DNA of 64,000 nucleotides from positions 1,867 through 65,866 of the forward strand of contig VRUE01000003.1 in assembly GCA_019456285.1 (NCBI GenBank). The letters run 5' to 3'. This stretch comes from Solirubrobacterales bacterium. Its GTDB lineage: Bacteria > Actinomycetota > Thermoleophilia > Solirubrobacterales > 70-9. Positions 1 to 64,000 of the stretch are shown in pieces. A model generated the notes under the pieces. That model ran no database searches. It saw only the letters and a list, made by a program, of their open reading frames with translations, and was not told the origin of the DNA. Positions within the stretch are counted from its first letter, which is position 1. Every line of letters starts with the position of its first letter. Made by a program: the position numbers and the translations under genes.

Positions 1-446
1 TCGAAGGGGCTGAACCCGAGCATGATCAGCACCATCCCGGCGGCGGCGATCACGGTGGCGTCGATCGAGCTGCGCCCCTCCTTGGCCCAGTAGACGTCGT
101 CGAGATAGACCCAGAGCGCGAACTCGTCGAGCGTCAGCCCCGCTCCCACCCCGAAGAAGAAGGCGCTGATCTCGAACCAGGGACTCTCGCCGAACAGGGT
201 GAACCCCACCGTGCCGGCGATCATCATCGTGACGATGCCGAAGACGAGGTGGTGCAGGTGCACACCGCCGTCGCTGACCACGCTGCCCGGCCACCACGGC
301 GCCCGGGGGCTGCGCATCAGCCGGGTGCTCATCCGGATCAAGGCGAAGGAGAGGAGGAACCCGACCAGCACCATGAAGATCGCCTGGTTGTCGTTGGCGA
401 CGATCTGGTTGTTCCAGAACTTGGTGAGGATCGAGGCGGTGGTCAT
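1..446 (-). CDS. hypothetical integral membrane protein (start in window, 3' end runs off the left edge)
   Basis: Reverse-strand ATG at 446 (MTTASILTKFWNNQIVANDNQAIFMVLVGFLLSF...) stays open to position 1. It has hydrophobic segments and high GC3. ATGA overlap with the stop of the upstream gene at 443. It is absent from the ORF track, presumably because the window edge truncates it. Confidence 0.55.
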   Translation of the reverse strand, partial: MTTASILTKFWNNQIVANDNQAIFMVLVGFLLSFALIRMSTRLMRSPRAPWWPGSVVSDGGVHLHHLVFGIVTMMIAGTVGFTLFGESPWFEISAFFFGVGAGLTLDEFALWVYLDDVYWAKEGRSSIDATVIAAAGMVLIMLGFSPF

Positions 447-1192
447 GCGCCGGCGGGAGCCGAGTGTAGCCGGGGGCCGCTGCCGTCCTTCTCGGCGATC
501 AGGTCGAGGGTGAGCAGCACCGCGGCCACCGCGTAGACCGGAGTCAGGAGGATGTTCGAGACCGACTCCGCCAGCCACTCCGCGGCCAACGAGCCGCCCA
601 GCAGGCTGTCGGTCAGCAAGGTCGCGAGGGTCCCCAGCCCGCTGCCGGCCAGCTCGATCGGCGCCAGCACCCAGAAGACGATCCAGAAGCGGCCGCGGAC
701 CAGCTGCCAGCTGCGGGCGAACGCGGCCCGCACGCCGCGACGCTCGATCTCGACCACCGGCACCGCAAGGCCCAGCCAGACGAAGAGCGCCACGCCGGGG
801 GCGACCAGCAGGACCAGGCCGACCGCGACGAGAAGGCTGTAGAGGAGGTCGACCGCAACCAGCCGGCCGTAGGCGAGGCGGCTGGAGATCTCGCGAAGCG
901 AGGGCGGCTTCCCCTCCTCGCCATGGGTCAGCGAGACCGCGACCGCGCCGCTGTAGAAGACCTCGCCGACCAGGCTGGTGGCGGCCAGTGCCAGCACCGC
1001 CGTGACGACCGCGAACAGCTCCAGCCCGCTGCCCAGACTGAGCGAACGGATGTCGGCGTCGAGGGCGATCGCGTTGATCAGCCCAAGCGGCACGAAGACG
1101 ATCACGGCCAGCAGCAGCAGCGACGGCGCCCACTGTGCGTAGGTGCGCGCGATCCGCGCGTAGATCGAGACGACGGTCCCGAGGCTCTTCAC
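443..1192 (-). CDS. hypothetical multi-pass membrane protein
   Basis: 249 aa ORF with a GTG start and several long hydrophobic stretches (LLLLAVIVFVPLGLINAIAL, LVAVGLVLLVAPGVALFVWLGLAV). It starts 1 nt after the upstream stop and overlaps the downstream start by 4 nt. Confidence 0.6.
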   Translation of the reverse strand: MKSLGTVVSIYARIARTYAQWAPSLLLLAVIVFVPLGLINAIALDADIRSLSLGSGLELFAVVTAVLALAATSLVGEVFYSGAVAVSLTHGEEGKPPSLREISSRLAYGRLVAVDLLYSLLVAVGLVLLVAPGVALFVWLGLAVPVVEIERRGVRAAFARSWQLVRGRFWIVFWVLAPIELAGSGLGTLATLLTDSLLGGSLAAEWLAESVSNILLTPVYAVAAVLLTLDLIAEKDGSGPRLHSAPAGA

Positions 1193-1193
1193 G

Positions 1194-1526
1194 TCAGCGG
1201 CGGCGACGTTGCCCGGACTTGCCCCGGCCCCGCGCCTCCAGCCTCGCTTGAGTCGACTCCGACGCGGGCACGCGCTGGACCCCGCTCAACTCGGGTACGA
1301 GTAGCTCTTCCGTGCATTGCCGGTGCCAGTGGTGATGCTCGGTTCCGCCCAGTCGCAGCACGTATTGGACCACGGTGTGCTCGGTGCCGATCTCGATCTC
1401 ACCGTGGCAGCCGGGGCAGCGGTACAGCTTCTGCGAGATGCTGCGGATCAGCCAGGCCTCGTCGCCTTCGTCGGTGCGCCCGCGAAGGCTCCAGCGGACG
1501 CTGGGAAGCCCGGCATGGCCGCTCAT
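1194..1526 (-). CDS. small Cys/His-rich (zinc-finger-like) protein with basic tail
   Basis: I chose internal ATG 1526 of the 242 aa ORF because it forms an ATGA overlap with the upstream stop. The 110 aa product contains CPGCHGEIEIG...HHHWHRQC and ends in RGRGKSGQRRRR. Confidence 0.55.
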   Translation of the reverse strand: MSGHAGLPSVRWSLRGRTDEGDEAWLIRSISQKLYRCPGCHGEIEIGTEHTVVQYVLRLGGTEHHHWHRQCTEELLVPELSGVQRVPASESTQARLEARGRGKSGQRRRR

Positions 1527-1918
1527 CGCCTCGACAGCCAGGCGAAGCCGGCGGCCATCGCCAGGTTGGCGACCCCCGCCAGGCGCAGGCCCAGCTTCGC
1601 GCCCGGCCGGCTGACCGCGGGGGACTCGGACCAGAGCGCGTCGGTCGCGATCTCGGTGCCGCGCAGCCAGGCCAGCGCCCACCAGTCGCGCTGCTCGCCG
1701 CGAGCGGCGGCGAGCGCATGGGCGGCGGCGAAGGTGAGCCAGATCGGGCCGCAGCGGCGGAAGAGGTGCGCCGCGTCCGGGGAGGGCTCGTCGTGCCCCA
1801 GCACCTTCAGCGTCGCCTCCGGCGCCGCGATCGCCGCGGTTCCCAGCGCCAGGTCGAAGGCGATCATGTTGCGGTTGGTGAGGCGCAGCGCCCGCTCGAG
1901 CGTCATCGCAACGTCCAT
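1523..1918 (-). CDS. hypothetical hydrophobic protein
   Basis: C-terminal 131 aa of the 534 aa ORF (MDVAMTLERALRLTN...AGFAWLSRR). Only this part is non-repetitive and not opposite a recognisable gene. It is the first gene of a four-gene reverse-strand cluster. Confidence 0.5.
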   Translation of the reverse strand: MDVAMTLERALRLTNRNMIAFDLALGTAAIAAPEATLKVLGHDEPSPDAAHLFRRCGPIWLTFAAAHALAAARGEQRDWWALAWLRGTEIATDALWSESPAVSRPGAKLGLRLAGVANLAMAAGFAWLSRR

Positions 1919-2041
1919 CCAATCAGATCGGACCGAGCGACCGCTTCGGTAAGGACCTATCCCGGTAGGGAGCGCACCCCTGGCTGCGGCCTGGCTGGCG
2001 TCGCGGAAGGGAAAGCGCGAGGACCGGCGAAATGGACCGCT

Positions 2042-2899
2042 GTGACCAAGGCGGCGACGAAAGCACCCCCGCAGCTGAAGAGCCTTTCCGAGTACATCCA
2101 GGGGCGCTTCGGCGAGTTCTCGCGCTCCCAGAAAGATGTTGCCCGCTACATCGTCGACCACCTCGACGAGGCAGCCTTCCTCACTGCCGAGGAGCTGGCC
2201 GGGAGAGCGAGCACCTCGTCCTCGACGGTGGTGCGTTTCTCCCAGGCCCTCGGCTTCGAGGGCTATCCCGAGCTTCAGCAGGCGGCGATCGAGGAGTACC
2301 GCAGCTCGACCGTCACCGGCAACGGCGCGGCGAGCGGCGAGGCGCTCTTCTCCTTCGACCACTCCGAGCTGGAGGGGTCGCTCGGCGCCGACCACGCGAA
2401 CCTCGAGGAAACCGCGCGCAACCTGACCCGCGAGCAGGTCGACGGCGCGGTGGCGGCGCTGGCCGGCGCCCAACGCATCGTCATCGTCGGCGTCGACCAG
2501 ATGGCCTTCTTCGCCAGCTACCTGCGGCACACGCTCAGCCTGCTGGACATCCGCGCCGAGATCGTCGCCAGCACCGGCGGCGAGTCGCTGCAGCGACTCG
2601 GCCGGATCGACGAGGAGACACTGGTGATCGTGCTCTCCTCCGGCCGCGCCCACCCGCTGCTGTTGCGGGCGATGAAGCTGGCGCTGCACCGCAACGCCAG
2701 CACCCTGGCGATCTCCGACGCCTCGATGTCGGAGGTCGGCGAGCACGCTGGGCAGACTCTCTACTTCTCCTCCAACAGCCCCTCGTTCGCGCGCTCGAAC
2801 ACGGCGCTGATGGCGCTTGTGCAGGCGCTTGCGCACGGGCTGTACGCGCGGGACGAAGCCGCGCACAAAGACCGGATTCGCGCCTACAAACTGAAGTAG
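2042..2899 (+). CDS. RpiR/MurR-family transcriptional regulator (HTH + SIS domain)
   Basis: Translation [65 protein letters not shown] followed by a SIS-like part ([16 protein letters not shown]...[11 protein letters not shown]). In-frame GTG at 2042; the upstream part of the 658 aa ORF is Arg/Gly junk. Confidence 0.85.
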
Positions 2900-2915
2900 C
2901 CCCCGCCCACGTAGT

Positions 2916-3812
2916 ATGGGCCGGGTGACCGAGCGCGCGACATTCCGGGTCAAGACCGGCCTGGCCGAGATGCTCAAAGGCGGGGTGATCATGGACGTGG
3001 TCACGCCCGAGGAGGCGAAGATCGCCGAGCGGGCCGGGGCCTGCGCGGTGATGGCGCTGGAACGGGTTCCGGCTGACATCCGGCGGGACGGCGGCGTGGC
3101 TCGGATGTCGGACCCGGCGATGGTCAAGGGGATCCAGGAGGCGGTGACGATCCCGGTTATGGCGAAGGCGCGGATCGGCCATTTCGCCGAGGCGCAGATC
3201 CTGCAGGCGCTCGAGGTCGACTACATCGACGAGTCGGAGGTGCTGACCCCGGCCGACGAGCGCAACCACATCGACAAGCTCGCCTTCGAGGTGCCGTTCG
3301 TCTGCGGGGCGACCAGCCTCGGCGAGGCGCTGCGGCGGCTCGGCGAGGGAGCGGCGATGATCCGCTCCAAGGGCGAGGCCGGGACCGGCAACGTGGTCGA
3401 GGCTGTCCGCCACATGCGTGAGATCGTCGCCGGCGCCAGGCGGCTGACGCAGCTCGGCCCCGAGGAGCTGGCCGGCGCCGCCAAGGAGCACCAGGCGCCG
3501 CTGGAAGTCGTCCGTGTGGTGGCGGAGGCGGGGCGCCTGCCGGTGCCGCTGTTCTGCGCCGGGGGGATCGCGACGCCGGCCGACGCGGCGCTGATGATGC
3601 AGCTCGGCGCCGAGGGCAACTTCGTCGGCTCGGGGATCTTCAAGAGCGCGGACCCGGAGCGCCGCGCCTGCGCGATCGTCGAGGCGACCACGCACTTCAA
3701 CGACCCGGAGCGGGTGACGGCCGCCTCGATCGGGCTCGGCGAGGCGATGCCCGGCCTCGAGATCTCCGAGCTGGCCGCCGCCGACGCCCTGCTCCAGGAT
3801 CGCGGGGCCTGA
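2916..3812 (+). CDS. pdxS: pyridoxal 5'-phosphate synthase, lyase subunit PdxS
   Basis: Near-consensus PdxS sequence ([49 protein letters not shown]...[11 protein letters not shown]...[27 protein letters not shown]). Confidence 0.97.
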
Positions 3813-3813
3813 G

Positions 3814-4389
3814 CTGCGCATCGGCGTCCTAGCCGTCCAGGGGGGCTTCGAGGCTCACCTGCGGATGCTGCGCGAGCTCGGCGCCGAGGCGAGCGAGGTG
3901 CGCGTTCCGGACGGGCTGGACGGGCTGGACGGGCTGGTCGTCCCCGGTGGCGAGAGCACGACGATCTCGATCGGGATCGAGTCCGCCGGCCTGGAGCCGG
4001 CGATCCGCGCCCACCACGAGGCGGGCCGGCCGGTGTTCGGGACCTGTGCGGGGATGATCGTCTGCGACGACGCCCACCTGGGCCTGATCGACGCCACCGC
4101 GACGCGCAACGCCTTCGGCCGCCAGCTGCAGAGCTTCGAGGCCGACCTCGAGGTCGAGGGGATCGGCGACGAGCCGCTGCGCGCGGTGTTCATCCGCGCC
4201 CCCTGGATCGAGCGGCACGGGCCGGGAGTCGAGGTGCTCGCCTCGTACGCCGGCCACCCGGTGGCGATCCGCGGCGGGGGCGTGCTCGCCTGCGCCTTCC
4301 ACCCCGAGCTGACCGACGACCCGCGCCTCCACGCGCTGTTCATGGCGATGACGACAAGCGCCCGCGAGCGCCAGGGGGCGGAGAGGTGA
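3814..4389 (+). CDS. pdxT: pyridoxal 5'-phosphate synthase, glutaminase subunit PdxT (start codon unresolved)
   Basis: GTCAGMI active-site Cys motif and a HPEL motif. The conserved N-terminal strand RIGVLAVQGGFEAH lies upstream of the first ATG (3865), so the start must be at or before 3817. CTG 3814 is the only plausible nearby codon. Confidence 0.88.
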   Translation: MRIGVLAVQGGFEAHLRMLRELGAEASEVRVPDGLDGLDGLVVPGGESTTISIGIESAGLEPAIRAHHEAGRPVFGTCAGMIVCDDAHLGLIDATATRNAFGRQLQSFEADLEVEGIGDEPLRAVFIRAPWIERHGPGVEVLASYAGHPVAIRGGGVLACAFHPELTDDPRLHALFMAMTTSARERQGAER

Positions 4390-5489
4390 GAGACCCCAGA
4401 GCGGAGGGCCTGGCGAGGATCCTGGTCGGCTACTCGACCCGGGTGAAGGAGGGCGAGGTCGTCTCGATCGACGGCGACAACGCGGCGGAGCCGCTGCTGC
4501 TTGCGATCTACGAGGAGGTGCTGAAGGCGGGCGGCCAGCCGATCCTCAACGTCTCGCTCGACGGTCAGGCGGTCTCCTACTTCAAGCACGCGAGCGATGC
4601 CCAGCTGAGCTGGATCTCCCCGGTTGCGGAGTGGATGGTCGAGAACGTCGACGTCCGGATCGCGGTCGGCGCCAGCACCAACACCCGCGAGCTCTCGGCG
4701 GTGCCGCCCGAGCGGCAGATGCGGCGGCAGACCGCGACAGGCGACCTGCTGGCGCGGGCGATGCAGCGCAGTGCCGAGGGCGAGTTCCGCTGGTGCTACA
4801 CGCTCTACCCGACCAGCGCCTACGCGTCGGAGGCCGAGATGAGCCTGGTCGACTACGAGGACTTCTACTACGGCGCCTGCCTGGCGACCGACGGCGATCC
4901 GCTCACCGCTTGGGAGCGGGCCTCGGCCGAGACGGAGCGCCTTGCGAAGTGGGTCGAGGGCCACGAGGAGGTGCGCGTCACCGCGCCCGGGACCGAGATC
5001 ACCCTCGGTATCGCCGGGCGGAAGCTCGTTCCCTGCGACGGACACCACAACATGCCCGACGGCGAGCTCTTCACCGGGCCGGTCGAGGACTCGGTGCAGG
5101 GCGAGGTGACCTTCCACCTGCCGGCGCTGATCGGCGGGCGCGAGGTATCCGGGGTGCGGCTGCGCTTCGACTCGGGCAAGGTCGTCGACGCGAGCGCCGA
5201 GCGGGGCGAGGAGTTCCTGATCGAGCTGCTCGACACCGACCCGGGGGCGCGGCGCCTCGGCGAGCTGGGGATCGGCACCAACTACGCGATCGACCGCGGC
5301 ACCCGCGAGGTGCTGCTCGACGAGAAGATCGGAGGCACCGTCCACATGGCGGTCGGGCGCAGCTACCCGGAGTCGGGCGGCGTCAACGAGTCGGCGGTGC
5401 ACACCGACCTGGTCTGCGACCTGCGCCTCGGCGGCAAGATCGTCGTCGACGGCGAGGACTTCCAGGTCGACGGCAAGTTCGTGGTGTAG
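4386..5489 (+). CDS. M29-family (AmpS/PepS-type) aminopeptidase
   Basis: 367 aa with typical M29 blocks (LARILVGYS..VKEGE.V.I, NMPDGE.FT.P, LGE.GIGTN..I, ..LLDEKIGGT.H.A.G). GTGA overlap with the pdxT stop. Confidence 0.9.
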   Translation: MRDPRAEGLARILVGYSTRVKEGEVVSIDGDNAAEPLLLAIYEEVLKAGGQPILNVSLDGQAVSYFKHASDAQLSWISPVAEWMVENVDVRIAVGASTNTRELSAVPPERQMRRQTATGDLLARAMQRSAEGEFRWCYTLYPTSAYASEAEMSLVDYEDFYYGACLATDGDPLTAWERASAETERLAKWVEGHEEVRVTAPGTEITLGIAGRKLVPCDGHHNMPDGELFTGPVEDSVQGEVTFHLPALIGGREVSGVRLRFDSGKVVDASAERGEEFLIELLDTDPGARRLGELGIGTNYAIDRGTREVLLDEKIGGTVHMAVGRSYPESGGVNESAVHTDLVCDLRLGGKIVVDGEDFQVDGKFVV

Positions 5490-5524
5490 ACGAGCCGCCC
5501 GCGGCGGACGCGGGAGGGCCCTAA

Positions 5525-5959
5525 CTACTGGTTGGGAAGCGGGGAGCCCGCCAGCAGGAAGAACCAGATGGTCAGCGCCAGGGCGGCCAGCAGCACGGAG
5601 CCCATCAGGACTGCCTCGACGACCGTCGTCGTCTCGGTCGGGGTGGACGTGTCACGCACGCTCTTCTGCCAGGACGGGCGCATCGGCGAGAGTCGGTCGG
5701 TGCCGGTGGTGCGGACGTAGAGCCCGTTGAGCCGCCCGATCAGCCAGGCGATGAGCAGGACCGAGACGAGGATGCCGACCGCGACGACCATGTAGGGGCC
5801 ACCGCTTGGGAACTGGGTCTTCGAGATCTTCGAACCGATGTAGATCCAGCCCAGCGGGACCGCCGTCCACAGCGAGAGGGCGGCGACCAGCATCGCGACG
5901 AAGATGCCGCTAGCTGCCAGACCCCGGGCCGGGTGTTGGTTGTACGAATCGGTGGCCAT
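5525..5959 (-). CDS. hypothetical membrane protein
   Basis: C-terminal 144 aa of the 414 aa ORF, from ATG 5959. There are three clear hydrophobic helices (GIFVAMLVAALSLWTAV, YMVVAVGILVSVLLIAWLIG, LMGSVLLAALALTIWFFLLAG). Confidence 0.6.
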   Translation of the reverse strand: MATDSYNQHPARGLAASGIFVAMLVAALSLWTAVPLGWIYIGSKISKTQFPSGGPYMVVAVGILVSVLLIAWLIGRLNGLYVRTTGTDRLSPMRPSWQKSVRDTSTPTETTTVVEAVLMGSVLLAALALTIWFFLLAGSPLPNQ

Positions 5960-5983
5960 CCCTGGCCCATAGAATGGCAAACG

Positions 5984-6733
5984 ATGTCCGGGCATTCGAA
6001 GTGGTCGTCGATCAAGCACAGGAAGGCCGCCGCCGACGCGAAGCGCGGCCAGCAGTTCACGAAGCTGGCGCGCGCGATCACCGTCGCGGCGCGCGAGGGC
6101 GGGGGGGACCCCGACGCCAATCCCTCGCTGGCGGCGGCGACCCAGAAGGCCCGCGACGCCTCGATGCCCAAGGACAAGATCCAGCGGGCGGTCGACCGTG
6201 GCAGCGGCTCCGGCGCCGCGGCGGAGTCGATCGAACGGGTCGTCTTCGAGGGCTACGGGCCGGGCGGCGCGGCGATCCTGGTGGAGGCGCTGACCGACAA
6301 CCGCAACCGCACCAGCGCCGACGTGCGCCACGCCTTCACCAGGCACAACGGCAGCCTCGGCGAGCCGGGCTCGGTCGCCTGGATCTTCGAGAAGCGCGGC
6401 GCCATCGTCGTCGACGGCGACCGCTACGGCGAGGACGACCTGATCGCGGCGATCGACGCCGGCGCCGAGGACGTGCGGGAGGACGGCGACCTGCTGCGGG
6501 TCCTCACCGACCCGGGCGACCTGGCCGCGGTGCGCGGGGCGCTGGAGGAGTCGGGCGTCGAGATCCAGTCTGCGGATCTGACCATGGAGCCGAAGAGCGC
6601 GGTCGAGGTGGGGGAGTCGGACGCGCGCGCCCTGCTGCGCCTCCTCGACACCCTCTCCGAGCATGACGACGTCAACGAGGTCCACGCCAACTTCGACATT
6701 CCCGAGGAGGTCCTCGCGCGAGTAGCTGTCTAA
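5984..6733 (+). CDS. YebC/PmpR-family DNA-binding transcriptional regulator
   Basis: MSGHSKWSSIKHRKAAADAKRGQQFTKLARAITVAAREGGGDPDANPSL is the family signature. Start taken at ATG 5984. Confidence 0.95.
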   Translation: MSGHSKWSSIKHRKAAADAKRGQQFTKLARAITVAAREGGGDPDANPSLAAATQKARDASMPKDKIQRAVDRGSGSGAAAESIERVVFEGYGPGGAAILVEALTDNRNRTSADVRHAFTRHNGSLGEPGSVAWIFEKRGAIVVDGDRYGEDDLIAAIDAGAEDVREDGDLLRVLTDPGDLAAVRGALEESGVEIQSADLTMEPKSAVEVGESDARALLRLLDTLSEHDDVNEVHANFDIPEEVLARVAV

Positions 6734-6774
6734 GTGACTGAAGGCATCCGAAGCTCGGCTCAGAATCATTCTCC

Positions 6775-7302
6775 ATGCAAGTCGTGATGGGGATCGACCC
6801 CGGCGCCGCCAACCTCGGTTTCGGCATCGTGCGGGTGGAGGGCAACCGCATGTCCGCCCTCGACGGCGGCGTGGTCGAGACCTCGTCCGAGTTGCCGATC
6901 GAGCGCCGCCTGGAGCGCATCCACCGGGCGCTGGCCGAGCTGGTCGCCTGGCACGAGCCGAAGGCGATGGCGATCGAGGACCTCTACTTCGGCAAGAACG
7001 TACGCTCGGCGATGGCGGTCGGCCAGGCGAGCGGCGTCGCGATGCTGGCCGCCGCCGAGCGCGGCGTGCGCTGCTTCGCCTACACGCCGCAGGCGATCAA
7101 GATGGCCGTCTGCGGCTCCGGCGGCGCCGGCAAGAAGCAGGTTCAGCGAATGGTCGGGACGCTGCTCGGCCTGCCGGAGCCGCCCACTCCCGACCACGCG
7201 GCGGACGCGCTCGCGGTGGCGATCTGCCACGGCGGCGGCGCCGGCCGGCGGGAGGCGATCGACGCCGTCGAGGGGACCGCCCGGGAGCGGGTGGCCGGAT
7301 GA
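6775..7302 (+). CDS. ruvC: crossover junction endodeoxyribonuclease RuvC
   Basis: VMGIDPG....G.G... N-terminus, EDLYFGKN, and PDHAADALAVAICH near the C-terminus. It is followed by ruvA and ruvB. Confidence 0.95.
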   Translation: MQVVMGIDPGAANLGFGIVRVEGNRMSALDGGVVETSSELPIERRLERIHRALAELVAWHEPKAMAIEDLYFGKNVRSAMAVGQASGVAMLAAAERGVRCFAYTPQAIKMAVCGSGGAGKKQVQRMVGTLLGLPEPPTPDHAADALAVAICHGGGAGRREAIDAVEGTARERVAG

Positions 7303-7892
7303 TCGCCGCCGTCCGCGGCGAGGTGATGGTGCGCCGCCCCGATCACGTCGTGATCGACGCCGGCGGGGTCGGCTACCGGCTGACCGTCTCCGCCGAAACG
7401 CTGAAGGCCGTCCCGGCCACCGGGCGAGAGGCCTCCCTGCACGCCGAGCTGGTCTCCCGCGACGATTCGCTCTCCCTCTTCGGCTTCGCCTCCGAGGAGG
7501 AGCGCGACCTCTTCGGCGAGCTGGTCTCGGTCAGCGGGATCGGCCCGAAGGTGGCGATCGCCGCCCTCTCCGGCGGTCCGGCGCGCGAGCTTCTGCGGGC
7601 GATCGCCGCCGGCGACGCGAGGCGCTTCCAGGCGGTGCCCGGGATCGGCAAGCGAACCTCGGAGCGGATCATCGTCGAGCTGCGCGAGAAGGTCGCGGGG
7701 GCGCTGGAGGACGAGGTCGCGACGGCGGCCGCCGAGGGCGGCGACGCGCGGATCCTGGCCCGGGACGGCCTCGTCAGCCTCGGCTACGCGCCGCTGGAGG
7801 CAGCGCAGCTTCTCGACGGGGCCGAGAGCGGTGACGCCGAGGAGCTGATCGCGACCGCCCTGCGCAGGGCCGGCACGGGCAAAGCCGGATGA
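7299..7892 (+). CDS. ruvA: Holliday junction branch migration complex subunit RuvA
   Basis: MIAAVRGEV....[18 protein letters not shown]....ER.LF..L..V.GIGPK.A, VPGIGK.T.ERI..EL..K. ATGA overlap with ruvC. Confidence 0.95.
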
Positions 7893-8944
7893 GCGACCGC
7901 ATTCGCACGCCGGGGATCGACGATGAGCCGGAGGTTCGCATTCACGACGCGCGAGCGGATGCGCCGGACGAGGACCTCGACCGCTCCCTGCGCCCGCCCA
8001 CCCTCGCCGACTTCGTCAACCAGGAGCAGGTCACCGAGCAGATGGCGATCTTCATCGAGGCGGCGCGCGGCCGCGGCGAGCCCCTTGACCACGTCCTGCT
8101 CGCCGGGCCGCCGGGGCTGGGCAAGACGTCCCTGGCCCACATCGTCGCCGCCGAGCTGGAGGTGCCGATGGTGCAGACGTCCGGCCCGGCGCTGGAGCGC
8201 AAGGCCGACATCGCATCGTTCCTCACCGCGCTGGAGCCGGGCAGCGTCTTCTTCGTCGACGAGATCCATCGGCTGGGCCGCGCCATCGAGGAGACGCTCT
8301 ACCCGGCGATGGAGGACGGCGAGCTTCCCGTCGTGCTGGGACAGGGCGCCGGCGCCCGCACGGTCACCCTGCCCCTGCCGCCCTTCACCCTGGTCGGCGC
8401 GACCACCCGGGCCGGCCTCTTGACGACGCCGCTGCGCGACCGCTTCGGCGTCTGCCACCGGCTCGAGCATTACAACCCCGAGCACCTCGCCGAGATAATC
8501 GAGCGCTCGGCCCGGATTATCGAGGTCGAGGTCGATGCCGAGGGGGCGCGAACGATCGCGGGCCGCTCGCGCGGCACCCCCCGGGTCGCCAACCGGCTGC
8601 TGAAACGGGTCCGCGACTTCGCCCAGGTCAAGGACTGCGGCGCGATCGACGCCGGCGTGGCCGTCGCCGCGCTGGAGATGCTGGAGGTCGACGCCGGCGG
8701 CCTCGACCGCAGCGACCGCGCCCTGCTGGAGACGGTGGCGACCAAATTCGCCGGCGGCCCGGTCGGCCTCTCGACCCTCGCCGTGGCGATCGGCGAGGAG
8801 CAGGACACGATCGAGGACGTGCTCGAGCCCTACCTGCTCCAGCAGGGCCTCCTGAAGCGCACTCCGCGCGGCCGTGTCCTCACCTCGCGGGCCTACGACC
8901 ACCTCGGCCTCCCGACCCCCGAAGGGGCAAAAAGTCTCTTCTGA
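7889..8944 (+). CDS. ruvB: Holliday junction branch migration DNA helicase RuvB
   Basis: LRP..L.DF..QE.V......I.AA......[26 protein letters not shown]....[22 protein letters not shown]. Confidence 0.97.
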
Positions 8945-8958
8945 GTAGCCTGTCGGGG

Positions 8959-9447
8959 ATGCCGTTCTTCATCTGCCCCAGCTGTGGGCACAGAGAGGTG
9001 AGCGCCGACCGCACGGCCGGTTTCAGCACCCGTCCCAAGGGGTGCTCGAAATGCGGCTTCGGCTTCGTCTTCGAGCTGCTCGACGACTACTACCCGGCGC
9101 CCAACGCGGCCTTCTTCGTCTGCGACCAGCAGGCGCGCGTGATCGACGCCGGCCGCGGCAGCTTCGAGCTGACCGGCCTCACCGACGAGGACGTGATCGG
9201 CCGCCCGGTCCAGGAGGTGCTCGGCTTGGAGTGGCGCCAGCCCGGCGACGGCGGCGAGTCCGCCGACACCAACGGCGACGGCTTCACCGACCCGATCGAG
9301 ACCTCGCTGGAGTGGGGGGTGCGCTCGCTCGGCAAGCCGGTCTCGGTCAACGCCGAGGGCGACATCCCCGCCGAGGCGGTCGCCGACGTCTTCCCCGCCT
9401 ACGATGACGACGGTGGCCTGCTGATCGTCCTCACCCCGGAGGGCTGA
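8959..9447 (+). CDS. hypothetical zinc-ribbon protein with a PAS-like middle region
   Basis: 162 aa. N-terminal CPSCG...CSKCG ribbon, then FFVCDQQARVIDAGRGSFELTGLTDEDVIGRPVQEVLGL (PAS-like by eye) and an acidic tail. High GC3. It starts 14 nt after ruvB and ends 7 nt before secDF. Confidence 0.65.
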   Translation: MPFFICPSCGHREVSADRTAGFSTRPKGCSKCGFGFVFELLDDYYPAPNAAFFVCDQQARVIDAGRGSFELTGLTDEDVIGRPVQEVLGLEWRQPGDGGESADTNGDGFTDPIETSLEWGVRSLGKPVSVNAEGDIPAEAVADVFPAYDDDGGLLIVLTPEG

Positions 9448-9454
9448 GGCGGCG

Positions 9455-12415
9455 ATGGGGCGAAGGCGCACGCATCTCTTCGTCCTGCTCTTCGTCCTCG
9501 GGCTGGTCGTCGCCTCGGCGCTGGTCGTCGCCAGCAAGCCGACCCGGCTCGGCCTCGACCTGAAGGGCGGGGTCGAACTGGTCTACCAGGGCACGCCGAC
9601 CGGCCAGGTGGAGACGGTCAGTGCCGAAGACATCGACCGCTCGACCGAAATCATCCGCGAACGGATCGACGAGCTGGGCGTCGCCGAGCCCGAGGTCTCC
9701 CGTCTCGGCATGACCGAGATCTCGGTCAGCCTTCCCGCCGTCACCAACGCGCAGCGGGCGATCGACCAGGTCGGAACGACCGCTCAGCTCTACTTCTACG
9801 ACTGGGAGCCCAACCTGATCGGCCCCGAGCGGGCGATCGGAGGCCGCCCCGGCCAGCAGCCGCCGACCGCCGCGATCCGCAAGGCGAACGCGGAATGGAA
9901 GGCGGCAGGCCGCAAGGTCAACAAACAGGAGAACCAGCAGCTGATCTTCTCCGGCGCCTTCCCGACCGCCTACGACGCCGTTCTGCTAGCCACCAAGCAG
10001 AAACCGGTCGAGAACTGCACGACATGCTCGGTCAACAAGCCGCGCTTCTACCTGTTCGAGGGCAAGGAGCCGCACAAGCTGATCTCCGGGCCCGAGCTGG
10101 TGAGGAAGGATCTGTACCTCACCCCCCTTGGCGAGGAGCGCCCGCGCAAGGGCATCGTGCTCGAGGTCCCGGTGGGGACGGTGGTCGTCTCCGAACTGCC
10201 CTTCGACCCAGCCGGCACGACGATCGAGGACGCGGCTCCGGGCTGGTACGCGCTGAAGGACAGGCCGGCGTTGACGGGCACCGACATCACCGACCCGCGG
10301 CAGGAATTCGACGAAGCCAACCAGCCCAACGTCTCCTTCAGCTTCACCGACGAGGGGCGGCAGGCCTTCCAGCAGGTCACCCGCGCGATCGCCCAGCGCG
10401 GCCAGGCGCAGGCGATCGGCCCGGCCTCATCGGAACAGGCCGAACAGCTCTCCGGCCGCTTCGCGGTAGTCCTCGACAACGAAGTGAAGACCCGGCCGAT
10501 CATCAACTTCGCCGAAAACCCCGATGGGATCGACGGGCGGACCGGGGCGCAGATCTCAGGCGGCTTCAACAGCATCCAGGAGGCTCAGGATCTGGCGACG
10601 ATCCTCCAGATCGGCGCCCTGCCGATCAACCTGAAACTGATCAGCCAGACGCAGGTCTCGGCGACGCTCGGCAGCCAGGCGCTGGATGCCGGGCTCAAAG
10701 CCGGGGCGATCGGCCTCGTTCTGGTCATCCTCTTCCTGCTCCTCTTCTACCGCGGCCTCGGCCTGGTCGCCTCGCTGGCGCTCGGCGCCTACGGGGTGAT
10801 CTTCTTCTCGCTGATCAAACTGATCCCGATCACCCTGACCCTGCCCGGGATCGCCGGGTTGATCCTGACGATCGGGGTGGCGGCCGACTCGAACATCGTC
10901 ATCTTCGAGCGAATAAAGGAGGAGGTGCGGGCCGGGCGGCCGATGTCGAGCGCGATCGCTGCCGGCTACCGCCGCGGCATCGGGACGATCATCGACGCCA
11001 ACGTCATCACCCTGCTCACCGCGTTCGTCCTCTTCGTGCTGGCGACGGCGGGGGTGAAGGGGTTCGCCTTCACGCTGGGCGTCGGCACGATCGTCTCGCT
11101 GCTGACCGCGGTGGTCTTCACCCAGGCGCTGCTGGGCAGCATGAGCCGCTCGCGGCTGCTGCGCTCGCCCAACCTCCTCGGCGCCGCCCAGCCGCGGGTC
11201 CGCTGGCGCTTCGACTTCATGGGGGCGAGCCGCTGGTTCTTCTCGGTCTCCGGCGCGATCCTGATCGTCGGCGCCCTCGCCCTGGCGACCGCGCAGCTCA
11301 ACTTCGGGATCGACTTCGAGTCCGGGACCAGGATCAAAGTCGCGCTGGAAAAACCCACCGACGAGGAAGGCGTTCGCGGGACGCTCGGGTCGGCCGGGAT
11401 CGACGGCGAGGAGATCCAGCGGGTCTCCGACCCGGTCTTCGGCGACAACGTCTTCCTGATCCAGACCCGGCAGTTGAAACCCGACCGCGTCGAGGGAGCC
11501 GAGTCCAGCCTCGCCGAGGACTTCGGGATCGTCGCCAACGGCTTCGACAGCACCAGCGTCGGGCCGACCTTCGGGAAGCAGGTGGCCAACAGCGCCCTGA
11601 AGGCGCTGGTCTTCTCGCTGCTGGTGATCTGCAGCTACGTCGCCTTCCGCTTCGACCCGAAGTTCGCGGTGCCGGTGCTGATCGCGGTCTTCCACGACAT
11701 CCTGATCACCGCGGGCATCTACTCGCTGACCGGCCGGGAGGTGACGAGCGGAACGGTCGCCGCCTTCCTCACCATCCTTGGGTACTCGCTCTACGACACG
11801 ATCATCGTCTTTGACCGCGTTCGCGAGAACATACCGCGGATGCCGCGGGCGGCGTTCTCGCAGATCGTCAACCGCTCGATGAGCGAGGTGCTGACCCGCT
11901 CGCTGGCGACCACCTTCTCGACCCTGCTCGCGGTCGGCTCGCTGATGGTCTTCGGCGGCCCCACGCTGCAGGACTTCGCCTTCGCGATGATGATCGGGAT
12001 CGCCTCGGGAACCTACTCCTCGATCTTCATCGCCTCGCCCGTGCTGACCGCCTGGAAGGAACGTGAGCCCGGCTTCGCGCGGCGGCGAGCCCGGATCGCT
12101 GAGATCGACGGCAGCGTGCCGGCCTTCGCCGACGAGATCGAGCTGGCGAAGCTCGGCGCCGACGACGAGGCCGACGAAGAGATCGAAGCGGCCGTAGCGG
12201 CGCGGCAGGACGCGAAGCCGAAGGCGGGAGCCGTGGCCGCGATCGGGCCGGCGGGCGACGGGGTGGGGCCGTCGGCGAACGGCGAGCCGCCCGCCGCCAA
12301 CCCGGCCTCCGCCAACCCGGCCTCCGCCAACCCGGCCTCCGCCGAGCGGCGGGAGCGAAACGCGCGCCGGCGGGCACGCCGCCAGCAGCGCCGCAAGCAC
12401 GGGAGGCATAGATGA
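9455..12415 (+). CDS. secDF: fused protein translocase subunit SecDF
   Basis: 986 aa. SecD-type periplasmic head and TM bundle (LGLDLKGGV...GALPINLKLISQTQVSATLG...) are followed by a SecF module (FDFMGASRWFF...INFGIDFESGT...DTIIVFDRVREN). The C-terminal tail is low-complexity and basic. Confidence 0.95.
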   Translation: MGRRRTHLFVLLFVLGLVVASALVVASKPTRLGLDLKGGVELVYQGTPTGQVETVSAEDIDRSTEIIRERIDELGVAEPEVSRLGMTEISVSLPAVTNAQRAIDQVGTTAQLYFYDWEPNLIGPERAIGGRPGQQPPTAAIRKANAEWKAAGRKVNKQENQQLIFSGAFPTAYDAVLLATKQKPVENCTTCSVNKPRFYLFEGKEPHKLISGPELVRKDLYLTPLGEERPRKGIVLEVPVGTVVVSELPFDPAGTTIEDAAPGWYALKDRPALTGTDITDPRQEFDEANQPNVSFSFTDEGRQAFQQVTRAIAQRGQAQAIGPASSEQAEQLSGRFAVVLDNEVKTRPIINFAENPDGIDGRTGAQISGGFNSIQEAQDLATILQIGALPINLKLISQTQVSATLGSQALDAGLKAGAIGLVLVILFLLLFYRGLGLVASLALGAYGVIFFSLIKLIPITLTLPGIAGLILTIGVAADSNIVIFERIKEEVRAGRPMSSAIAAGYRRGIGTIIDANVITLLTAFVLFVLATAGVKGFAFTLGVGTIVSLLTAVVFTQALLGSMSRSRLLRSPNLLGAAQPRVRWRFDFMGASRWFFSVSGAILIVGALALATAQLNFGIDFESGTRIKVALEKPTDEEGVRGTLGSAGIDGEEIQRVSDPVFGDNVFLIQTRQLKPDRVEGAESSLAEDFGIVANGFDSTSVGPTFGKQVANSALKALVFSLLVICSYVAFRFDPKFAVPVLIAVFHDILITAGIYSLTGREVTSGTVAAFLTILGYSLYDTIIVFDRVRENIPRMPRAAFSQIVNRSMSEVLTRSLATTFSTLLAVGSLMVFGGPTLQDFAFAMMIGIASGTYSSIFIASPVLTAWKEREPGFARRRARIAEIDGSVPAFADEIELAKLGADDEADEEIEAAVAARQDAKPKAGAVAAIGPAGDGVGPSANGEPPAANPASANPASANPASAERRERNARRRARRQQRRKHGRHR
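12296..12340 (+). repeat. perfect 3 x 15 bp tandem repeat inside the secDF 3' end (encodes ANPAS x3)
   Basis: GCCAACCCGGCCTCC occurs three times head to tail at 12296-12340. Confidence 0.9.
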
Positions 12416-12445
12416 CCGCCCCCACGACCACGCACACCTGGATGA

Positions 12446-12539
12446 CGCGTGTGGCACTGCGCATCTCTGCGTCCTCGGGCTTGCCTTTGACACCACCAAA
12501 GGCTGCACCCGGCGTCCTTGACCTGCTTGGCCACACGCG
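12446..12539. repeat. family-1 intercistronic palindromic repeat, copy A (full length)
   Basis: Closing stem CGCGTGTGGC (12446-12455) pairs with GCCACACGCG (12530-12539). Conserved arms are GCGCATCTCTGCGTCCTCGG and GGCGTCCTTGACCTGCTTGGCCAC. The central hairpin is GCCTTTG-acaccac-CAAAGGC. It aligns with copies at 24242, 33176, 36804 and 54700. Confidence 0.8.
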
Positions 12540-12577
12540 CCCCCAGTCGCACATGGCCATAGAGGCGGTCATCTGAG

Positions 12578-12841
12578 ATGGCACTGCTGGTCTGGTTCAC
12601 GATGGGCATCGCGCTCTGGCACTTCACCGTCTTCCTGCCCGACCGCTTCTGGCAGGGCATCGTCGGCGCCTTCCTCGGCTCGGTGATCGGCGCGATCGTC
12701 TTCGGCCTGATCGTCGAGGTCGCGACCGGGCGGGGACTCGGGGACACCGATCTGGTGACCGCGCTGGTGGCCGTCCCGGGCGTGGCGCTCGGCCTGGCCG
12801 TCGTCTACGCAATCGGCGTACGCGCCGAGCGGCAGGCGTAG
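12578..12841 (+). CDS. GlsB/YeaQ/YmgE-family small membrane protein (probable)
   Basis: 87 aa with two to three Gly-rich hydrophobic helices (GIVGAFLGSVIGAIVFGLIV). The pattern resembles the transglycosylase-associated/GlsB family. Assignment is by eye only. Confidence 0.6.
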   Translation: MALLVWFTMGIALWHFTVFLPDRFWQGIVGAFLGSVIGAIVFGLIVEVATGRGLGDTDLVTALVAVPGVALGLAVVYAIGVRAERQA

Positions 12842-12929
12842 GTAGGCCCGTAGTCCCGGCGCCCCCGCGTGCATTTTGCGGCCGCCGGCGGGGGCGAATC
12901 CGTCCCGGGCGCCTCCTAGCCTTGATGGC

Positions 12930-15365
12930 ATGGCGGAGACCGTCAACGCCTACCGGGCCGATCCGTACTCCTATCCCGAGGCGCGGGCGCTAGCCGAGGA
13001 GCTGGGGCTGAGCGAGCCGGTGGCGATCACCCTGGTCCGCCGCGGCCACCGCACTCCCGAGGCGGCCCGGGCCTTCCTCGACGCCGACGAGTCGCACGCC
13101 GCCGCCGAGTTCGACTCGATGGCGGCGGTTGTCGAGCGGGTCCTCGCCGCGGTTCGCGGGGGCAGGCGGGTCACCGTCCACGGCGACTTCGACGTCGACG
13201 GGGTCTGCGCGACCTCGATCCTGGTCGGCGCCCTGCGCGAGCTGGGGGCCGAGTGCGACTGGCTGATCCCCGACCGCCTCGCCGACGGCTACGGCCTTGG
13301 CGCGGCCAACGTCGAGCGGCTGGCGGAGCGCGGAGCCTCGCTCCTGATCACCGTCGACTGCGGGATAACCGCGGTCGAGGAGGTCGCCCTGGCCCGCTCG
13401 CTGGGGATGGAGGTCGTCGTCACCGATCACCACCAGCCCGGAGGAGAGCTGCCCGACTGCCCGATCCTGCACCCGGCCCTCGACGGCTACCCGTTCGCCG
13501 AGCTGTGCGGGACCGCGGTCGCCTGGAAGCTGGCCGGCGCGCTGCGCGATGCGGCGGGGGCCGCGACACCCGCGGAGGACGACCTCGATCTGGTCGCGCT
13601 GGCCACCGTCGCCGACGTGGTGCCGCTGGTCGGCGAGAACCGCTCGCTTGTGAGGCGCGGGCTGGAGGAGGTGCGGCGGGCCCGCCGCCCCGGCATCCGG
13701 GCGCTGATCGCGGCGGCCCGGTGCGAGCCGACCCGGCTCGACGAGGGCGACCTCGCCTTTCGCCTCGGGCCGCGGATCAACGCCGCGGGCCGCCTCTACC
13801 GCGCCGACGCCGGGGTCGAGCTGTTCCTCACCCGGGACGAGGCACGGGCGGCGGAGATCGCCGCCGAGCTGAGCCGCGCCAACGGCGAGCGCCGCGCCAC
13901 CGAGCGCGAGGTCGCCGCCGCCGCCGAGGCGGCCCGGCGTGAGCTGCCGGTCGAGCTGCGCGAAGCGCCGGGCCTCGTCCTGGCCGGCCACGGCTGGCAC
14001 CCGGGCGTGATCGGGATCGTCGCCTCGCGGCTCGCCGAGCGCCACCACCGGCCGGTGGTCGTGGTCTCGCTCGACGGCGAGGGGGGAGGGCGCGGCTCCG
14101 GGCGCAGCATCCCCAGCTTCGACCTGCTGGCCGGGCTCGAGGCGTGCTCGGAGCACCTGGCCGGCTTCGGAGGGCACCGCGCCGCGGCCGGGCTGGAGCT
14201 GCGCGCCGAGCAGCTCGACGCCTTCCGTGAGGCGTTCGCCGCCCACGCCGCCGCCGTGCTCGGGCCCGACGACCTGACGCGCACCGAGCGGATCGACGCG
14301 ATGGTCGGCGGCGCCGGGCTCGGGCTCGACCTCGCCGAGGAGCTGGGCAGGCTCGCCCCGTTCGGGATGGGCAACCCCGAGGTGCGGCTGCTCGTCCCCT
14401 CCGCCCGGGTCCGCGACGTGCGGGCGATGGGAGAGGGCAAGCACGCGCGCTTCAGCCTCCACAGCGGCGCCCACCGGGCGCTCGGGGTCGCCTTCGGGCG
14501 CTCGAAGCTGGGGGTGGGCGACGACGACCCGGTCGACGCCGCGGTGCGGCTGGAGGTGAACCGCTGGAACGGCGCGGTCGAGCCGCGCGTCGTGTTGCGG
14601 GAGCTGTACCCGCACCGCGAGCAGAACGGCGGCTCGCCGGGCGAGGACTGGTGGGGGCGATTCGAGTCCGAGCTGGATGCCGACCTCGGTGCCTGGCCGC
14701 CGACCGCAGCCGGCGAGCCCGGCGGGGACGGCGAGCGCCGCGTTGTGCGCGGATCCAACTCGCCGGCCGCGGTGATCGCCGAGCTGGCCTCCAGCGGCGG
14801 CAGCGTCCTGGCGCTCGTCGCGGATGCCTCTCGCCGGGCCGCGACGGCCAAGCCGGGGTCGGTCCTGACCGAGTACGCGGGGTTGGAGAGGGAGCCCGGC
14901 CTGGCGGTCGATTTCGAGCACGTCGTCATCGTCGACCCGCCGCCGTTCGCCCACCTCGACCGGCTCGCCGCCCGCCCGACGGAGGAGGGCGGCTACCTGC
15001 ACCCGGCCTGGGGCGAGTCCGAGTGGCGCTTCGCGCTTGCCGCCCTCGGCGCCCACCTCGCTCGCCGCCCCGGTCTGATCGCCGTGTTCAGGGGCCTGCG
15101 GGACGCGGGCGAGGCGAGCGGCGAGCGGCTGCGGGAGGCGCTGCAGGGCTCCGGGCCGCACCCGCGCGGACCCGAGGCCGCGGCCCGCTGCTTCCGCGTC
15201 CTCGCCGAGCTGGGTCTCGTGCGGGGGACGCCGGATGGCGGCGGCGGCACGGTCGGGGTCGTATCCTCAGAGGAGACCGATCTGGAGCGCTCAGCCGCGT
15301 TCCGCGCCTGCAGCGCCCGCTATGAGGAGGGCCGGCGATACCTCGAAGGACACAAACAGCCGTAG
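12930..15365 (+). CDS. recJ: single-stranded-DNA-specific exonuclease RecJ (long C-terminal extension)
   Basis: DHH motifs (VHGDFDVDG, ITVDCG, VTDHH) and DHHA1 (GFGGH..AAG). Start at ATG 12930 (MAETVNAYR...). Confidence 0.9.
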   Translation: MAETVNAYRADPYSYPEARALAEELGLSEPVAITLVRRGHRTPEAARAFLDADESHAAAEFDSMAAVVERVLAAVRGGRRVTVHGDFDVDGVCATSILVGALRELGAECDWLIPDRLADGYGLGAANVERLAERGASLLITVDCGITAVEEVALARSLGMEVVVTDHHQPGGELPDCPILHPALDGYPFAELCGTAVAWKLAGALRDAAGAATPAEDDLDLVALATVADVVPLVGENRSLVRRGLEEVRRARRPGIRALIAAARCEPTRLDEGDLAFRLGPRINAAGRLYRADAGVELFLTRDEARAAEIAAELSRANGERRATEREVAAAAEAARRELPVELREAPGLVLAGHGWHPGVIGIVASRLAERHHRPVVVVSLDGEGGGRGSGRSIPSFDLLAGLEACSEHLAGFGGHRAAAGLELRAEQLDAFREAFAAHAAAVLGPDDLTRTERIDAMVGGAGLGLDLAEELGRLAPFGMGNPEVRLLVPSARVRDVRAMGEGKHARFSLHSGAHRALGVAFGRSKLGVGDDDPVDAAVRLEVNRWNGAVEPRVVLRELYPHREQNGGSPGEDWWGRFESELDADLGAWPPTAAGEPGGDGERRVVRGSNSPAAVIAELASSGGSVLALVADASRRAATAKPGSVLTEYAGLEREPGLAVDFEHVVIVDPPPFAHLDRLAARPTEEGGYLHPAWGESEWRFALAALGAHLARRPGLIAVFRGLRDAGEASGERLREALQGSGPHPRGPEAAARCFRVLAELGLVRGTPDGGGGTVGVVSSEETDLERSAAFRACSARYEEGRRYLEGHKQP

Positions 15366-15397
15366 AGCACAGCGAGCTCCTCGCAGACCTCTTCGCC

Positions 15398-17596
15398 GTG
15401 GTCGAGGAGTTCGACTCCTTGCCGAGCGAGAACGGCGTCGCCGGCAGCGGCGACACGGCGCTGGCCGTCGCCACGCTCGACCGCGCCGCGGTCGAGCGTG
15501 CCTTCGAGTTCGCCTGCGAGCGCCATGCCGACCAGATGCGCCGCTCCGGCGACGAGTTCATCACCCACCCGGTCGGGGTTGCCCGGGTCTGCGCCGGGAT
15601 GCGGCTCGACACCGAGACGCTCTGCGCCGCCCTCCTGCACGACACGGTCGAGGACACCAGCGCCAGCCTCGAGGAGATCCGCGAGGAGTTCGGCGAGGAG
15701 ATCGCGCAGCTCGTCGACGGCGTCACCAAGCTGATCGGGATCACCTTCGAGAGCCGCGACGAGCAGCAGGCCGAGAACTACCGCAAGATGATGGTGGCGA
15801 TGGCCACCGACGTCAGGGTGATCCTGATCAAGCTGGCCGACCGCCTCCACAACATGCGCACCCTCGGCGCCCTGCCGAAGCAGAAGCAGCTCGCCAAGTC
15901 GCGCGAGACGCTGGAGATCTACGCGCCGCTCGCCCACCGGCTGGGGATCCACGCGATCAAGTGGGAGCTGGAGGACCTCGCTTTCGCGACGCTGCACCCC
16001 CGCAAGTACGCGGAGATCAAACAGCTGGTCGCCCAGCAGCGCGACGCGCGCGAGGTCTACGTGACCGAGGCGGGGAGCTTCCTGGCCGGGGAGCTGCGGC
16101 AGGTCGGCATCGAGGCCGAGATCTCCGGCCGCGCCAAGCACTTCTACTCGATCTACACAAAGATGACCAGGAAGGGGCGCGAGTTCAACGAGATCTTCGA
16201 CCTCACCGCGATGCGGGTGATCGTCGGCTCGGTCGAGGACTGCTACGGGGCGATCGGCGTCATCCACTCGCTCTGGAAACCGCTGCCCGGCCGTTTCAAA
16301 GACTTCGTCGCGATGCCGAAGGCCAACATGTACCAGGCCCTGCACACGACGGTGATCGGGCCGGAAGGCAAGCCGCTCGAGATCCAGATTCGCACCGAGG
16401 GGATGCACGAGCTGGCGGAGTACGGGATCGCGGCCCACGTCGCCTACAAGGAGGGCGGCGCCGCCGACCCGCAGCGCGAGAAGATGACCTGGCTGCGGCA
16501 GCTGGTCGAGGCCGAGGGCGAGCAGGATCCGGCCGAGTTCCTGGAGTCGCTGAAGGTGGATCTGTTCGAGGACGAGGTCTTCGTCTTCACCCCGAAGGGC
16601 GAGGTGAAGAGCCTCTCCGGAGGCTCGACCCCGCTCGACTTCGCCTACGCGGTGCACACCGACGTCGGCCACCGCTGCGTCGGGGCCAAGGTCAACGGCA
16701 GCATCGTGCCGCTGCACTACCAGCTGCGCTCCGGCGAGATCGTCGAGGTGCTGACCGCGAACCGCAAGCGCGGCCCCTCGCGCGACTGGTTGAAGTTGGT
16801 GCGGACCAGCCGCGCCCGCAACAAGATCCGCGCCTGGTTCAAGCAGGAGCGCCGCGAGGACGCCGAGCGACACGGCCGCGAGGCGCTCGAGGACGCCCTG
16901 CGCAAGCGCGGTCTGCCGATGCAGAAGGTGGCGCTGTCGCCATTGCTCGCCGACGTGATCCGCGAGATGGGCTACCGCAAGGCGACCGAGTTCTACATCG
17001 CGCTCGGCCAGGGCAAGGTCCCCACCAAGACCGTCGCCAAGAAGCTGATGCAGCGGCTGAAGGTCGGCGAGGCGGTGGAGCGGGAGGAGCCGATCAGTCT
17101 CTCGGGGGGTCGCGAGGACAAGGCGCGGCGCACCAAGGACGCCGCCGACTACGGGATCAGCGTCAAGGGCGCCGACGACGTCGCGGTGCGGCTCGCCAAG
17201 TGCTGCCGGCCCGTCCCGGGCGACGAGATCACCGGCTACGTCTCGCTGGGGCGGGGGATCACCATCCACCGCACCGACTGCAAGAACGTGAAGGCGCTGA
17301 AGAAGTCCCCCGACCGCTTCGTCGAGGTCAGCTGGGACGGTGAGAACGAGGCCTCCTACCGGGTCGAGCTGCAGATCGATGCCTACGACCGCACCCGCCT
17401 GCTCGAGGATCTCTCCCGCACCTTCGCGGAGGCGGGCATCAACATCCTCGGGGCGAACTGCATGACCAAGGACCCGATGGTGAAGAACCGCTTCGTGGTC
17501 GAGGTCGGCGACACCGAGCAGCTCAAGCAGTGCATCTCCCGCCTCCGCAACGTCGAGTCGGTCTTCGACGCGTACCGGATCACCCCGACCGCCTGA
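15398..17596 (+). CDS. rel: bifunctional (p)ppGpp synthetase/hydrolase RelA/SpoT family
   Basis: HD domain (HPVGVA....MRLD..T..AALLHDTVEDT), synthetase block (KHFYSIY.KM....EF.EI.DL.A.R), and TGS and ACT-like C-terminal parts. GTG start. Confidence 0.95.
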   Translation: MVEEFDSLPSENGVAGSGDTALAVATLDRAAVERAFEFACERHADQMRRSGDEFITHPVGVARVCAGMRLDTETLCAALLHDTVEDTSASLEEIREEFGEEIAQLVDGVTKLIGITFESRDEQQAENYRKMMVAMATDVRVILIKLADRLHNMRTLGALPKQKQLAKSRETLEIYAPLAHRLGIHAIKWELEDLAFATLHPRKYAEIKQLVAQQRDAREVYVTEAGSFLAGELRQVGIEAEISGRAKHFYSIYTKMTRKGREFNEIFDLTAMRVIVGSVEDCYGAIGVIHSLWKPLPGRFKDFVAMPKANMYQALHTTVIGPEGKPLEIQIRTEGMHELAEYGIAAHVAYKEGGAADPQREKMTWLRQLVEAEGEQDPAEFLESLKVDLFEDEVFVFTPKGEVKSLSGGSTPLDFAYAVHTDVGHRCVGAKVNGSIVPLHYQLRSGEIVEVLTANRKRGPSRDWLKLVRTSRARNKIRAWFKQERREDAERHGREALEDALRKRGLPMQKVALSPLLADVIREMGYRKATEFYIALGQGKVPTKTVAKKLMQRLKVGEAVEREEPISLSGGREDKARRTKDAADYGISVKGADDVAVRLAKCCRPVPGDEITGYVSLGRGITIHRTDCKNVKALKKSPDRFVEVSWDGENEASYRVELQIDAYDRTRLLEDLSRTFAEAGINILGANCMTKDPMVKNRFVVEVGDTEQLKQCISRLRNVESVFDAYRITPTA

Positions 17597-17597
17597 G

Positions 17598-18566
17598 TCA
17601 GGCGACGATGGTCAGGGCGCCGGGGGCGATGCGCAGCTCGACCCGCGTCCGCTCGCCGATGTAGTCGCCGTCGACTTGGACCGGGAAGGGGCGGGTGATG
17701 CCGTCCTTGGTCTCCGAGATCGAGGTGACGGTGGCCGCGGCGATGTCGTCGAAGTGCTCGATCTGGCGGTGCCGGGCGGCCGGGCGGCGCTCGCTGAGCA
17801 GGCGCGTCACCAGGGTCGGCATGTCGCGCTGGGCGGCCCGCTTGAGGACGCCGAGCGAGAGGGTGCCGTCATCGATCTCGATCCCCTCGCAGACCCGCAC
17901 CGGCCGCCTCGCGAAGTAGGTGAAGGGGTCGGAGTTCTGGGCCAGGGCGGCTATCCCCTCGGCCGTCTCGCCGCCGTCCGTCTCGACCCGCACCCGGACC
18001 GGGTTGCGCAGGTAGCTGCGGTAGAAGCTGGCGATCGCCGCCCAGCTGTAGTAGTAGGGCCCGACCCTGGCCTTCAGCTTCGGATGCGCGTCGACCCGCT
18101 TGACCACGGTCGCGTCGATGCCGACGCCGCAGGAGAAGACGAAGTGGCGGTCGTCGATCGTGCCGAGGTCGATGCGGCGCGGCGCCCACTCGTCGGCCAG
18201 CGTCAGCAGGTGCTCGGTCGCGTCGACGACGTCGTTGGGGATGCCGAGGGTGCGGCAGACGACGTTGGTCGAGCCCCCCGGCAGCACCGAGACCGGGACG
18301 TCGGCGCCGGCGAGGCCGTTGACGACCTCGTTCAGCGTCCCGTCGCCGCCGAAGGCGACGACGATGTCGAAGCCGTCGTCGCGCGCCTCGCGCCCCAGCT
18401 CGATCGCGTGGTTCTGCGCCTCGGTGGAGACCGCTTCGACCTCGTAACGGCCCTGCAACGCGTAGACGACCAGGTTCTTCAGCCGGTCCGACACGGTCGT
18501 CGCGCAGGGGTTGACGATGACCAGCATCCGTTTCTTCGCGGCGCGCGCCCTACCCGGTCGCCTCAT
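17598..18566 (-). CDS. diacylglycerol/lipid kinase family protein (YegS/BmrU-like)
   Basis: LVIVNP..., VVAFGGDGTLNEVVNGL, LPGGSTNV..R.LGIP. ATG 18566 is preceded by GGGGAGGTGA at SD distance. Confidence 0.85.
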   Translation of the reverse strand: MRRPGRARAAKKRMLVIVNPCATTVSDRLKNLVVYALQGRYEVEAVSTEAQNHAIELGREARDDGFDIVVAFGGDGTLNEVVNGLAGADVPVSVLPGGSTNVVCRTLGIPNDVVDATEHLLTLADEWAPRRIDLGTIDDRHFVFSCGVGIDATVVKRVDAHPKLKARVGPYYYSWAAIASFYRSYLRNPVRVRVETDGGETAEGIAALAQNSDPFTYFARRPVRVCEGIEIDDGTLSLGVLKRAAQRDMPTLVTRLLSERRPAARHRQIEHFDDIAAATVTSISETKDGITRPFPVQVDGDYIGERTRVELRIAPGALTIVA

Positions 18567-19554
18567 AGCGGATCACCTCCCCGTCGTCGACCTCGCGCAC
18601 CCGTCCCTCGTTGACCAGCAGGTCGGTGTGCCCGATCACCTCCGAGAGGGTGAGGAAGGCCTGGGTGACCGCGACGTTGCCCCAGACCGCCTGCGCCAGC
18701 TCGTACCCGGTGCGTGGCTGCGCGGCGATCAGCTTGTAGATCTTCTCCTTGCGGCGCTCGTGCATGGCGAGGCGGTCGTCGATCAGCGCCACGTGGTCGA
18801 CGATCGGCTCGCCGTGGCCGGAGAGGACGATCTCGGCCGGCATCTCCCGTGTCTTGCGCATCGACTCGATGTAGGTGACGAGCGCCTGGGTGCGTTCGGA
18901 GGAGCCGTCCAGCGGCCGGCTGATCAGCGGGTTGGAGGAGATGTGGGCGATCAGGTGGTCGGCGGCGATCAGGATGCGGCGCTCCTCGTCCCAGAAGACC
19001 GTGTCGGAGGGGCTGTGGCCCGGCCGGTGCAGCGCCTGCAGCGTGCGGTCGCGGAAGCGCATCTCTTCGCCGTTGGCGAGCGGCCGCGTCACCTCCGCCC
19101 GGGCGCCCCAGCCGTGGAAGCTGCGCGAGACGCCCTGCAGCGCGAAGGCGACGTTCTCGGGGATGCCGTTGCGCTGCATCAGCCCCACCGCAAGGCGGTC
19201 GTCGCGCTCGGCGTCCTCGCCGAAGTTGGCGAGCTGCTCGGCGGCGAGGCCGATCGCCGCCACCTCGGCGCCGGAGTGCCGGACGATTATCTCGACCAGG
19301 CCGAGATGGTCGATGTGCTGGTGGGTGAGGATGACCAGCTCGAGGTCGTCGATCGAGTGGCCGCGCTCGCCGAGCTGGCTCTGCAGCTCGTCGAGCGCCT
19401 TGCCCGAGTTGGGCCCGGTGTCGATCAGGGTCAGCGGCTCGTCCTCGAGCAGGTAGCAGTTGACCCGCCCGACCGCGAACGGGGTGGGGATGCGGAGGCG
19501 GTGGATGCCGGCGGCTTCGGCCTGCCGAAGCGCCTGCTCGGGGGTCGGGCTCAC
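18550..19554 (-). CDS. MBL-fold metallo-hydrolase
   Basis: LTHQHIDHLG motif, and a later HRPGHSPSD. Start placed at GTG 19554, which forms a GTGA overlap with the PMM stop. The longer 374 aa ORF would run inside the PMM gene. Confidence 0.85.
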   Translation of the reverse strand: MSPTPEQALRQAEAAGIHRLRIPTPFAVGRVNCYLLEDEPLTLIDTGPNSGKALDELQSQLGERGHSIDDLELVILTHQHIDHLGLVEIIVRHSGAEVAAIGLAAEQLANFGEDAERDDRLAVGLMQRNGIPENVAFALQGVSRSFHGWGARAEVTRPLANGEEMRFRDRTLQALHRPGHSPSDTVFWDEERRILIAADHLIAHISSNPLISRPLDGSSERTQALVTYIESMRKTREMPAEIVLSGHGEPIVDHVALIDDRLAMHERRKEKIYKLIAAQPRTGYELAQAVWGNVAVTQAFLTLSEVIGHTDLLVNEGRVREVDDGEVIRYEATG

Positions 19555-20933
19555 GCCCGTATCAACCCCAGGACCTCGTCTCGTTTCTCCTCCATGTGCT
19601 CTGGGGAGAGGAGCGACTCCAGGTTGAGGCGCAGCAGCGGCTCGGTGTTGGAGGGCCGGACGTTGAAGTGCCACTCCGGGTAGTCGACCGAGACCCCGTC
19701 GAGTCGGGCGATCCCGCCGTCGGCGTAGCGTGCGGCGATCTCGGCCAGCTTCGCCTCGGAGTCACCGACCTCGGAGTTGATCTCACCGGAGATGAAGTAG
19801 CGGGAGCGGAACCCGGCCATCAGCTCGGCCAGCGCCTGCCCGCCGGTCGAGAGCAGCTCCAGCATCAGCAGCGCCGGGATCGTCCCCGAGTCGGCGCACC
19901 AGAAGTCCCGGAAGTAGTAGTGGCCGGAGACCTCGCCTCCGAACATGGCGCTGTGATCTCGCATGCCCTGCTTGAAGAAGGCGTGCCCGACTCGGGAGAG
20001 GGCGGAGCGGCCGCCCCCTGCGGCGACCAGGTCGGGAACCGCCCGGCTGGAGCGCGGGTCGTAGAGGATCGTCGCGCCGGGGCTCTTGGCCAGCGCGGCG
20101 CGGGCGAGCAGCGCGCAGACGAAGTCGCCGTCGCAGAACTCGCCGCTGCCGTCGACGAAGAAGCAGCGGTCGGCGTCGCCGTCCCAGGCGATCCCCAGGT
20201 CGGCGCCGGTCGAGCGCACCCGCTCGACGATCAGCCGCCGGTTCTCCTCGAGCAACGGGTTCGGCCCGTGGTCGGGGAACTCGCCGTCGGGCTCGAAGCA
20301 GATCTCGTCGAGGTCGAGGCCGAGCCTGCGCAGGATCGGCCCGACCATCGGCCCCGCCATCCCGTTGCCGCCGTCGACCACGAGCTTCATCGGCCGCACC
20401 GCCTCGGGGTCGATGAAGGAGAGCGCCTGGCTGCGGTACTCCTCCCAGATGTCGACCTCCTCGAAGCGGCCGCCGCCGGGGGCGTGGCCGAGGCCGGCCT
20501 CGATCTCGCGGCGCACGTCGCCGATCCCGGTGTCGCCGGAGAGTGCCAGCGTCCCCTCGCGGACCAGCTTGACGCCGGTGTAGGCCTTCGGATTGTGGGA
20601 GGCGGTGACCATCGCGCCGCCGTCGAGCTGCCGCGAGCCGACCAGCTGGTAGAGCATCTCGGTCGCGACCATCCCCGCGTCGAGCACCGTGGCGCCCTCG
20701 AAGATCAGCCCGTCGCGCAGCTCCGCCGCCATCGCTGGCGCGGTCAGCCGCATGTCGCGGCCGAGCCCGACCCGCAGCTCGCCCGGCTCCCTGCCGCGCA
20801 GCCGCGCCAGCACCCGGGCGAAGGCGCGGCCGATCGCGTGCGCGGTCGTCTCGTCCATCTCGGTGCCGTAGAGGCCGCGGATGTCGTAGGCCTTGAAGAT
20901 GCCGGGCGGCGCAAGCGGCGGCTGCTCAGTCAA
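19551..20933 (-). CDS. phosphomannomutase/phosphoglucomutase
   Basis: FKAYDIRG, active-site TASHNP, GIAWDGDADR, and GGE.SGH blocks. TTG start preceded by GAAGGG. Confidence 0.9.
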   Translation of the reverse strand: MTEQPPLAPPGIFKAYDIRGLYGTEMDETTAHAIGRAFARVLARLRGREPGELRVGLGRDMRLTAPAMAAELRDGLIFEGATVLDAGMVATEMLYQLVGSRQLDGGAMVTASHNPKAYTGVKLVREGTLALSGDTGIGDVRREIEAGLGHAPGGGRFEEVDIWEEYRSQALSFIDPEAVRPMKLVVDGGNGMAGPMVGPILRRLGLDLDEICFEPDGEFPDHGPNPLLEENRRLIVERVRSTGADLGIAWDGDADRCFFVDGSGEFCDGDFVCALLARAALAKSPGATILYDPRSSRAVPDLVAAGGGRSALSRVGHAFFKQGMRDHSAMFGGEVSGHYYFRDFWCADSGTIPALLMLELLSTGGQALAELMAGFRSRYFISGEINSEVGDSEAKLAEIAARYADGGIARLDGVSVDYPEWHFNVRPSNTEPLLRLNLESLLSPEHMEEKRDEVLGLIRA

Positions 20934-21417
20934 AGCTGCCCTTCAGCGCCGCGTAGCTCTGCTCCAGGGTCTGCGGCATCACTCTGGTGTCGGCGATCAC
21001 CGGCATGAAGTTGGTGTCGCCACCCCAGCGCGGGACGACGTGGAGGTGGATGTGGTGCTCGACCCCGGCGCCGGCGACACGGCCCTGGTTGAAGCCGACG
21101 TTGTAGCCGTGCGGGTCGTAGACCCGCTCCAGCCGGCTCATCGCCCGCTGCGCCAGCGCCATCATCTCGGCCAGGGTCTCGGCGGGCAGCTCCTGAAGGC
21201 GGCCGAGGTGCTCGTACGGGGCCACCATCAGGTGCCCGTTGGTGTAGGGGAAGAGGTTGAGGATCACGAAGCAGTGCTCGCCGCGGTGGACGATCAGGTT
21301 CGCCTCGTCGTCATCCGCCGCCGGCTTGGCGCAGAAGATGCACTTCTCCTCGATGTCCTTGGACGCGTCCTTCACGTAGGCGAGGCGCCAGGGCGCCCAG
21401 ATGCGGAAATTTGCCAC
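20926..21417 (-). CDS. HIT-family protein (Ap4A phosphorylase-like branch)
   Basis: WAPWR..Y, CIFC, N..PY..GHLMV.P..H, and a histidine triad HHIHLHVVPRW.GDTNFMP. Confidence 0.9.
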   Translation of the reverse strand: MANFRIWAPWRLAYVKDASKDIEEKCIFCAKPAADDDEANLIVHRGEHCFVILNLFPYTNGHLMVAPYEHLGRLQELPAETLAEMMALAQRAMSRLERVYDPHGYNVGFNQGRVAGAGVEHHIHLHVVPRWGGDTNFMPVIADTRVMPQTLEQSYAALKGSFD

Positions 21418-21429
21418 GGGCCGCTGAGG

Positions 21430-22437
21430 CTATAGCCATCCGCGCTTGCGGAAGTAGGCGATCATCGCCGCGAACATCGCGACCATCGCGCCGACGATCA
21501 CGTAGAAGTCGGCCTGGTCGCCCTCGCCGGGGACGCCGACGTTCATCCCCCAGATGCTGGCGATCAGGGTCAGGGGCAGGACGATGACGCTGATCGAGGT
21601 CAGCACGCGGAGGATGTCGTTGACGCGGTGGGAGAGCATCGACTCGTTGGTCTCGGCCAGCGCCTCGATCACCTCCTTGTAGTTTTCGAGCATGTCCCAG
21701 ATCCGCTCGTGGGCGTCGACGATGTCGTCGAAGTAGATCTCCAGGTCGAGGTCGGTGGCCAGGTAGCGCTGCTTCACCTTCTCCAGGTCGCGGAGGACGG
21801 GCCGCTGTGGGCGGATCACCGTGCGGAAGTTGATGATCTCCTGCTTGACGTTGGAGATGTCGCGCACGACCTCCTCCGAGCGCCCCTCGAAGATCTCGTC
21901 CTCGAGCGCGTCGAGCTTGTTGCCGATCTTGCGCAGCATCGGGAAGCAGTAGTCGAAGCTGTCGTCGACCAGCCGGTAGAGCAGGTAGCCGGAGCCGCGC
22001 AAGAAGAGCTGTTCGCGCAGCTCCTGCTTGGCGCGGCAGCGCTCGAACAGGTACTCGACTGGCTGCAGCGGCTGGTTGGGGATCGTCACCACGTAGCCGG
22101 GCCCGACGAAGAGGTCGAGCTCGCCCGTCCCCAGCCGCCCGGCCGCCGGGTCGAAGACGGGGAAGTGCAGGACGATGAACAGGTAGTCGTCGTAGACGTC
22201 GATCTTCGGTCGCTGGTTGCGGGAGAGGACGTCCTCGAGGTCGAGGGCGTGGAAGTCGAAGTTCTCTTCCAGCCAGGCCCCCTCCGGCGCCCCCGGCCGC
22301 TCGATGTTGACCCAGCGCAGGCCGGCGGAGTCGATCTGCTCGACGTTCGGCGTCTGCGGCTCAGCCTGCGGGGCCGGCGGGATGAGCTCGCCGCGCCGGG
22401 CACTCCGCCGCAGCCTCGGCTTCGGAAGGTTCGGCAT
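21430..22437 (-). CDS. corA: magnesium/cobalt transporter CorA
   Basis: C-terminal LPLTLIASIWGMNVGVPG (GMN motif) plus a second TM helix. Start at ATG 22437 (MPNLPKPRL...). Confidence 0.9.
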   Translation of the reverse strand: MPNLPKPRLRRSARRGELIPPAPQAEPQTPNVEQIDSAGLRWVNIERPGAPEGAWLEENFDFHALDLEDVLSRNQRPKIDVYDDYLFIVLHFPVFDPAAGRLGTGELDLFVGPGYVVTIPNQPLQPVEYLFERCRAKQELREQLFLRGSGYLLYRLVDDSFDYCFPMLRKIGNKLDALEDEIFEGRSEEVVRDISNVKQEIINFRTVIRPQRPVLRDLEKVKQRYLATDLDLEIYFDDIVDAHERIWDMLENYKEVIEALAETNESMLSHRVNDILRVLTSISVIVLPLTLIASIWGMNVGVPGEGDQADFYVIVGAMVAMFAAMIAYFRKRGWL

Positions 22438-22543
22438 CGGCCTGGCTGATCTTCTCGTCGGGCATGGGCGCACAAGGTTAAACGCCGCTGCGCGCCTGGA
22501 CTGAACGAAACGTCCCCTGATAGGCTTCCCCCAACATAAGCGC

Positions 22544-22658
22544 CACATCTAGAGGGGTGGAGGGACTGGCCCAGCGAAGCCCCGGCAACCACTCCGGACC
22601 ATTGGTTCGGAGAGAGGTGCCAAGTCCAGCAGGTCATCTGAAAGACCTGGGAGATGTG
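22544..22658 (+). promoter_or_regulatory. SAM-I (S-box) riboswitch aptamer
   Basis: CACATCTAGAGGGGTGGAGGGACTGGCCCAGCGAAGCCCCGGCAACC...GGTGCCAAGTCCAGCAGG...CCTGGGAGATGTG matches the S-box core blocks (AGAG.GG.GGAGGGACTGGCCC..GAA.CCCGGCAACC, GGTGC.AA.TCCAGCAG). P1 is CACATCT/AGATGTG. Confidence 0.9.
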
Positions 22659-22675
22659 GGGAAAGTCCGATCGGA

Positions 22676-22706
22676 CCTCTGCCCCACACGAGGCGGAGGT
22701 TTTTTT
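22676..22706 (+). terminator. riboswitch expression-platform intrinsic terminator
   Basis: CCTCTGCC-8 nt-GGCGGAGG followed by T7. An alternative antiterminator TGTGGGG (22655-22661) pairs with CCCCACA (22682-22688) and shares bases with the 3' half of P1. Confidence 0.8.
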
Positions 22707-22736
22707 GTTGGCGGCGTCGACAAGAAGGAAGATCGG

Positions 22737-23969
22737 ATGTCAATCGAGAGTCTGAGGTGCAAGGAGTGCGGGACGGCCTGCGAGCTGGATGCGCGCTACG
22801 TCTGCGAGAGCTGCTTCGGCCCGCTGGAGGTGGCCTACGACCACTCCTCGCTCGACCCGGCCGAGGCGAAGCGCCGCATCCAGGCCGGCTCGCAGGGGAT
22901 CTGGCGCTATGCCGACTTCCTCCCCTTCGAGGGGCGGCCCGGCGACCCGCTGGAGCCGGGCCTGACCCCGCTGCTGCGCGCCGACCGCCTCGCCGAGCGG
23001 CTCGGGATCGATGCCGAGCTCTGGGTCAAGAACGACGCCGCCAACCCGACCCACTCCTTCAAGGATAGGGTCGTCGCGGTCGCCGTCGCGAAGGCCCGGG
23101 AGCTGGGCTTCGAGACGGTCGCCTGCGCCTCCACCGGCAACCTCGCCAACGCGCTCGCCGCCCACGCCGCCGCCGCCGGCCTCGGGTCCTACGTCTTCGT
23201 CCCCGCCAATCTGGAGGAGCAGAAGCTGCTCGCCACCGGGGTCTACGGCACCAACCTGGTCGGCGTCCGCGGCAACTACGACGACGTCAACCGCCTCTGC
23301 ACCCAGCTCGCCGAAACCCGGCCCTGGGCCTTCGTCAACGTCAACCTGCGCCCCTACTACGCCGAGGGCTCGAAGACGCTCGCCTACGAGACGGTCGAGC
23401 AGCTCGGCTGGGAGCTGCCGGATCGCGTCGTCTGCCCGATCGCCTCCGGGTCGCTGTTCACCAAGGTGGGCCACGGCTTCCAGGAGTGGCTCGACCTGGG
23501 GCTGGTCGACGGCGAGCAGCCGGTCTTCAACGGCGCCCAGGCGCAGGGGTGCAGCCCGGTCGCCACCGCCTTCGCCGCGGGCTGGGAGATCTGCAAGCCG
23601 CAGCGGCCCGAGACGATCGCCAAGAGCCTGGCGATCGGCGACCCGGCCGACGGGCCCTACGCGCTGGAGCACGCCCGCCGCACCGGCGGCACGATCGACG
23701 CGGTCAGCGACGAGGAGATCCGCGACGGCATCCGCCTGCTGGCCGAGACGACCGGGATCTTCACCGAGACCGCGGGTGGGGTCACGATCGGGGTGCTGGC
23801 CAAGCTCGCCGAGCGTGGCGAGATCGCCGCCGGAGAGCGCCTCGTCGTCTACATCACCGGCGAGGGGCTGAAGACGCTCGACGCGACTCGCGATAGGTTC
23901 CGGATGCACGAGATCGACCCCGATCTCGACAGCTTCGAGTCCGAGTTCCGCCAGGCGGTAACCGCCTGA
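22737..23969 (+). CDS. threonine-synthase-family PLP enzyme with N-terminal 4-Cys zinc ribbon (possible O-phosphohomoserine-dependent homocysteine synthase)
   Basis: CKECG...CESCFGPLEV ribbon, then a ThrC-type fold (NPTHSFKDR lysine motif, ASTGN, GS...). It sits directly behind the SAM riboswitch. Confidence 0.9.
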   Translation: MSIESLRCKECGTACELDARYVCESCFGPLEVAYDHSSLDPAEAKRRIQAGSQGIWRYADFLPFEGRPGDPLEPGLTPLLRADRLAERLGIDAELWVKNDAANPTHSFKDRVVAVAVAKARELGFETVACASTGNLANALAAHAAAAGLGSYVFVPANLEEQKLLATGVYGTNLVGVRGNYDDVNRLCTQLAETRPWAFVNVNLRPYYAEGSKTLAYETVEQLGWELPDRVVCPIASGSLFTKVGHGFQEWLDLGLVDGEQPVFNGAQAQGCSPVATAFAAGWEICKPQRPETIAKSLAIGDPADGPYALEHARRTGGTIDAVSDEEIRDGIRLLAETTGIFTETAGGVTIGVLAKLAERGEIAAGERLVVYITGEGLKTLDATRDRFRMHEIDPDLDSFESEFRQAVTA

Positions 23970-24241
23970 TGCCGATCACCGTGAAGATCCCGACCCAGCT
24001 GCGCGCCGCGACCGGGGGCGAGGCCGAGATCGAGGCCTCCGGCTCGACCGTCGGCGAGGTGCTCGACGCGGTCTTCGACGCGCACGGCGACCTGCGCGAG
24101 CGGATCACCCAGAACGGCGACCTGCGCCGCTTCGTCAACGTCTACGTCTGCGGTGAGGACATCCGCTTCCGGGAGGGCCTGCAGACGCAGATCGACGAGG
24201 GCGACGAGGTGACGATCCTTCCCGCCGTCGCCGGCGGCTGA
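23969..24241 (+). CDS. MoaD/ThiS-family sulfur-carrier protein ending in Gly-Gly
   Basis: 90 aa. VKIPTQLR...GEVLDAL......L...I..........FVNVYV...DIR...GL.T.I.EGDEVTILPAVAGG stop. 1 nt overlap (TGATG) with the upstream gene. Confidence 0.85.
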   Translation: MPITVKIPTQLRAATGGEAEIEASGSTVGEVLDAVFDAHGDLRERITQNGDLRRFVNVYVCGEDIRFREGLQTQIDEGDEVTILPAVAGG

Positions 24242-24333
24242 CGGGCGTGGCACGGCGCATGTCGGCGTCCTCGGTCGCTTGTGTGCAGAGCACGCCACGC
24301 TCCCTGCGTCCTTGACCTGCTTGGCCACGCCCG
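24242..24333. repeat. family-1 intercistronic palindromic repeat, copy B (full length)
   Basis: Closing stem CGGGCGTGGC (24242-24251) pairs with GCCACGCCCG (24324-24333). It has the same arms as copy A. The central hairpin is GTGTGC-AGA-GCACGC. It starts immediately after the TGA of the sulfur-carrier gene. Confidence 0.8.
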
Positions 24334-24365
24334 CCAGCCGCGGTGCCGGGCAGCGCCCGCCGGTC

Positions 24366-25082
24366 GTGATTCTCTGTGGGGGGCGGGGGACGCGGCTGCG
24401 GGAGAGGACCGAGTCGGTGCCGAAGGCGCTGGTCGAGATCGGCGGTCGGCCGATCCTCTGGCACGTGATCGGGATCTACGTCGCGCAGGGGTTCGAGCGG
24501 TTCCTGCTCGCCACCGGCTACCTGGGGGAGATGGTCGAGGAGTTCGCCGCCGCCGAGCGTTGGCCGGCGGGGGTCTCGGTCGAGTGCGTCGACACCGGGC
24601 TCGAGACGCCGACCGGGGGGCGGATCGCGCGGCTTGCCGACCGGCTCGGCGGCGAGCGGTTCTGCGCGACCTACGCCGACGGCGTCGCCGACGTCGACCT
24701 GGCGGTGCTGCTCGGCTTCCACCGCTCCCACGGCGCCCTGGCGACGGTGACCGTGGTGCGGCCCCGCCTGCAGTGGGGGGTGGTGGAGCTCGACGGCGAC
24801 GGCCGGGTCGAGGGCTTCGTCGAGAAGCCGCGCAGCGACCGCTGGATCAACGGCGGCTTCTTCTGCTTCGAGCCGGGGGCGCTCGGGTACCTGGACGAGG
24901 ACAGCGTGCTGGAGCGCCAGCCGCTGCGGCGGCTGGCCGCCGACGGGCAGCTCCGCGCCCACCGGCACGAGGGCTTCTGGGACTGCATGGACACCTACAA
25001 GGACGCGGTCGTCCTCAACGACCTCTGGGCCGGGGGCGAGGCGCCGTGGAAGGTATGGTCGGCGGAGGTCGAGCCGCGGTGA
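24366..25082 (+). CDS. rfbF: glucose-1-phosphate cytidylyltransferase (start uncertain; TTG 24321 is the alternative)
   Basis: VILCGGRGTRLRERTESVPKALVEIGGRPILWHVIGIY and the rest align by eye with RfbF (VILAGGLGTRLSEET..KPKPMVEIGGKPILWHIM). The upstream part of the ORF is the translated repeat. Confidence 0.82.
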   Translation: MILCGGRGTRLRERTESVPKALVEIGGRPILWHVIGIYVAQGFERFLLATGYLGEMVEEFAAAERWPAGVSVECVDTGLETPTGGRIARLADRLGGERFCATYADGVADVDLAVLLGFHRSHGALATVTVVRPRLQWGVVELDGDGRVEGFVEKPRSDRWINGGFFCFEPGALGYLDEDSVLERQPLRRLAADGQLRAHRHEGFWDCMDTYKDAVVLNDLWAGGEAPWKVWSAEVEPR

Positions 25083-26044
25083 AGCGGGCGCTGGTCACCG
25101 GTGGCCACGGCTTCGTCGCCTCCCACCTGGCGCGGGCATTGCTGGAGCGCGGCGACGCGGTCACCGTGCTCGACCTGGCCTCGCCGCGGCTCTCGGGGCT
25201 GGCGCTGCAGGGGATCGAGTCCGGGGTCGAGCGGGTCGAGGGAGACCTGCGCGACGCGCCCCTGGTCGGCGCGACGCTGGAGGGGGGCGAGTTCGACGTC
25301 GTTTTCCACCTCGCCGCGCGAACGCTGGTCGGCGCGGCGATGGCCGACCCGGTCGCGACCTTCGAGGTCAACGTGCGCGGCACCTGGACGCTGCTGGAGG
25401 CCTGCCGCCGCGCCGCCGCGCCGGCGGTCGTCGTCGCCTCCTCCGACAAGGCCTACGGCCCCCACCGGCAGCTGCCCTACCGCGAGGACTTCCCATTGCG
25501 TCCCGCCTCGCCCTACGAGGCGAGCAAGGCGGCGGCCGAGGCGATCGCGCTCAGCTACCGTCCCGCCTACGGCCTGCCGGTCGCGGTCACCCGCTTCGCC
25601 AACGTCTACGGCGGCGGCGACCTCAACTTCTCCCGGCTGATCCCGGAGGCTGTGGTCGCGGTGCTGGAGGGCCGCCGCCCGGCGATCCGCTCCGACGGCA
25701 GCCCGCAGCGGGACTTCCTCTTCGTCGATGACGCGGTCGGCGCCTACCTGGCGATCGAGCAGGCGCTCGACGCCGACGGTCCGGCGGCGGGGGAGGCGTT
25801 CAACGCCGGCGGCGAGCGACCCCACTCGGTCGCCGAGGTGCTGGAGGAGATCGCCGCGGTGTCGGGCGGCGGGGTCGAGCCGGAGTACCGCGGGGCCGGC
25901 AACCCCGAGGGCGAGATCGACCGCCAGTACGTCGACTCCGCGAAGCTGCGCGAGCTGACCGGCTGGCGGCCCGGGGTCGGGCTGCGCGAGGGCCTGCGCC
26001 GCACCCTGGAGTGGTACCGCGAGCACCCGGAGGCGCGACCCTGA
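25079..26044 (+). CDS. NAD-dependent epimerase/dehydratase (CDP-glucose 4,6-dehydratase-like)
   Basis: ALVTGGHGFVASHL Rossmann motif and SSDKAYG / YEASKAA catalytic Y-x3-K. GTGA overlap with rfbF. Confidence 0.85.
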   Translation: MKRALVTGGHGFVASHLARALLERGDAVTVLDLASPRLSGLALQGIESGVERVEGDLRDAPLVGATLEGGEFDVVFHLAARTLVGAAMADPVATFEVNVRGTWTLLEACRRAAAPAVVVASSDKAYGPHRQLPYREDFPLRPASPYEASKAAAEAIALSYRPAYGLPVAVTRFANVYGGGDLNFSRLIPEAVVAVLEGRRPAIRSDGSPQRDFLFVDDAVGAYLAIEQALDADGPAAGEAFNAGGERPHSVAEVLEEIAAVSGGGVEPEYRGAGNPEGEIDRQYVDSAKLRELTGWRPGVGLREGLRRTLEWYREHPEARP

Positions 26045-26165
26045 TGTGCGGGCGCTTCACGGTCGACACCCGAAGCTGAACAAGGCCGGCAGGGGAATCG
26101 AGGGGCCCGAGCTGCTTATCGCCCCGGGGGTGAGTGAGTTTGACCCCCGCTATGGGTGGATAACC

Positions 26166-26876
26166 TCAGGCACCCCCGGGGGTGCCTGCTGTCGCAGTGG
26201 TAGCAGAGCCGGTGGCGGTCTCGACTGTGCAGGCGATCCGGACTCCGGGCGTTCCCGTGGTGCGCCAGATCGAGGCGAAGGCGAGGCTCAGCGGCTCGGC
26301 GGGGCGGCCGGGCGGCAGCCCCCAGACCCACTCCTGAACCCCCTGCCGGTAGGGAGCCCACTCGACCGTCACCCCCCGCGCGCCGGTGAACTCATGGAAG
26401 GCGTCACTCAGCTCGACCGCGGCGAGGTCGGTGCCGCGCGCGTTGAACTCGACGATCGAGCTGGGCGGGACCTCCTGCTTGATCAGCTCTTCGCTGGGGC
26501 GCGGGTAGGAGGCGCGCCTGTTGGGGGTGCGGGCGACGATCGTGCGGCGCTGCACGCGGATCGGGCAGCGGATGCGGCCCCGCCCGGCGGCGCTGCCGGC
26601 GTCGATCGTGAGGACGGCGGCGACGCGGTAGAGCCTGTAGCCGCTGACGTTGGGCGCGGCGACGCGGATCCCGGCCCCGGAGAGCCGCATCTCCCCGCCG
26701 CCGGGGATCGCCGCCGGGGCGGAGTCGGGGAGCGGGCGCTTCGATTCCCAGCTCAGCTCCACCGCGCCGATCGGCTTGTCGGTGCTCAGCAGCGCCGCCG
26801 CCACGCAGCCGATCAGCCCCACGGCGATCACGATCAGCGCCCCCCGCGGCGGGCGAGTCTCTCGGCCCGCTTTCAT
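26166..26876 (-). CDS. hypothetical protein with N-terminal membrane anchor
   Basis: 236 aa with high GC3. N-terminal basic stretch plus LIVIAVGLIGCVAAALL helix. I recognised no family. The ATG lies 2 nt downstream of the tRNA-Arg 3' end. Confidence 0.5.
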   Translation of the reverse strand: MKAGRETRPPRGALIVIAVGLIGCVAAALLSTDKPIGAVELSWESKRPLPDSAPAAIPGGGEMRLSGAGIRVAAPNVSGYRLYRVAAVLTIDAGSAAGRGRIRCPIRVQRRTIVARTPNRRASYPRPSEELIKQEVPPSSIVEFNARGTDLAAVELSDAFHEFTGARGVTVEWAPYRQGVQEWVWGLPPGRPAEPLSLAFASIWRTTGTPGVRIACTVETATGSATTATAGTPGGA

Positions 26877-26878
26877 GA

Positions 26879-26952
26879 CGCGCCCGACAGGATTCGAACC
26901 TGCGACTTCCAGCTCCGGAGGCTGGCGCTCTATCCAGCTGAGCTACGGGCGC
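26879..26952 (-). tRNA. tRNA-Arg (anticodon CCG), no encoded CCA
   Basis: The reverse complement GCGCCCGTAGCTCAGCTGGATAGAGCGCCAGCCTCCGGAGCTGGAAGTCGCAGGTTCGAATCCTGTCGGGCGCG folds as a cloverleaf: acceptor GCGCCCG/CGGGCGC, anticodon loop CTCCGGA, T-loop GGTTCGAATCC. The next bases are TCA, not CCA. Confidence 0.93.
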
Positions 26953-27009
26953 AGGGAGGTCAGTTTAGCTTCGCTGTCCCGCTTCTCTGTCGCGTAGGCT
27001 CGCGGCACC

Positions 27010-27975
27010 ATGGATCTCTCGGTGATCTTCCTCGGCACCGGCGGCTCGGTGCCCTCGGCGCGGCGCTCGACCGCGAGCCTGCTGGTGGCGCGCGGGGGGG
27101 AGCGGCTGATGTTCGACTGCGGGGAAGGGACGCAGCGCCAGCTTCAACGCTCGCTGGGTCTGGCCCAGGTCGACGAGATCTACCTCACCCACTTCCACGC
27201 CGACCACTTCCTCGGCCTGCCGGGGCTGCTGAAGACATACGACCTGACCGACCGCCGGGCGCCGCTGACCGTCTATGGGCCGCGCGGCCTGCGCGGCCTG
27301 TTCAAGACGCTGACCCGGATCGTCGGGAGGATCGGGTTCAAGCTGGAATTGGTCGAGCTGGAGCCCGGCGACTCGATCCCGCTCGAGGCTGGCGAGGTGC
27401 GCGCCTTCGCGGTCGAGCACAGCGTTCGCGCCTGCGGCTACGCGCTGGTCGAGGAGGACCGGCCCGGTCGTTTCGACCCCGATGCCGCGAAGCGGCTCGG
27501 CGTGCCGGAAGGCCCGGCCTTCGCCGCGCTGCAGCGCGGCGAGCAGGTCGAGGGGGGACCCGGCCCGGTCCGCCCCAAGGACGTGATGGGGGAGCCGCGC
27601 CCCGGCCGCACCGTGGTCGTCACCGGCGACACCGCGCCGTGCAAGGCGACGGCCGAGGCCGCCCGCGGCGCCGAGCTGCTCGTCCACGACGCCAGCTTCT
27701 CCGAAGAGGAGGCGCAGCGCGCCGCCGACACGGGCCATTCCACCGTTGGCCAGGCCGCCGCCGTGGCGCGCCAGGCCGGGGTGAAGATGCTGGCCCTGGT
27801 CCACATCTCCTCTCGCTACCACGTGGGCGCGGTGCTGGAGGAGGCGCGGGAGGTCTTCGAGCCGGCGATCGCCCCCCGCGACTTCGACCTGATTGAGATC
27901 CCCTTCCCCGAGCGGGGTGAGCCGACCCTGGTCCTCAACGGCGCCCGCGAGCGCGAGCCGCGATCACCCGGGTAG
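27010..27975 (+). CDS. rnz: ribonuclease Z
   Basis: FLGTGGSVPS..R....LLV, LMFDCGEGTQRQL, and THFHADHFLGLPGLL (HxHxDH) blocks. Confidence 0.9.
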   Translation: MDLSVIFLGTGGSVPSARRSTASLLVARGGERLMFDCGEGTQRQLQRSLGLAQVDEIYLTHFHADHFLGLPGLLKTYDLTDRRAPLTVYGPRGLRGLFKTLTRIVGRIGFKLELVELEPGDSIPLEAGEVRAFAVEHSVRACGYALVEEDRPGRFDPDAAKRLGVPEGPAFAALQRGEQVEGGPGPVRPKDVMGEPRPGRTVVVTGDTAPCKATAEAARGAELLVHDASFSEEEAQRAADTGHSTVGQAAAVARQAGVKMLALVHISSRYHVGAVLEEAREVFEPAIAPRDFDLIEIPFPERGEPTLVLNGAREREPRSPG

Positions 27976-28028
27976 GCCCACGCGGCACTCCCCGCCGATG
28001 GGCCGATTTCCCACCGTATAGGCGTATT

Positions 28029-28907
28029 TTAGGCCCGTCGGCCGGCTTGGGTGGAGGAGGCGATGGCCTCGGCTACGGCGGGGGCCTGGTCCTCCTGGAG
28101 GAAGTGCTTGGCCGGCAGCAGGGTGGGCTGCTCGACCCCGAGCGCCCTCTGCACCGCCTGCCGCCGCCGCTCTCCCAGCGCCGGGTCGTCGCGGCCCCAG
28201 ACGACCTGGGCCGGGTAGTCCCGCCCGGCGAGCCCGTCGAAGAAGAAGCGCTCCTTCTGCTCGGTCAGCTCGAAGCCGCGCATGATCCGCAGGAACGCCC
28301 GGCCGTTATCCTCGCGGCGCAGCAGCGCCTGATGGGCGTAGACCTCGGCCCGGGGCGCCGCGGCGCGGTCCTTGACTCCCTGCAGGTAGAAGATCTCGCT
28401 GAAGAGGAACTTCGGCGTGCCGCGCAGCCAAACCTCGCCCACACCGCGGATCGAGAAGGGGTGCATCGACCAGGGCCGGCGGAAGGTGGCGGCGTCGACC
28501 AGGGTGTTGAGCGCGGTCAGCGACAGCACCCGCTCGGGATTGCGGATCGCCCACTCGAAGCCGACCGGCCCGCCGATGTCGTGGACGACCAGGTGGCAGC
28601 GCTCGATCCCGAGCGCGTCGATCGCCGCCCCGGTCCAGCTGGCCAACCCGCTCCAGCTGTAGTCGAACCCCTCGGGCCGCTCCGCCAGCCCCAGCCCGGG
28701 CAGGTCGAACGCGACCCCCCGCAGTCCCCGCGCCGCCAGCTCCGGCACCACCTTTCGGTACAGAAAGCAGCTGACCGGGACCCCGTGCATCAGCACCACC
28801 GGATCCCCATCGCCCTGCTCCAGCACAAAGCTCCCGACCCCAGCAGCCTCGAACCTCCTCCCGGCCGCCTCATGTCGCGCGATCACGTCCCTCACCTTCT
28901 GTTTCAT
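28029..28907 (-). CDS. alpha/beta-fold hydrolase (haloalkane dehalogenase-like)
   Basis: PVVLMHGVP.S.FLYRKV, and a VVHDIGGPVG nucleophile-elbow region. Start at ATG 28907 (MKQKVRD...). Confidence 0.85.
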   Translation of the reverse strand: MKQKVRDVIARHEAAGRRFEAAGVGSFVLEQGDGDPVVLMHGVPVSCFLYRKVVPELAARGLRGVAFDLPGLGLAERPEGFDYSWSGLASWTGAAIDALGIERCHLVVHDIGGPVGFEWAIRNPERVLSLTALNTLVDAATFRRPWSMHPFSIRGVGEVWLRGTPKFLFSEIFYLQGVKDRAAAPRAEVYAHQALLRREDNGRAFLRIMRGFELTEQKERFFFDGLAGRDYPAQVVWGRDDPALGERRRQAVQRALGVEQPTLLPAKHFLQEDQAPAVAEAIASSTQAGRRA

Positions 28908-29171
28908 CGCGGACAGAGTTACAGGGTTGAACGCGTGGGGTCGTGCCGAGCGACGCGAGCACTGAGTGGGTCGGGGGGCCGCCTCGGAGGCGCCTCCCCT
29001 CGGCACCGCGGAGTGGTTCCTGCCCCGAAGGGGCACCGTCTTCACCCACCGGAGGTGGGCATGGGCGTCCGACGAGGTGGTCCCCGACCCACCCAACCCA
29101 CCGTCGAAACCACCCCCGACCCACCCCAACGCGTCAACCATCGCTGCTACGCTTGCGGCGTCCTTTAACCC

Positions 29172-29185
29172 GGTCCAGTGAGGCC
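29172..29185 (+). promoter_or_regulatory. probable PyrR-binding RNA loop next to the pyrR ribosome-binding site
   Basis: GGTCCAGTGAGGCC matches about 12 of 14 positions of the PyrR box ARUCCAGAGAGGYU. It is followed 2 nt later by SD GGAAGGAG (29187-29194) and GTG 29201. Confidence 0.55.
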
Positions 29186-29200
29186 AGGAAGGAGCAAGAG

Positions 29201-29761
29201 GTGAGCGAGAAGGTCGTGCTCGAGCACGACGACCTGAGGCGAACGCTGCGGCGGATCGCCCATGAGATCGCCGAGAAGAACCCGGACCCCGAGGGCCTGG
29301 CGGTTGTCGGGATCCATACGCGGGGCGCCCTGCTGGCCCGCCGCCTCCACGCCCTGCTCGGCGAGCTGACCGCTACCGAGACGCCGATCGGCGACATCGA
29401 CATCTCCTTCTACCGCGACGACCTCGGGGCGAAGGACCCCGCCGCGCAGCCGGTCGTCCACGCCTCCCACATCGACTTCGACCTCTCCGGCCGCACCGTC
29501 GTCCTGGTCGACGACGTGCTCTTCACCGGCCGCACCGCGCGGGCCGCGGTCGAGGCCCTCTTCGACTACGGGCGCCCGCAGCGGGTGCAGCTCGCCGTGC
29601 TCTGCGACCGCGGCCACCGCGAGCTGCCGATCCGGCCCGACTACGTCGGCAAGAACCTGCCGACGGCGCGCGAGGAGCGGGTCAACGTGCGGCTGGAGGA
29701 GAGCGACGCGGTCGACGAGGTGACGATCTCCGAGCCGCAAACGACGACGGCGGCGGCGTGA
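29201..29761 (+). CDS. pyrR: bifunctional pyr operon regulator / uracil phosphoribosyltransferase PyrR
   Basis: L.R...EI.E.N......L.VGI.TRG..LA.RL, and a PRPP motif VVLVDDVLFTGRT.RAA. GTG start with a strong SD. Confidence 0.93.
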   Translation: MSEKVVLEHDDLRRTLRRIAHEIAEKNPDPEGLAVVGIHTRGALLARRLHALLGELTATETPIGDIDISFYRDDLGAKDPAAQPVVHASHIDFDLSGRTVVLVDDVLFTGRTARAAVEALFDYGRPQRVQLAVLCDRGHRELPIRPDYVGKNLPTAREERVNVRLEESDAVDEVTISEPQTTTAAA

Positions 29762-30720
29762 GGCACCTGCTTACGATCGAGCAGCTCTCGCGGGCGGAGA
29801 TCGAGGCGATCCTCGACCGCGCCGAGAGCTTCGCCGAGGTCGGACGGCGCGACATCAAGAAGGTGCCGATCCTGCGCGGCCGCACCGTGGTCAGCCTCTT
29901 CTACGAGGCGAGCACCCGCACCAGCTCCTCCTTCGAGCTGGCGGCGAAGCGGCTCTCGGCCGATCTCGTCTCGGTCAGGGCGGCCGGCTCCTCGGTCGAC
30001 AAGGGCGAGTCGCTGAAGGACACGGTGGCGACCCTCTCCGCCTACGACCCGGCGGCGATCGTGATCCGCCATCCCCACGCCGGCGCCGCGCAGCTGGTCG
30101 CCGAGTGGGCCGAGGCGGCGGTCGTCAACGCCGGCGACGGCAAGCACGAGCACCCCAGCCAAGCGCTGCTCGACGTCTTCACGCTGCGACGACGGCTCGA
30201 CTCGCTGGAGGGGAAGCAGATCTGGATCGTCGGCGACGTCCTGCACAGCCGCGTCGCCCGCTCCAACCTGAGCGCCTTCCGCGCGATGGGCGCGGAGGTG
30301 ACGGTCTGCGGGCCGCCGACCCTGATCCCGCGCGGGATCGAGGCGCTCGGCTGCAAGGTCGCCCACTCGCTCGAGCGGCTCGGCGAGGCCGACGTCGTCT
30401 ACGTGCTGCGGCTGCAGCGGGAGCGGATGAAGGAGAGCTTCGTGCCCTCGATCCGCGAGTACGCCGTTCACTTCCAGATCGACTCGCGGCGGCTCGGGCC
30501 GCGCCAGCTGCTGATGCACCCCGGCCCGGTCAACCGCGGGGTCGAGCTCTCCGGGGAGGCGATCGACTCGCCGCAGTCGCTGATCGCCGAGCAGGTCGCG
30601 TCGGGCCTGGTGGTGCGGATGGCGATCCTCTACGAGCTGCTGGCGGCGAGCGGCGAGCGGCCGGCGCCGGCCGCGGGCGACGGCGCCGCGCGGCCGATCC
30701 CGATAGGACAGCCGGCGTGA
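29758..30720 (+). CDS. pyrB: aspartate carbamoyltransferase catalytic subunit
   Basis: LFYEASTRTSSSFELAAKRL, KGES..DT, HPSQALLD, and HPGP.NRG blocks. GTGA overlap with pyrR. Confidence 0.95.
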   Translation: MRHLLTIEQLSRAEIEAILDRAESFAEVGRRDIKKVPILRGRTVVSLFYEASTRTSSSFELAAKRLSADLVSVRAAGSSVDKGESLKDTVATLSAYDPAAIVIRHPHAGAAQLVAEWAEAAVVNAGDGKHEHPSQALLDVFTLRRRLDSLEGKQIWIVGDVLHSRVARSNLSAFRAMGAEVTVCGPPTLIPRGIEALGCKVAHSLERLGEADVVYVLRLQRERMKESFVPSIREYAVHFQIDSRRLGPRQLLMHPGPVNRGVELSGEAIDSPQSLIAEQVASGLVVRMAILYELLAASGERPAPAAGDGAARPIPIGQPA

Positions 30721-32066
30721 GCCTGGCCGGGGCGCTCGACATGCGCGCCGGCGAGGGCGCGGATCTGGTCCTGCGCGGCGCAACCGTGCTCGACCCTCTG
30801 GCCGGGATCGAGGGCGCCCACGACGTGGTGATCCGCGCCGGCCGGATCGCCGAGCTGGCGGCGCCGGGCTCGGCGTCCGGGGACGGGGCCGAGCCGGTCG
30901 AGGCCGAGGGCCTGCACGCCTTCCCGGCCTTCTTCGACCCGCACGTGCACCTGCGCACCCCCGGTCAGGAGTACAAGGAGGACATCGAGACGGGGACCCG
31001 CGCCGCCGCCGCCGGCGGCTACTGCGGAATCATCGCGATGGCAAATACCGAGCCGCCCGTCTCCACCGCCGCCGACATCGAGGCGCTGCGCGAGCGAGCC
31101 CGCCTGGTGGCCTCGGTCCCGGTCGGCTTCCTCGCCACCGTCACCCGCGGCATGGAGGGCGAGGGGCTGACCGAGATGGCCGCGCTGATCGAGGCCGGCG
31201 CGGTCGGCTTCAGCGACGACGGGCTGCCGATCCGCAGCGCCGGCATCCTGCGGCGCGCTCTCCAGTACCAGCGGCTCTGCGGTGGCGTGATCGCCCTGCA
31301 CGAGGAGGATCCCGAGCTGTCGGGCGACGGGGTGATGCACGAGGGCCCGGTCTCCGCCGCGCTCGGCCTGGCCGGCGTGCCCTCGGTCTCGGAGTCGACG
31401 ACGATCGCCCGCGACGCGGCGCTGGCCGGTTACGAGGGAGGCCGGATCCACGTCCAGCACCTCTCCGCCGCCGAGTCGGTGGATGCCGTCCGGGTCGCCA
31501 GGGCGGCCGGGGCCCAGATCACCTGCGAGGCGACGCCGCACCACCTCTGCCTCACCGACGAGGCGGTGCGCAGCCTCGACCCGCTCCGCTTCAAGATGAA
31601 CCCGCCGCTGCGCTCCGAGACCGACCGCCGGGCGCTGATCGAGGGCCTGCGCGACGGCACGATCGATTGCATCGCCACCGACCATGCGCCGCACGCGACG
31701 GAGGAAAAGGAGGTCCCGTTCGAGCAGGCGGCGATGGGGGTGACCGGGCTGGAGACGGCGTTCGCCGCGGTCCACACCGACCTCGTCCTGCCCGGCGTGC
31801 TCGACCTCGGCCTCGTTGTCGAGCGGATGGCCGGCGGCGCCGAGCCCTTCGGGCTGGAGCGGCCCACCCTGGCGCCGGGCAGCGAGGCCAACGTTGTCCT
31901 CTGCGACCTCGGCGCCGAGTGGACGGTGGGCGAGGACGGCTACGAGAGCCGCTCGCTCAACTCCTGGTGCGCGGGCCGCACCCTGACCGGCCGGGTGCTG
32001 ATGACGGTGGCGGGCGGCCAGGTCGCCTATCGGCTGCGCAGCTTTTCGTTGGGAGTGGCGGCATGA
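30717..32066 (+). CDS. pyrC: dihydroorotase
   Basis: FFDPHVHLRTPGQEYKEDI.TG..AAA.GG, and the later ATDHAPH block. GTGA overlap with pyrB. Confidence 0.93.
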   Translation: MSLAGALDMRAGEGADLVLRGATVLDPLAGIEGAHDVVIRAGRIAELAAPGSASGDGAEPVEAEGLHAFPAFFDPHVHLRTPGQEYKEDIETGTRAAAAGGYCGIIAMANTEPPVSTAADIEALRERARLVASVPVGFLATVTRGMEGEGLTEMAALIEAGAVGFSDDGLPIRSAGILRRALQYQRLCGGVIALHEEDPELSGDGVMHEGPVSAALGLAGVPSVSESTTIARDAALAGYEGGRIHVQHLSAAESVDAVRVARAAGAQITCEATPHHLCLTDEAVRSLDPLRFKMNPPLRSETDRRALIEGLRDGTIDCIATDHAPHATEEKEVPFEQAAMGVTGLETAFAAVHTDLVLPGVLDLGLVVERMAGGAEPFGLERPTLAPGSEANVVLCDLGAEWTVGEDGYESRSLNSWCAGRTLTGRVLMTVAGGQVAYRLRSFSLGVAA

Positions 32067-33175
32067 GTGCCGCCTACGTCCTGCTCGAAGACGGAACCCG
32101 CCTCGACGGCGAGCTCTGCGGCCATCCCGAGGCGGCGACCGGCGAGGTTGTCTTCAACACCTCGATGACCGGCTACCAGGAGTCGGTCACCGACCCCTCC
32201 TACGCGGGCCAGATCATCATCTTCACCTATCCGCTGATCGGCAACTACGGCGTCTCGGCCGAGGCGATGGAGTCGGACCGCATCCACGCCCGCGGGGCGA
32301 TCATGCGCGACGCCAAGAACTACCAGGACGCCGCCACCGCCGAGGGCGGCTGGCTGGACTGGCTCGCGGACTGCGGCGTGCCCGGGATCGGCGGCGTCGA
32401 CACGCGGGCGCTGGTCCGCCAGATCCGCGACCGCGGCGCGATGCGCGGCGGCATCTTCCCCGCCGATCTGCCCGAGGCCGAGGCGCGCGAGCGGGTCGCC
32501 GCCGAGCCATCGATGGACGGCGCCGACCTCGCACGCACGGTGACGCCGCCCGAGCCGGTTCGCTTCGAGGGGGACGGCCCGCACGTGGTCGGGATCGACA
32601 CCGGCGTCAAGACGAGCATCGTCCGGCAGCTCCGGCAGCGCGGCTGCCGCCTCACCCTGCTGCCCTGCACGTCCTCTGCCGCCGACGTGCTCGCCGAGGA
32701 CCCCGACCTGGTCTTCCTCGCCAACGGTCCCGGTGACCCGGCGGCGCTCGGCTACATCGTCGACACCGTCCGCGAGCTGGTCGGCAAGCGCCCGCTCTTC
32801 GGCATCTGCCTCGGCCACCAGCTGCTCTGCCGCGCCGTCGGCCTCGAGACCTTCAAGCTGCCCTTCGGCCACCGCGGCGCCAACCACCCGGTCAAGGACC
32901 TGACCAGCGGGCGGATTGACATCACCTCCCAGAACCACGGCTTCGCCGTGCAGGGGCCGGGCGGGGAGCCGCGGATCGAGGGCGACGAGCCGGTCCGCTG
33001 GGAGACCGACTTCGGCGTCGCCGAGCTCACCCACCTCAACCTCTACGACCGCACGGTCGAGGGGCTGGTGCTGAAGGACGTTCCCGGGGCGACCGTCCAG
33101 TACCACCCCGAGGCCGGCCCCGGCCCCCACGACGCCCGCCACCTCTTCGACTCCTTCCTCGCCCTGGCCGGATGA
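32063..33175 (+). CDS. carA: carbamoyl-phosphate synthase small (glutaminase) subunit
   Basis: VFNTSMTGYQES.TDPSY.GQI...TYP.IGNYG, and GICLGHQLL with the catalytic Cys. ATGA overlap with pyrC. Confidence 0.95.
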   Translation: MSAAYVLLEDGTRLDGELCGHPEAATGEVVFNTSMTGYQESVTDPSYAGQIIIFTYPLIGNYGVSAEAMESDRIHARGAIMRDAKNYQDAATAEGGWLDWLADCGVPGIGGVDTRALVRQIRDRGAMRGGIFPADLPEAEARERVAAEPSMDGADLARTVTPPEPVRFEGDGPHVVGIDTGVKTSIVRQLRQRGCRLTLLPCTSSAADVLAEDPDLVFLANGPGDPAALGYIVDTVRELVGKRPLFGICLGHQLLCRAVGLETFKLPFGHRGANHPVKDLTSGRIDITSQNHGFAVQGPGGEPRIEGDEPVRWETDFGVAELTHLNLYDRTVEGLVLKDVPGATVQYHPEAGPGPHDARHLFDSFLALAG

Positions 33176-33250
33176 CGCTGCAAACCTTCGCCTGCCCGCG
33201 TCATCGGTCGCTCGCGTGCAGAGCACGCCACGCTCCCTGCTTCCTTGGCA
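33176..33250. repeat. family-1 intercistronic repeat, copy C (5'-divergent)
   Basis: TCGGTCGCTCGCGTGCAGAGCACGCCACGCTCCCTGCTTCCTTGG aligns almost base-for-base with copy B (TCGGTCGCTTGTGTGCAGAGCACGCCACGCTCCCTGCGTCCTTGA). It starts at the carA TGA. Confidence 0.75.
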
Positions 33251-33292
33251 GACTCGGTTTTCGCGCCCCCGGACCAAGGCGAAAGGCAAGCC

Positions 33293-36406
<3,114 letters not shown>

Positions 36407-36432
36407 ATTCACCGCAAAAGGATCGAATGCCC

Positions 36433-36460
36433 TTGCACGGCCGCGGGCCGCGGCTATACT
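36433..36460 (+). promoter_or_regulatory. probable sigma-70-type promoter of mihF (TTGCAC-16 nt-TATACT)
   Basis: The -35 TTGCAC is at 36433-36438 and the -10 TATACT at 36455-36460. ATG 36471 is only 10 nt from the -10, so the leader is very short or absent. The -10 context GGCTATACTCGCC recurs at 39091. Confidence 0.5.
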
Positions 36461-36470
36461 CGCCGCCCGC

Positions 36471-36803
36471 ATGCCCACCTCAGTCAAGACCTCCGCTGCG
36501 GCCCCCGAGAGATCGCTGGACCAGAGGATGGACGCGCTGAAGCGGGCAAACGGCATCCGCACCGCCCGCGCCAGGCTGAAGAAGAACCTGAAAGCGGGCA
36601 GGGACAGCATTCACGCGCTGCTTCTCGACCCGCCCGAGTACGTGATGACCGCGAAGGTCTTCGACATGCTCCTGGCCGTTCCCAAGTACGGTCGGGTGAA
36701 GACCAACCGCATCCTCAACCAGTGCCGGATCTCCCCCTCGAAGACGATCGGGGGGCTCTCCGAGCGGCAGCGGGCCGAGCTGGTGTCGCAGCTGCGCCGG
36801 TAG
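36471..36803 (+). CDS. mihF: integration host factor, actinobacterial type (mIHF/sIHF)
   Basis: RA.GIR..RA.LK..LK.G......L, V...L.A.P..G..K...IL....IS...T.GGLS..QR..L pattern. It sits directly upstream of gmk-rpoZ, as in Mycobacterium and Streptomyces. Confidence 0.88.
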   Translation: MPTSVKTSAAAPERSLDQRMDALKRANGIRTARARLKKNLKAGRDSIHALLLDPPEYVMTAKVFDMLLAVPKYGRVKTNRILNQCRISPSKTIGGLSERQRAELVSQLRR

Positions 36804-36858
36804 CGGCTGCTGCAAGCCGGCATCTCGGCGTCCTCGGTCCACCGACCCGCTTGGCCTT
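36804..36858. repeat. family-1 intercistronic repeat, copy D (short form)
   Basis: GGCATCTCGGCGTCCTCGGTCC-acc-GACCCGCTTGGCC keeps the left arm and the terminal CTTGGCC. Its central hairpin is a 4 bp GGTC/GACC. CGCTGCAAGCC after the stop resembles copy C (CGCTGCAAACC). Confidence 0.65.
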
Positions 36859-36881
36859 CGCGGCCGTTCGCGATCTGAACA

Positions 36882-37460
36882 ATGTCCAAAGTCTTCGTCA
36901 TCACGGGCCCGTCGGGAGTGGGCAAGGGGACGCTGATCTCCGAGCTGCTGCAGCGCCTGCCCGATCTCGAGCTCTCGATCTCCGCGACGACGAGGCAGCC
37001 CCGCGAGGGGGAGGTCGACGGCCGCGACTATCACTTCCTCGCCCCTGAGGAGTTCGATCGCCGTGTCGAGGCCGGCGACTTCCTCGAGTTCGCCACCTAC
37101 AGCGGCAACCGCTACGGGACGCTGCGCTCCGAGGCGCGGCGGCGCCTCGCCGCCGGCCGCTCGGTGGTGCTGGAGATCGAGGTGCAGGGGGCGCGCCAGG
37201 TCCGCGCCGCGATGCGGGAGTCGGTCCAGGTCTTCATCGCCCCGCCCGAGCCCGGCCTGCTGCGACGCCGCCTCGAATCCAGGGGGACCGACTCCGCCGC
37301 GGCGATCGACGCCCGGCTCGAGGTCGCCGAGCAGGAGCTGGCCGCCCAGGACGAGTTCCCCCACCGGGTCGTCAACGACGACCTCGGGCGCGCCGCAGAC
37401 GAGCTGGAGGGGATCGTGCGCACCGAACTCGGCCTCCCACTACACTCCGGTGCCGAGTGA
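36882..37460 (+). CDS. gmk: guanylate kinase
   Basis: VITGPSGVGKGTL P-loop, SATTR.PR.GE.DG.DY.F, and EIE.QGA blocks. Confidence 0.95.
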   Translation: MSKVFVITGPSGVGKGTLISELLQRLPDLELSISATTRQPREGEVDGRDYHFLAPEEFDRRVEAGDFLEFATYSGNRYGTLRSEARRRLAAGRSVVLEIEVQGARQVRAAMRESVQVFIAPPEPGLLRRRLESRGTDSAAAIDARLEVAEQELAAQDEFPHRVVNDDLGRAADELEGIVRTELGLPLHSGAE

Positions 37461-37690
37461 TCAAACCACGCGTCGACAAGCTCCTGGAGCACGCCGACTC
37501 GCACTACGCCGCGGTTGTCATCGCGGCCAAGCGGGCCCGGCAGATAAACAGGTACTTCCACAACCTCGGCGAGGGCAGCTTCGGCGAGTACTCGCCGCCG
37601 ATGGTCGAGTCCACCGGCGACAAGAACTACCTCTCGCTGGCGCTCGAGGAGCTTGCCGAGGGCAAGCTCAAATACGAGTACCGTTCCTGA
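37457..37690 (+). CDS. rpoZ: DNA-directed RNA polymerase subunit omega
   Basis: 77 aa. SHYAAVVIAAKRARQIN motif. GTGA overlap with gmk. Confidence 0.9.
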   Translation: MIKPRVDKLLEHADSHYAAVVIAAKRARQINRYFHNLGEGSFGEYSPPMVESTGDKNYLSLALEELAEGKLKYEYRS

Positions 37691-37712
37691 GCGCCGGCCC
37701 CGGGAGGAATCG

Positions 37713-38960
37713 ATGGCCAGAATTCTGCTCGGCGTCAGCGGCGGGATCGCCGCCTACAAGGCGCTGGAGCTTGCCCGCCTCGCCACCGTGGCCGGCCACG
37801 GTGTACGCGTCCTGATGACCGAGGGCGCGACCCGTTTCGTCGGCGCCGCCTCCTTCGAGGGGATCGTCGGCGCCCCGGTGCTGATCTCGGAGTTCGAGCG
37901 CGACCCGCTGCGCGGCGCCTTCCCGGACGGCCCGCGACCCGAGCACGACCCGATCGGCCACCTCGAGCTGGCCGCCAACTGCGACGCCTACCTCGTCGCC
38001 CCCGCCTCGGCCAACACGCTCGCCAAGCTGGCGGCCGGGATCGCCGACTCGATGCTCACCACCTCCTTCCTTGCCTGCACCGCCCCCCGCCTCGTCGCCC
38101 CGGCGATGAACGACCGGATGTACGCGAACGCGGCGACCCAGGCCAACTTGGCGACGCTGCGCGAGCGTCGCGTCACGGTGATCGAGCCCGACGAGGGCGC
38201 GCTCGCCTCGCGCGGCGAGCGCGGCCGGGGAAGGCTTCCCGAGCCCGCTCGCCTGCTGGCGCGGCTCGAAGCGGCGCTCCCCGCCGGCCACCGACCCTGG
38301 GACGGCCTGCGGGTGCTGGTCACCGCGGGGGGGACGCGGGAGCCGATCGACCCGGTCCGGTTCGTCGGCAACCGCTCCAGCGGCCGCATGGGCCTGGCTC
38401 TCGCCGCCGCTGCGGCGCGGCGCGGCGCCGACGTCACCCTGATCGCCGCGAACGTGGCTCTCCCCGAGCCGCCCGGAGTCCGCCGCGTAGACGTCGAGAC
38501 GACCGCTCAGCTCGCCGCGGCGGCCGGCGCCGAGTTTTCGTCCAGCCACGTCCTCCTGATGGCCGCCGCCCCCGCCGACTTCCGCACCACGGAGGTCGCC
38601 GAGGCAAAGCTGAGGCGCCAAGACAGCGTAGATCTTCGCCTCGAGCCGACCGAGGACATCCTCGCTGGCCTCACCGCCATCCGAACCGACGAGCAGACGA
38701 TCGTCGGCTTCGCCGCAGAACACGGAAACGAGAGGATCGAGAGGGCACGCGAGAAGCTGACGCGTAAGAAAGCCGACCTGATCGTCCTCAACGACGTTTC
38801 CGACCCAAGCATCGGCTTCGAGAGCGACCAAAACGCCGTAACCCTGATCGACCCCAAGGAGGAGACGGACGTACCGCTCTCCTCGAAGGACAGCATCGCG
38901 GACACCATCCTGGACAGGGTCGGACAGCTCCGAGCAGAGGCGGGCCTACCTGCCCGGTAG
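37713..38960 (+). CDS. coaBC: bifunctional phosphopantothenoylcysteine decarboxylase / phosphopantothenate-cysteine ligase
   Basis: ILLGVSGGIAAYKA.EL.R, PA.AN..AK.A.GIAD..L, TAGGT.EPIDPVRF..N.SSG.MG blocks. Start at ATG 37713. Confidence 0.95.
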   Translation: MARILLGVSGGIAAYKALELARLATVAGHGVRVLMTEGATRFVGAASFEGIVGAPVLISEFERDPLRGAFPDGPRPEHDPIGHLELAANCDAYLVAPASANTLAKLAAGIADSMLTTSFLACTAPRLVAPAMNDRMYANAATQANLATLRERRVTVIEPDEGALASRGERGRGRLPEPARLLARLEAALPAGHRPWDGLRVLVTAGGTREPIDPVRFVGNRSSGRMGLALAAAAARRGADVTLIAANVALPEPPGVRRVDVETTAQLAAAAGAEFSSSHVLLMAAAPADFRTTEVAEAKLRRQDSVDLRLEPTEDILAGLTAIRTDEQTIVGFAAEHGNERIERAREKLTRKKADLIVLNDVSDPSIGFESDQNAVTLIDPKEETDVPLSSKDSIADTILDRVGQLRAEAGLPAR

Positions 38961-38967
38961 TCCGGCA

Positions 38968-39053
38968 GGGAGGAGCGGCGGTCTCCTCCCCGGACTCGCA
39001 GCCCTCCGGGCTGCTCTGAGTATCCGTCCGTTGAGGAGACCGCCGCTCCTCCC
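38968..39053. repeat. perfect 21 bp inverted repeat with a 44 nt spacer
   Basis: GGGAGGAGCGGCGGTCTCCTC (38968-38988) and GAGGAGACCGCCGCTCCTCCC (39033-39053) are exact reverse complements. Each arm is itself a GGAGGAG-7 nt-CTCCTCC palindrome. Confidence 0.85.
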
Positions 39054-39090
39054 CTACGCGACAGGGCCCGCCGGCCGGGGCGCCGGAGCG

Positions 39091-39103
39091 GGCTATACTC
39101 GCC
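39091..39103 (+). promoter_or_regulatory. candidate -10 region (GGCTATACTCGCC) for the rimP-nusA-infB leader
   Basis: A 13 nt block identical to the mihF -10 context, with TATACT at 39094-39099. No convincing -35 is visible. Confidence 0.4.
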
Positions 39104-39132
39104 CTAAGCTTTTCCGTCCCTAGCAGTGTCGA

Positions 39133-39158
39133 GAAGTGGGCCTGGCCCACTTTTTTTT
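39133..39158 (+). terminator. intrinsic terminator / attenuator 15 nt upstream of the rimP start
   Basis: GTGGGC-ctg-GCCCAC (39136-39150), flanked by AA upstream and followed by T8 (39151-39158). The rimP ATG is at 39173, leaving no room for a promoter in between. Confidence 0.7.
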
Positions 39159-39172
39159 CGCCCCAAATCCAG

Positions 39173-39433
39173 ATGAAAGATCTCCAGAAAGACATTCAGC
39201 AGCAGCTGGGCGAGCTCGACTCCGAGCTCGATCTTGTCGCGCTGGAGCAGCCCGGGGGGGAGGCCCTGCGCCTCTTCATCGACCACCCCGGCGGCGTCGA
39301 CCTCGCCCTCTGCGAGCGGGTGACGAGGCATCTGAGCCACCTGCGGGCCGACTACTCGCTCGAGGTCTCCTCTCCGGGCCCCGGGCACCGCCGCCCCGGC
39401 CCCGCTTCCGACCCAGCCGGGGGGCAACCGTGA
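39173..39433 (+). CDS. rimP: ribosome maturation factor RimP, N-terminal domain only (86 aa)
   Basis: LDLVALE.......LRLFIDHPGGVDLALCERVTRHLSHLRADYSLEVSSPG matches the RimP N-domain up to the SSPG motif. The frame then stops at a GTGA overlap with nusA. No C-terminal beta-barrel region exists in any frame. Confidence 0.7.
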   Translation: MKDLQKDIQQQLGELDSELDLVALEQPGGEALRLFIDHPGGVDLALCERVTRHLSHLRADYSLEVSSPGPGHRRPGPASDPAGGQP

Positions 39434-40877
39434 GCAAGGAGATCGTCGAGGCGGTCAAGGCGCTTGAGGAAGAGAAGGGGATCGCCGCCGACAAGCTGAT
39501 GGACGCGCTCGAGGACGCCCTCCTCTCGGCCTACAAAAAAACGCCGGGGGCGGCCAAGTACGCCCGCGTCGACCTCGACCACGAGACCGGCGACTTCCGC
39601 GTCTTCGAGCTGATCCTGCCGCCGGAGTTGGAGGCGAAGCTGCTGGCCGAGGTGGCCGAGGCGCAGGAGGAGAGGGAGATCGACCCCGAGACGGGGGAGA
39701 TGCGCGAGCCCGAGGAGCCCGAGCTGGACCCGGAGCTGATCGCTCCCTACGAGGATCAGATCACCACCCGCGACGCCACCCCCGGCGACTTCGGCCGGAT
39801 CGCCGCCCAGACCGCGAAGCAGGTGATCCTGCAGCGGATCCGCGAGGCCGAACGGATGATGATGTTCGAGGAGTACCAGGACCGGGTCGGCGAGCTGATC
39901 ACCGGGACCATCCAGCAGTCCGACAAGCGCTACACGCTGGTCCAGCTGCGCGAGAGGGTCGAGGCGCTGCTGCCCAAGTCCGAGCAGGTCTACAACGAGC
40001 GCTACGACCACGGGATGCGGGTCAAGGCCGTGATCACCGACGTCTCCGACTCGACCAAGGGCCCCGCCATCGTGGTTTCGCGGCGCAGCTCGGAGCTGAT
40101 CAAGAAGCTGTTCGAAATGGAGGTCCCCGAGATCGCCGACAAGCTGGTCGAGATCGTCGGCGTCGCCCGTGAGCCCGGCTACCGTTCGAAGATCGCCGTG
40201 ATCTCCCACACCGACGGGGTTGACCCGGTCGGGGCCTGCGTCGGCCCGCGCGGGTCCAGGGTGCGGATGGTCGTCTCGGAGCTGCGCGGCGAGAAGATCG
40301 ACATCATCCCCCACAACGAGGAGCCGGCTCGGTTCGTCGCCAAGGCGCTCTCCCCGGCCAGGGTGCGCGAGGTGATCGTCGACGACGAGGAGCGGCAGGC
40401 GACGGTGATCGTCCCCGACGACCAGCTCTCGCTGGCGATCGGCCGCGACGGCCAAAACGCGCGGCTCGCGGCGCGGCTGACCGGTTGGCGGGTCGACATC
40501 AAGTCGGAGACCGAGTTCGCCCAGGAGGACGAGGAGATCGAGTACGCGGGGGAGGAGCAGTCCGACGGGCGCTGCATGGCGGTGCTCTCCAACGGCCGCC
40601 GCTGCCCGAACGCGGCGATCGCCGACTCGACCTACTGCGGGCTCCCCCGGCACCAGGCGTTGAGCCGCTTCGAGACCAGCCGGATGGCGGTGCTGGCGAC
40701 GGTATCGGAGGCCGAGGTGGCGATCCTCGCCGACGCCGACGCCGAGGGGGGAACGGCCGCTGGGATAATCGAGCGCGCCATGTCCCAGTTCGACGAGGCA
40801 GAGGCCGAGGAGGAGGTTGCCGAGAAGGGCGAGGCGGCGGAGGCCGGGCCCGTTGCCGAGAAGGGCGAGCAGCCCTA

Positions 40878-40878
<1 letters not shown>
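39430..40878 (+). CDS. nusA: transcription termination/antitermination factor NusA with ~120 aa C-terminal extension
   Basis: VSKEIVEAVKALEEEKGI..D.L..ALE.AL..AYKK N-terminus, an S1 domain (G.I....K.Y.LV.L), and KH1/KH2 (PVGACVG.RGSRV..V..EL.GEKIDI..., IGR.GQNARLAA.LTGW..DIKS). Confidence 0.95.
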
Positions 40879-43088
<2,210 letters not shown>

Positions 43089-43089
43089 G

Positions 43090-43431
43090 ATGGCCGCTCC
43101 TCGTATGCGTCGCATCAACGGGGTGCTTCGCGAGGTGATCGGCGCAGCGATCGCCACTGAGTTGAGCGACCCACGCATCGGCTTCGTCACCGTGACCTCG
43201 GTTGAGACCAGCCCAGACCTCCGCACCGCCAAGGTGCACGTCAGCGTGCTCGGCGGCGAAGAGGCGCGGCAGGCGACCCTGGTCGGCCTGCGCTCCTCAC
43301 ACGGGGTGATCCAGTCGAAGATCGCCGCCGAGACGCGGATGAAGCGGACCCCGACCCTCTCCTTCCACTACGACGCCACGGTGGAGCAGGGGATGCGGAT
43401 CTCCCGCCTGCTCGACGAAGAAGAGCGATGA
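43090..43431 (+). CDS. rbfA: ribosome-binding factor A
   Basis: R..R.N..L.E.I...I..EL.DPR.GFVTVT.VE.S.DL..AKV.V.V. Confidence 0.93.
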   Translation: MAAPRMRRINGVLREVIGAAIATELSDPRIGFVTVTSVETSPDLRTAKVHVSVLGGEEARQATLVGLRSSHGVIQSKIAAETRMKRTPTLSFHYDATVEQGMRISRLLDEEER

Positions 43432-44432
43432 GCGAGACGAGCGGCCTGACCGCCGCGGGGATCGAGCAGGTCGCGGCCGAGCTGCGCTCCCGGGGCCGCT
43501 TCCTGCTCACCTCCCACGAGGGTCCCGACGGCGACGCGCTCGGCTCGCTGCTCGGTATGCACCACCTGCTCACCCAGCTCGGCAAGGACTCGGTGATGTT
43601 CATCGCGGCGAAGGAGTTCCCGCTGCCGATCGAGTACCGCTTCCTGCCGCTGCAGGAGGTCTTCCACGAGCCGCCCGCCGACATGGCGGACCGCACGGTG
43701 GTCTTCCTCGACTGCGGCAACATCGACCGGATGCCGGTCGGCTTCCTCACCGAGGGCGGCAACTTCACGATCAACATCGACCACCACCACGACAACACGC
43801 TCTTCGGCGACGTCAACCTGGTCGACACCGGCGTCTCCTGCACGGCGGAGATCGTCTACGAGCTGGCGGTCCTGCTCGGGGCGGAGATCACCCCCGAGAT
43901 CGCCTCGTCGCTCTACGTCGGGCTGGTCACCGACACCGGCAAGTTCATGTACGAGAACACCGACGCCCGCACCCACCGGATCGCGGCGGAGCTGATCGAG
44001 GCGGGGGTCGAGGTCGACGAGACCTACCGCCGGCTCTACGAGCACGTGCCGATCGCGAAGCTGCGGCTGGTCTCGCGCGCCCTCGACGGGATCCAGCGGC
44101 ACTGCGACGGCCGGCTCGCGATCGCCTCCATCACCGCGGCCGACTACGAGGCGAGCGGCGCCGGCGAGGAGATGACCGAGGGGATCATCGACCACCTGCG
44201 CTCGGTCGAAGGGGCCCAGGTGGCGGCGCTTGTCCGCGACCTTGGGGACCGCGGCCGCGCCGCTCGCAAGGTCAGCCTGCGCTCCAGCGGCGTCGGCGTC
44301 GACGTCTCGGCGATCGCCCGCAAGAACGGGGGAGGGGGGCACAAGCGCGCCGCCGGCTTCTCGACTGACCTCGAGCTCGATGAGCTGGTCCCCTTCCTCT
44401 GCGGCGAGGTCACCGTGCAGCTCGGCGCCTGA
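43428..44432 (+). CDS. nrnA: DHH-family phosphoesterase (NrnA-type oligoribonuclease / pAp phosphatase)
   Basis: SHEGPDGDALGS, DCG, NIDHH, and the DHHA1 block GGGH..AAG. ATGA overlap with rbfA. Confidence 0.88.
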   Translation: MSETSGLTAAGIEQVAAELRSRGRFLLTSHEGPDGDALGSLLGMHHLLTQLGKDSVMFIAAKEFPLPIEYRFLPLQEVFHEPPADMADRTVVFLDCGNIDRMPVGFLTEGGNFTINIDHHHDNTLFGDVNLVDTGVSCTAEIVYELAVLLGAEITPEIASSLYVGLVTDTGKFMYENTDARTHRIAAELIEAGVEVDETYRRLYEHVPIAKLRLVSRALDGIQRHCDGRLAIASITAADYEASGAGEEMTEGIIDHLRSVEGAQVAALVRDLGDRGRAARKVSLRSSGVGVDVSAIARKNGGGGHKRAAGFSTDLELDELVPFLCGEVTVQLGA

Positions 44433-44433
44433 G

Positions 44434-45087
44434 ATGGGCGCCGGCACGGGCGAGGGCGCCCTGCTGCTCTGCGACAAGCCGGCCGGGATAACCTCGCACG
44501 AGATGGTGGCGCGGGTGCGACGGGAGCGCGGCTGCAAGGCGGGCCACGCCGGCACGCTCGACCCCTTCGCGACCGGCCTGCTGCTGGTCCTGCTGGGTCG
44601 CGCGACGCGCCTGCAGCGCTTCCTCGCCGGCTTGCCGAAGACGTACCTGGCGACGGCCCGGCTCGGCTGGCGCTCCAGCAGCGGCGATCCCGACGGGGAG
44701 CTGACCGAGACCGGGCGTGCCCCGGAGTCGCTGCAGCTTCCCACCGGCAAGGTCCGCCAGCGGGTGCCGATGACCTCCGCGGTGCGGGTCGGGGGCGAGC
44801 GGCTCTACCGCAAGGCGCACCGGGGCGAGGCGGTGAAGACGCCGGAACGCGAGGTCGAGGTGTACCGGGCGGAGCTGCTCGGCCGCGACTCCGAGAGCGC
44901 GAGGTACGAGATCGAGTGCTCGGTCGGGACCTACGTCCGCACCCTGGTCGAGACCCTCGGCGACGCCTACTGCTCGGAGCTGCGCCGCACCGCGATCGGC
45001 CCCTTCCGGGTGGAGGACGCGGGCGAGGAGCTGAGCGCCGAGCGGGTCGCCGAGCGGGTCCCGGCGGCCGGGAGGGCGCTGCGATGA
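44434..45087 (+). CDS. truB: tRNA pseudouridine(55) synthase TruB (short form, 217 aa)
   Basis: LLCDKPAGITSHE.V..VRR....KAGHAGTLDP.ATGLL.VLLG.ATRL, KTY.A...LG..., VGTYVR.L. Confidence 0.9.
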   Translation: MGAGTGEGALLLCDKPAGITSHEMVARVRRERGCKAGHAGTLDPFATGLLLVLLGRATRLQRFLAGLPKTYLATARLGWRSSSGDPDGELTETGRAPESLQLPTGKVRQRVPMTSAVRVGGERLYRKAHRGEAVKTPEREVEVYRAELLGRDSESARYEIECSVGTYVRTLVETLGDAYCSELRRTAIGPFRVEDAGEELSAERVAERVPAAGRALR

Positions 45088-45097
45088 GGGGAGGGGT

Positions 45098-45991
45098 GTG
45101 ATGGCGAACATCGAGGTCGCCCGGCTGCCGGACGCCGAGCCGCGGCCCCGCCACGTCGCGATCGGGACCTTCGACGGGGTGCATCGCGGCCACCAGACGG
45201 TGATCGACGACGCCGACACGGTCCTCACCTTCGACCCCCACCCGCTGGAGGTCCTGCACCCGGCGGCGCTGCCGAAGCTGATCATGCCGTTCGGGGTGAA
45301 GCGCGACGTGATCGAGGGGCTCGGGGTTCGCGAGCTGGTCGTCATCCCCTTCGACCGTGAGTTCGCCACGGTGAGCGCCGCGGGCTTCGTCGAGGAGATC
45401 CTGGTCGAGCGGCTCGGCGCCGAACGGGTCTCGGTCGGGGAGAACTTCCGCTTCGGCGCCAGGGCGCAGGGGGATCCGGAGATGCTCGCCGCCCGCTCCG
45501 AGTTCGAGACCCGCGTCGTGGCGCTGGTCGAGGTCGACGGCGAGACGGTGTCCTCGACCCGGATCCGGGCGCTGATCGCGGCGGGGGAGATGGAGGGCGC
45601 GCGGCACTGTCTCGGCGCCCCCTTCATGGTCGAGGGAACCGTGGTGGAGGGGGATCAGCGCGGCCGCGAGCTCGGCTTCCCGACCGCCAACATCGTCCCT
45701 GACGACCGGCTCGCGATCCCCGGCCACGGCGTCTACGCGGCCTTCGCAAACGGCGCTCCGGCCGCCGTCAACGTCGGCGTGCGGCCAACCTTCGAGACCG
45801 GCCGCGGGGTGCTGATAGAGGCCCACCTGATCGACGGCGAGGACGACCTCTACGGGGCCACCCTGCGGGTCGCGTTCGTCGAGCGCCTGCGCGGCGAGAG
45901 GCGCTTTGCGGGGGTCGAGGAGCTGATCGCCCAGATGCGGACCGACGTCGAGGACGCCAAGCGGGTCTGTGCTAGCTTCCAACGGCCGTGA
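45098..45991 (+). CDS. ribF: bifunctional riboflavin kinase / FMN adenylyltransferase
   Basis: [25 protein letters not shown]....G, and the kinase part G.V..G...GR.LGFPTAN. Confidence 0.93.
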
Positions 45992-46020
45992 CCCTCGCCG
46001 GGTGCACGGCGCTTTTTGCG

Positions 46021-46290
46021 ATGAGCCTGACCAAGGAACAGAAGACCGAGCTGATCGGCAAGTACGGGCGCTCCAACGGCGACACCGGCTCCGCCGAGGT
46101 GCAGATCGCGCTGACCACCGAGCGGATCAACGAACTGACCGGCCACCTGCGCGAGCACGGCAAGGACCACCACTCCCGCCGCGGCCTCCTGATGCTGGTC
46201 GGCAAGCGCCGCCGCATGCTGCGCTACCTGGAGCGCAACGACATCGAGCGCTACCGCGCCCTGGTCGCCGAGCTCGGCCTCCGCAGGTAG
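46021..46290 (+). CDS. rpsO: 30S ribosomal protein S15
   Basis: [13 protein letters not shown]......[39 protein letters not shown]. Confidence 0.95.
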
Positions 46291-46423
46291 GCTCCATGGT
46301 CGCTCCGGTATCCCCGCTCGCCGGGCGCTTTCCGCGGCGGCCCTGTACTCTCCTCGATGAAAGAGAACGAGAGTTCTGAAAGCAATTGGCCGCCAACCGG
46401 GTGGCCGGAGATAGGACAACTAA

Positions 46424-48655
46424 ATGAGCATGTTTGACGTTAGCCGCGTTTCGGTGGATGTCGGCGATGGCCAGATTTCCTTCGAGACGGGCAAGCTCGC
46501 CAAGCAGGCGGGCGGCTCCGTGGTCGTGCAGTCCGGAGACACGATGGTGCTCTGCACCGCGACGATGGGCAACCTGCGCGACGTGGACTTCCTTCCCCTC
46601 ACCGTCGACGTCGAGGAGCGGATGTACGCCGCGGGCAAGATCCCCGGCTCGTTCTTCCGTCGCGAGGGGCGCGCCGGAGAGAAGGCGACGCTGACCGCGC
46701 GGATGATCGACCGCCCGATCCGCCCGCTGTTCCCGAAGGGCTGGCACCACGAGACCCAGATCGTCGCCACCCCGCTTTCCGTGGATCACGTCCATCCCTA
46801 CGACAGCCTCGCCATGAACGGCGCCTCCGCGGCCCTGGCGATCTCCCCGATCCCCGTCGCCGCCCACGTCGGCGCGGTGCGGGTCGGCAAGCTCGACGGC
46901 GAGTTCGTCGTCAACCCGTCCGAGGAGCGCTCCGAGGAGCTGGAGCTGGACCTGATCGTCGCCGGCACCGAGGAGGCGATCCTGATGGTCGAGGCGGGCG
47001 CCGACGGCGTCACCGAGGCGGAGATCCTCGACGCCCTCGACATCGCCCACGGTGAGATCAAGAAGCTCTGCGCGGCGATGCAGGAGCTGGCCGACAAGGC
47101 CGGCAAGGAGAAGCTCGAGGTCGAGGCGCCCGAGGTCGACGCGGGCCTGCTGGAGGAGATCCGCTCCGGTTTCGGCGCCAAGATCGACGAGGCCACCTCG
47201 ATCAAGGAGAAGCTGGCCCACCAGGACGCCGCCGGGGCGGTCAAGGAGGAGGTGCTGGAGGCGCTGGCGCCGGCCGGCGAGGACGGCGAGCCCGACCCCG
47301 AGCGGCAGGCCGAGGCGGCCGCCGCCTTCTCGAAGCTGGAGAGGGAGATCATCCGCAAGCGGATCGCGGTCGACAAGAAGCGCCCCGACGGCCGCGCCCA
47401 GGACGAGATCCGGCCGATCGAGTGCGAGGTGGACCTCGCCCCGCGCGTGCACGGCTCGGCGCTCTTCACCCGCGGTGAGACGCAGATCCTCTCCAACGTT
47501 GCGCTGGGCACGACGCGCATGGACATGCGCCTCGACACGCTCGGCCTGGCGACCACGAAGCGGTTCTGGCACCACTACAACTTCCCGCCCTTCTCGGTCG
47601 GGGAGGCGGGCTTCATGCGCGGCCCGAAGCGCCGCGACATCGGCCACGGCGCGCTCGCCGAGCGGGCGCTGGCGCCGACGATCCCCGGGGAAGAGGACTT
47701 CCCCTACGTGCTCCGGATCGTCTCGGAGACGCTGGAGTCCAACGGCTCCTCGTCGATGGGCTCGGTCTGCGCGTCCTCGATGGCGCTGCAGGCGGCCGGG
47801 GTGCCGGTCACGGCGCCGGTCGCCGGCATCGCGATGGGGCTGATCAAGGAGGGCGACGACTACATCGTCCTCACCGACATCGTCGGCGTCGAGGACCACC
47901 TCGGCGACATGGACTTCAAGGTCGCCGGCACGTCGGAGGGGATCACCGCCCTGCAGATGGACATCAAGATCACCGGCGTCACCCTCGAGATCCTCCGCGA
48001 TGCGTTGGCCCAGGCCAACGAGGGGCGCCGGCTGATCCTCGGCAAGATGGCCGAGGCGATCGACGGCCCGCGTGAGATGCTCTCCCAGTACGCGCCGCGG
48101 ATCGAATCGATCAAGATCGACCCCGAGAAGATCGGCGCGGTGATCGGCAAAGGCGGCGAAACGATTCGCGGGCTCTGCGAGGAGTTCGAAGCGGAGATCG
48201 ACGTCGAAGACGACGGCACGGTGCGGATCTACGCGCCGAGCGGCTCCCTGGTCGAAGCCTGCGTGTCCCGGGTCGAGTCGATGACCAAGGAGGCCGAGGT
48301 CGGCGATCGCTATAACGCGGCCAAGGTGGTGAAGACGACCACCTTCGGCGCCTTCGTCGAGCTGGTCAAGGGCACCGACGGCCTGCTCCACATATCCAAC
48401 GTGAAGCCTGGCGAACGGGTCGACTCGGTCGACGACGTGCTGAGCGCGGGCGAGGAGATCGACGTCACCGTGGCCGAGGTCGACCGCGAGCGCGGCCGGA
48501 TCGGGTTGCGCCTCTCCGACGACCCCTCGATCGCGGGCAAGAGCGCCGAGGAGCTGGCCGCGGTCGGCACCGGCACCGGTGACGGCGGCGGCCGTCGCGG
48601 CGGGCGGGACGGCCGCCAGCGCCGCGAGGGCGGCGACCGCGAGCGGCGCCGTTAA
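46424..48655 (+). CDS. pnp: polyribonucleotide nucleotidyltransferase (PNPase)
   Basis: Two RNase PH domains (ETGKLAKQA.GSV.V..GDT.VL.TA; R.DGR...E.R.I...V...PR.HGSALFTRGETQ), plus KH and S1 domains and a basic tail. Confidence 0.97.
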   Translation: MSMFDVSRVSVDVGDGQISFETGKLAKQAGGSVVVQSGDTMVLCTATMGNLRDVDFLPLTVDVEERMYAAGKIPGSFFRREGRAGEKATLTARMIDRPIRPLFPKGWHHETQIVATPLSVDHVHPYDSLAMNGASAALAISPIPVAAHVGAVRVGKLDGEFVVNPSEERSEELELDLIVAGTEEAILMVEAGADGVTEAEILDALDIAHGEIKKLCAAMQELADKAGKEKLEVEAPEVDAGLLEEIRSGFGAKIDEATSIKEKLAHQDAAGAVKEEVLEALAPAGEDGEPDPERQAEAAAAFSKLEREIIRKRIAVDKKRPDGRAQDEIRPIECEVDLAPRVHGSALFTRGETQILSNVALGTTRMDMRLDTLGLATTKRFWHHYNFPPFSVGEAGFMRGPKRRDIGHGALAERALAPTIPGEEDFPYVLRIVSETLESNGSSSMGSVCASSMALQAAGVPVTAPVAGIAMGLIKEGDDYIVLTDIVGVEDHLGDMDFKVAGTSEGITALQMDIKITGVTLEILRDALAQANEGRRLILGKMAEAIDGPREMLSQYAPRIESIKIDPEKIGAVIGKGGETIRGLCEEFEAEIDVEDDGTVRIYAPSGSLVEACVSRVESMTKEAEVGDRYNAAKVVKTTTFGAFVELVKGTDGLLHISNVKPGERVDSVDDVLSAGEEIDVTVAEVDRERGRIGLRLSDDPSIAGKSAEELAAVGTGTGDGGGRRGGRDGRQRREGGDRERRR

Positions 48656-48658
48656 GAG

Positions 48659-49933
48659 TTGAGCGCAGCCAGGCTCACCGAGCTGGGCTCGGGCGTCCGG
48701 GTCGTCACCGAGGAGGTTCCCTCGGTGCGATCCGTGGCGCTCGGCCTCTGGGTGCGCACAGGCTCGCGCAACGAGACCCCCGCCCGGGCGGGGGTCTCGC
48801 ACCTCCTCGAGCACCTGCTGTTCAAGGGGACGGCGCGCTTCTCGGCGATCGAGATCTCCGAGCGCCTCGACGGGCTCGGCGCCGCCGTGAACGCCGCCAC
48901 CGGCAAGGAGACGACCCACCTGCACGCCCGCTTCCTCGACGAGCACACCGAGGAGGTCTTCGACCTGCTGGCCGAGATGCTGCTCGCCCCGACCTACCCC
49001 GAGGTCGACTCCGAGCGCGAGGTCGTGCTGGAGGAGATCGCGATGTACGAGGACGAGCCGCAGGACCGCGTCCACGACTTCCTCGCCGGCGCGGTCTTCG
49101 GCAAACACCCTCTGGGTCGCCGCGTGCTGGGCGAGGCGGGGGTGATCGCCTCGATCCCGGTGCCGGAGATCGACGCCTACCACCGGGGCCGGTACACGGG
49201 CGCCAATGTCGTGGTCGGCGCCGCCGGCCATCTCGAGCACGAGCGGATCGCCGACCTGGCGGGTCGCTTGGTCTCTCCGCCCACTGACGGGACGGAGGCG
49301 GGACCCGTGGCCGAGCCGGACCAGTCGGCGCGGGTGCGCTTCCACGAGAAGGACACCGAGCAGTACCACATCTGCTTCGGCGCGCCCGGGATAACCCGCG
49401 CCGACGAGCGCCGTTATGCGCTGACCGTGCTCGACTCGATCTTCGGCGGCTCGACCTCGTCGCGCCTCTTCCGGGAGGTTCGCGAGAAGCGCGGCCTCGC
49501 CTACTCGATCGGTTCCTACAACGAGCTGTACACGGACTCGGGGCTGATCGCGACCTATGTCGGCACCCGCGAGGAGAACATCGAGGAGGCCTGCTCGATC
49601 ATCGGCGCCGAGCTGGAGCGGCTGCGCACCGAGCCGGTCTCCGCCGAGGAGCTGAGCCGCGCCAAGGAGAGCATCAAGGGCCGCCTCGTCCTCTCCTCGG
49701 AGTCGACATCGGCGCGGATGGCGCGGATCTCCCGCGTCACGCTGTTCGGGCTGCCGAGCGACACGCTGGACGAGATGCTCGTCAAGGTGGACGCCGTCAG
49801 CGTCGGGGACCTGACCGAGCTGGCCGCCGAGCTGTACGGGGCCGAGCGGCTTTCCGCCGCCTGCGTGGGGCGCGGCGAGGACTACTTCCGCAGGGCGCTG
49901 GCACCGGTCAGCGAAGCCCTGGTGGCGGCATGA
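48659..49933 (+). CDS. M16-family (pitrilysin-like) zinc peptidase
   Basis: GSR.E....AG.SHLLEHLLFKGT (HxxEH inverted zincin motif). TTG start 3 nt after the pnp TAA. Confidence 0.88.
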   Translation: MSAARLTELGSGVRVVTEEVPSVRSVALGLWVRTGSRNETPARAGVSHLLEHLLFKGTARFSAIEISERLDGLGAAVNAATGKETTHLHARFLDEHTEEVFDLLAEMLLAPTYPEVDSEREVVLEEIAMYEDEPQDRVHDFLAGAVFGKHPLGRRVLGEAGVIASIPVPEIDAYHRGRYTGANVVVGAAGHLEHERIADLAGRLVSPPTDGTEAGPVAEPDQSARVRFHEKDTEQYHICFGAPGITRADERRYALTVLDSIFGGSTSSRLFREVREKRGLAYSIGSYNELYTDSGLIATYVGTREENIEEACSIIGAELERLRTEPVSAEELSRAKESIKGRLVLSSESTSARMARISRVTLFGLPSDTLDEMLVKVDAVSVGDLTELAAELYGAERLSAACVGRGEDYFRRALAPVSEALVAA

Positions 49934-50598
49934 TTGGCGTCGTCGCGTCCGGCGCCGCGGGGCGGATGGGGCAGGCGGTCTGCGAGGCGGTCGAGGGCGC
50001 CGAGGGTATGGACCTCGTGGCGAAGGCCGATCCGGCACTCGGGGTCGAGCTGGCCGCGGTGCTCGGCAAGGCCGACGTCGCCGTCGACTTCACCACACCG
50101 GACGCGGCCGCCGGCAACGTCCGCGCCTGCCTGGAGGCGGGCGTCCACGCGGTGGTCGGGACGACCGGCTTCGACCTCGAGGCGCTGCGCGAGGCGGCCG
50201 AGGCGGCCGGCGGCGCCAACTGCTTCGTCGCCCCCAACTTCGCGATCGGCGCGGTGCTGCTGATGGAGGCCGCGCGGCTCATCGCCCGCCAGATGCCCGA
50301 GTGCGAGATCGTCGAGCTTCACCACGATCGCAAGCTCGACGCGCCCTCGGGGACGGCGAAGCGCACCGCCGAGCTGATCCGCGAGGCGGGCGGCAACGTC
50401 CACGAGCCGATCCACTCGGTGCGCCTGCCCGGCCTGGTCGCCCACCAGGAGGTCATCTTCGGCGGCGAGGGGCAGACTCTCTCGCTGCGGCACGACTCGA
50501 TCGACCGCCGCTCCTTCATGCCGGGTGTCCTGCTTGCCGTGCGCAGGGTCGCCGACCTTCCCGACCGTTTCACGGTCGGCCTCGAGAAGCTGCTCTAG
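49930..50598 (+). CDS. dapB: 4-hydroxy-tetrahydrodipicolinate reductase
   Basis: GAAGRMG, VDFT.P, VVGTTG, APNFAIGAVL, and E..HH..K.DAPSGTA blocks. ATGA overlap with the peptidase gene. Confidence 0.9.
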   Translation: MIGVVASGAAGRMGQAVCEAVEGAEGMDLVAKADPALGVELAAVLGKADVAVDFTTPDAAAGNVRACLEAGVHAVVGTTGFDLEALREAAEAAGGANCFVAPNFAIGAVLLMEAARLIARQMPECEIVELHHDRKLDAPSGTAKRTAELIREAGGNVHEPIHSVRLPGLVAHQEVIFGGEGQTLSLRHDSIDRRSFMPGVLLAVRRVADLPDRFTVGLEKLL

Positions 50599-50618
50599 AG
50601 CTGGGTACCCTGACGGCG

Positions 50619-51497
50619 ATGGCGGCGATCCGCGGGGTGATCACGGCGATGGCGACGCCCTTCGACGAGGGCGGTGGGGTCGACGAGGCCGCGGCGCGGC
50701 GACTCGCCGCTCACCTGGTCGAGCACGGCTCCCACGGAGTCGTCGTGGCGGGCACGACCGGTGAGTCGCCGACCCTCGACGACGAGGAGAAGCTGGCGCT
50801 GCTGCGGGCGGTTCGCGACGAGCTGGGCGACGACGCCCTGGTCGTCTGCGGCACCGGCTCCAACGACACCCGCCACTCCCGCGAGCTGACCAAGGCGGCG
50901 GCGGCGGCCGGCGCGGACGCGGGGCTGGTCGTCACCCCCTACTACAACAAGCCGAACCGGGCCGGCCTGCGGGCTCACTTCGAGGCGGTCGCGGAGGCGG
51001 CGCCGGAGCTGCCGCTGATCATCTACAACATCCCCTCGCGGGTCGTGGTCAACCTGGACCCCGCCTTCCTCAGCGAGCTGTCCTCGATCGAGAACGTGGT
51101 CGCGGTCAAGCAGGCCAACGACGACGAGCTGGGGCCGGTCGAGGGGATGGCTGTGCTGGCCGGCAACGACGGGACGTTCCTGCCGATGCTGGAGCTTGGC
51201 GGCGCTGGCGGCATCCTCGTCTCCTCCCACATCGTCGGCAGCCGGATGCGGGAGATGTGGGACGCGGCGCAAGGCGGAGACCTGGTCCGGGCGGGGGAGG
51301 TAGACGCCGAGTTGCGCCCCGTCTACGAGGCGCTTTCGGTCACCAACCCGGTGCCGCTGAAGGCGGCGCTGGAGATGCTCAGCCTGGCTCCGGGGCGGCT
51401 GCGACTGCCGCTGGTCCCCGCTGACGAGGAGCAGAGGGCGGCGGTGCGGGCCGCCCTGGAGAGCGCCGGCGTGCCGGTGACCCCCGTGGGCCGATGA
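50619..51497 (+). CDS. dapA: 4-hydroxy-tetrahydrodipicolinate synthase
   Basis: G...A..TPF......D.......L..H.V..GS.G.VV.GTTGES.TL...E, TPYYNKP, and YN.P.R blocks. Confidence 0.93.
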   Translation: MAAIRGVITAMATPFDEGGGVDEAAARRLAAHLVEHGSHGVVVAGTTGESPTLDDEEKLALLRAVRDELGDDALVVCGTGSNDTRHSRELTKAAAAAGADAGLVVTPYYNKPNRAGLRAHFEAVAEAAPELPLIIYNIPSRVVVNLDPAFLSELSSIENVVAVKQANDDELGPVEGMAVLAGNDGTFLPMLELGGAGGILVSSHIVGSRMREMWDAAQGGDLVRAGEVDAELRPVYEALSVTNPVPLKAALEMLSLAPGRLRLPLVPADEEQRAAVRAALESAGVPVTPVGR

Positions 51498-53155
51498 GCA
51501 AGAAGCTGCGAGTGCTCCCGCTCGGCGGGCTGGGAGAGATCGGCAAGAACATGACCGTGATCGAGTACGACGGGCGGATCGTCGTGGTCGACACCGGGCT
51601 GATGTTCCCGACCGCCGAGATGCTCGGGATCGACCTCGTCCTGCCCGACTTCTCCTACCTGCGCGATCGCGCCGACGACATCGAGGCGATCGTTCTCACC
51701 CACGGGCACGAGGACCACGTCGGCGCGCTGCCCTACGTGCTGCGCGAGATCGGCGCGCCACCGGCTATCTACGGAGGGTTGCTGACGATCGGGATGGTCC
51801 GCTCCAAGCTCGACGAGCACAAGCTCGCCGCCGCGCCGCTGCAGGAGCTGCCGGCGGGGGAGAAGGTGCGGGCCGGCCCGTTCGAGCTGGAGCTGGTCCA
51901 CCTCGCGCACTCGATCCCCGATGCGCGCGGGGTCATCCTCACGACCGAGCTGGGCTCGATGCTGATGACGGGTGACTACAAATTCGACCAGACGCCGGTC
52001 GACGGCCGCCCCTCGGACATCTCCCGCCTCGCCGAGCTGGGGCGCGACGGGCTGTTGCTGCTCTGCGGCGACTCGACCAACGCCGACCGGCCCGGGATCG
52101 CGCCGTCGGAGTCAAGCGTCGGCCCGGCGCTGCTGGAGACGTTCTCGAGCTGCGAGGGCCGCATCGTCGTCACCTCCTTCGCCTCCAACATCCACCGCGT
52201 CCAGCAGGTGATCGACGCGGCCGTGAAGCTGGATCGCCGGGTGGCGCTGGTCGGCCGCTCGATGCGCAAGAACTTCAACATCGCCTCCAACCTGGGGATC
52301 GCCGGCGCGCCCTCGGGGCTCTTCATCCAGCCGCGCGAGATCGAGGACTTCCCCGACGAGAAGGTGGTCGTGATCTCGACCGGAAGCCAGGGCGAGCCGC
52401 TCTCGGCCCTGCGGCGGATGGCCAACAACGACCACCGCGACGTGGAGCTGCACTCAGGCGACACGGTCGTCTTCGCGGCGACCCCGGTGCCCGGCAACGA
52501 GCGCGCCGTCAACGAGACGATCGACCGCATCTACGAGATCGGCGCCTCGGTGGTGACCGCGGAGGAGGCGCCGATCCACGCTTCCGGGCACGGCTGGCAG
52601 GAGGAGCTGAAGCTGATGCTCAACCTGACCAAGCCGCGCTACGTGTTCCCGGTCCACGGCGACTTCCAACGGCTGCGGCGGCACGCCGAGCTGGCCCACG
52701 CGGTCGGAGTCGACCCCGACGACGTCTTCCAGGGCCGCAACGGCCTGCCGCTGGAGATCGACGAGCGCGGCGCTCGCTTCGGCGAGGCGGTCCACTCCGG
52801 CGTGATCTTCGTCGACGGGGTCGACCTCGGCGAGCCGGACGAGGCGGCGCTGCGCGACCGCAGGACCATCTCGGCCGACGGCATCTTCATCGTCGTCGCC
52901 ACGATCTCCTCCGACGACGGCGCCGTCGTCGCCGACCCCGAGGTGATCTTCCGCGGCGTGCCCTTTCTCGCAGAGGTGGACGGCTTGGTCGAAGAGCTGC
53001 GGAACGCGGTCGAGGACTCTCTGGAGGATGCCGCCGAGGCGGGCATCCGCGAACTGCACCTGATCCAGGAGAACCTCCACGACGCAGTCGCCAAGCTCGT
53101 CTACGAGAAGCTGCGCCGCCGGCCGATGGTGCTGCCGGTCGTGGTCGAGGTCTAG
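51494..53155 (+). CDS. rnj: ribonuclease J
   Basis: PLGGLGEIGKNMTVIEY....VVD.G..FP, ITHGHEDHVGALPY, beta-CASP, and the C-terminal domain. ATGA overlap with dapA. Confidence 0.95.
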   Translation: MSKKLRVLPLGGLGEIGKNMTVIEYDGRIVVVDTGLMFPTAEMLGIDLVLPDFSYLRDRADDIEAIVLTHGHEDHVGALPYVLREIGAPPAIYGGLLTIGMVRSKLDEHKLAAAPLQELPAGEKVRAGPFELELVHLAHSIPDARGVILTTELGSMLMTGDYKFDQTPVDGRPSDISRLAELGRDGLLLLCGDSTNADRPGIAPSESSVGPALLETFSSCEGRIVVTSFASNIHRVQQVIDAAVKLDRRVALVGRSMRKNFNIASNLGIAGAPSGLFIQPREIEDFPDEKVVVISTGSQGEPLSALRRMANNDHRDVELHSGDTVVFAATPVPGNERAVNETIDRIYEIGASVVTAEEAPIHASGHGWQEELKLMLNLTKPRYVFPVHGDFQRLRRHAELAHAVGVDPDDVFQGRNGLPLEIDERGARFGEAVHSGVIFVDGVDLGEPDEAALRDRRTISADGIFIVVATISSDDGAVVADPEVIFRGVPFLAEVDGLVEELRNAVEDSLEDAAEAGIRELHLIQENLHDAVAKLVYEKLRRRPMVLPVVVEV

Positions 53156-53163
53156 TAGATAGT

Positions 53164-53208
53164 CGGGCCTGCCGGGGAAGTGTTGGGGAGAGAACCCCGG
53201 CAGGCCCG
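53164..53208. terminator. 14 bp perfect hairpin between the convergent rnj and kinase genes (probable bidirectional terminator)
   Basis: CGGGCCTGCCGGGG (53164-53177), a 17 nt loop, then CCCCGGCAGGCCCG (53195-53208). A TT-rich stretch follows on the + strand. Confidence 0.6.
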
Positions 53209-53244
53209 TTGTGTCTCGTCCACGGGGGAACCTAGGGAGGGGCG

Positions 53245-54645
53245 CTAAAGGGGGTCTAAAGCGGGTGTAATTCCTTTCTTAGGCCTGCTCAGCGGCAGGC
53301 GGACCCGGAACAGCGCCCCTCCCGGATCGGACTCGGCTGCCTCGACCGTGCCGCCGTGGGAGGTGGCCACCGAGCGGACTATGGCGAGGCCGAGGCCGGT
53401 GCCGGGGCCGACGGCGGTGTCGGCGGGCCCGTCGCCGCGGACGAAGCGATCGAAGACCTGGGTGCGCAGATCGGGCGGGATGCCCGGGCCGTCGTCGGAC
53501 ACCTCGAGGACGGCATCGGGGCCCTTGGCGCGAAGGCGCAGCTCGATCCGCGAGCCGGAGGGCGTGTGGCGGGCGGCGTTGTCGAGCAGGTTGAGCACCA
53601 TCCGGTGCAGCTCGTCGGGGTTGCCCTCCACCGGGAGCTGGCGGTCGTTCTCGACCCGCAGCTCGCGGTCGCCCATCACCGGGGCCGCCTCGGCCGCGGC
53701 GTCGTCAGCCAGCTCGGCGAGATCGCAACGGCGGCGCTTGCCGATCCGCCCGGCATCGGCGCGGGCGAGCAGCAGCAGGTCGGCGACCAGCTGGCTCATC
53801 CGGTGCGAGGAGCGCAGGGCCGAGTCGACCATCGCCCGGTCGTCCTCCTGCCCCGGCCCCTGCAGCGAAGCCTGGAGCAGCTCCAGGTTGGCGAGGGTGC
53901 TGGTCAGGGGGGTGCGCAGCTCGTGCGAGGCGTCGGCGACGAACTCGCGCTGTTTCTTCATCGCGGTCTCGCGCTCTGCCCGGGCCGCGTCCAGGGAGCG
54001 GAGCATCTGCTCGAGGGTGCGGGCCAACTCGCCGACCTCGTCGTCCACCTTCGGCTCCGGCATCTGGCGGGAGGGGTCGCCGGTCTCGGCGATCCGGCGC
54101 GCCGTCGCGGTCAGCGAGGAGACCGGCCGCATCGCACGGCCGGCGATCGCCAGCCCCGCCATGCTGGCGAGCAGCGTGCCGCCAAGCACGCCGGCAGCGA
54201 TGAACAGCCAGAGGCGGTCGATCGCCGCGTCGATCTGCCCGAAGCTGCGCCCGTACTGGACGTATCCCGTCAGGCCGCCTACGCTGCCGCCGATCCGCGC
54301 CGTGGCGACCCGCATCCCGCCGATCTCGGCGACACCCTGGCGCGGCGGGCCGAGGCTGGCTGCATTGGTGCTCTGGGTCAGCAGCGCGCCATCGGAGTTG
54401 AAGACGCGGACCGTCGCGTCATGGGGCAGCGCGAAGTCATCGAGCCCCGGCCCGCGGATCAGGTAGGAGCCGGTCGGCGTGTCGACGATCCGCAGTTCCG
54501 CCGCCAGGGTTTGCACGGCGCCGCGCACCTCTTGGTTGAAGTCGCTTCGGATCCGCTGCGTCGCGACCCCGCCGATCACCGCGCCGAAGGTGAGCAGGAT
54601 CGCCAAGGTCAGCCCGGCCGAGGCGGTGGCGAGGCGCCAGCGCAC
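53245..54645 (-). CDS. sensor histidine kinase (TM-periplasmic-TM-HAMP-HisKA-HATPase); start uncertain
   Basis: FVADASHELRTPLTS H-box, then N, G1 (DDGPGI) and G2 (GTGLGL) boxes. The first 46 codons of the 512 aa ORF are the translated family-1 repeat, so I prefer GTG 54645 (MRWRLATASAGLTLAILLTFG...). Confidence 0.85.
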   Translation of the reverse strand: MRWRLATASAGLTLAILLTFGAVIGGVATQRIRSDFNQEVRGAVQTLAAELRIVDTPTGSYLIRGPGLDDFALPHDATVRVFNSDGALLTQSTNAASLGPPRQGVAEIGGMRVATARIGGSVGGLTGYVQYGRSFGQIDAAIDRLWLFIAAGVLGGTLLASMAGLAIAGRAMRPVSSLTATARRIAETGDPSRQMPEPKVDDEVGELARTLEQMLRSLDAARAERETAMKKQREFVADASHELRTPLTSTLANLELLQASLQGPGQEDDRAMVDSALRSSHRMSQLVADLLLLARADAGRIGKRRRCDLAELADDAAAEAAPVMGDRELRVENDRQLPVEGNPDELHRMVLNLLDNAARHTPSGSRIELRLRAKGPDAVLEVSDDGPGIPPDLRTQVFDRFVRGDGPADTAVGPGTGLGLAIVRSVATSHGGTVEAAESDPGGALFRVRLPLSRPKKGITPALDPL

Positions 54646-54699
54646 CGGCCAGCTGCGCGGGCGCAGCCGGCGGCGAGGAGACGACAGCCCCGGATCGCT

Positions 54700-54765
54700 G
54701 CCATACGGCGTCCTCAGTCGCCCGAATAGCGCCGCTATTCGGGCGCCCTGCGTTCTTGCCTGGCG
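54700..54765. repeat. family-1 intercistronic repeat, copy E (opposite orientation relative to the operon)
   Basis: GCCATACGGCGTCCTCAGTCG, then the 12 bp hairpin CGCCCGAATAGC-gcc-GCTATTCGGGCG, then CCCTGCGTTCTTGCC. It has the same arm order as copies A-D on the + strand, but the flanking genes are on the - strand. Confidence 0.7.
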
Positions 54766-54811
54766 GCGCCTGGGCCTCGTCATCTCCCGGTCACCGTCAC
54801 CAGACAGGGCA

Positions 54812-55513
54812 CTACTCCTTGAGCACGTAGCCGGCGCCGCGCTTGGTGTGGAGAAGGCGGGGCTCGCCGCCGGCCTCCAGCTTGCGGCGCAGGTTGGAGA
54901 CGAAGACGTCGACCGTGTTGGTCGCCGCCGTCGGGTCGTAGCCCCAGACCTCGTCGAGCAGCCGCTCCCGCGAGACCACGAGGCGCTCGTTGCGCATCAG
55001 GTGCTCGAGCAGCTCGAACTCGCGGTTGGTCAGCTCGACCTCCCGCTCGCCGTGCCGCACCTCGCGGGTGTCGGGGTTGAGCAGCAGGTCGCCGACGCTC
55101 AGCGTGGCGGCGCCGCGCGGCGGCCGGCGGCGCAGCAGGGCCCGGATCCGCGCCAGCAGCTCCCGCCGCTCGAACGGCTTCACCAGGTAGTCGTCGGCGC
55201 CGCTGTCGAGGCCGTCGACCCGGTCCTCGGTCTCCGTCCGCGCGGTCAGCATCAGGATCGGGACGTCGCTGTCGGCCCGCAGCCGCCGGCAGACCTCGAC
55301 CCCGTCGAGGCGCGGCAAGCCGAGGTCGAGCACGACGAGGTCGGGGGCGAAGCCGGCCGCGGCGTCGAGGGCGTCGATGCCGTCGGCCGCGGTGTGCACC
55401 TCGTAGCCCTCGCCGCGCAGCGAGCGTCGCAGCACGTCGGCGATCTCGGCGTCGTCCTCGACGACGAGCACCCGTCCCCCTGCCGGATCGGCGGTGACTG
55501 TCTGCATCGTCAC
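54812..55513 (-). CDS. OmpR/PhoB-family response regulator
   Basis: RVLVVEDD..I, DLVVLDLGLP..DG, ILMLTA, DDYL.KPF receiver motifs, plus a winged-helix C-terminal domain (LT.REFELLE.L..N...V.SRE.L...VWG). Confidence 0.93.
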   Translation of the reverse strand: MTMQTVTADPAGGRVLVVEDDAEIADVLRRSLRGEGYEVHTAADGIDALDAAAGFAPDLVVLDLGLPRLDGVEVCRRLRADSDVPILMLTARTETEDRVDGLDSGADDYLVKPFERRELLARIRALLRRRPPRGAATLSVGDLLLNPDTREVRHGEREVELTNREFELLEHLMRNERLVVSRERLLDEVWGYDPTAATNTVDVFVSNLRRKLEAGGEPRLLHTKRGAGYVLKE

Positions 55514-55528
55514 CGATCTTAGCCTGGT

Positions 55529-55645
55529 GGGAACGGGGGCAGGCAGGGGTTCCGCTTAACTTTTTCGCCGGGAACGGGGCGTCTCTCGCCAAATCGCCGG
55601 TGCGAAAAAGTACAAGACGCTTCACCCCCACCTGCCCCCGTTCCC
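55529..55645. repeat. family-2 palindromic element, unit 1 (117 nt)
   Basis: The outer stem GGGAACGGGGGCAGG (55529-55543) pairs with CCTGCCCCCGTTCCC (55631-55645), 15 bp perfect. The cores are GGGGTTCCGCTTAACTTTTTCG (55546-55567) and CGAAAAAGTACAAGACGCT (55603-55621). Confidence 0.85.
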
Positions 55646-55665
55646 TGAAGCTGGCGTGGGGCTGG

Positions 55666-55777
55666 GGGGCGGATCGGGTGGGGGTTCCGCTTAACTTTTT
55701 CGGTGGGCCTTTGGGAACTGGCTGTGGGCGGATTGCCGAAAAAGTACAAGACGCTCCACCCTCACCCGATCCGCCCC
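55666..55777. repeat. family-2 palindromic element, unit 2 (112 nt)
   Basis: The outer stem GGGGCGGATCGGGTG (55666-55680) pairs with CACCCGATCCGCCCC (55763-55777), 15 bp perfect. The cores at 55681-55702 and 55737-55755 are identical to those of unit 1. Confidence 0.85.
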
Positions 55778-55811
55778 ACGCGGGGCCGGGCAGATTCGCG
55801 TCTGAGGCTGG

Positions 55812-55856
55812 TGCGTTCGCACTTCTGCCCGCATACCGGGAAGAAGTGCGAACGCA
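55812..55856. repeat. 15 bp perfect hairpin 27 nt upstream of the ftsK start
   Basis: TGCGTTCGCACTTCT (55812-55826), a 15 nt loop, then AGAAGTGCGAACGCA (55842-55856). Confidence 0.8.
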
Positions 55857-55883
55857 GGGCTGGTGGGGCGGGCGTCGAAACGG

Positions 55884-58073
55884 ATGAGCATGTTCGTGCG
55901 TAAGAAGCGCGGGGCGTCTGCGCGGCGATCCAAGGGGAAGGCGAGAGCGAAGCCTCGCCTGCCGAGGCCGCACCTGCCGCATCGCCTCGAGCAGCGGCAT
56001 CTGGACCTGATCGGGCTCTTCCTGATCGCCGCTGGCGTCTACCTCACCTTTGTCCTCTTCTTCGGCTGGGACGGCGGCAAGGTCGGCTACGGGGTCGAGA
56101 CCGGCCTCGCCTACCTGTTCGGCGAAGCGGGGGCGCGGATCGCGACTGTGCTGATGCTCGTGATCGGCGGCGTGCTGGTGACCGGGACCTCGATCTCGGC
56201 GATCTTCCGCGGTCTCGGCCGGGGCCTGCGCCGTGCCTTCCTCGGCGGGCGCGGAGTGACGCAGACACTGGCCAAGAGCCGCGACGCTCGCCGCGAGGCG
56301 AAGACGTCCGCCTTCGAGACCCGGGCCGGGCCGACCGACGTGATGAGCGCCTACCCCGACGAGGACAAGCTCGAACCGACGGTCGCCCCGGCCGACAACG
56401 AGTTCGACCACGATGTCTACGACAGCGCTGGCGACGAAATCGCAGATCAGGCGGGTCAAGGTTTCCAGGGCGACGGCTCATCTGCCGGCGGCGGACGCGG
56501 AGCGGGGCAGCCGCCGGGTGATCAGGACCCCGATGACCGCCCCGAGGCGCCTTCCCTGACCCCGATGGGCCAGAAGCGCGGCGTCACCACCTCCGAGGAG
56601 ATCGACTACCGGCCGCCCCCCGCCAAGGTGCTGGAGAAGGGCCGCAGCGACAGGGGGCCCGACCGGCACGACCACGAGGCGGTCAGCCGCAAGCTGGTCG
56701 AGGCACTCGGCCACTTCGGGGTCGAGGCGAAGATCGTCGGAATCGTCAGCGGCCCCCACGTCTCCCGCTACGAGCTGCGGCTGGCGCCCGGCACCAAGGT
56801 GAAGAAGGTGACCGAGCTGGCCAACGACCTCGCCTACGCGCTGGCCTCCACGGAGATCCGCATCCTGGCGCCGATCCCCGGCAAGCAGGCGGTCGGGGTC
56901 GAGGTGCCGAACACGCGCCGCCGCATCGTCCGGCTCGGCGACATCTACGCGGGCCGCCCGGAGAAGACCTCGCCGCTGGTCGCCTGGCTGGGCAGGGGGA
57001 TCGACGGCAACGCGGTCTGGACCGACCTGGCGAAGATGCCCCACGTACTGGTCGCCGGCACGACCGGCTCGGGCAAGTCGGGATGCGTCAACGCGATCCT
57101 CTCCTCGATCCTGATGCAGGCCTCGCCCAACGACGTGCGCCTGGTGCTGGTCGACCCGAAGCAGGTCGAGCTGAACCACTATGAGCACGTGCCGCACCTG
57201 CTGACGCCGGTCGTCACCTCGCCGCGCCTCGCCGCCAACGTGCTCGCCAACCTGATCGGCGAGATGGAGAGCCGCTACGGGATCATGGGCGAGGCGCGCT
57301 GCCGCAACCTCAGCGAGCTGAACCGGGCCCGGGCGAAGACGGGCGAGGCGTCGCTGCCCCACGTCCTCTGCGTGATCGACGAGCTCGCCGACCTGATGAT
57401 GGTCGCCCCGGCCGAGGTCGAGGACTCGATCATCCGGCTCGCCCAGAAGTCTCGCGCCACCGGCATCCACCTGGTGCTGGCGACGCAGCGGCCCTCCACC
57501 GACATCATCACCGGCACGATCAAGGTCAACATTCCGGCCCGGATCGCCTTCGCCGTCTCCTCGCAGACCGACTCGCGGGTGATCCTCGACCAGGGCGGGG
57601 CGGAGGCCCTGCTCGGGCAGGGCGACATGCTCTTCCGCGGCGCCGGGACCTCGAAGCTGCAGCGGATCCAGGGGGCGTTCGTCACCGAGGACGAGATTGC
57701 CCGGATCACCACCCACTGGGCCAAGCAGGGGGAGCCGGAGTTCGAGGCGGAGCTGCTGGAGTCCCGCGAGGAGGTCGCCGACGAGGGCGCCGAGGGCGAT
57801 TTCGATCCCGACAGCGACGATTTGCTCGACGAGGCAATCCGCCTCGCGGTGCAGACCGAGACCGCCTCGGTCTCGATGATCCAGCGCCGCCTCCGGGTCG
57901 GCTACACGCGGGCGGGCCGCCTGATCGACATGCTGGAGCGGCGCGGCGTGATCTCCGGCTACGAAGGCTCGAAGCCGCGCCAGGTGCTGATCACCGAGGC
58001 CGATCTCGCCCGCGTCATCGGGCCCGAGACCCCCAACGAGCCCGTCGGGGTCGACGCCGAGGACACCGCGTAG
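55884..58073 (+). CDS. ftsK: DNA translocase FtsK/SpoIIIE
   Basis: N-terminal TM helices and a low-complexity linker. Motor domain with PH.LVAGTTGSGKS (Walker A), a DELADLMM region, and a gamma winged-helix (S.S..QR.L..GY.RA.RL.D.LE..G..S). Start at ATG 55884, downstream of the hairpin. Confidence 0.93.
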   Translation: MSMFVRKKRGASARRSKGKARAKPRLPRPHLPHRLEQRHLDLIGLFLIAAGVYLTFVLFFGWDGGKVGYGVETGLAYLFGEAGARIATVLMLVIGGVLVTGTSISAIFRGLGRGLRRAFLGGRGVTQTLAKSRDARREAKTSAFETRAGPTDVMSAYPDEDKLEPTVAPADNEFDHDVYDSAGDEIADQAGQGFQGDGSSAGGGRGAGQPPGDQDPDDRPEAPSLTPMGQKRGVTTSEEIDYRPPPAKVLEKGRSDRGPDRHDHEAVSRKLVEALGHFGVEAKIVGIVSGPHVSRYELRLAPGTKVKKVTELANDLAYALASTEIRILAPIPGKQAVGVEVPNTRRRIVRLGDIYAGRPEKTSPLVAWLGRGIDGNAVWTDLAKMPHVLVAGTTGSGKSGCVNAILSSILMQASPNDVRLVLVDPKQVELNHYEHVPHLLTPVVTSPRLAANVLANLIGEMESRYGIMGEARCRNLSELNRARAKTGEASLPHVLCVIDELADLMMVAPAEVEDSIIRLAQKSRATGIHLVLATQRPSTDIITGTIKVNIPARIAFAVSSQTDSRVILDQGGAEALLGQGDMLFRGAGTSKLQRIQGAFVTEDEIARITTHWAKQGEPEFEAELLESREEVADEGAEGDFDPDSDDLLDEAIRLAVQTETASVSMIQRRLRVGYTRAGRLIDMLERRGVISGYEGSKPRQVLITEADLARVIGPETPNEPVGVDAEDTA

Positions 58074-58125
58074 CGCCGCTTCTTATGCGCGGATCGGCGC
58101 GCCCAGCGTCCGGCGGATCGCGGCC

Positions 58126-61100
58126 TCAGCTTCCGAGTGCCTCGGCCGGAGCCCCTTCGGGCTCTTCCTCGGCCGGCTCGGACTCCGGCGGCAGCTCGCC
58201 GCCGCGCTTGGTGCCGGCGATCAGCTCGTCGGACGCCCTGCCCTTCGGGATGAAGCCGGACTTCATCCCGAAGTAGACGGCCTGGGGGTGGTGGGCGACG
58301 ATCGCCACCGTCGACTGCTCGGGCATCACGGCGTGGCCCCCGGAGAGGGTCATCCCGATCTCCTCCAGGCCCAGCAGCCGCCAGACCTTTTCGTGCTCGG
58401 ACTGGTCGGGGCAGGCGGGGTAGCCCCATGAGTAGCGGCGGCCCTGGTCGCGCTCGATGCCGAGGTCGCGCCGTGCCTCGGAGTGCAGCCACTCGGCCAG
58501 GCCCTCGGCCGACTGCACGCCGACGCCGTGGACGTAAAGCTGCTCGGCGAACTCGCCTTCGCGCTCCAGCCGCGCGGTCAGCTCGGTCACCTCGGGGCCG
58601 GCCGTGACTCCCTGCAGCGCCACCACGTCGCGCTGGCCCGACTCCAGCGGGCGGAAGAAGTCGGCGAGGCAGATCCGGTCGTGCTTGGGCTGGCGCGGGA
58701 AGACGAGGCGCTCCAGCTCGCGCTCGGGCTCGGAGGGGTCGAAGACGACCAGCTCGTTGCCGTCGGTGGCGCAGGGGAAGTAGCCGAGCCGCGCCCGCGG
58801 GCGCAGGTAGTCCTGCTCGCGCCACATCCGCTCCAGCCGCGGCGCGAAGCCCTCCTCCTCGCCGTCGCCCTCGACCAGCGCCCGCCACGCCTCGCCCTTG
58901 ACGCCGCGCCCGCCCCAGTGCAGCTTGAAGAGGACGTGGCGGTCGAGGTAGGGGAAGACCCCGTCGAGGTCGATCTCCACCTCGCGCACGCCCCAGAAGG
59001 GCGGCGTGGGGACCGGCGTGTCGGTGCGCGCCGAGGAGCGGACGCTGTCGTCGCTGGTCGGCGGCGCGTCGTCGACCGCGACCGGCTTCTCGCGGAGCTG
59101 CTTCGCCTCGCCGCGGATCCGCTCGACCAGCGCCTCGTGGGCCTCCGCGTCGATCAGCGCGTCCATCGTGTCGAGCCCCTGGAAGGCGTCCTTGCAGTAG
59201 AAGACGCCCGGCTCGTAGACCTCGTCCGAATCTTTGCCGAGCGGGTAGAGGGTGCGGCGGCCGAAGTCGCGGTTGATCGCGGCGCCGCCGATCAGCACCG
59301 GGAAGCCGAGGTCGCGTTGGTGCAGCTCCTGCACGCAGATCGGCATCTGCTTCGAGGTCGAGACGAGCAGGGCGGAGAGGCCGATCGCGTCGGCGCCGTT
59401 CTCCACGGCCGCGTCGATGATCGTGTCGACGGGCACCTGCTTGCCGAGGTCGATCACCGTGTAGCCGTTGTTGGTGAGGATCGTGTTGACCAGCGACTTG
59501 CCGATGTCGTGCACGTCGCCGAACACGGTCGCGATCACCACCTTGCCCTTGGTGTGGCCCTCGATCTGCTCCAGGTAGTTCTCCAGCCGCGCCACGGCAC
59601 GTTTCATCACTTCGGCCGACTGCAGGACGAACGGCAGGATCAGCTCGCCGGCGCCGAACTTGTCGCCGACCTCCTTCATCGCCGGCAGCAGCACCTCGTT
59701 CAGAGTCGGCACGGCGCCGATCTTCTCGTTCGAGCGGTCGATCCAGTCCTCGACGCCGTCCTTGCGGCGGCGCAGGATGTGCCAGTGCAGGGCCTCCTCC
59801 GGCTCCATCCCCTCGGTCGGGTCGGCGCCCTCCTCCTCGGCCTCCTCGCCCTTCGCCTCGAAGTGGGCGATGAAGCGCTCCAGCGCGTCCTCACGCCGGT
59901 TGAAGACGAGGTCGTCGGTCAGCTCTCGCTCTTCGTCGGAGATCTCCGCGTAGGGGGTGATGTGGTTGGGGTTGACCATCGCCAGGTCGAGGCCGGCCTC
60001 GACGCAGTGGTGCAGGAAGACCGAGTTGAGGACGGCGCGCGGGCGCGGCGAGACGCCGAAGGAGACGTTGGAGACGCCGAGCGAGGTCTTCACGCCTGGG
60101 ATCTCGGCCTTGATCCGGCGGATCCCCTCGATCGTCTCGACCGCTGCGGGCTTCCACTCCGCCTCGCCGGTGGTCAGGGTGAATGTGAGCGCGTCGAAGA
60201 TCAGCGCCTCGGGGTCGAGGCCGTGCTCGGTGCAGGCGAGGTCGCGGATGCGCTTCGCGATCTCGACCTTGCGCTCCGCTGTCTTCGCCATCCCGACCTC
60301 GTCGATGGTCAGCGCGATCAGCGCCGCGCCGTGCGCCTTCGCGAGCGGCACGACGACGTCGGCCTTCTCGCGGCCCGCCTCGAGGTTGATCGAGTTGACG
60401 ATCGCCCGCCCGGGGATCTGCTCCAGCGCCGCCCGGATCACCTCCGGCTCGGTCGAGTCGACCTGGATCGGGGTGGGCTGGGTCAGTGAGATCCCCTTCA
60501 CGACCGCGGCCATCTGCTCGTCCTCGTCCTGACGCTCGGTCAGCGCCACGCAGACGTCGAGCACGTGGGCGCCGCCGGTCACCTGGTCTTCGGCGATCTG
60601 GACGAGGCCGTCGTAGTCGTCGGCGAGCAGCAGCTCCTTCGCCTTGCGCGACCCCTGCGAGTTGACCCGCTCGCCGACCAGGGTCGGGCGCGGCTCCTGG
60701 ACGAGCGGGGTGGAGGTCATCATCGACGAGACCCGGGCCGGCCCGGGCGCCGGGCGTTCGCCGGGCAGGCGGCCCTCGACCCGCTCGCGGATCGCGGCGA
60801 TGTGCTCGGGAGTCGTCCCGCAGCAGCCGCCGACGATGCCGACCCCGTAGCGCTCGACGAACTCGCCCAGGGTCGCGGCGAGCGGCTCGGGCTCCGCGGG
60901 GAAGATCGTCTCGCCGTCGGGCCCCTGCAGGGGCAGTCCCGCGTTGGGGATGCAGTGGACGGGCAGCGGGCTGTTCTCGCCCAGGTAGCGGATCGCGTCG
61001 CGCATGTCCTCGGGCCCGGTCGAGCAGTTGAGCCCGATCACGTCGATGTCGAGCGCGGTGAGCGTGGTCAGCACAGCCTGGATGTCGGTGCCGAGCAGCA

Positions 61101-61698
61101 TCTTGCCGCCCTGCGGCAGCAGCGAGACGCTGGCCTGGATCGGCAGCGCCCGGCCGCTCGCCTCGAACGCCTGCCGAGCGCCGGAGATCGCCGCCTTCAC
61201 CTCGAGGATGTCCTGCGCGGTCTCGACGATGATCAGGTCGGCGCCGCCCTCGACGAGGCCGCTGGCCTGCTCGGCGAAGACCTCGACCAGCTTGGCGAAG
61301 GAGATATCGCCCAGGGTCGGGTCGGTGGAGGCCGGCAGGAAGCCGGTCGGCCCGATCGAGCCGGCGACGAAGCGCTCCTCGCCCGCCGCCTTTCGGGCTA
61401 TCCGCGCCGCCTCGGCATTGATCTCGGGCGTGTGCTCGCCGAGCCCCCACTCTTCGAGCTTCAGCCGCGACCCCTGGAAGGTGTCGGTCTCGACCACCTC
61501 GGCGCCGGCATCCAGCATCGAGGTGTGTACGCCCTCGATCACGTCGGGGCGGTTGAGCACCAGCGCCTCGTGGCACTTGCCCTGCAGGCCGCCGTAGTCG
61601 GCCTCGGTCAGGTCGAACTGCTCCAGGGTCGCGCCCATGCCGCCGTCGAAGACGACGATGCGCTCCTTGATCGCCGCTATGTAGTCGCGCTCAGCCAT
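58126..61698 (-). CDS. metH: cobalamin-dependent methionine synthase
   Basis: Hcy-binding (FDGGMG..L; GGCCGTTP), pterin-binding, B12 cap/binding (DVHDIGK; the DxHxxG motif), and AdoMet activation domains are all recognisable. ATG 61698 is preferred over TTG 61704. Confidence 0.96.
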   Translation of the reverse strand: MAERDYIAAIKERIVVFDGGMGATLEQFDLTEADYGGLQGKCHEALVLNRPDVIEGVHTSMLDAGAEVVETDTFQGSRLKLEEWGLGEHTPEINAEAARIARKAAGEERFVAGSIGPTGFLPASTDPTLGDISFAKLVEVFAEQASGLVEGGADLIIVETAQDILEVKAAISGARQAFEASGRALPIQASVSLLPQGGKMLLGTDIQAVLTTLTALDIDVIGLNCSTGPEDMRDAIRYLGENSPLPVHCIPNAGLPLQGPDGETIFPAEPEPLAATLGEFVERYGVGIVGGCCGTTPEHIAAIRERVEGRLPGERPAPGPARVSSMMTSTPLVQEPRPTLVGERVNSQGSRKAKELLLADDYDGLVQIAEDQVTGGAHVLDVCVALTERQDEDEQMAAVVKGISLTQPTPIQVDSTEPEVIRAALEQIPGRAIVNSINLEAGREKADVVVPLAKAHGAALIALTIDEVGMAKTAERKVEIAKRIRDLACTEHGLDPEALIFDALTFTLTTGEAEWKPAAVETIEGIRRIKAEIPGVKTSLGVSNVSFGVSPRPRAVLNSVFLHHCVEAGLDLAMVNPNHITPYAEISDEERELTDDLVFNRREDALERFIAHFEAKGEEAEEEGADPTEGMEPEEALHWHILRRRKDGVEDWIDRSNEKIGAVPTLNEVLLPAMKEVGDKFGAGELILPFVLQSAEVMKRAVARLENYLEQIEGHTKGKVVIATVFGDVHDIGKSLVNTILTNNGYTVIDLGKQVPVDTIIDAAVENGADAIGLSALLVSTSKQMPICVQELHQRDLGFPVLIGGAAINRDFGRRTLYPLGKDSDEVYEPGVFYCKDAFQGLDTMDALIDAEAHEALVERIRGEAKQLREKPVAVDDAPPTSDDSVRSSARTDTPVPTPPFWGVREVEIDLDGVFPYLDRHVLFKLHWGGRGVKGEAWRALVEGDGEEEGFAPRLERMWREQDYLRPRARLGYFPCATDGNELVVFDPSEPERELERLVFPRQPKHDRICLADFFRPLESGQRDVVALQGVTAGPEVTELTARLEREGEFAEQLYVHGVGVQSAEGLAEWLHSEARRDLGIERDQGRRYSWGYPACPDQSEHEKVWRLLGLEEIGMTLSGGHAVMPEQSTVAIVAHHPQAVYFGMKSGFIPKGRASDELIAGTKRGGELPPESEPAEEEPEGAPAEALGS

Positions 61699-61742
61699 GA
61701 CCAAAAGAGGCTACCGAGGCGGGTCTGGATCGCTGGGCGGCG

Positions 61743-63311
61743 TCAGCCGCGCAGGCCGAGGCGGCGGCGCCAGTCGCGGGCGTTGAAGGCGCGGGCGATG
61801 CGGACGATCAGGCCGCGGCGGCTCTTCGTGTAGGGGTACCAGGTGGGCTCGCGCTTGCCGCCGAAGCGGGTGATCACCACCGACTCGGTGCGGCAGTACT
61901 TCTTGATCCCCGGCTCGCCGTGGCGGTAGCCGATCCCCGACTCCTTCCAGCCACCCATCGGCACATCGGTGGCGAAGTAGTTGACGAGCACGTCGTTGAC
62001 GTTGACCGCGCCGCACTCGACCCGGCGGGCGACCCGCTCGGCCCGCTCCTTCTCGCCGAAGACCGAGCCCGAGAGGCCGTAGCGACTGTCGTTGGCGAGC
62101 CGCAGCGCCTGCTCGGAGTCGCGCACCTTCATCACCCCGACCACCGGGCCGAAGGTCTCGTCGCGCATCACCTTCATCGAGTGGTCGACGCCGACCAGCA
62201 CGGTCGGCTCGAAGTAGTCGCCCGGCCCCTCGGCGCGGCGCCCTCCGGTCAGCGCCTTGGCGCCGCTCGCCAGCGCGTCGCCGACGTGGTCCTCGACGAT
62301 CGCCGACTGCTTGGGGGAGGTCATCGCGCCGATCTCCTTGCAGTCTCTTGCGTCGTCCGCCCCCTGGCGCAGCTTGCCGACCTCGGCGGTCAGCTTCGCC
62401 ACGAACTCGTCGTAGACGGGCTCCTCGACGTAGATCCGCTCGACCGACATGCAGACCTGACCCGAGTTCATCATCCCGCCCCAGGCCGCGGCGTTGACGG
62501 CGCGGTCGAGGTCTGCGTCGGAGAGGACGATCATCGGGTCCTTGCCGCCCAGCTCGAGGCTGACCGGAGTGAGTGTGTCGGCGGCCCGGGCCATCACCCT
62601 GCGCCCGGTCCGGTCGGAGCCGGTGAACTGGACGAAGTCGACCTCGTCGACCAGGGCGCCGCCGGTCTCGCCGACGCCCTGCACGCAGGCGAGCACGTCG
62701 GGCCCGCCGATCTCCTCCCGCCAGGCCTCGACGACCTCGGCCAGGCCCAGCGGCGTGAACTCCGAGGGCTTGATCACGACCGCGGCGCCCGCCTGCATCG
62801 CCGGGACCGCATCGCCCAGGGAGAGGATCAGGGGGAAGTTCCAGGGGCTGATGATGCCGACCACGGGGTGGGGCCGGTACTGGACACGCAGCTTCTTGGC
62901 GGCGAGCAGGGGGGTGTGGGGGCGGACGCTCTCCTCGCCGATGAACTTGGCCGCCTTCGTCCCGTAGAAGTTGATCAGGTCGGCGAGGTAGACGGGCTCG
63001 TTGGAGGCGTCGGCGCGGACCTTGCCGGTCTCGGCCTGCATCGTGTCGAGCACCCGGTCGGAGTTGTCGAGCAGCCAGTCGCGCAGGCGGCCGAGCCAGC
63101 GGTAGCGGCCCTCGATCCCGAGCGCCTCCCACTCGGGCTGGTTGGCGCGGACCCGGGCGACGGTGGCGGCGACGCTCTGCGGGGAGTCGATCGCGACGCT
63201 GGCGATCTTCGCCCCGGTTGCCGGGTTGAGGACCTCCAACTGGTCTGCTGCATCGCCGCCCGGGCCGCTGTTGGTCGCCTTCGTGCTCGACTGCGCAGTT
63301 CCGCTCTCCAC
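61743..63311 (-). CDS. NAD(P)-dependent aldehyde dehydrogenase (succinate-semialdehyde dehydrogenase-like)
   Basis: LNPATG, FTGS...G, ELGGKDP, and EETFGPV-like (DETFGPV) blocks. GTG 63311 is preceded by GGAGGGAG at SD distance; the ORF track start is TTG 63344. Confidence 0.9.
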   Translation of the reverse strand: MESGTAQSSTKATNSGPGGDAADQLEVLNPATGAKIASVAIDSPQSVAATVARVRANQPEWEALGIEGRYRWLGRLRDWLLDNSDRVLDTMQAETGKVRADASNEPVYLADLINFYGTKAAKFIGEESVRPHTPLLAAKKLRVQYRPHPVVGIISPWNFPLILSLGDAVPAMQAGAAVVIKPSEFTPLGLAEVVEAWREEIGGPDVLACVQGVGETGGALVDEVDFVQFTGSDRTGRRVMARAADTLTPVSLELGGKDPMIVLSDADLDRAVNAAAWGGMMNSGQVCMSVERIYVEEPVYDEFVAKLTAEVGKLRQGADDARDCKEIGAMTSPKQSAIVEDHVGDALASGAKALTGGRRAEGPGDYFEPTVLVGVDHSMKVMRDETFGPVVGVMKVRDSEQALRLANDSRYGLSGSVFGEKERAERVARRVECGAVNVNDVLVNYFATDVPMGGWKESGIGYRHGEPGIKKYCRTESVVITRFGGKREPTWYPYTKSRRGLIVRIARAFNARDWRRRLGLRG

Positions 63312-63346
63312 CTGACCGCTCCCTCCAGTTGGCTGGTCAGCCAAGG

Positions 63347-63402
63347 GTAGAGCCCCGGGGAAGACGAGCGCGGACTCGCGCTTGTCTTCCCCGCGGCTCT
63401 AC
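63347..63402. terminator. long imperfect hairpin between the sugar dehydrogenase stop and the aldehyde dehydrogenase start
   Basis: GTAGAGCC.CGGGGAAGACGAGCGC / GCGCTTGTCTTCCCCG.GGCTCTAC gives about 24 paired positions. There is no U-tract, so its function as a terminator is uncertain. Confidence 0.4.
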
Positions 63403-63408
63403 AGATGG

Positions 63409-64000
63409 CTATCGACCGGGAACCAACCGATACACGGGACCATCCAGCGAGCAGACATAAATCCGGCCGTGGGTGTCTTCTCCGAAGGAGGAGGGGGCGC
63501 TTACCGCCAGGCCGAGCTTGCGCTCGCGGCCGGCGCGGCGCAGGTGGGGGACGAGGCTGCGCAGCTCGCCCTCGCAGAAGTCGGCGTAGACGTAGCGCTT
63601 GTAGAGCGCGCGCAGGCGCCGGTCGCGGATGACGTAGCCGCCGATGATCGAGCAGCTGCCGCCGCCGCGACTCAGCGGGTAGGCGAGGATCGGCTTCACC
63701 GTCCCGCCGGGGTTCGGGGTGCCACTGTTCTCGTCGCGGTAGCGGGAGAAGCCCTCGAAGGCGTCCCAGCCGAAGTTGGCCCCCCGCGCAGCCGCGACCG
63801 TGGTGTAGTCGAGCTCCTCGAAGCGGTTCTGGCCGACATCGGCGATCGCGATCCGGGGCCGCTTCGCGGTCACCGTGTCGAAGGAGAAGCGAAACGGGTT
63901 GCGCAGGCCGAAGCTGTAGATCTCGTCGCGGCCCGGCCCGCCCACAAACGGGTTGGAGGCCGGGATCGAGTAGCGCCGCCCGCGCGCCGCCCGCGGGTCG
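63409..64000 (-). CDS. PQQ-dependent (soluble glucose/sorbosone-type) sugar dehydrogenase, C-terminal part; 5' end beyond the window
   Basis: NPF.GGPGRDEIYSFGLRNPFRFSFD, VGQN.FEE....., GANFGW, and SIIGGYV blocks typical of the beta-propeller sGDH family. The frame stays open to position 64000. Confidence 0.85.
   Translation of the reverse strand, partial: DPRAARGRRYSIPASNPFVGGPGRDEIYSFGLRNPFRFSFDTVTAKRPRIAIADVGQNRFEELDYTTVAAARGANFGWDAFEGFSRYRDENSGTPNPGGTVKPILAYPLSRGGGSCSIIGGYVIRDRRLRALYKRYVYADFCEGELRSLVPHLRRAGRERKLGLAVSAPSSFGEDTHGRIYVCSLDGPVYRLVPGR

Follow-up and report, generated by a model that had tools for sequence, protein, structure and literature searches.

A 64,000-nt stretch of a metagenomic scaffold from a Solirubrobacterales bacterium, referred to here in its entirety as the window, carries five similar palindromic elements (A–E) at gene junctions. 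These raise the question of whether a folded RNA is under selection at each junction or whether a repeat has been moving through the genome. The original prediction had allowed for both, pointing to conserved arms, preserved pairing and a variable central hairpin. We examined the five copies, their relatives at loci from other genomes (numbered L003, L041, L206 and so on) and the junctions that they occupy. For scoring, we used a covariance model (R1) whose training set was 24 copies from other genomes only, with none from the window.

Five copies in the window

Copy A (12411..12577, plus strand) is a long, 'type 2' copy that fills the whole spacer between secDF and the gene for a small membrane protein (12578), which is followed by RecJ. 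Folding of 12406-12585 gave one hairpin (dG -76.2 kcal/mol), spanning from the secDF stop codon (12413-12415) to 4 nt short of the next ATG. On the plus strand it comprises an outermost helix (12411-12421 with 12563-12573), stem P1 (12446-12455 with 12530-12539), the left arm GCGTCCTCGG (12469-12478), the central hairpin (12483-12489 with 12498-12504) and the right arm GCGTCCTTGAC (12512-12522). An element had been predicted at 12446-12539; it is present, but this interval is too small, as the hairpin extends over about 12411-12577. R1 matched positions 12438-12549 with 54.3 bits, and the termini of copy A match the ends AGATGAYYG...CRRTCATCT common to the other long copies.

The best preserved copy is B (24236..24340, plus strand), a short, 'type 1' copy between a ThiS-like gene, whose stop codon TGA lies at 24239-24241, and an NTP transferase gene (rfbF). 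It scored 97.0 bits with R1 and folds with a dG of -61.5 kcal/mol (z -4.89), with P1 at 24242-24251 paired with 24324-24333 and arms at 24265-24274 and 24306-24316, again on the plus strand. Its closing stem differs from that of copy A at two compensated positions, as had been noted: CGCGTGTGGC/GCCACACGCG in A against CGGGCGTGGC/GCCACGCCCG in B. Copy C (33168..33275, plus strand; 70.6 bits) separates CarA (stop codon at 33173-33175) from CarB, both confirmed. It has degenerate arms (GCGTCATCGG at 33198-33207 and GCTTCCTTGGC at 33239-33249), is without helix P2 and has the outer stem of the GCTGCAAACC/GGTTTTCGC subfamily, and its central hairpin is exactly the family consensus. The central hairpins read as originally described, including the difference between B and C (T.G versus C-G).

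Copies D and E are further from the consensus. Copy D (36800..36872, plus strand; 17.5 bits, E=0.065) is internally deleted and lies between a MihF-like (H2TH) gene, with its stop codon TAG at 36801-36803, and gmk at 36882. It retains an outer stem, GGCATCTCG, the left arm (36828-36837) and GACCCGCTTGG, and is missing P3, P4 and most of the right arm; a central deletion like this one was also seen at the thiS site of L029. Copy E (54678..54785) is diverged, scoring 32.4 bits (E=1.8e-5) on the plus strand and 8.9 bits on the minus strand, and has the arms GCGTCCTCAG (54708-54717) and GCGTTCTTGCC (54750-54760) around a 12-bp CGCCCGAATAGC hairpin, a hairpin type that recurs elsewhere (L034:6323-6433, L082 and L074:85-195). 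It had been grouped with A–D as lying in a same-strand spacer. Its operon, a response regulator (54812-55513) upstream of a histidine kinase (53245-54783), is on the minus strand, so copy E, unlike A–D, is oriented against transcription; it also falls within the longest kinase ORF (53245-54783).

That the five form one family is borne out by R1, which scored all of them on the plus strand in the order B (97.0 bits), C (70.6), A (54.3), E (32.4) and D (17.5), with D the weaker match; over the 64 kb, R1 gave no further convincing copy. The left arm is exact in A, B and D, and the 10-nt sequence with one mismatch allowed occurs 39 times against 29.8 expected, which is not unusual in a window of 70% G+C. 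The 23-nt right-arm sequence GCGTCCTTGACCTGCTTGGCCAC occurs twice (A and B) against none expected in 100 shuffles. A profile of A and B searched with nhmmer found C (E=1.7e-6), and its matches to D (E 0.51) and E (E 3.2) were not significant. Folding z-scores were unusual for A (-4.1), B (-4.9) and E (-2.8) and ordinary for the degenerate C and D. All five sites are single units of 73-167 nt. GC skew suggests that the plus strand, which carries all five copies, is the leading strand.

Architecture and distribution of the family

Across the family, the unit is 95-170 nt long and folds end to end into one imperfect hairpin. The outer stem P1 (10-17 bp) varies in sequence from copy to copy with its complementarity kept. 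Inside it comes a conserved inner foot (CCGG-C-GCA / UGC-UUGG) that includes a bulged C and two G.T(U) pairs. Helix P2 covaries; one of its pairs is A-U in 41 copies, C-G in 23, U-A in 11 and G-C in 6. The two strands of the internal loop, GCGTCCTCGG and (CCCT)GCGTCCTTGAC, read alike 5' to 3' and hold the most conserved positions of the family, so that two nearly invariant direct repeats, GCGTCCT(C/T)G, are opposed across the loop. Beyond the loop lie a short helix, P3, and a replaceable terminal hairpin, P4, which occurs in a few types and is absent in D and L029 and expanded in L030 and L011.

Short copies such as B and C consist of P1 inward only, without outer helices. In long copies such as A the arms are 43 nt apart, and further helices lead outward to common termini, 5'-(T)AGATGAYYGAYYCC...GGRRTCRRYCATCT(A/G)(G/A)-3'. 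We considered whether all long copies might be secDF orthologues and rejected this, as their flanking genes differ; the shared termini therefore belong to the element.

Pairing was assessed with a structure set by hand on a gapless subset together with the covariance model, replacing a plain MAFFT alignment with RNAalifold, which missed the outer stems because their sequences are unalignable. The preserved pairing that had been claimed is evident in this comparison: 32 of the 33 modelled pairs show changes on both sides, and in the alignment fitted to the model pairing reaches 83.7% of cells, against 33-47% once the partners are slid (83.1% against 33-42% in the gapless hand alignment). By contrast, the Shine-Dalgarno sequence and ATG that had been read on the reverse strand are a by-product, being what the left arm and the CAT of helix P2 spell on the opposite strand, and do not characterise the family. 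The A at the defining column (an A-U pair) is found in only 41 of 85 distinct copies, the others reading GCCGG or GCTGG. As a functional start, this signal was rejected, since the ATG is absent in other subtypes and, in copy E, is out of frame with the kinase ORF (53245-54783).

The pattern of substitutions in the stems also bears on what maintains them. Were the transcribed strand under selection for RNA pairing, G.U would be expected to greatly outnumber A.C. For P1 in 24 gapless short copies (326 cells), we counted 288 Watson-Crick pairs, 7 G.U and 10 A.C, and for P4 in 85 copies (460 cells) 448 Watson-Crick pairs, 2 G.U and 7 A.C. As G.U is no commoner than A.C, the stems behave as strand-symmetric palindromes, which favours a process at the DNA level. 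The compensatory changes, for which selection on a folded RNA had been one proposal, look like maintenance of a DNA palindrome, and the lack of a G.U excess matches the caveat raised along with that proposal, namely that one arm may be converted from the other. Compensatory changes in a palindromic repeat do not by themselves constitute evidence of RNA selection. The only strand-asymmetric features are the conserved ones (the tandem G.T, the bulged C and the two direct arms), and this asymmetric core is presumably a recognition surface for the mobilising agent. A point against the mobile-element reading is that in ordinary MITEs the termini are most conserved; here it is the interior, with outer stems that differ yet remain complementary, presumably through some maintaining process.

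The family extends well beyond the window. An exact-pattern scan for both arms, with one genome per species across public genomes, returned at least 119 loci. Among the matches listed, about 65 are true members, from Solirubrobacterales, Thermoleophilaceae, Gaiellales and unclassified Thermoleophilia or Actinomycetes metagenome-assembled genomes (MAGs); the remainder are chance matches inside genes of other phyla. R1 gave 86 matches in 572 kb (69 loci and the window); about 15 of the 86 lie outside the pattern selection and still have nearly intact arms. Copies also cluster, with four within 8 kb of L041, three in L003 and three in L074. One genuine copy was found in IMG/VR, on one contig, and the plasmid collection held no match to the family. 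Scanning the whole window against Rfam 15 at the gathering threshold returned only a SAM riboswitch and tRNA, and permissive scans of copies A and B returned just chance-level matches to eukaryotic miRNAs and lncRNAs. In the full-text literature we found no account of repeats or RNA motifs of Solirubrobacterales or Thermoleophilia, nor of MITEs with translational coupling. The element thus appears to be undescribed.

Insertion at stop codons and operon junctions

The copies have a marked preference for position and orientation. Gene direction came from a GC3/GC1>GC2 frame test, whose validity was confirmed with known genes from the window. By this test, 62 copies point the same way as the gene upstream and 11 the other way. 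Among copies flanked by two genes of one strand, 37 match these genes in direction and 5 oppose them. Convergent gene pairs enclose 16 copies and divergent (promoter) spacers 4, so the latter are avoided. This agrees with the intercistronic position first proposed, widened to intercistronic or 3'-proximal. The element stands directly behind the stop codon of a co-oriented gene, and this stop is often within the stem foot. Its positions relative to the left arm cluster at -28 to -31, in the foot of P1, at -19 to -22, where the inner stem contributes a TGA within its CTGACC, and, for long copies, at -59 to -67. When the flanks of 88 copies were clustered with tblastx, a strict threshold gave 77 clusters and a loose one 36, the latter lumping 48 copies through high-GC noise, so that the true number of distinct loci falls in the range 36-77. 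Repeated counting of orthologues therefore does not explain the orientation counts, since most copies have a locus of their own. The bias could instead reflect RNA selection or replication direction and not target choice.

Related genomes provide sites with and without the element, at S8/L6, L6/L18, thiS/rfbF and rfbF/epimerase. L041 has modules of about 165 nt at both the S8/L6 and the L6/L18 junction of its ribosomal-protein operon. No copy is present at 80 metagenomic loci that encode an L6 protein with 54-89% identity to the one in L041; there the L6 and L18 genes overlap by 4 nt (ATGA) or are a few nt apart, and 3-25 nt separate S8 from L6. Polymorphism at orthologous spacers, a check suggested with the original prediction, is also evident between thiS and rfbF. 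This junction is filled in the window (copy B), L033 and L054, has lost its centre in L029, is degenerate and barely recognisable in L201, and is empty with overlapping genes in L205 and L206, while L202-L204 have an unrelated small hairpin. As the outer stem of copy B is absent at the empty site, it came with the insertion. Insertion into a pre-existing hairpin was thus rejected for this copy, and the suggestion that the element targets hairpins is not supported; the broader suggestion of a miniature mobile element gained support from the filled and empty sites.

At the rfbF/epimerase junction of two close relatives, L205 and L206, the flanks are 96% and 92% identical. Between the same anchors, L205 has 7 nt (GCGGTGA) and L206 has 171 nt. 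L206 has the GTGA stop/start overlap at both ends, 164 nt apart, and L205 has a single GTGA. Three substitutions adjoin the left junction in L206, and the target-site duplication is clean in this pair only, other junctions being ambiguous. Syntenic 20-kb stretches of relatives contain 0-1 copies against 3 in the window, and copies C, D and E are degenerate. Sites that are present or absent, together with decay, indicate the turnover typical of a mobile or selfish repeat and not of an indispensable site. We found neither an autonomous partner nor a transposase sharing these ends in the roughly 1.2 Mb of loci retrieved, so we infer mobilisation from insertion polymorphism alone. A search for split copies flanking cargo gave just one truncated left half, in L064.

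Long copies carry an open frame. In copy A, a 54-codon ORF (12412..12576, plus strand) begins with an ATG that overlaps the secDF stop (ATGA) and ends with a TGA 1 nt before the ATG at 12578. Frames of about 54 codons in long copies likewise start at, or a few nt from, the upstream stop (ATGA, TAATG, TAG-N-GTG) and end at, or a few nt from, the downstream start (TGATG, TTGA, TGAgATG). This follows from the termini of the long variant, (T)AGATGA...TCATCT(A/G)(G/A): the 5' end gives stops in two frames plus an ATG and the 3' end a stop beside the downstream start, so that an ORF of about 54 codons is framed across the hairpin. Such relay ORFs are found in copy A, in the three long copies of L041 and in L206, where a 55-codon frame leads from the first GTG to the second TGA. 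In a strict test, 9 of 17 long copies had a relay ORF against 5 of 17 with the interior inverted in place, a difference that was not significant, and openness of the frame is therefore not demonstrably selected. What is consistent in these frames is the placement of start and stop at the termini. For the short copies, we considered whether the TTG(A) of the right arm might serve as a restart codon within the element. In B and C this codon shares the frame of the downstream gene; the candidate was rejected because open-frame counts across type 1 copies looked little different from chance.

The whole spacer of a long copy forms one hairpin in which the stop region is paired with the Shine-Dalgarno and start region. 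L041 has long copies at S3/L16, S8/L6 and L6/L18 of its ribosomal-protein operon, which is unbroken, and here the outermost helix pairs the sequence after the stop with the Shine-Dalgarno or start region of the next gene (e.g., UAAUGUCCGCUCCUUCC with GGAAAGGAGCGGACAUUG).

Nature of the element and its implications

Taken together, we consider the five window elements to be, probably, copies of a non-autonomous mobile DNA palindrome, a MITE- or MIRU-like interspersed repeat specific to Thermoleophilia. The repeat family is apparently new and its kind is that of a familiar selfish repeat; a new regulatory RNA is the less likely reading. As is usual for MITEs, the units are small (95-170 nt, below about 400 bp) and carry no transposase gene, their sole ORF being the 54-codon frame; they have terminal inverted repeats, being complementary end to end with the long ends AGATGAYYGAYYCC...GGRRTCRRYCATCT, although the termini differ by subfamily; and orthologous sites occur both filled and empty.

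MIRUs (mycobacterial interspersed repetitive units; Supply et al. 1997, summarised in PMC3184786) are reported from operon spacers, with tetranucleotide direct repeats and ORFs that overlap the neighbouring genes, and hairpin-forming MITEs (Correia/NEMIS of Neisseria, Nezha of cyanobacteria) as elements predicted to give very stable RNA stem-loops and often abutting or fused with ORF ends (PMC3184786). The present units resemble MIRUs in their actinobacterial host and operon spacers, in filled and empty sites between relatives, in a tetranucleotide direct repeat (here GTGA, in one clean pair), in ORF ends that overlap the stop and start codons of the neighbours (12412-12576, three times in L041, and L206) and, presumably, in being co-transcribed as MIRUs are. 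The comparison with MIRU and REP/BIME elements made in the original prediction was apt in this respect. However, MIRUs are 40-100 bp long, often in tandem arrays, occur in Mycobacterium and form no long end-to-end palindrome; the present units are single, 95-170 nt long and one hairpin with an asymmetric core, a distinction drawn from description. By the architecture of its units and by its hosts, the family falls outside the MIRUs proper. With Correia/NEMIS and Nezha, the units share small size, terminal inverted repeats, multiple copies, polymorphism between relatives and the lack of a transposase. In those elements, conservation lies in the termini, which match a known insertion sequence, and there is a defined target duplication such as TA. 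Here, in contrast, the interior core is conserved, the outer stems vary and a stop or stop/start site is the apparent target.

REP/BIME elements are similarly extragenic palindromes of transcribed (convergent or co-directional) spacers, often very close to stop codons and rare in promoters, and they probably affect both the 3' ends of mRNAs and the translation of the gene upstream. They differ in being 20-40 nt long, with a GTAG-type head and a tie to RAYT genes; the alignment consensus of the present family shows no such head, and its units are 3-5 times longer and strongly orientation-biased. On reading, the hairpin feet contained no integron attC cores (RYYYAAC/GTTRRRY) and were particular to a locus or subfamily; the copies reside in housekeeping operons. 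A MIRU-like and hairpin-forming-MITE-like way of working is the best-supported placement, and the units lack the defining features of REPs, attC sites and any Rfam family.

A functional cis-acting RNA, in which the conserved GCGUCCU internal loop would be a protein or RNase site and the stems would be kept by RNA selection, appears unlikely as the primary explanation. It might act as an RNase III-type processing signal or a REP-like 3' stabiliser, setting the relative expression of the neighbouring cistrons. Such a role would suit the nearly invariant loop sequences amid highly variable, covarying stems, the conserved tandem G.U and bulged C, which pair on the plus strand only, the strong bias towards positions downstream of, and co-oriented with, a gene with promoter spacers avoided, and the copies within ribosomal-protein operons that remain unbroken. 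Some orthologous copies have also been retained with partly compensated stem changes (L006/L024/L087/L097 and B/L033/L054/L029). But the same junction is filled, empty or decayed among close relatives, three of the five window copies are degenerate, copy E is antisense to its operon, and the host genes have no common function (secDF, thiS, carAB, gmk, a two-component system and ribosomal proteins); the variable stems lack G.U enrichment and no Rfam family matches. A role at the RNA level may exist as a secondary, domesticated function of the mobile element, although nothing observed calls for one.

A more specific version of the mobile-element explanation is a single-stranded DNA element of the IS200/IS605-PATE or REP/RAYT type, mobilised by an HUH (Y1) enzyme, for which small hairpins would be recognised on one strand and insertion would occur 3' of a fixed tetranucleotide, with neither true terminal inverted repeats nor target duplication. 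We regard this as a rather poor candidate. In its favour, two small direct hairpins are possible, since the arms form the 3' halves of GGCGC-loop-GCGUC and ACGC-UCCCU-GCGU in several minimum-energy folds, copies follow (A/G)TGA or TGA on one strand, the conserved features (tandem G.T, bulged C and non-palindromic arms) are strand-asymmetric, and all five window copies are on one DNA strand whatever the gene direction. The whole unit, however, is a long palindrome with covarying long-range helices (P2) with which the small-hairpin fold would compete, the GTAG-type REP head is absent, the GTGA at both ends of L206 looks like a duplication, and an unsystematic look near the copies revealed no Y1 transposase gene. 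Far less credible is a small protein-coding gene family, with the 54-aa ORF as the functional unit and the palindrome incidental. Public gene calls hold 111 clusters related to the copy A ORF, nearly all exactly 54 aa long and unnamed or 'hypothetical', with M1 and I54 invariant, in a census that sees open frames only and is so biased to them. Against this, amino-acid replacements are non-conservative and follow the compensatory changes of the hairpin (LAPPK to LQPAK to ARVLKAHF), and the peptide ends (residues 2-7 and 48-53) are as free to vary as the outer helix, which places the constraint on the nucleic acid and not on the peptide. Short variants, moreover, meet a TGA in the right arm in that frame, another long copy has a different frame relative to the arms, and Pfam gave no match for the ORF.

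For the favoured mobile DNA palindrome, a trans-acting enzyme would recognise one strand of the asymmetric core and direct the unit into stop or stop/start sites of the NTGA type, and such one-strand insertion would fix the orientation relative to the upstream gene. Complementarity of the stems would be kept at the DNA level, with one arm copied from the other or corrected within the hairpin, and copies would survive where harm is small. Once co-transcribed, the element would zip the spacer shut and bring the upstream stop beside the downstream ribosome-binding site, with the hairpin base and/or the relay ORF keeping the downstream cistron translationally coupled. This coupling of the downstream to the upstream cistron, through the hairpin together with the start and stop signals at its termini, is presumably why insertions are tolerated. 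A bolder proposal, which we put forward tentatively and with considerable doubt, is that the core is the handle of a strand-specific enzyme homing to NTGA stop or stop/start codons and that the element carries its own translational-coupling cassette. This cassette could comprise the two-frame stops, the start, the relay ORF and, in some copies, an anti-Shine-Dalgarno/Shine-Dalgarno pair. If this were true, even ribosomal-protein operons would be colonised unbroken, the hairpin would bridge termination and re-initiation, and the element might be co-opted to tune operon stoichiometry.

Abundant in soil, the actinobacteria of the class Thermoleophilia are known mainly through MAGs, and their repeat content is without description in the full-text literature that we searched. 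For annotation, the family means hairpins of 100-170 nt in many operon spacers, at least 111 clusters of spurious-looking 54-aa 'hypothetical proteins', and calls of downstream start codons that can mislead, as for rfbF, carB and the kinase of the window. For the biology of these bacteria, it represents a repeat inserting at coupled junctions, including those of ribosomal-protein operons, while the operons apparently keep working, and the natural insertions make the tolerance of translational coupling for a stable hairpin (computed dG about -80 kcal/mol) directly testable.

Hairpins outside the family and copies outside the window

The window has two further hairpins, both assigned to both strands. 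The longer, a near-perfect hairpin at 38965-39058 between coaBC and rimP-nusA (GGGAGGAGCGGCGGUCUCC...GGAGACCGCCGCUCCUCCC), matched the covariance model R1 only within its stem (18 bits) and lacked the family core of tandem G.T, bulged C and two direct GCGTCCT repeats; it may be a terminator or a different palindromic repeat. The shorter, a perfect hairpin at 63353-63398 (CGGGGAAGACGAGCGCGG..UCGCGCUUGUCUUCCCCG), does not belong to the family and is probably an intrinsic terminator.

Beyond the window, a truncated copy at approximately 4925-4975 (- strand) of L064, a locus fetched from another genome, retains only the left half (TGATCGGCGCATATCGGCGTCCTCGGTCG). This half copy lies immediately 3' of a stop codon and is followed by a promoter-like, A+T-richer stretch (TTGACT...) and then the next gene. 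One genuine copy was found at 581-680 of L207, the 15.7-kb IMG/VR contig IMGVR_UViG_3300026300_000009; its stem is of the GCTGCAAACC/GGTTTTCGC subfamily. This contig is classed as viral and may represent either a prophage or a piece of host DNA that was misclassified.

The thiS|rfbF junction in relatives and start codons at copies B and C

At thiS|rfbF, the site of copy B in the window, the relatives L202-L204 carry a 12-bp hairpin (GACATTGACCCC-ACGGTA-GGGGGGTCAATGTC, approximately 10274-10335) that is unrelated to the family and without its core; it could be another small repeat or a footprint. In L205 and L206, a MazE-PIN toxin-antitoxin pair lies between the epimerase and SRAP genes (approximately 11996-12830); the genes listed for the syntenic loci L201 and L202 do not include it. 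Relatives share the window's gene order for the riboswitch-linked PALP and ThiS-like genes.

At copy C (window 33173-33292), the carA stop codon shares its reading frame with carB, and in that frame the copy is open throughout from the stop to carB, the longest carB ORF starting at a TTG (33245) within the right arm. At copy B (window 24306-24366), the right arm has the sequence CCUUGAC, where a TTG, in frame with the NTP-transferase gene, overlaps a TGA. These features make the start-codon calls for carB and the NTP-transferase gene uncertain.

SecDF and the riboswitch-linked genes

SecD and SecF are fused in a single 986-aa ORF (window 9455-12415, + strand), whose low-complexity C-terminal tail comprises ANPAS repeats followed by an Arg/Gln/Lys run.

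A SAM riboswitch (RF00162, 85 bits) lies at window 22542-22660 (+ strand), with a PALP-domain enzyme ORF (end 23969) directly downstream, followed by a ThiS-like sulfur carrier gene (23969-24241). This arrangement of riboswitch, PALP and ThiS-like genes suggests a SAM-controlled, sulfur-carrier-dependent step in Cys/Met synthesis.

Follow-up and report, generated by a model that had tools for sequence, protein, structure and literature searches.

The 64-kb stretch of DNA analyzed here (the window), from the 92.5%-complete Solirubrobacterales MAG of an uncultured soil actinobacterium (G000), carries what we read, with a probability of roughly 0.85, as a two-gene metM-metO operon that is controlled by a transcription-terminating SAM-I riboswitch and makes homocysteine via the MetM/MetO route. 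The first gene encodes a predicted homocysteine synthase using O-phosphohomoserine and MetO-thiocarboxylate. By homology, MetM with its PLP would replace the phosphate of ThrB-supplied O-phosphohomoserine to yield homocysteine, the Gly-Gly thiocarboxylate at the MetO C-terminus would deliver the incoming sulfur, and MetH would methylate the homocysteine to methionine.

This system is already known, having been published in 2024 and included in GapMind 2026. As summarized in GapMind 2026 Appendix 4 (10.1101/2024.10.14.618325) and PMC12172450, Streptomyces albulus makes homocysteine from O-phosphohomoserine with the ThrC-like MetM and the carrier MetO, in a route that includes MoeZ and Mec and has MetO-thiocarboxylate as the sulfur donor. 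In these accounts S. albulus metM is preceded by a SAM riboswitch, and MetM is described as 'often misannotated' as threonine synthase. Papers citing the pathway attribute its first description to Hasebe, Adachi, Maruyama and Hamano (2024, Appl Environ Microbiol 90:e01247-24). The first-pass annotation of the window had pointed to this Streptomyces route, in agreement with both accounts, and the window locus shares the layout and the clade of the Streptomyces and Micromonospora orthologues.

The leader contains a SAM-I (S-box) aptamer at 22542..22660 on the plus strand, a full-length match to Rfam family RF00162 (model positions 1-108, E 8.9e-19) that scores 85.4 bits where the gathering score is 44.4. 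It is the only SAM-I copy in the whole assembly, and the Rfam matches within the window consist of this aptamer and one tRNA. The leader fold has a z of -5.0 relative to shuffled sequences. A terminator scan and MFE folds place an intrinsic terminator at 22673..22706 on the same strand, with an 11-bp stem at 22673-22702, an 8-nt loop and a U7 tract at 22700-22706, and 13 nt separate P1 from this hairpin. A matching hairpin and U-run occur in the close relatives L017, L021, L045 and L043 and at a verrucomicrobial locus (L092). From the sequence and constrained folds, a candidate antiterminator was placed at 22655..22688 (plus strand), where the 3' strand of P1, UGUGGGG (22655-22661), complements CCCCACA (22682-22688), a segment overlapping the 5' arm and loop of the terminator. 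A second possible pairing, predicted in the nascent transcript, involves the 5' strand of P2 (22554-22563 with 22676-22685, 10 bp). In the constrained folds, the forced antiterminator reached -71.7 kcal/mol versus -77.4 kcal/mol for the aptamer plus terminator, the antiterminator being short and the terminator conformer being the thermodynamic minimum. An expression platform is present, consisting of a terminator with competing pairings as predicted from the sequence, and the first-pass description of a textbook S-box aptamer with a terminator platform was borne out. When SAM is abundant, the aptamer would close P1, the hairpin with its U7 tract would form, and transcription would halt upstream of the genes; when SAM is low, an aptamer segment would pair with the 5' arm of the terminator, permitting read-through into the operon.

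The metM-type gene (22737..23969, plus strand) starts at ATG 22737, preceded by the Shine-Dalgarno-like AAGAAGGAAG at 22722-22731, and stops at TGA 23967-23969. Its 410-aa product, assigned by Pfam PALP, TIGR00260, orthology and a tree, is a ThrC-family PLP enzyme with the additional N-terminal CxxC...CxxC motif noted in the first pass (zinc-ribbon cysteines C8/C11/C23/C26). It scores 240 bits against PALP, 280 bits against the TIGR00260 thrC model (cut-off 167) and just 40 bits against TIGR01136, and the best PDB matches of its AlphaFold model (pLDDT 87) are threonine synthases. The enzyme resembles canonical ThrCs (2zsj, 6cgq, 2d1f, 1uim) in the fold, the SFKDR motif bearing the PLP lysine (K109), the STGN loop and the predicted O-phosphohomoserine substrate, but it is distinguished from them by the four-Cys ribbon, a coupled sulfur carrier, SAM control, changes at conserved columns and a separate position in the tree.

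The first-pass annotation had proposed to examine this separation by phylogeny. The window enzyme falls in a clade (SH-aLRT 95) with the Streptomyces and Micromonospora MetM orthologues, a clade that also holds acidimicrobial, cyanobacterial, Nitrospirota and verrucomicrobial homologues, while the canonical ThrCs from the same genomes form a clade of their own (SH-aLRT 99). When the window enzyme was used as the phmmer query, the scores were bimodal, with clade members at 430-840 bits and canonical ThrCs at 169-185 bits. About 35 signature columns split the two groups, for example GNAG->ASGS (236-239), N205R, R208Y, R299A and W306G, and among the clade-conserved columns the window enzyme departs from the clade consensus just once. 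Its tree position, its residues at the signature columns and its genomic context put the protein outside the canonical ThrC group despite a TIGR00260 score above the cut-off.

The metO-type gene (23969..24241, plus strand) begins at ATG 23969 and overlaps the metM stop codon (ATGA). Pfam ThiS (58.9 bits), structure matches and orthology identify its product as a ThiS/MoaD (CysO-like) sulfur carrier of 90 aa with the C-terminus ...PAVAGG, so the first-pass claim of a coupled, AGG-ended MoaD/ThiS-like second gene holds. The closest solved chains are 4n6e_B, a ThiS/MoaD-family protein, and 3dwg_C (79 bits), which we take to be M. tuberculosis CysO. The product is 49% identical to Streptomyces MetO versus 55% to the CysO-like paralogue of its own genome, and because it is slightly closer to the latter, the carrier is not assignable by sequence alone. 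Among the best 80 genome loci related to the operon, which reach into cyanobacteria, Nitrospirota and Verrucomicrobiota, an AGG-ended carrier gene directly follows the enzyme gene in ~74, spanning five phyla, and throughout, the GG of the carrier is terminal or followed by 1-2 residues; most of the ~6 loci without an immediately downstream carrier lie at contig ends. The apparent MetM-MetO fusion ORFs at two loci (L042 and L058) proved to be frame changes in the MAG assemblies near the 3' end of metM, with the TGATG junction preserved, and were rejected as true fusions. No NIL-domain protein was found within or adjoining the metM-metO operon of the window.

We compared the locus with its Streptomyces counterparts, using other Streptomyces species as stand-ins for S. 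albulus MetM. The orthologue is present in 10/10 sampled genomes of one genus (g49) at 54-57% identity, the five g49 loci that we fetched all belong to named Streptomyces species, and the S. achromogenes orthologue is 56% identical over 404 aa. In all six loci inspected (five Streptomyces and one Micromonospora), a SAM-I aptamer lies upstream and a 91-aa MoaD/ThiS gene lies downstream. The window operon shares with Streptomyces MetM/MetO this order of aptamer, ThrC-like enzyme and ~90-aa GG-ended carrier, together with the clade and a separate canonical thrC plus thrB; a rhodanese-domain E1 and a JAMM hydrolase encoded elsewhere are candidate counterparts of MoeZ and Mec. The differences are local and limited to two features of the system, the platform type and the E1 domain order: a terminator follows the aptamer in the window, whereas at the Streptomyces, Micromonospora and acidimicrobial loci 9-18 nt separate the end of the aptamer from the start codon, and the rhodanese domain of the E1 is N-terminal here, an order other than that of MoeZ. 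In addition, the window MetO stops at GG where some Streptomyces MetO proteins continue to GGC, and its host is not a Streptomyces but a Solirubrobacterales bacterium (Thermoleophilia) with a small genome. No SAM-I aptamer was found at the cyanobacterial and Nitrospirota homologue loci examined, indicating that the riboswitch is not universal to the family. A cyanobacterial homologue, from Microcystis, is reported to have threonine synthase (weak) and deaminase activity and in vivo behavior that is not fully MetM-like.

The rest of the genome provides further context. The first-pass annotation had suggested searching it for a second canonical thrC, for metX, metY or metB, and for a MoeB/ThiF-type adenylyltransferase. 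A canonical thrC was found in a hom-thrC-thrB operon on contig C105 (hom 437 bits, thrC 300 bits, thrB 214 bits with a cut-off of 168), so the window gene is not the sole thrC; the C105 protein scores 380-399 bits against solved ThrCs versus 160-197 bits for the window protein. A third ThrC-like paralogue lies on contig C112 among unrelated genes, with no counterpart found in the five other family genomes sampled. The next pathway step is encoded in the same window, 34 kb away and outside the operon, by metH for the B12-dependent methionine synthase (58267..61668, minus strand; G000:C93:60133-63534; TIGR02082 at 1006.5 bits, cut-off 1010.85), where Rfam detected no riboswitch. No ThiF-type E1 was found within the window, in keeping with the first-pass remark that no E1-like activating enzyme is encoded near the operon: the genome encodes two ThiF-type enzymes, on contigs C44 and C53. 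The adenylyltransferase on C44 carries a rhodanese domain (PRK08762 at 528 bits, cut-off 449; MoeZ model at 377 bits, cut-off 647) and belongs to an E1(rhodanese-MoeB)-CysO-CysM-methyltransferase-JAMM cluster, whose Prok-JAB protein scores 85 bits (cut-off 25) and, against a desampylase-like model, 98 bits, under the cut-off of 130. This cluster is an apparent copy of the CysO/CysM system in the same genome. Its rhodanese-MoeB fusion would probably adenylate and sulfurate MetO, and C-terminal trimming would be unnecessary since MetO already ends in Gly-Gly. Finally, metX, metA, HTS, PF01053 (metY/metB-type), metE and HcyBio were not found in the 92.5%-complete genome.

We weighed three other accounts of the operon. 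The enzyme might make homocysteine from O-phosphohomoserine with free sulfide or another small donor, leaving MetO dispensable or otherwise used. PLP beta/gamma-replacement enzymes commonly take sulfide in vitro, the E1 is unlinked to the operon, and a few of the 80 related loci lack an adjoining carrier. However, the carrier gene is translationally coupled to the enzyme gene here, it follows the enzyme in the great majority of loci across five phyla with its GG-type end preserved, and the donor given for the published pathway is MetO-thiocarboxylate; we regard a sulfide-dependent reaction as unlikely. A carrier-dependent synthase for another thiol amino acid, such as cysteine from O-phosphoserine in the manner of CysM/CysO, is more improbable still. 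The M. tuberculosis CysO/CysM/Mec/MoeZ pathway does have the same carrier family (3dwg_C is among the nearest solved relatives of MetO), a fold-type-II PLP enzyme and an O-phospho amino acid substrate, and genes leading from cysteine to methionine are sometimes under SAM riboswitch control. The window enzyme, unlike CysM, is of the ThrC family rather than the CysK/CysM family, as the low TIGR01136 score reflects, and is predicted to turn O-phosphohomoserine into homocysteine; SAM riboswitch control also sets the operon apart from the M. tuberculosis pathway, the C44 cluster already encodes a CysO-like/CysM-like pair, and the available accounts assign the orthologous Streptomyces system to homocysteine.

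The same low standing applies to a genuine second threonine synthase, with SAM control serving to balance threonine against methionine synthesis, both of which draw on O-phosphohomoserine. The TIGR00260 score, the structural matches to threonine synthases and the weak activity reported for the cyanobacterial homologue all point in that direction, but a canonical thrC is already present in the hom-thrC-thrB operon, and the window protein falls outside the canonical clade with conserved columns changed, including GNAG->ASGS. Moreover, threonine synthesis would give the coupled thiocarboxylate carrier no role, and for a threonine enzyme that competes with the methionine branch, repression by SAM would act in the wrong direction. 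We consider this scarcely probable and retain homocysteine synthesis by MetM/MetO as the preferred reading.

The main value of the finding lies in annotation. Public records name the close relatives and the Streptomyces orthologues 'threonine synthase', although these proteins lie outside canonical ThrC, and the first-pass view that a plain thrC label would probably be wrong was upheld. Since the protein passes the NCBI thrC model and the records read "threonine synthase", automated pathway reconstructions would present methionine synthesis as incomplete and list a second thrC that is not real. Of 401 Actinomycetota genomes sampled, 183 gave a match with E <= 1e-60 (a tally that includes four unpublished genomes, G001, G048, G120 and G336), and ~174 of these were far above the paralogue level; the misreading is to be expected in Thermoleophilia and in many other soil actinobacteria. 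The locus opens no new question about the route itself, and what it contributes is a terminator-type riboswitch version of the metM-metO operon and a genome in which homocysteine probably comes from MetM/MetO alone.

This last statement is held at 'probably' because some relatives carry metY-metX-metW. MetX and HTS were not found in 12 other genomes of the family; a PF01053 enzyme is present in 5/5 other family genomes sampled, and one of these five, G344, carries metY-metX-metW. Together with the 92.5% completeness, these occurrences suggest that the missing second route may be an assembly gap, and the genes flanking the relatives' metY island likewise had no orthologues detected in G000. We tentatively put forward, as a possibility somewhat short of even odds, the fuller scheme in which MetM/MetO is the only homocysteine route and shares the single rhodanese-MoeB E1 and the single JAMM protein with the CysO/CysM cysteine route of C44. 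If this is true, protein thiocarboxylates would underlie both sulfur amino acids in this small-genome Solirubrobacterales lineage.

A SAM-I aptamer, matched over its full length by the Rfam model RF00162 (85.4 bits, E 8.9e-19; gathering score, 44.4 bits), occupies positions 22542-22660 of the forward strand, and is the only copy that Rfam finds in the whole 2.1-Mb assembly. On the same strand, a terminator scan placed an 11-pair hairpin (22673-22702) beginning 13 nt past the aptamer, with a U7 tract, also read from the sequence, at its end (22700-22706). The whole metM leader folds much more strongly than shuffled controls (z = -5.0), and its minimum-energy structure combines the aptamer and the terminator (-77.4 kcal/mol). 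By its sequence, the metM riboswitch is of the transcription-termination type. Without SAM, two rival pairings could block terminator formation: the 3′ strand of P1 (22655-22661) may pair with 22682-22688 and, in the nascent transcript, the 5′ strand of P2 (22554-22563) may pair with 22676-22685. The hairpin and the U-run are kept in close relatives and in the verrucomicrobial locus. SAM-I elements lie upstream of metM homologues in Solirubrobacterales, Miltoncostaeaceae, Acidimicrobiales and one verrucomicrobial locus; none was found at the examined cyanobacterial, Nitrospiraceae and Manganitrophaceae loci, nor at one Acidimicrobiaceae locus (L084).

The metM open reading frame (410 codons, forward strand) runs from the ATG at 22737, preceded by the Shine-Dalgarno-like AAGAAGGAAG, to the TGA at 23967-23969, which is overlapped by the ATG (23969) of metO on the same strand. 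MetM is a threonine-synthase-family, fold-type-II PLP enzyme (Pfam PALP, 240 bits; TIGR00260, 280 bits), whose best solved relatives are threonine synthases (160-197 bits); the PDB holds no MetM structure. Its AlphaFold model (pLDDT 87) has the ThrC fold, N-terminal to which a small, confidently modeled beta-hairpin element bears the cysteines of the ribbon (C8-x2-C11...C23-x2-C26). MetO (90 residues, ending in PAVAGG) belongs to the ThiS/MoaD carrier family by Pfam search, and the solved chains nearest to it are 4n6e_B, a ThiS/MoaD-family protein, and 3dwg_C, which we take to be M. tuberculosis CysO. The first-pass annotation, which had described a SAM-I aptamer and terminator ahead of a ThrC-family gene with a CxxC...CxxC N-terminus and a coupled carrier gene ending in AGG, is therefore accurate on each of these points.

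The flanking genes are unrelated (corA-HIT-phosphomannomutase upstream on the opposite strand, a sugar nucleotidyltransferase downstream), and metM-metO is therefore a two-gene operon. Of the 80 genome loci that matched best, about 74 have the carrier gene 3′ of the enzyme gene, ending in ...AGG or in GG plus one or two residues, and the exceptions are mostly at contig ends. Window MetO terminates exactly at GG. Some homologues carry further residues (AGGR, GGAR or GGSR at loci L021, L026, L027, L043 and L086), and some Streptomyces MetO proteins end in GGC (P0425, P0489); these extra residues would have to come off before thiocarboxylation, a task that the JAMM hydrolase could plausibly perform. 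Apparent MetM-MetO fusions at loci L042 and L058 were rejected: the TGATG junction is intact, and the continuous frames arise in the MAG assemblies from frame changes close to the 3′ end of metM.

A maximum-likelihood tree of 70 sequences, covering MetM homologues together with canonical ThrCs from those genomes, placed window MetM in a clade (SH-aLRT 95) with Streptomyces and Micromonospora orthologues and with acidimicrobial, cyanobacterial, Nitrospirota and verrucomicrobial homologues, whereas the canonical ThrCs formed their own clade (SH-aLRT 99). Bit scores against window MetM were bimodal, 430-840 within the clade and 169-185 for canonical ThrC. The two groups are distinguished by about 35 alignment columns at which each is fixed for a different residue, including GNAG to ASGS at 236-239, N205R, R208Y, Q212S, R299A and W306G (ThrC to MetM clade). 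Both have the STGN loop and the SFKDR motif with its catalytic lysine. Window MetM matches the clade consensus at all clade-conserved columns but one. The four cysteines are invariant across the clade, and this N-terminal region is missing from canonical ThrC.

The genome searches proposed in the first-pass annotation, for a second thrC, for metX/metY/metB and for a MoeB/ThiF-like adenylyltransferase, gave the following results. Contig C105 carries hom, a canonical thrC and thrB in that order; thrC scores 300 bits, and its product 380-399 bits against solved ThrCs. Threonine synthesis and O-phosphohomoserine supply are therefore covered. The B12-dependent methionine synthase gene metH lies in the window itself (58267-61668, reverse strand, 1006.5 bits), 34 kb from metM-metO, with no Rfam riboswitch match ahead of it; metE was not found in the genome. 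Contig C44 (17385-21070; loci L013 and L011) has five consecutive genes that resemble a thiocarboxylate cysteine pathway of the M. tuberculosis type. In order, they encode an E1 in which rhodanese and MoeB domains are fused, a CysO-like carrier with a terminal AGG, a cysteine synthase similar to CysM, a SAM-dependent methyltransferase and a desampylase-like JAMM hydrolase. MetO probably draws its E1 and its hydrolase from this cluster, and we infer that the rhodanese-MoeB protein activates MetO. The remaining two ThiS-family genes of the genome appear, by gene neighbourhood, to be members of molybdopterin and thiamine clusters. A third ThrC-family gene, on contig C112 (1510-2910, reverse strand; locus L003:1390-2790), encodes the same four-Cys N-terminal ribbon and falls in a sister clade (303 bits to window MetM), sharing many non-ThrC signature residues with MetM and differing at others. 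It has neither carrier nor riboswitch, neighbours an alpha/beta hydrolase and a patatin-like CBASS-lipase-like protein, and was not found in five other sampled genomes of the family.

Searches of the source genome (147 contigs, 69% G+C, 92.5% completeness) yielded no enzyme of PF01053 (the MetB/MetC/MetY/MetZ family) and no MetX, HTS or HcyBio. MetX and HTS are likewise missing from 12 further family members, but a PF01053 enzyme is present in all five other members sampled for it. One of these five, G344, has a metY-metX-metW operon (locus L120, C78, 7333-10367) besides metM-metO. The metY-metX-metW genes provide direct sulfhydrylation through O-acetylhomoserine, and the family is therefore mixed in its number of homocysteine routes. 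A second route is likely truly missing from the source genome, although an assembly gap would look alike, since the genes flanking the relatives' PF01053/metY genes have no orthologues there.

Might MetM instead be a true second threonine synthase? A Microcystis homologue is reported to act partly as a threonine synthase/deaminase (PMC12172450), but this reading is unlikely here because a canonical operon is present, the clade is separate, the carrier is coupled, and repression by SAM has the wrong sign for threonine. A cysteine-forming role is also unlikely, as MetM does not resemble CysM and the genome has a CysO/CysM pair at another site; that MetM takes sulfide directly as its sulfur donor is improbable, but less so than these two readings. 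The sequence evidence supports a metM-metO homocysteine system.

Strong MetM matches occur in 183 of the 401 Actinomycetota genomes searched, a tally that takes in four unpublished genomes (G001, G048, G120 and G336), and in 10/10 members of one genus whose genomes measure 7-10 Mb. Exact look-up of five proteins of that genus returned "threonine synthase" from S. achromogenes, Streptomyces aureus and other Streptomyces species, and a sixth orthologue came from Micromonospora rifamycinica; the downstream genes are named "MoaD/ThiS family protein", and RF00162 matches directly upstream at all six loci. Window MetM is 56% identical to the S. achromogenes protein over 404 residues, and window MetO 49% identical to Streptomyces MetO, in the same layout, supporting the Streptomyces-type homocysteine route suggested in the first-pass annotation. 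Near-identical MetM proteins come from Solirubrobacterales MAGs.

The metM-metO system is already known from a 2024 paper (Hasebe et al.) and GapMind 2026. As summarized in GapMind 2026 Appendix 4 (10.1101/2024.10.14.618325), S. albulus MetM converts O-phosphohomoserine to homocysteine with the MetO thiocarboxylate; the sulfur ligase is MoeZ, and Mec serves as a hydrolase. PMC12172450 describes a SAM riboswitch upstream of S. albulus metM, and cyanobacterial homologues about 52% identical to that MetM, without the riboswitch. The only departures that we found from the published Streptomyces system are the E1 domain order and the type of expression platform: in Streptomyces, Micromonospora and Acidimicrobiia, 9-18 nt separate the end of the aptamer from the start codon, a spacing that implies control at translation. 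The window locus is an ordinary member of this known system, with its enzyme mislabelled.

Follow-up and report, generated by a model that had tools for sequence, protein, structure and literature searches.

REP sequences, REPINs, and BIMEs of proteobacteria are short non-coding palindromes that lie mostly between genes and often abut stop codons. They form single-strand hairpins, cause no target-site duplication, occur singly, in tandem, and as inverted pairs, and are lineage-specific and long conserved. Rickettsia palindromic elements (RPEs) are palindromes of 100-150 bp without a known transposase, found both between genes and in frame within genes, in the latter case lengthening the protein by a peptide segment; they are ancient, and their copies are at all stages of decay. 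IS200/IS605-derived PATEs and other HUH substrates are hairpin-based, leave no target-site duplication, and have irregular hairpin bases as possible recognition marks. Classical MITEs (e.g., Correia, ERIC, and MITEAba12) are small, non-autonomous, palindromic, intergenic, and multi-copy.

The repeat family described here resembles each of these groups and differs from each. It shares the traits listed for REP/REPIN sequences, and single, tandem, and inverted-pair copies were all found. By contrast, its unit is one hairpin of ~120 nt with an asymmetric, bulged, AT-rich conserved core, and variation is greatest in its distal stem and apex. REPINs are near-identical copies around a master sequence, numbering hundreds and accompanied by a flanking RAYT (Y1 HUH), whereas the present copies number tens, reach a within-genome maximum identity of 0.70 in the variable columns, and have no RAYT in the element-centred loci. 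The family fails the definition of a REPIN-RAYT system in lacking near-identical copies. As with RPEs, copies were found between genes and in frame within a gene; unlike RPEs, which belong to another phylum and to which no sequence relationship is claimed, the family has one verified intragenic site and much better preserved arm pairing. Truncated left halves that end at or just after TTAAC recall the cleavage of IS200/IS605-type elements next to a short specific motif. These elements, however, have distinct left- and right-end hairpins, insert 3' of a fixed tetra- or pentanucleotide, and have an orientation tied to the lagging-strand template, whereas the present element is one hairpin, has no conserved target motif in its left flank, and is not uniformly oriented along a chromosome arm. 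Of the MITE hallmarks, neither conserved terminal inverted repeats nor target-site duplications of fixed length are present. The family thus does not have the defining features of MITEs or of IS200/IS605 derivatives, and is best read as a probable functional analogue of REP/REPIN sequences and RPEs, that is, as "junk-or-useful" DNA. Integron attC sites, which carry R'' (RYYYAAC) and R' (GTTRRRY) at the hairpin base and form cassette arrays next to intI, were also considered and rejected. The GCTTAAC of the element fits RYYYAAC by eye, but it is opposed by GTACAAG and is found ~21 bp into the stem, and the copies are dispersed among housekeeping genes, not gathered in cassette arrays.

Bacteria of the Solirubrobacterales abound in soil and have hardly been studied, and we know of no repeat family described from them. 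In a stretch of 64,000 nt from a Solirubrobacterales genome (contig VRUE01000003.1; hereafter the window), a preliminary description had pointed out two palindromic units upstream of ftsK. Here, we report that these units are members of a previously undescribed repeat family; no description of the element was found in the literature searched.

RESULTS

Two tandem hairpins between a regulator gene and ftsK

Both units lie in the 349-bp spacer (55514-55862) between an OmpR-type response regulator gene, whose start codon is 16 nt from unit 1, and ftsK (Table 1). Within the 64-kb window, exactly two occurrences of the left core GGGGTTCCGCTTAACTTTTTCG and two of the right core CGAAAAAGTACAAGACGCT were found, one per unit, where none is expected by chance. 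Because the window has a G+C content of ~70%, these cores are conspicuously AT-rich. The outer arms (22 nt with 91% complementarity in unit 1; 20 nt with 95% in unit 2) differ in sequence between the units, and CTTTTTCG pairs with CGAAAAAG inside both. Compared with shuffled sequences, each unit folds into one long hairpin with a z of approximately -7 on both strands and with RNA and DNA parameters (-6.9 and -7.1, respectively, for unit 1). These results confirm two tandem units with identical cores, differing self-complementary stems, and mutual pairing of CTTTTTCG and CGAAAAAG, as first described. The cores are shared as reported there, but the conserved part is longer, since the right repeat extends over 30 nt at 93% and the GGGG/CCCC beside the cores is also conserved. 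The region once taken for a conserved internal loop is asymmetric and has small bulges, but most of it is paired, consisting mainly of the helix CGCUU/AAG(a)CG followed by ACUUUUUCG/CGAAAAAGU. The best explanation is that units 1 and 2 are independent tandem copies of one palindromic (foldback) repeat family.

Table 1. Features of the regulator-ftsK region (positions in the window)
Feature	Position	Strand	Remarks
OmpR-type response regulator gene	54812-55513	-	Pfam Response_reg, Trans_reg_C; context, outside the element
Unit 1, complete repeat copy	55529-55645	+	Covariance model match 55528-55646, 101.7 bits, E = 3.7e-22
Unit 1, 5' arm	55529-55550		
Unit 1, left core	55546-55567		
Unit 1, apex	55568-55602		
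Unit 1, right core	55603-55621		
Unit 1, 3' arm	55624-55645		
Spacer between units	55646-55665		20 nt; units in tandem, same orientation (from sequence)
Unit 2, complete repeat copy	55666-55777	+	Covariance model match 55663-55780, 109.4 bits, E = 5.6e-24
Unit 2, 5' arm	55666-55685		
Unit 2, left core	55681-55702		
Unit 2, apex	55703-55736		
Unit 2, right core	55737-55755		
Unit 2, 3' arm	55758-55777		
Separate palindrome	55812-55856		20-bp arms; immediately 5' of the ftsK ribosome-binding site
ftsK	55863-58073	+	Pfam FtsK_alpha, FtsK_SpoIIIE, FtsK_gamma; context, outside the element

A further palindrome in the same spacer (DNA fold z of -8.1) did not match the covariance model of the repeat family and is therefore not a member; it was present at no comparable site in 1.3 Mb of related DNA. 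One other match to its arm was observed, within the regulator gene of locus L022. No sigma-70-type promoter was found in the spacer.

Copies at other loci

An exact 18-mer of the left core, TTCCGCTTAACTTTTTCG, was used to scan one genome per species. It matched at least 118 loci, and all of those listed bear the element except one (L002, a chance match). Carriers among the matches listed were nearly all metagenome-assembled genomes of Solirubrobacterales or Conexibacteraceae, often with several loci per genome. The search for the cores in relatives that had been proposed at the outset thus yielded at least 116 sites, and the cores are not confined to the ftsK locus. From these loci, 111 distinct complete copies were aligned with gap-free arms, and the right core was nearly invariant across them even though it was not part of the query. 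A pattern that can serve as an alternative search for the family is TTCCRCTTAACTTTTT ... AAAAAGYRCAAGAC. The covariance model built from the 111-copy alignment matched only units 1 and 2 in the 64-kb window, and in 763 kb of fetched loci it added ~16 copies without the exact seed, ~11 of them independent. The latter number suggests that carrier genomes have a site approximately every 50-70 kb. The family is dispersed, probably at about this density, through the genomes of a subset of Solirubrobacterales (Thermoleophilia).

Searches of other collections gave no relatives of the element. At the Rfam gathering threshold, only a SAM riboswitch and a tRNA passed in the window, neither of which corresponds to the units, so the proposed Rfam search assigned them to no family. 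At a permissive threshold, the unit region matched sub-threshold microRNA-precursor and unrelated eukaryotic models, as generic long hairpins do. BLAST against plasmids gave no match to the element. Among viral contigs, the left core had one chance match and the longer left-core pattern none; a 16-mer of the right core had 36 matches, presumably by chance.

In 42 within-genome copy pairs, identity in the variable columns had a maximum of 0.70 and a median of 0.42. Because no such pair exceeded 70%, there is no sign of recent bursts. Thirteen copy pairs were at least 75% identical in these columns; they shared no neighbour gene and were counted as non-orthologous.

Architecture and covariation

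Each copy is a single long hairpin of ~115-122 bp. An outer stem of ~21 bp encloses the asymmetric AT-rich core, whose two sides are TTCCGCTTAACTTTTTCG and CGAAAAAGTACAAGACGCTCCA, and the apex, 28-40 nt in length, is variable. Inward of the outer stem, the short helix CGCTT/AAG(a)CG is followed by the A/T helix ACTTTTTCG/CGAAAAAGT and then by the apex. Counted from the core, the outer stem has a median length of 21 bp, mostly 18-24. Its first 4 pairs are a conserved GGGG/CCCC, the following 8 pairs are semi-conserved (CCCGGYAGGGG), and the distal 8-10 bp are the most variable and covary heavily, the termini being the least conserved part. In the 111-copy alignment, 96.4% of cells over the whole structure were paired. 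Changes on both sides of a pair were found in 644 cells, compared with 186 +/- 13 in shuffles (0 of 500 reached 644), and 19 of the 21 outer-stem pairs covaried. When partners were slid out of register as a control, pairing fell to ~45%.

Compensation inside the core was observed as well, in copies that the model had found without the seed. A G-C to A-T replacement, TTCCACTT with AAGACGTT, was present in eight copies, with three G·T intermediates, and the P3 variants paired CTTTTTCT with AGAAAAAG, TTTTTGCG with CGCAAAAA, and T4 with A4. The conservation of the core is partly a matter of ascertainment, as loci were picked by an exact core match; near-perfect conservation is in part overstated, because a diverged in-gene copy with a changed core exists. 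The apex falls into a few recurrent types, such as ..GGCCGTCCGAG.. and ..GCTGGCGCC.., and two distant relatives retained only the A/T helix and a GCCGTCCGAGAT apex. One sub-family stem, RGRGCCNRTCCCGGYAGGGG, was common to many copies, and the stem of unit 2 is similar to that of the same-site copy in locus L120. The outer stems of units 1 and 2, which had been called unrelated, do differ in sequence, but they are merely two points of the continuum of the family. Copies were found intact, diverged with the structure kept, centre-deleted, and decayed.

The apical duplicate

In both units, part of the 5' arm recurs in the apex, as previously noted (GGGAACGGGG at 55529 and 55570; GGGCGGAT at 55667 and 55726). 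Across the 111 copies, the longest match between an arm and its own apex averaged 4.61 nt, compared with 4.54 +/- 0.08 nt for permuted pairs. The duplicate, though present in both window units, is thus not a property of the element, because the match to the own apex is no longer than that between copies. The matches of 10 and 8 nt in the window units are outliers (cross-pair P = 0.011 for at least 8 nt and 0.0007 for at least 10 nt) and may reflect either chance or a local template-switch event. The apex type of unit 1, GGGAACGGG, recurs in copies with quite different stems (L017 and L120). Forcing the apical copy onto the 3' arm cost +31.4 and +35.3 kcal/mol relative to the full hairpin, which makes a thermodynamic switch not credible. 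The two mutually exclusive folds envisaged earlier therefore do not hold. Riboswitch-like competing helices were rejected on both stability and conservation, and a structured RNA with a switch is not supported, given this cost, the absence of an apical copy as a family trait, the rarity of wobble pairs, and the lack of an Rfam family.

Presence, absence, and decay at orthologous sites

We compared 80 orthologous ftsK loci from metagenomes. The element lay directly upstream of ftsK in 4 of the 80; one further locus had a copy in the same spacer beside the regulator gene, another had a centre-deleted remnant there, and the remaining 74 had neither copy nor remnant. Approximately 355 kb of these loci outside the regulator-ftsK spacer contained no copy, and many of the lineages may lack the family altogether. 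In other lineages, the spot upstream of ftsK, between a conserved AT-rich motif, TTTACCGCGAATTTAGG, and GCGCAGGGG...GTCGAAGCGG, is occupied by three other palindrome families, which are also present elsewhere. The TTTACCGCGAATTTAGG motif adjoins the regulator gene in relatives and is absent from the window. No pair of occupied and empty ftsK loci was close enough to give exact insertion boundaries, the best relatives being ~83% identical. The zone upstream of ftsK thus gathers palindromes in relatives, and the copies at the regulator-ftsK locus most likely reside passively in a zone that tolerates insertions. Transcripts crossing units 1 and 2 would bear very stable hairpins.

One in-gene copy survived alignment with homologues. 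In a hypothetical membrane protein gene next to hemQ (gene X), an insert of 40 codons, in frame and antisense, comprises the whole palindrome including the distal stem. It was intact in four homologues (L058, P0001, P0003, and P0070), absent from three of similar identity (P0008, P0009, and P0021; ..AGKG|FVVR..), diverged in P0006, and decayed in P0022 and P0040. In a diverged in-gene copy, L236, core letters had changed and the hairpin was kept by several compensated changes. The states of the gene X homologues indicate that the arriving unit is the whole palindrome and that copies can decay. The outer stems arrive with the insert, and nothing shows the targeting of pre-existing hairpins that had been suggested. 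Many other "in-gene" copies proposed by the crude high-GC ORF caller were rejected as artefacts, e.g., of an antisense reading of the hemQ N-terminus.

Cores were intact at orthologous sites of diverged genomes at hemA-hemC, hemL, ftsK, and rsmG. The intactness of cores at sites common to distant genomes resembles the outcome of purifying selection and would favour a host function; this resemblance is partly due to ascertainment, since the loci were found by exact core matches.

Neighbouring genes, clustering, and truncated copies

Contexts were counted with a crude GC3-based gene caller, according to which nearly all copies are intergenic. Forty-three were in co-directional spacers (34 sense and 9 antisense to both genes), 31 (33%) in convergent spacers, and 21 (22%) in divergent spacers. 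The stop codon of the upstream gene was often at the stem base or within the stem, or came from the element itself (TAG in GGTAGGGG and TAA in CTTAAC). The neighbours are housekeeping genes, including hemC, hemL, hemQ, ftsK, rsmG, mreB, clpP, pfk, metK, ndk, and trmD; 94 neighbour proteins belonged to 119 Pfam families, with no regulon and no enriched gene class.

Among the 765 proteins predicted in 117 element-centred loci, no transposase-like cluster recurred. Within such loci, the Pfam search of the 94 neighbours yielded a single Phage_integrase but no Y1_Tnp, and neither TnpA nor TnpB was seen near copies. The longest substring shared by the two 12-nt flanks averaged 3.27 for own and 3.27 for permuted pairs, showing no target-site duplication, and adjacent direct repeats were not enriched at copies. 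The flanks contained no conserved sequence or promoter, the left side being merely G-rich, and no conserved 5' tetranucleotide outside the hairpin. No longer element bearing these ends was seen. The idea of a miniature insertion element holds only in the broad sense that the units are dispersed multi-copy palindromes with present, absent, and decayed states, but not with regard to the usual terminal inverted repeats and target-site duplications, which are lacking.

At ten other loci, a complete copy was preceded, at a distance of 0-15 nt, by a truncated left half of like orientation. These halves ended at TTAAC or TTAACTT(T), or else after the T-run, and the truncated arm was often similar to the arm of the neighbouring complete copy. 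Solitary right halves were not found in the tandem survey. The pair of full copies in the window is the intact version of this partial-plus-full arrangement. Among 18 copy pairs at most 8 kb apart, 15 were inverted and 3 direct, some of the inverted pairs being 140-1,200 bp apart. The one-sided truncations and inverted pairs suggest local copying with a defined polarity, possibly with a break point after TTAAC.

Strand and orientation

GC3 skew on the element strand, independent of gene direction, was +0.019 (95% CI, 0.010-0.029), and this component was +0.021 in the window itself. Element orientations were mixed along chromosomes. This mixture and the inversion of 15 of 18 neighbour pairs show that replication direction is not the rule; the idea of orientation set by replication, hinted at by the weak skew, is weakened on these grounds. 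Intrinsic termination was rejected as well: no U-tail follows the 3' arm, the flank composition has no T-run, and a terminator scan gave just two spurious internal sites.

DISCUSSION

On balance, we lean towards the view that the two units are copies of a palindromic repeat family dispersed at the DNA level. Both its spread and the upkeep of its palindrome would take place in DNA. The hairpin is probably extruded from single-stranded DNA, and a trans-acting protein may read the conserved asymmetric AT-rich core. The complementarity of the arms would then be restored by selection for core recognition, by intra-strand template switching in replication, or by both. Pairing statistics bear directly on this view. 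Stem columns 5-23 contained 24 G·U cells (1.1%) and 50 A·C cells (2.4%) among 2,109, whereas helices selected as RNA accept G·U pairs far more readily than A·C, and the stems of ~21 bp are almost perfectly Watson-Crick. Both features count for the DNA level, as do the varied gene contexts and the lack of a regulon. Insertion-like behaviour adds to them: the empty, occupied, and decayed states of gene X, the few occupied ftsK loci, the other palindrome families at that spot, the tandem and inverted clusters, and the 13 similar pairs counted as non-orthologous. Against this view stand the lack of a recurrent transposase or RAYT in the element-centred loci, of target-site duplications, and of conserved termini, the absence of signs of recent bursts, the apparent purifying selection on cores, the 34:9 sense bias, and the chance that many empty ftsK loci belong to lineages without the family.

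The same structure could, with a lower probability that we would call unlikely, be a module of mRNAs, such as a hairpin that binds a protein and lies in an untranslated or intercistronic region. In that case the hairpin would set 3' ends, block exonucleases, or be cleaved by a double-strand-specific RNase, and the AT-rich bulged core would be the protein-recognition site carried on a long, generic helix. Strong covariation in all helices is expected of such a module, and the 34:9 sense bias in co-directional gene pairs, the upstream stop codons at or inside the stem base, and the intact cores at the four orthologous sites also fit a role in RNA. Yet near-perfect Watson-Crick stems with G·U rarer than A·C are unusual for selection at the RNA level, and the divergent and convergent copies (22% and 33%) indicate that there is no consistent position in transcripts. 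Nine copies run antisense to the genes on both sides, a conserved one is antisense within a coding region, and decayed copies exist; no U-tail, Rfam family, or gene-class enrichment accompanies the element. Conservation of the asymmetric core across an order and exclusively Watson-Crick pairing would also suit a DNA site exapted by the host, in which a hairpin, a cruciform, or a phased A-tract pair is bound by a chromosome-organising or replication/repair protein, comparable to gyrase or IHF binding at BIMEs or to single-strand initiation signals. The sparse, roughly regular spacing (~1 per 50-70 kb) and the weak replication-like GC3 skew agree with this idea, for which we know of no candidate binding protein. 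We nonetheless consider it improbable, since most orthologous sites have no copy, decayed copies exist, mostly inverted neighbours leave no uniform polarity, and tandem and truncated copies resemble by-products of copying rather than placed sites. An operator or other locus-specific structure for the OmpR-type regulator or ftsK has a single point in its favour, the position in the divergent regulator/ftsK spacer, and we regard it as very improbable. The element adjoins more than 100 unrelated gene families, 74 of the 80 orthologous ftsK loci have neither copy nor remnant, and the AT-rich motif next to the regulator gene of relatives is a different one. The distribution of the element thus refutes the earlier suggestion of operator sites for the adjacent regulator.

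If the family is a DNA-level repeat, it may, though we hold this to be doubtful, be the substrate of a candidate hairpin-specific DNA enzyme in Actinomycetota, such as a domesticated HUH/RAYT-like nuclease or another recombinase. Such an enzyme would recognise the bulged AT-rich core and cut one strand after TTAAC, which would explain the one-sided truncations, the clustering, and the order-wide asymmetric core within covarying stems. This would constitute a "replicator within the genome" of the REPIN-RAYT type outside proteobacteria and with a different architecture. On an equal footing with this reading, the family may be a new widespread class of structured RNA.

In practice, the family repeatedly gives rise to false "riboswitch," "sRNA," and "miRNA-like" calls and to gene-calling errors, in which ORFs are split or extended through the element, and it is a possible marker for contig binning in carrier lineages. 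Because it is a clean, alignable long hairpin with freely covarying arms on either side of a strictly asymmetric core, it offers a test case for whether structure is maintained by selection, acting on RNA or on DNA, or by template-switch mutation. The insertion in gene X indicates that in-frame insertion of palindromes into genes is not peculiar to Rickettsia, and the family as a whole points to a missing trans-acting partner in Solirubrobacterales.

Structured features of the window and copies of the element in related loci

An Rfam search of the window returned nothing above threshold other than a SAM-I riboswitch and a tRNA gene (Table). A GC-rich palindrome at another site was matched weakly by the covariance model built from 111 full copies of the element, through the model's outer stem only. 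Possibly a terminator-like hairpin, this palindrome lies close to the boundary of a gene.

In the loci fetched from related DNA, truncated left halves of the element precede a complete copy of like orientation by 0-15 nt, ending at TTAAC, at TTAACTT(T), or past the T-run. No right half standing alone was found among the element loci. Copies no more than 8 kb apart were inverted in 15 loci and direct in just 3. In several of these pairs, the copies flank one gene (for example, rpe in L055; a membrane-protein gene in L006). Another copy lies in frame and antisense within a conserved hypothetical membrane-protein gene adjoining hemQ. Gene callers break or shorten this gene at the insert, and the homologous protein P0023 begins right after it.

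What a more distant hairpin family has in common with the element is limited to TTTTTCG/CGAAAAAG and, at the apex, GCCGTCCGAGAT; the latter motif could have a significance of its own. A full copy scoring 100 bits was also detected in L047 (JBLMYD010000045.1), a contig of a metagenome-assembled genome labelled Chloroflexota. Because the flanks of this copy are similar to those in L008 and L036, both Solirubrobacterales loci, mis-binning of the contig is likely.

Table. Structured features and repeats in the window and in related loci (L-numbers; L120-L199 are the 80 orthologous ftsK loci)
Feature	Location	Strand	Remarks
SAM-I riboswitch	window 22542-22660	+	Rfam, 85 bits
tRNA gene	window 26879-26952	-	Rfam, above threshold
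GC-rich palindrome GGTGCGAGACCCCCGCCC/GGGCGGGGGTCTCGTTGC	window 48768-48803		18-bp arms, no loop
Third palindrome before ftsK	window 55812-55856		20-bp arms, 5-nt loop, single mismatch
GCGCAGGGG(A/T)G-GTCGAAGCGG block	window 55855-55895; L120-L199		in L120-L199, last ~45 nt before ftsK ATGTTCGTGCG
GCTGACTTCGTSGTTT...AAASACGAAGTCAGC family	L147, L150, L151, L164, L166, L167, L177		~50-150 nt upstream of ftsK
Same family, elsewhere	L106:4564-4612		
CTTCGTTGAAGC-TTTT...AAAAGCTTCAACGAAG and GGTTCCTTA...TAAGGAACC families	L142, L148, L151, L156, L160, L164		upstream of ftsK
Same two families, further sites	L132:310-345, L132:2596-2631, L063:5429-5464		
Element within gene by hemQ	L058:1748-1865, L035:4121-4238, L043:1402-1522, L065:1830-1950, L101:7509-7626, L236		
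Truncated left half with full copy	L011, L014, L016, L044, L083, L119, L198, L097, L111, L073		
Inverted pairs	L004, L006, L009, L014, L019, L035, L042, L043, L055, L058, L065, L071, L087, L090, L116		
Direct pairs	L017, L089, L111		
More distant hairpin family	L073:444-564	-	
More distant hairpin family	L004:3877-3996	+	

The regulator-ftsK spacer

Nearly every ftsK locus has, ahead of the annotated ftsK ATG, a block conserved at the DNA level, GCGCAGGGG(A/T)G followed after ~12 nt by GTCGAAGCGG. The block may be a conserved leader; alternatively, ftsK truly starts further upstream, which in the window would be at the GTG at 55863.

In the window, the third palindrome adjoins the ftsK ribosome-binding site on its upstream side and has GGCTGGTG on either side. 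It is unrelated to the hairpin repeat family, and no counterpart at a comparable site was found in 1.3 Mb of related DNA, where the sole other match to its arm fell within the regulator gene of L022. At the equivalent position, the relatives L015 and L022 carry only 4-6-bp hairpins.

In other lineages, the spot upstream of ftsK is filled by a second palindromic repeat family; two more families, of small palindromes, are present at this site or close to it. The spacer between the regulator gene and ftsK seems to be a collector of hairpin repeats.

Relatives in which the regulator gene adjoins ftsK (e.g., L120, L134, L170, and L175) carry a conserved AT-rich motif, (G/A)ATTTACCGCGAATTTAGG, ~30-40 nt from the regulator start codon. 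The motif is absent from window positions 55514-55862, and the hairpin repeats stand in its place. Therefore, the promoters of the regulator and ftsK in this bacterium must be arranged differently from those of its relatives.
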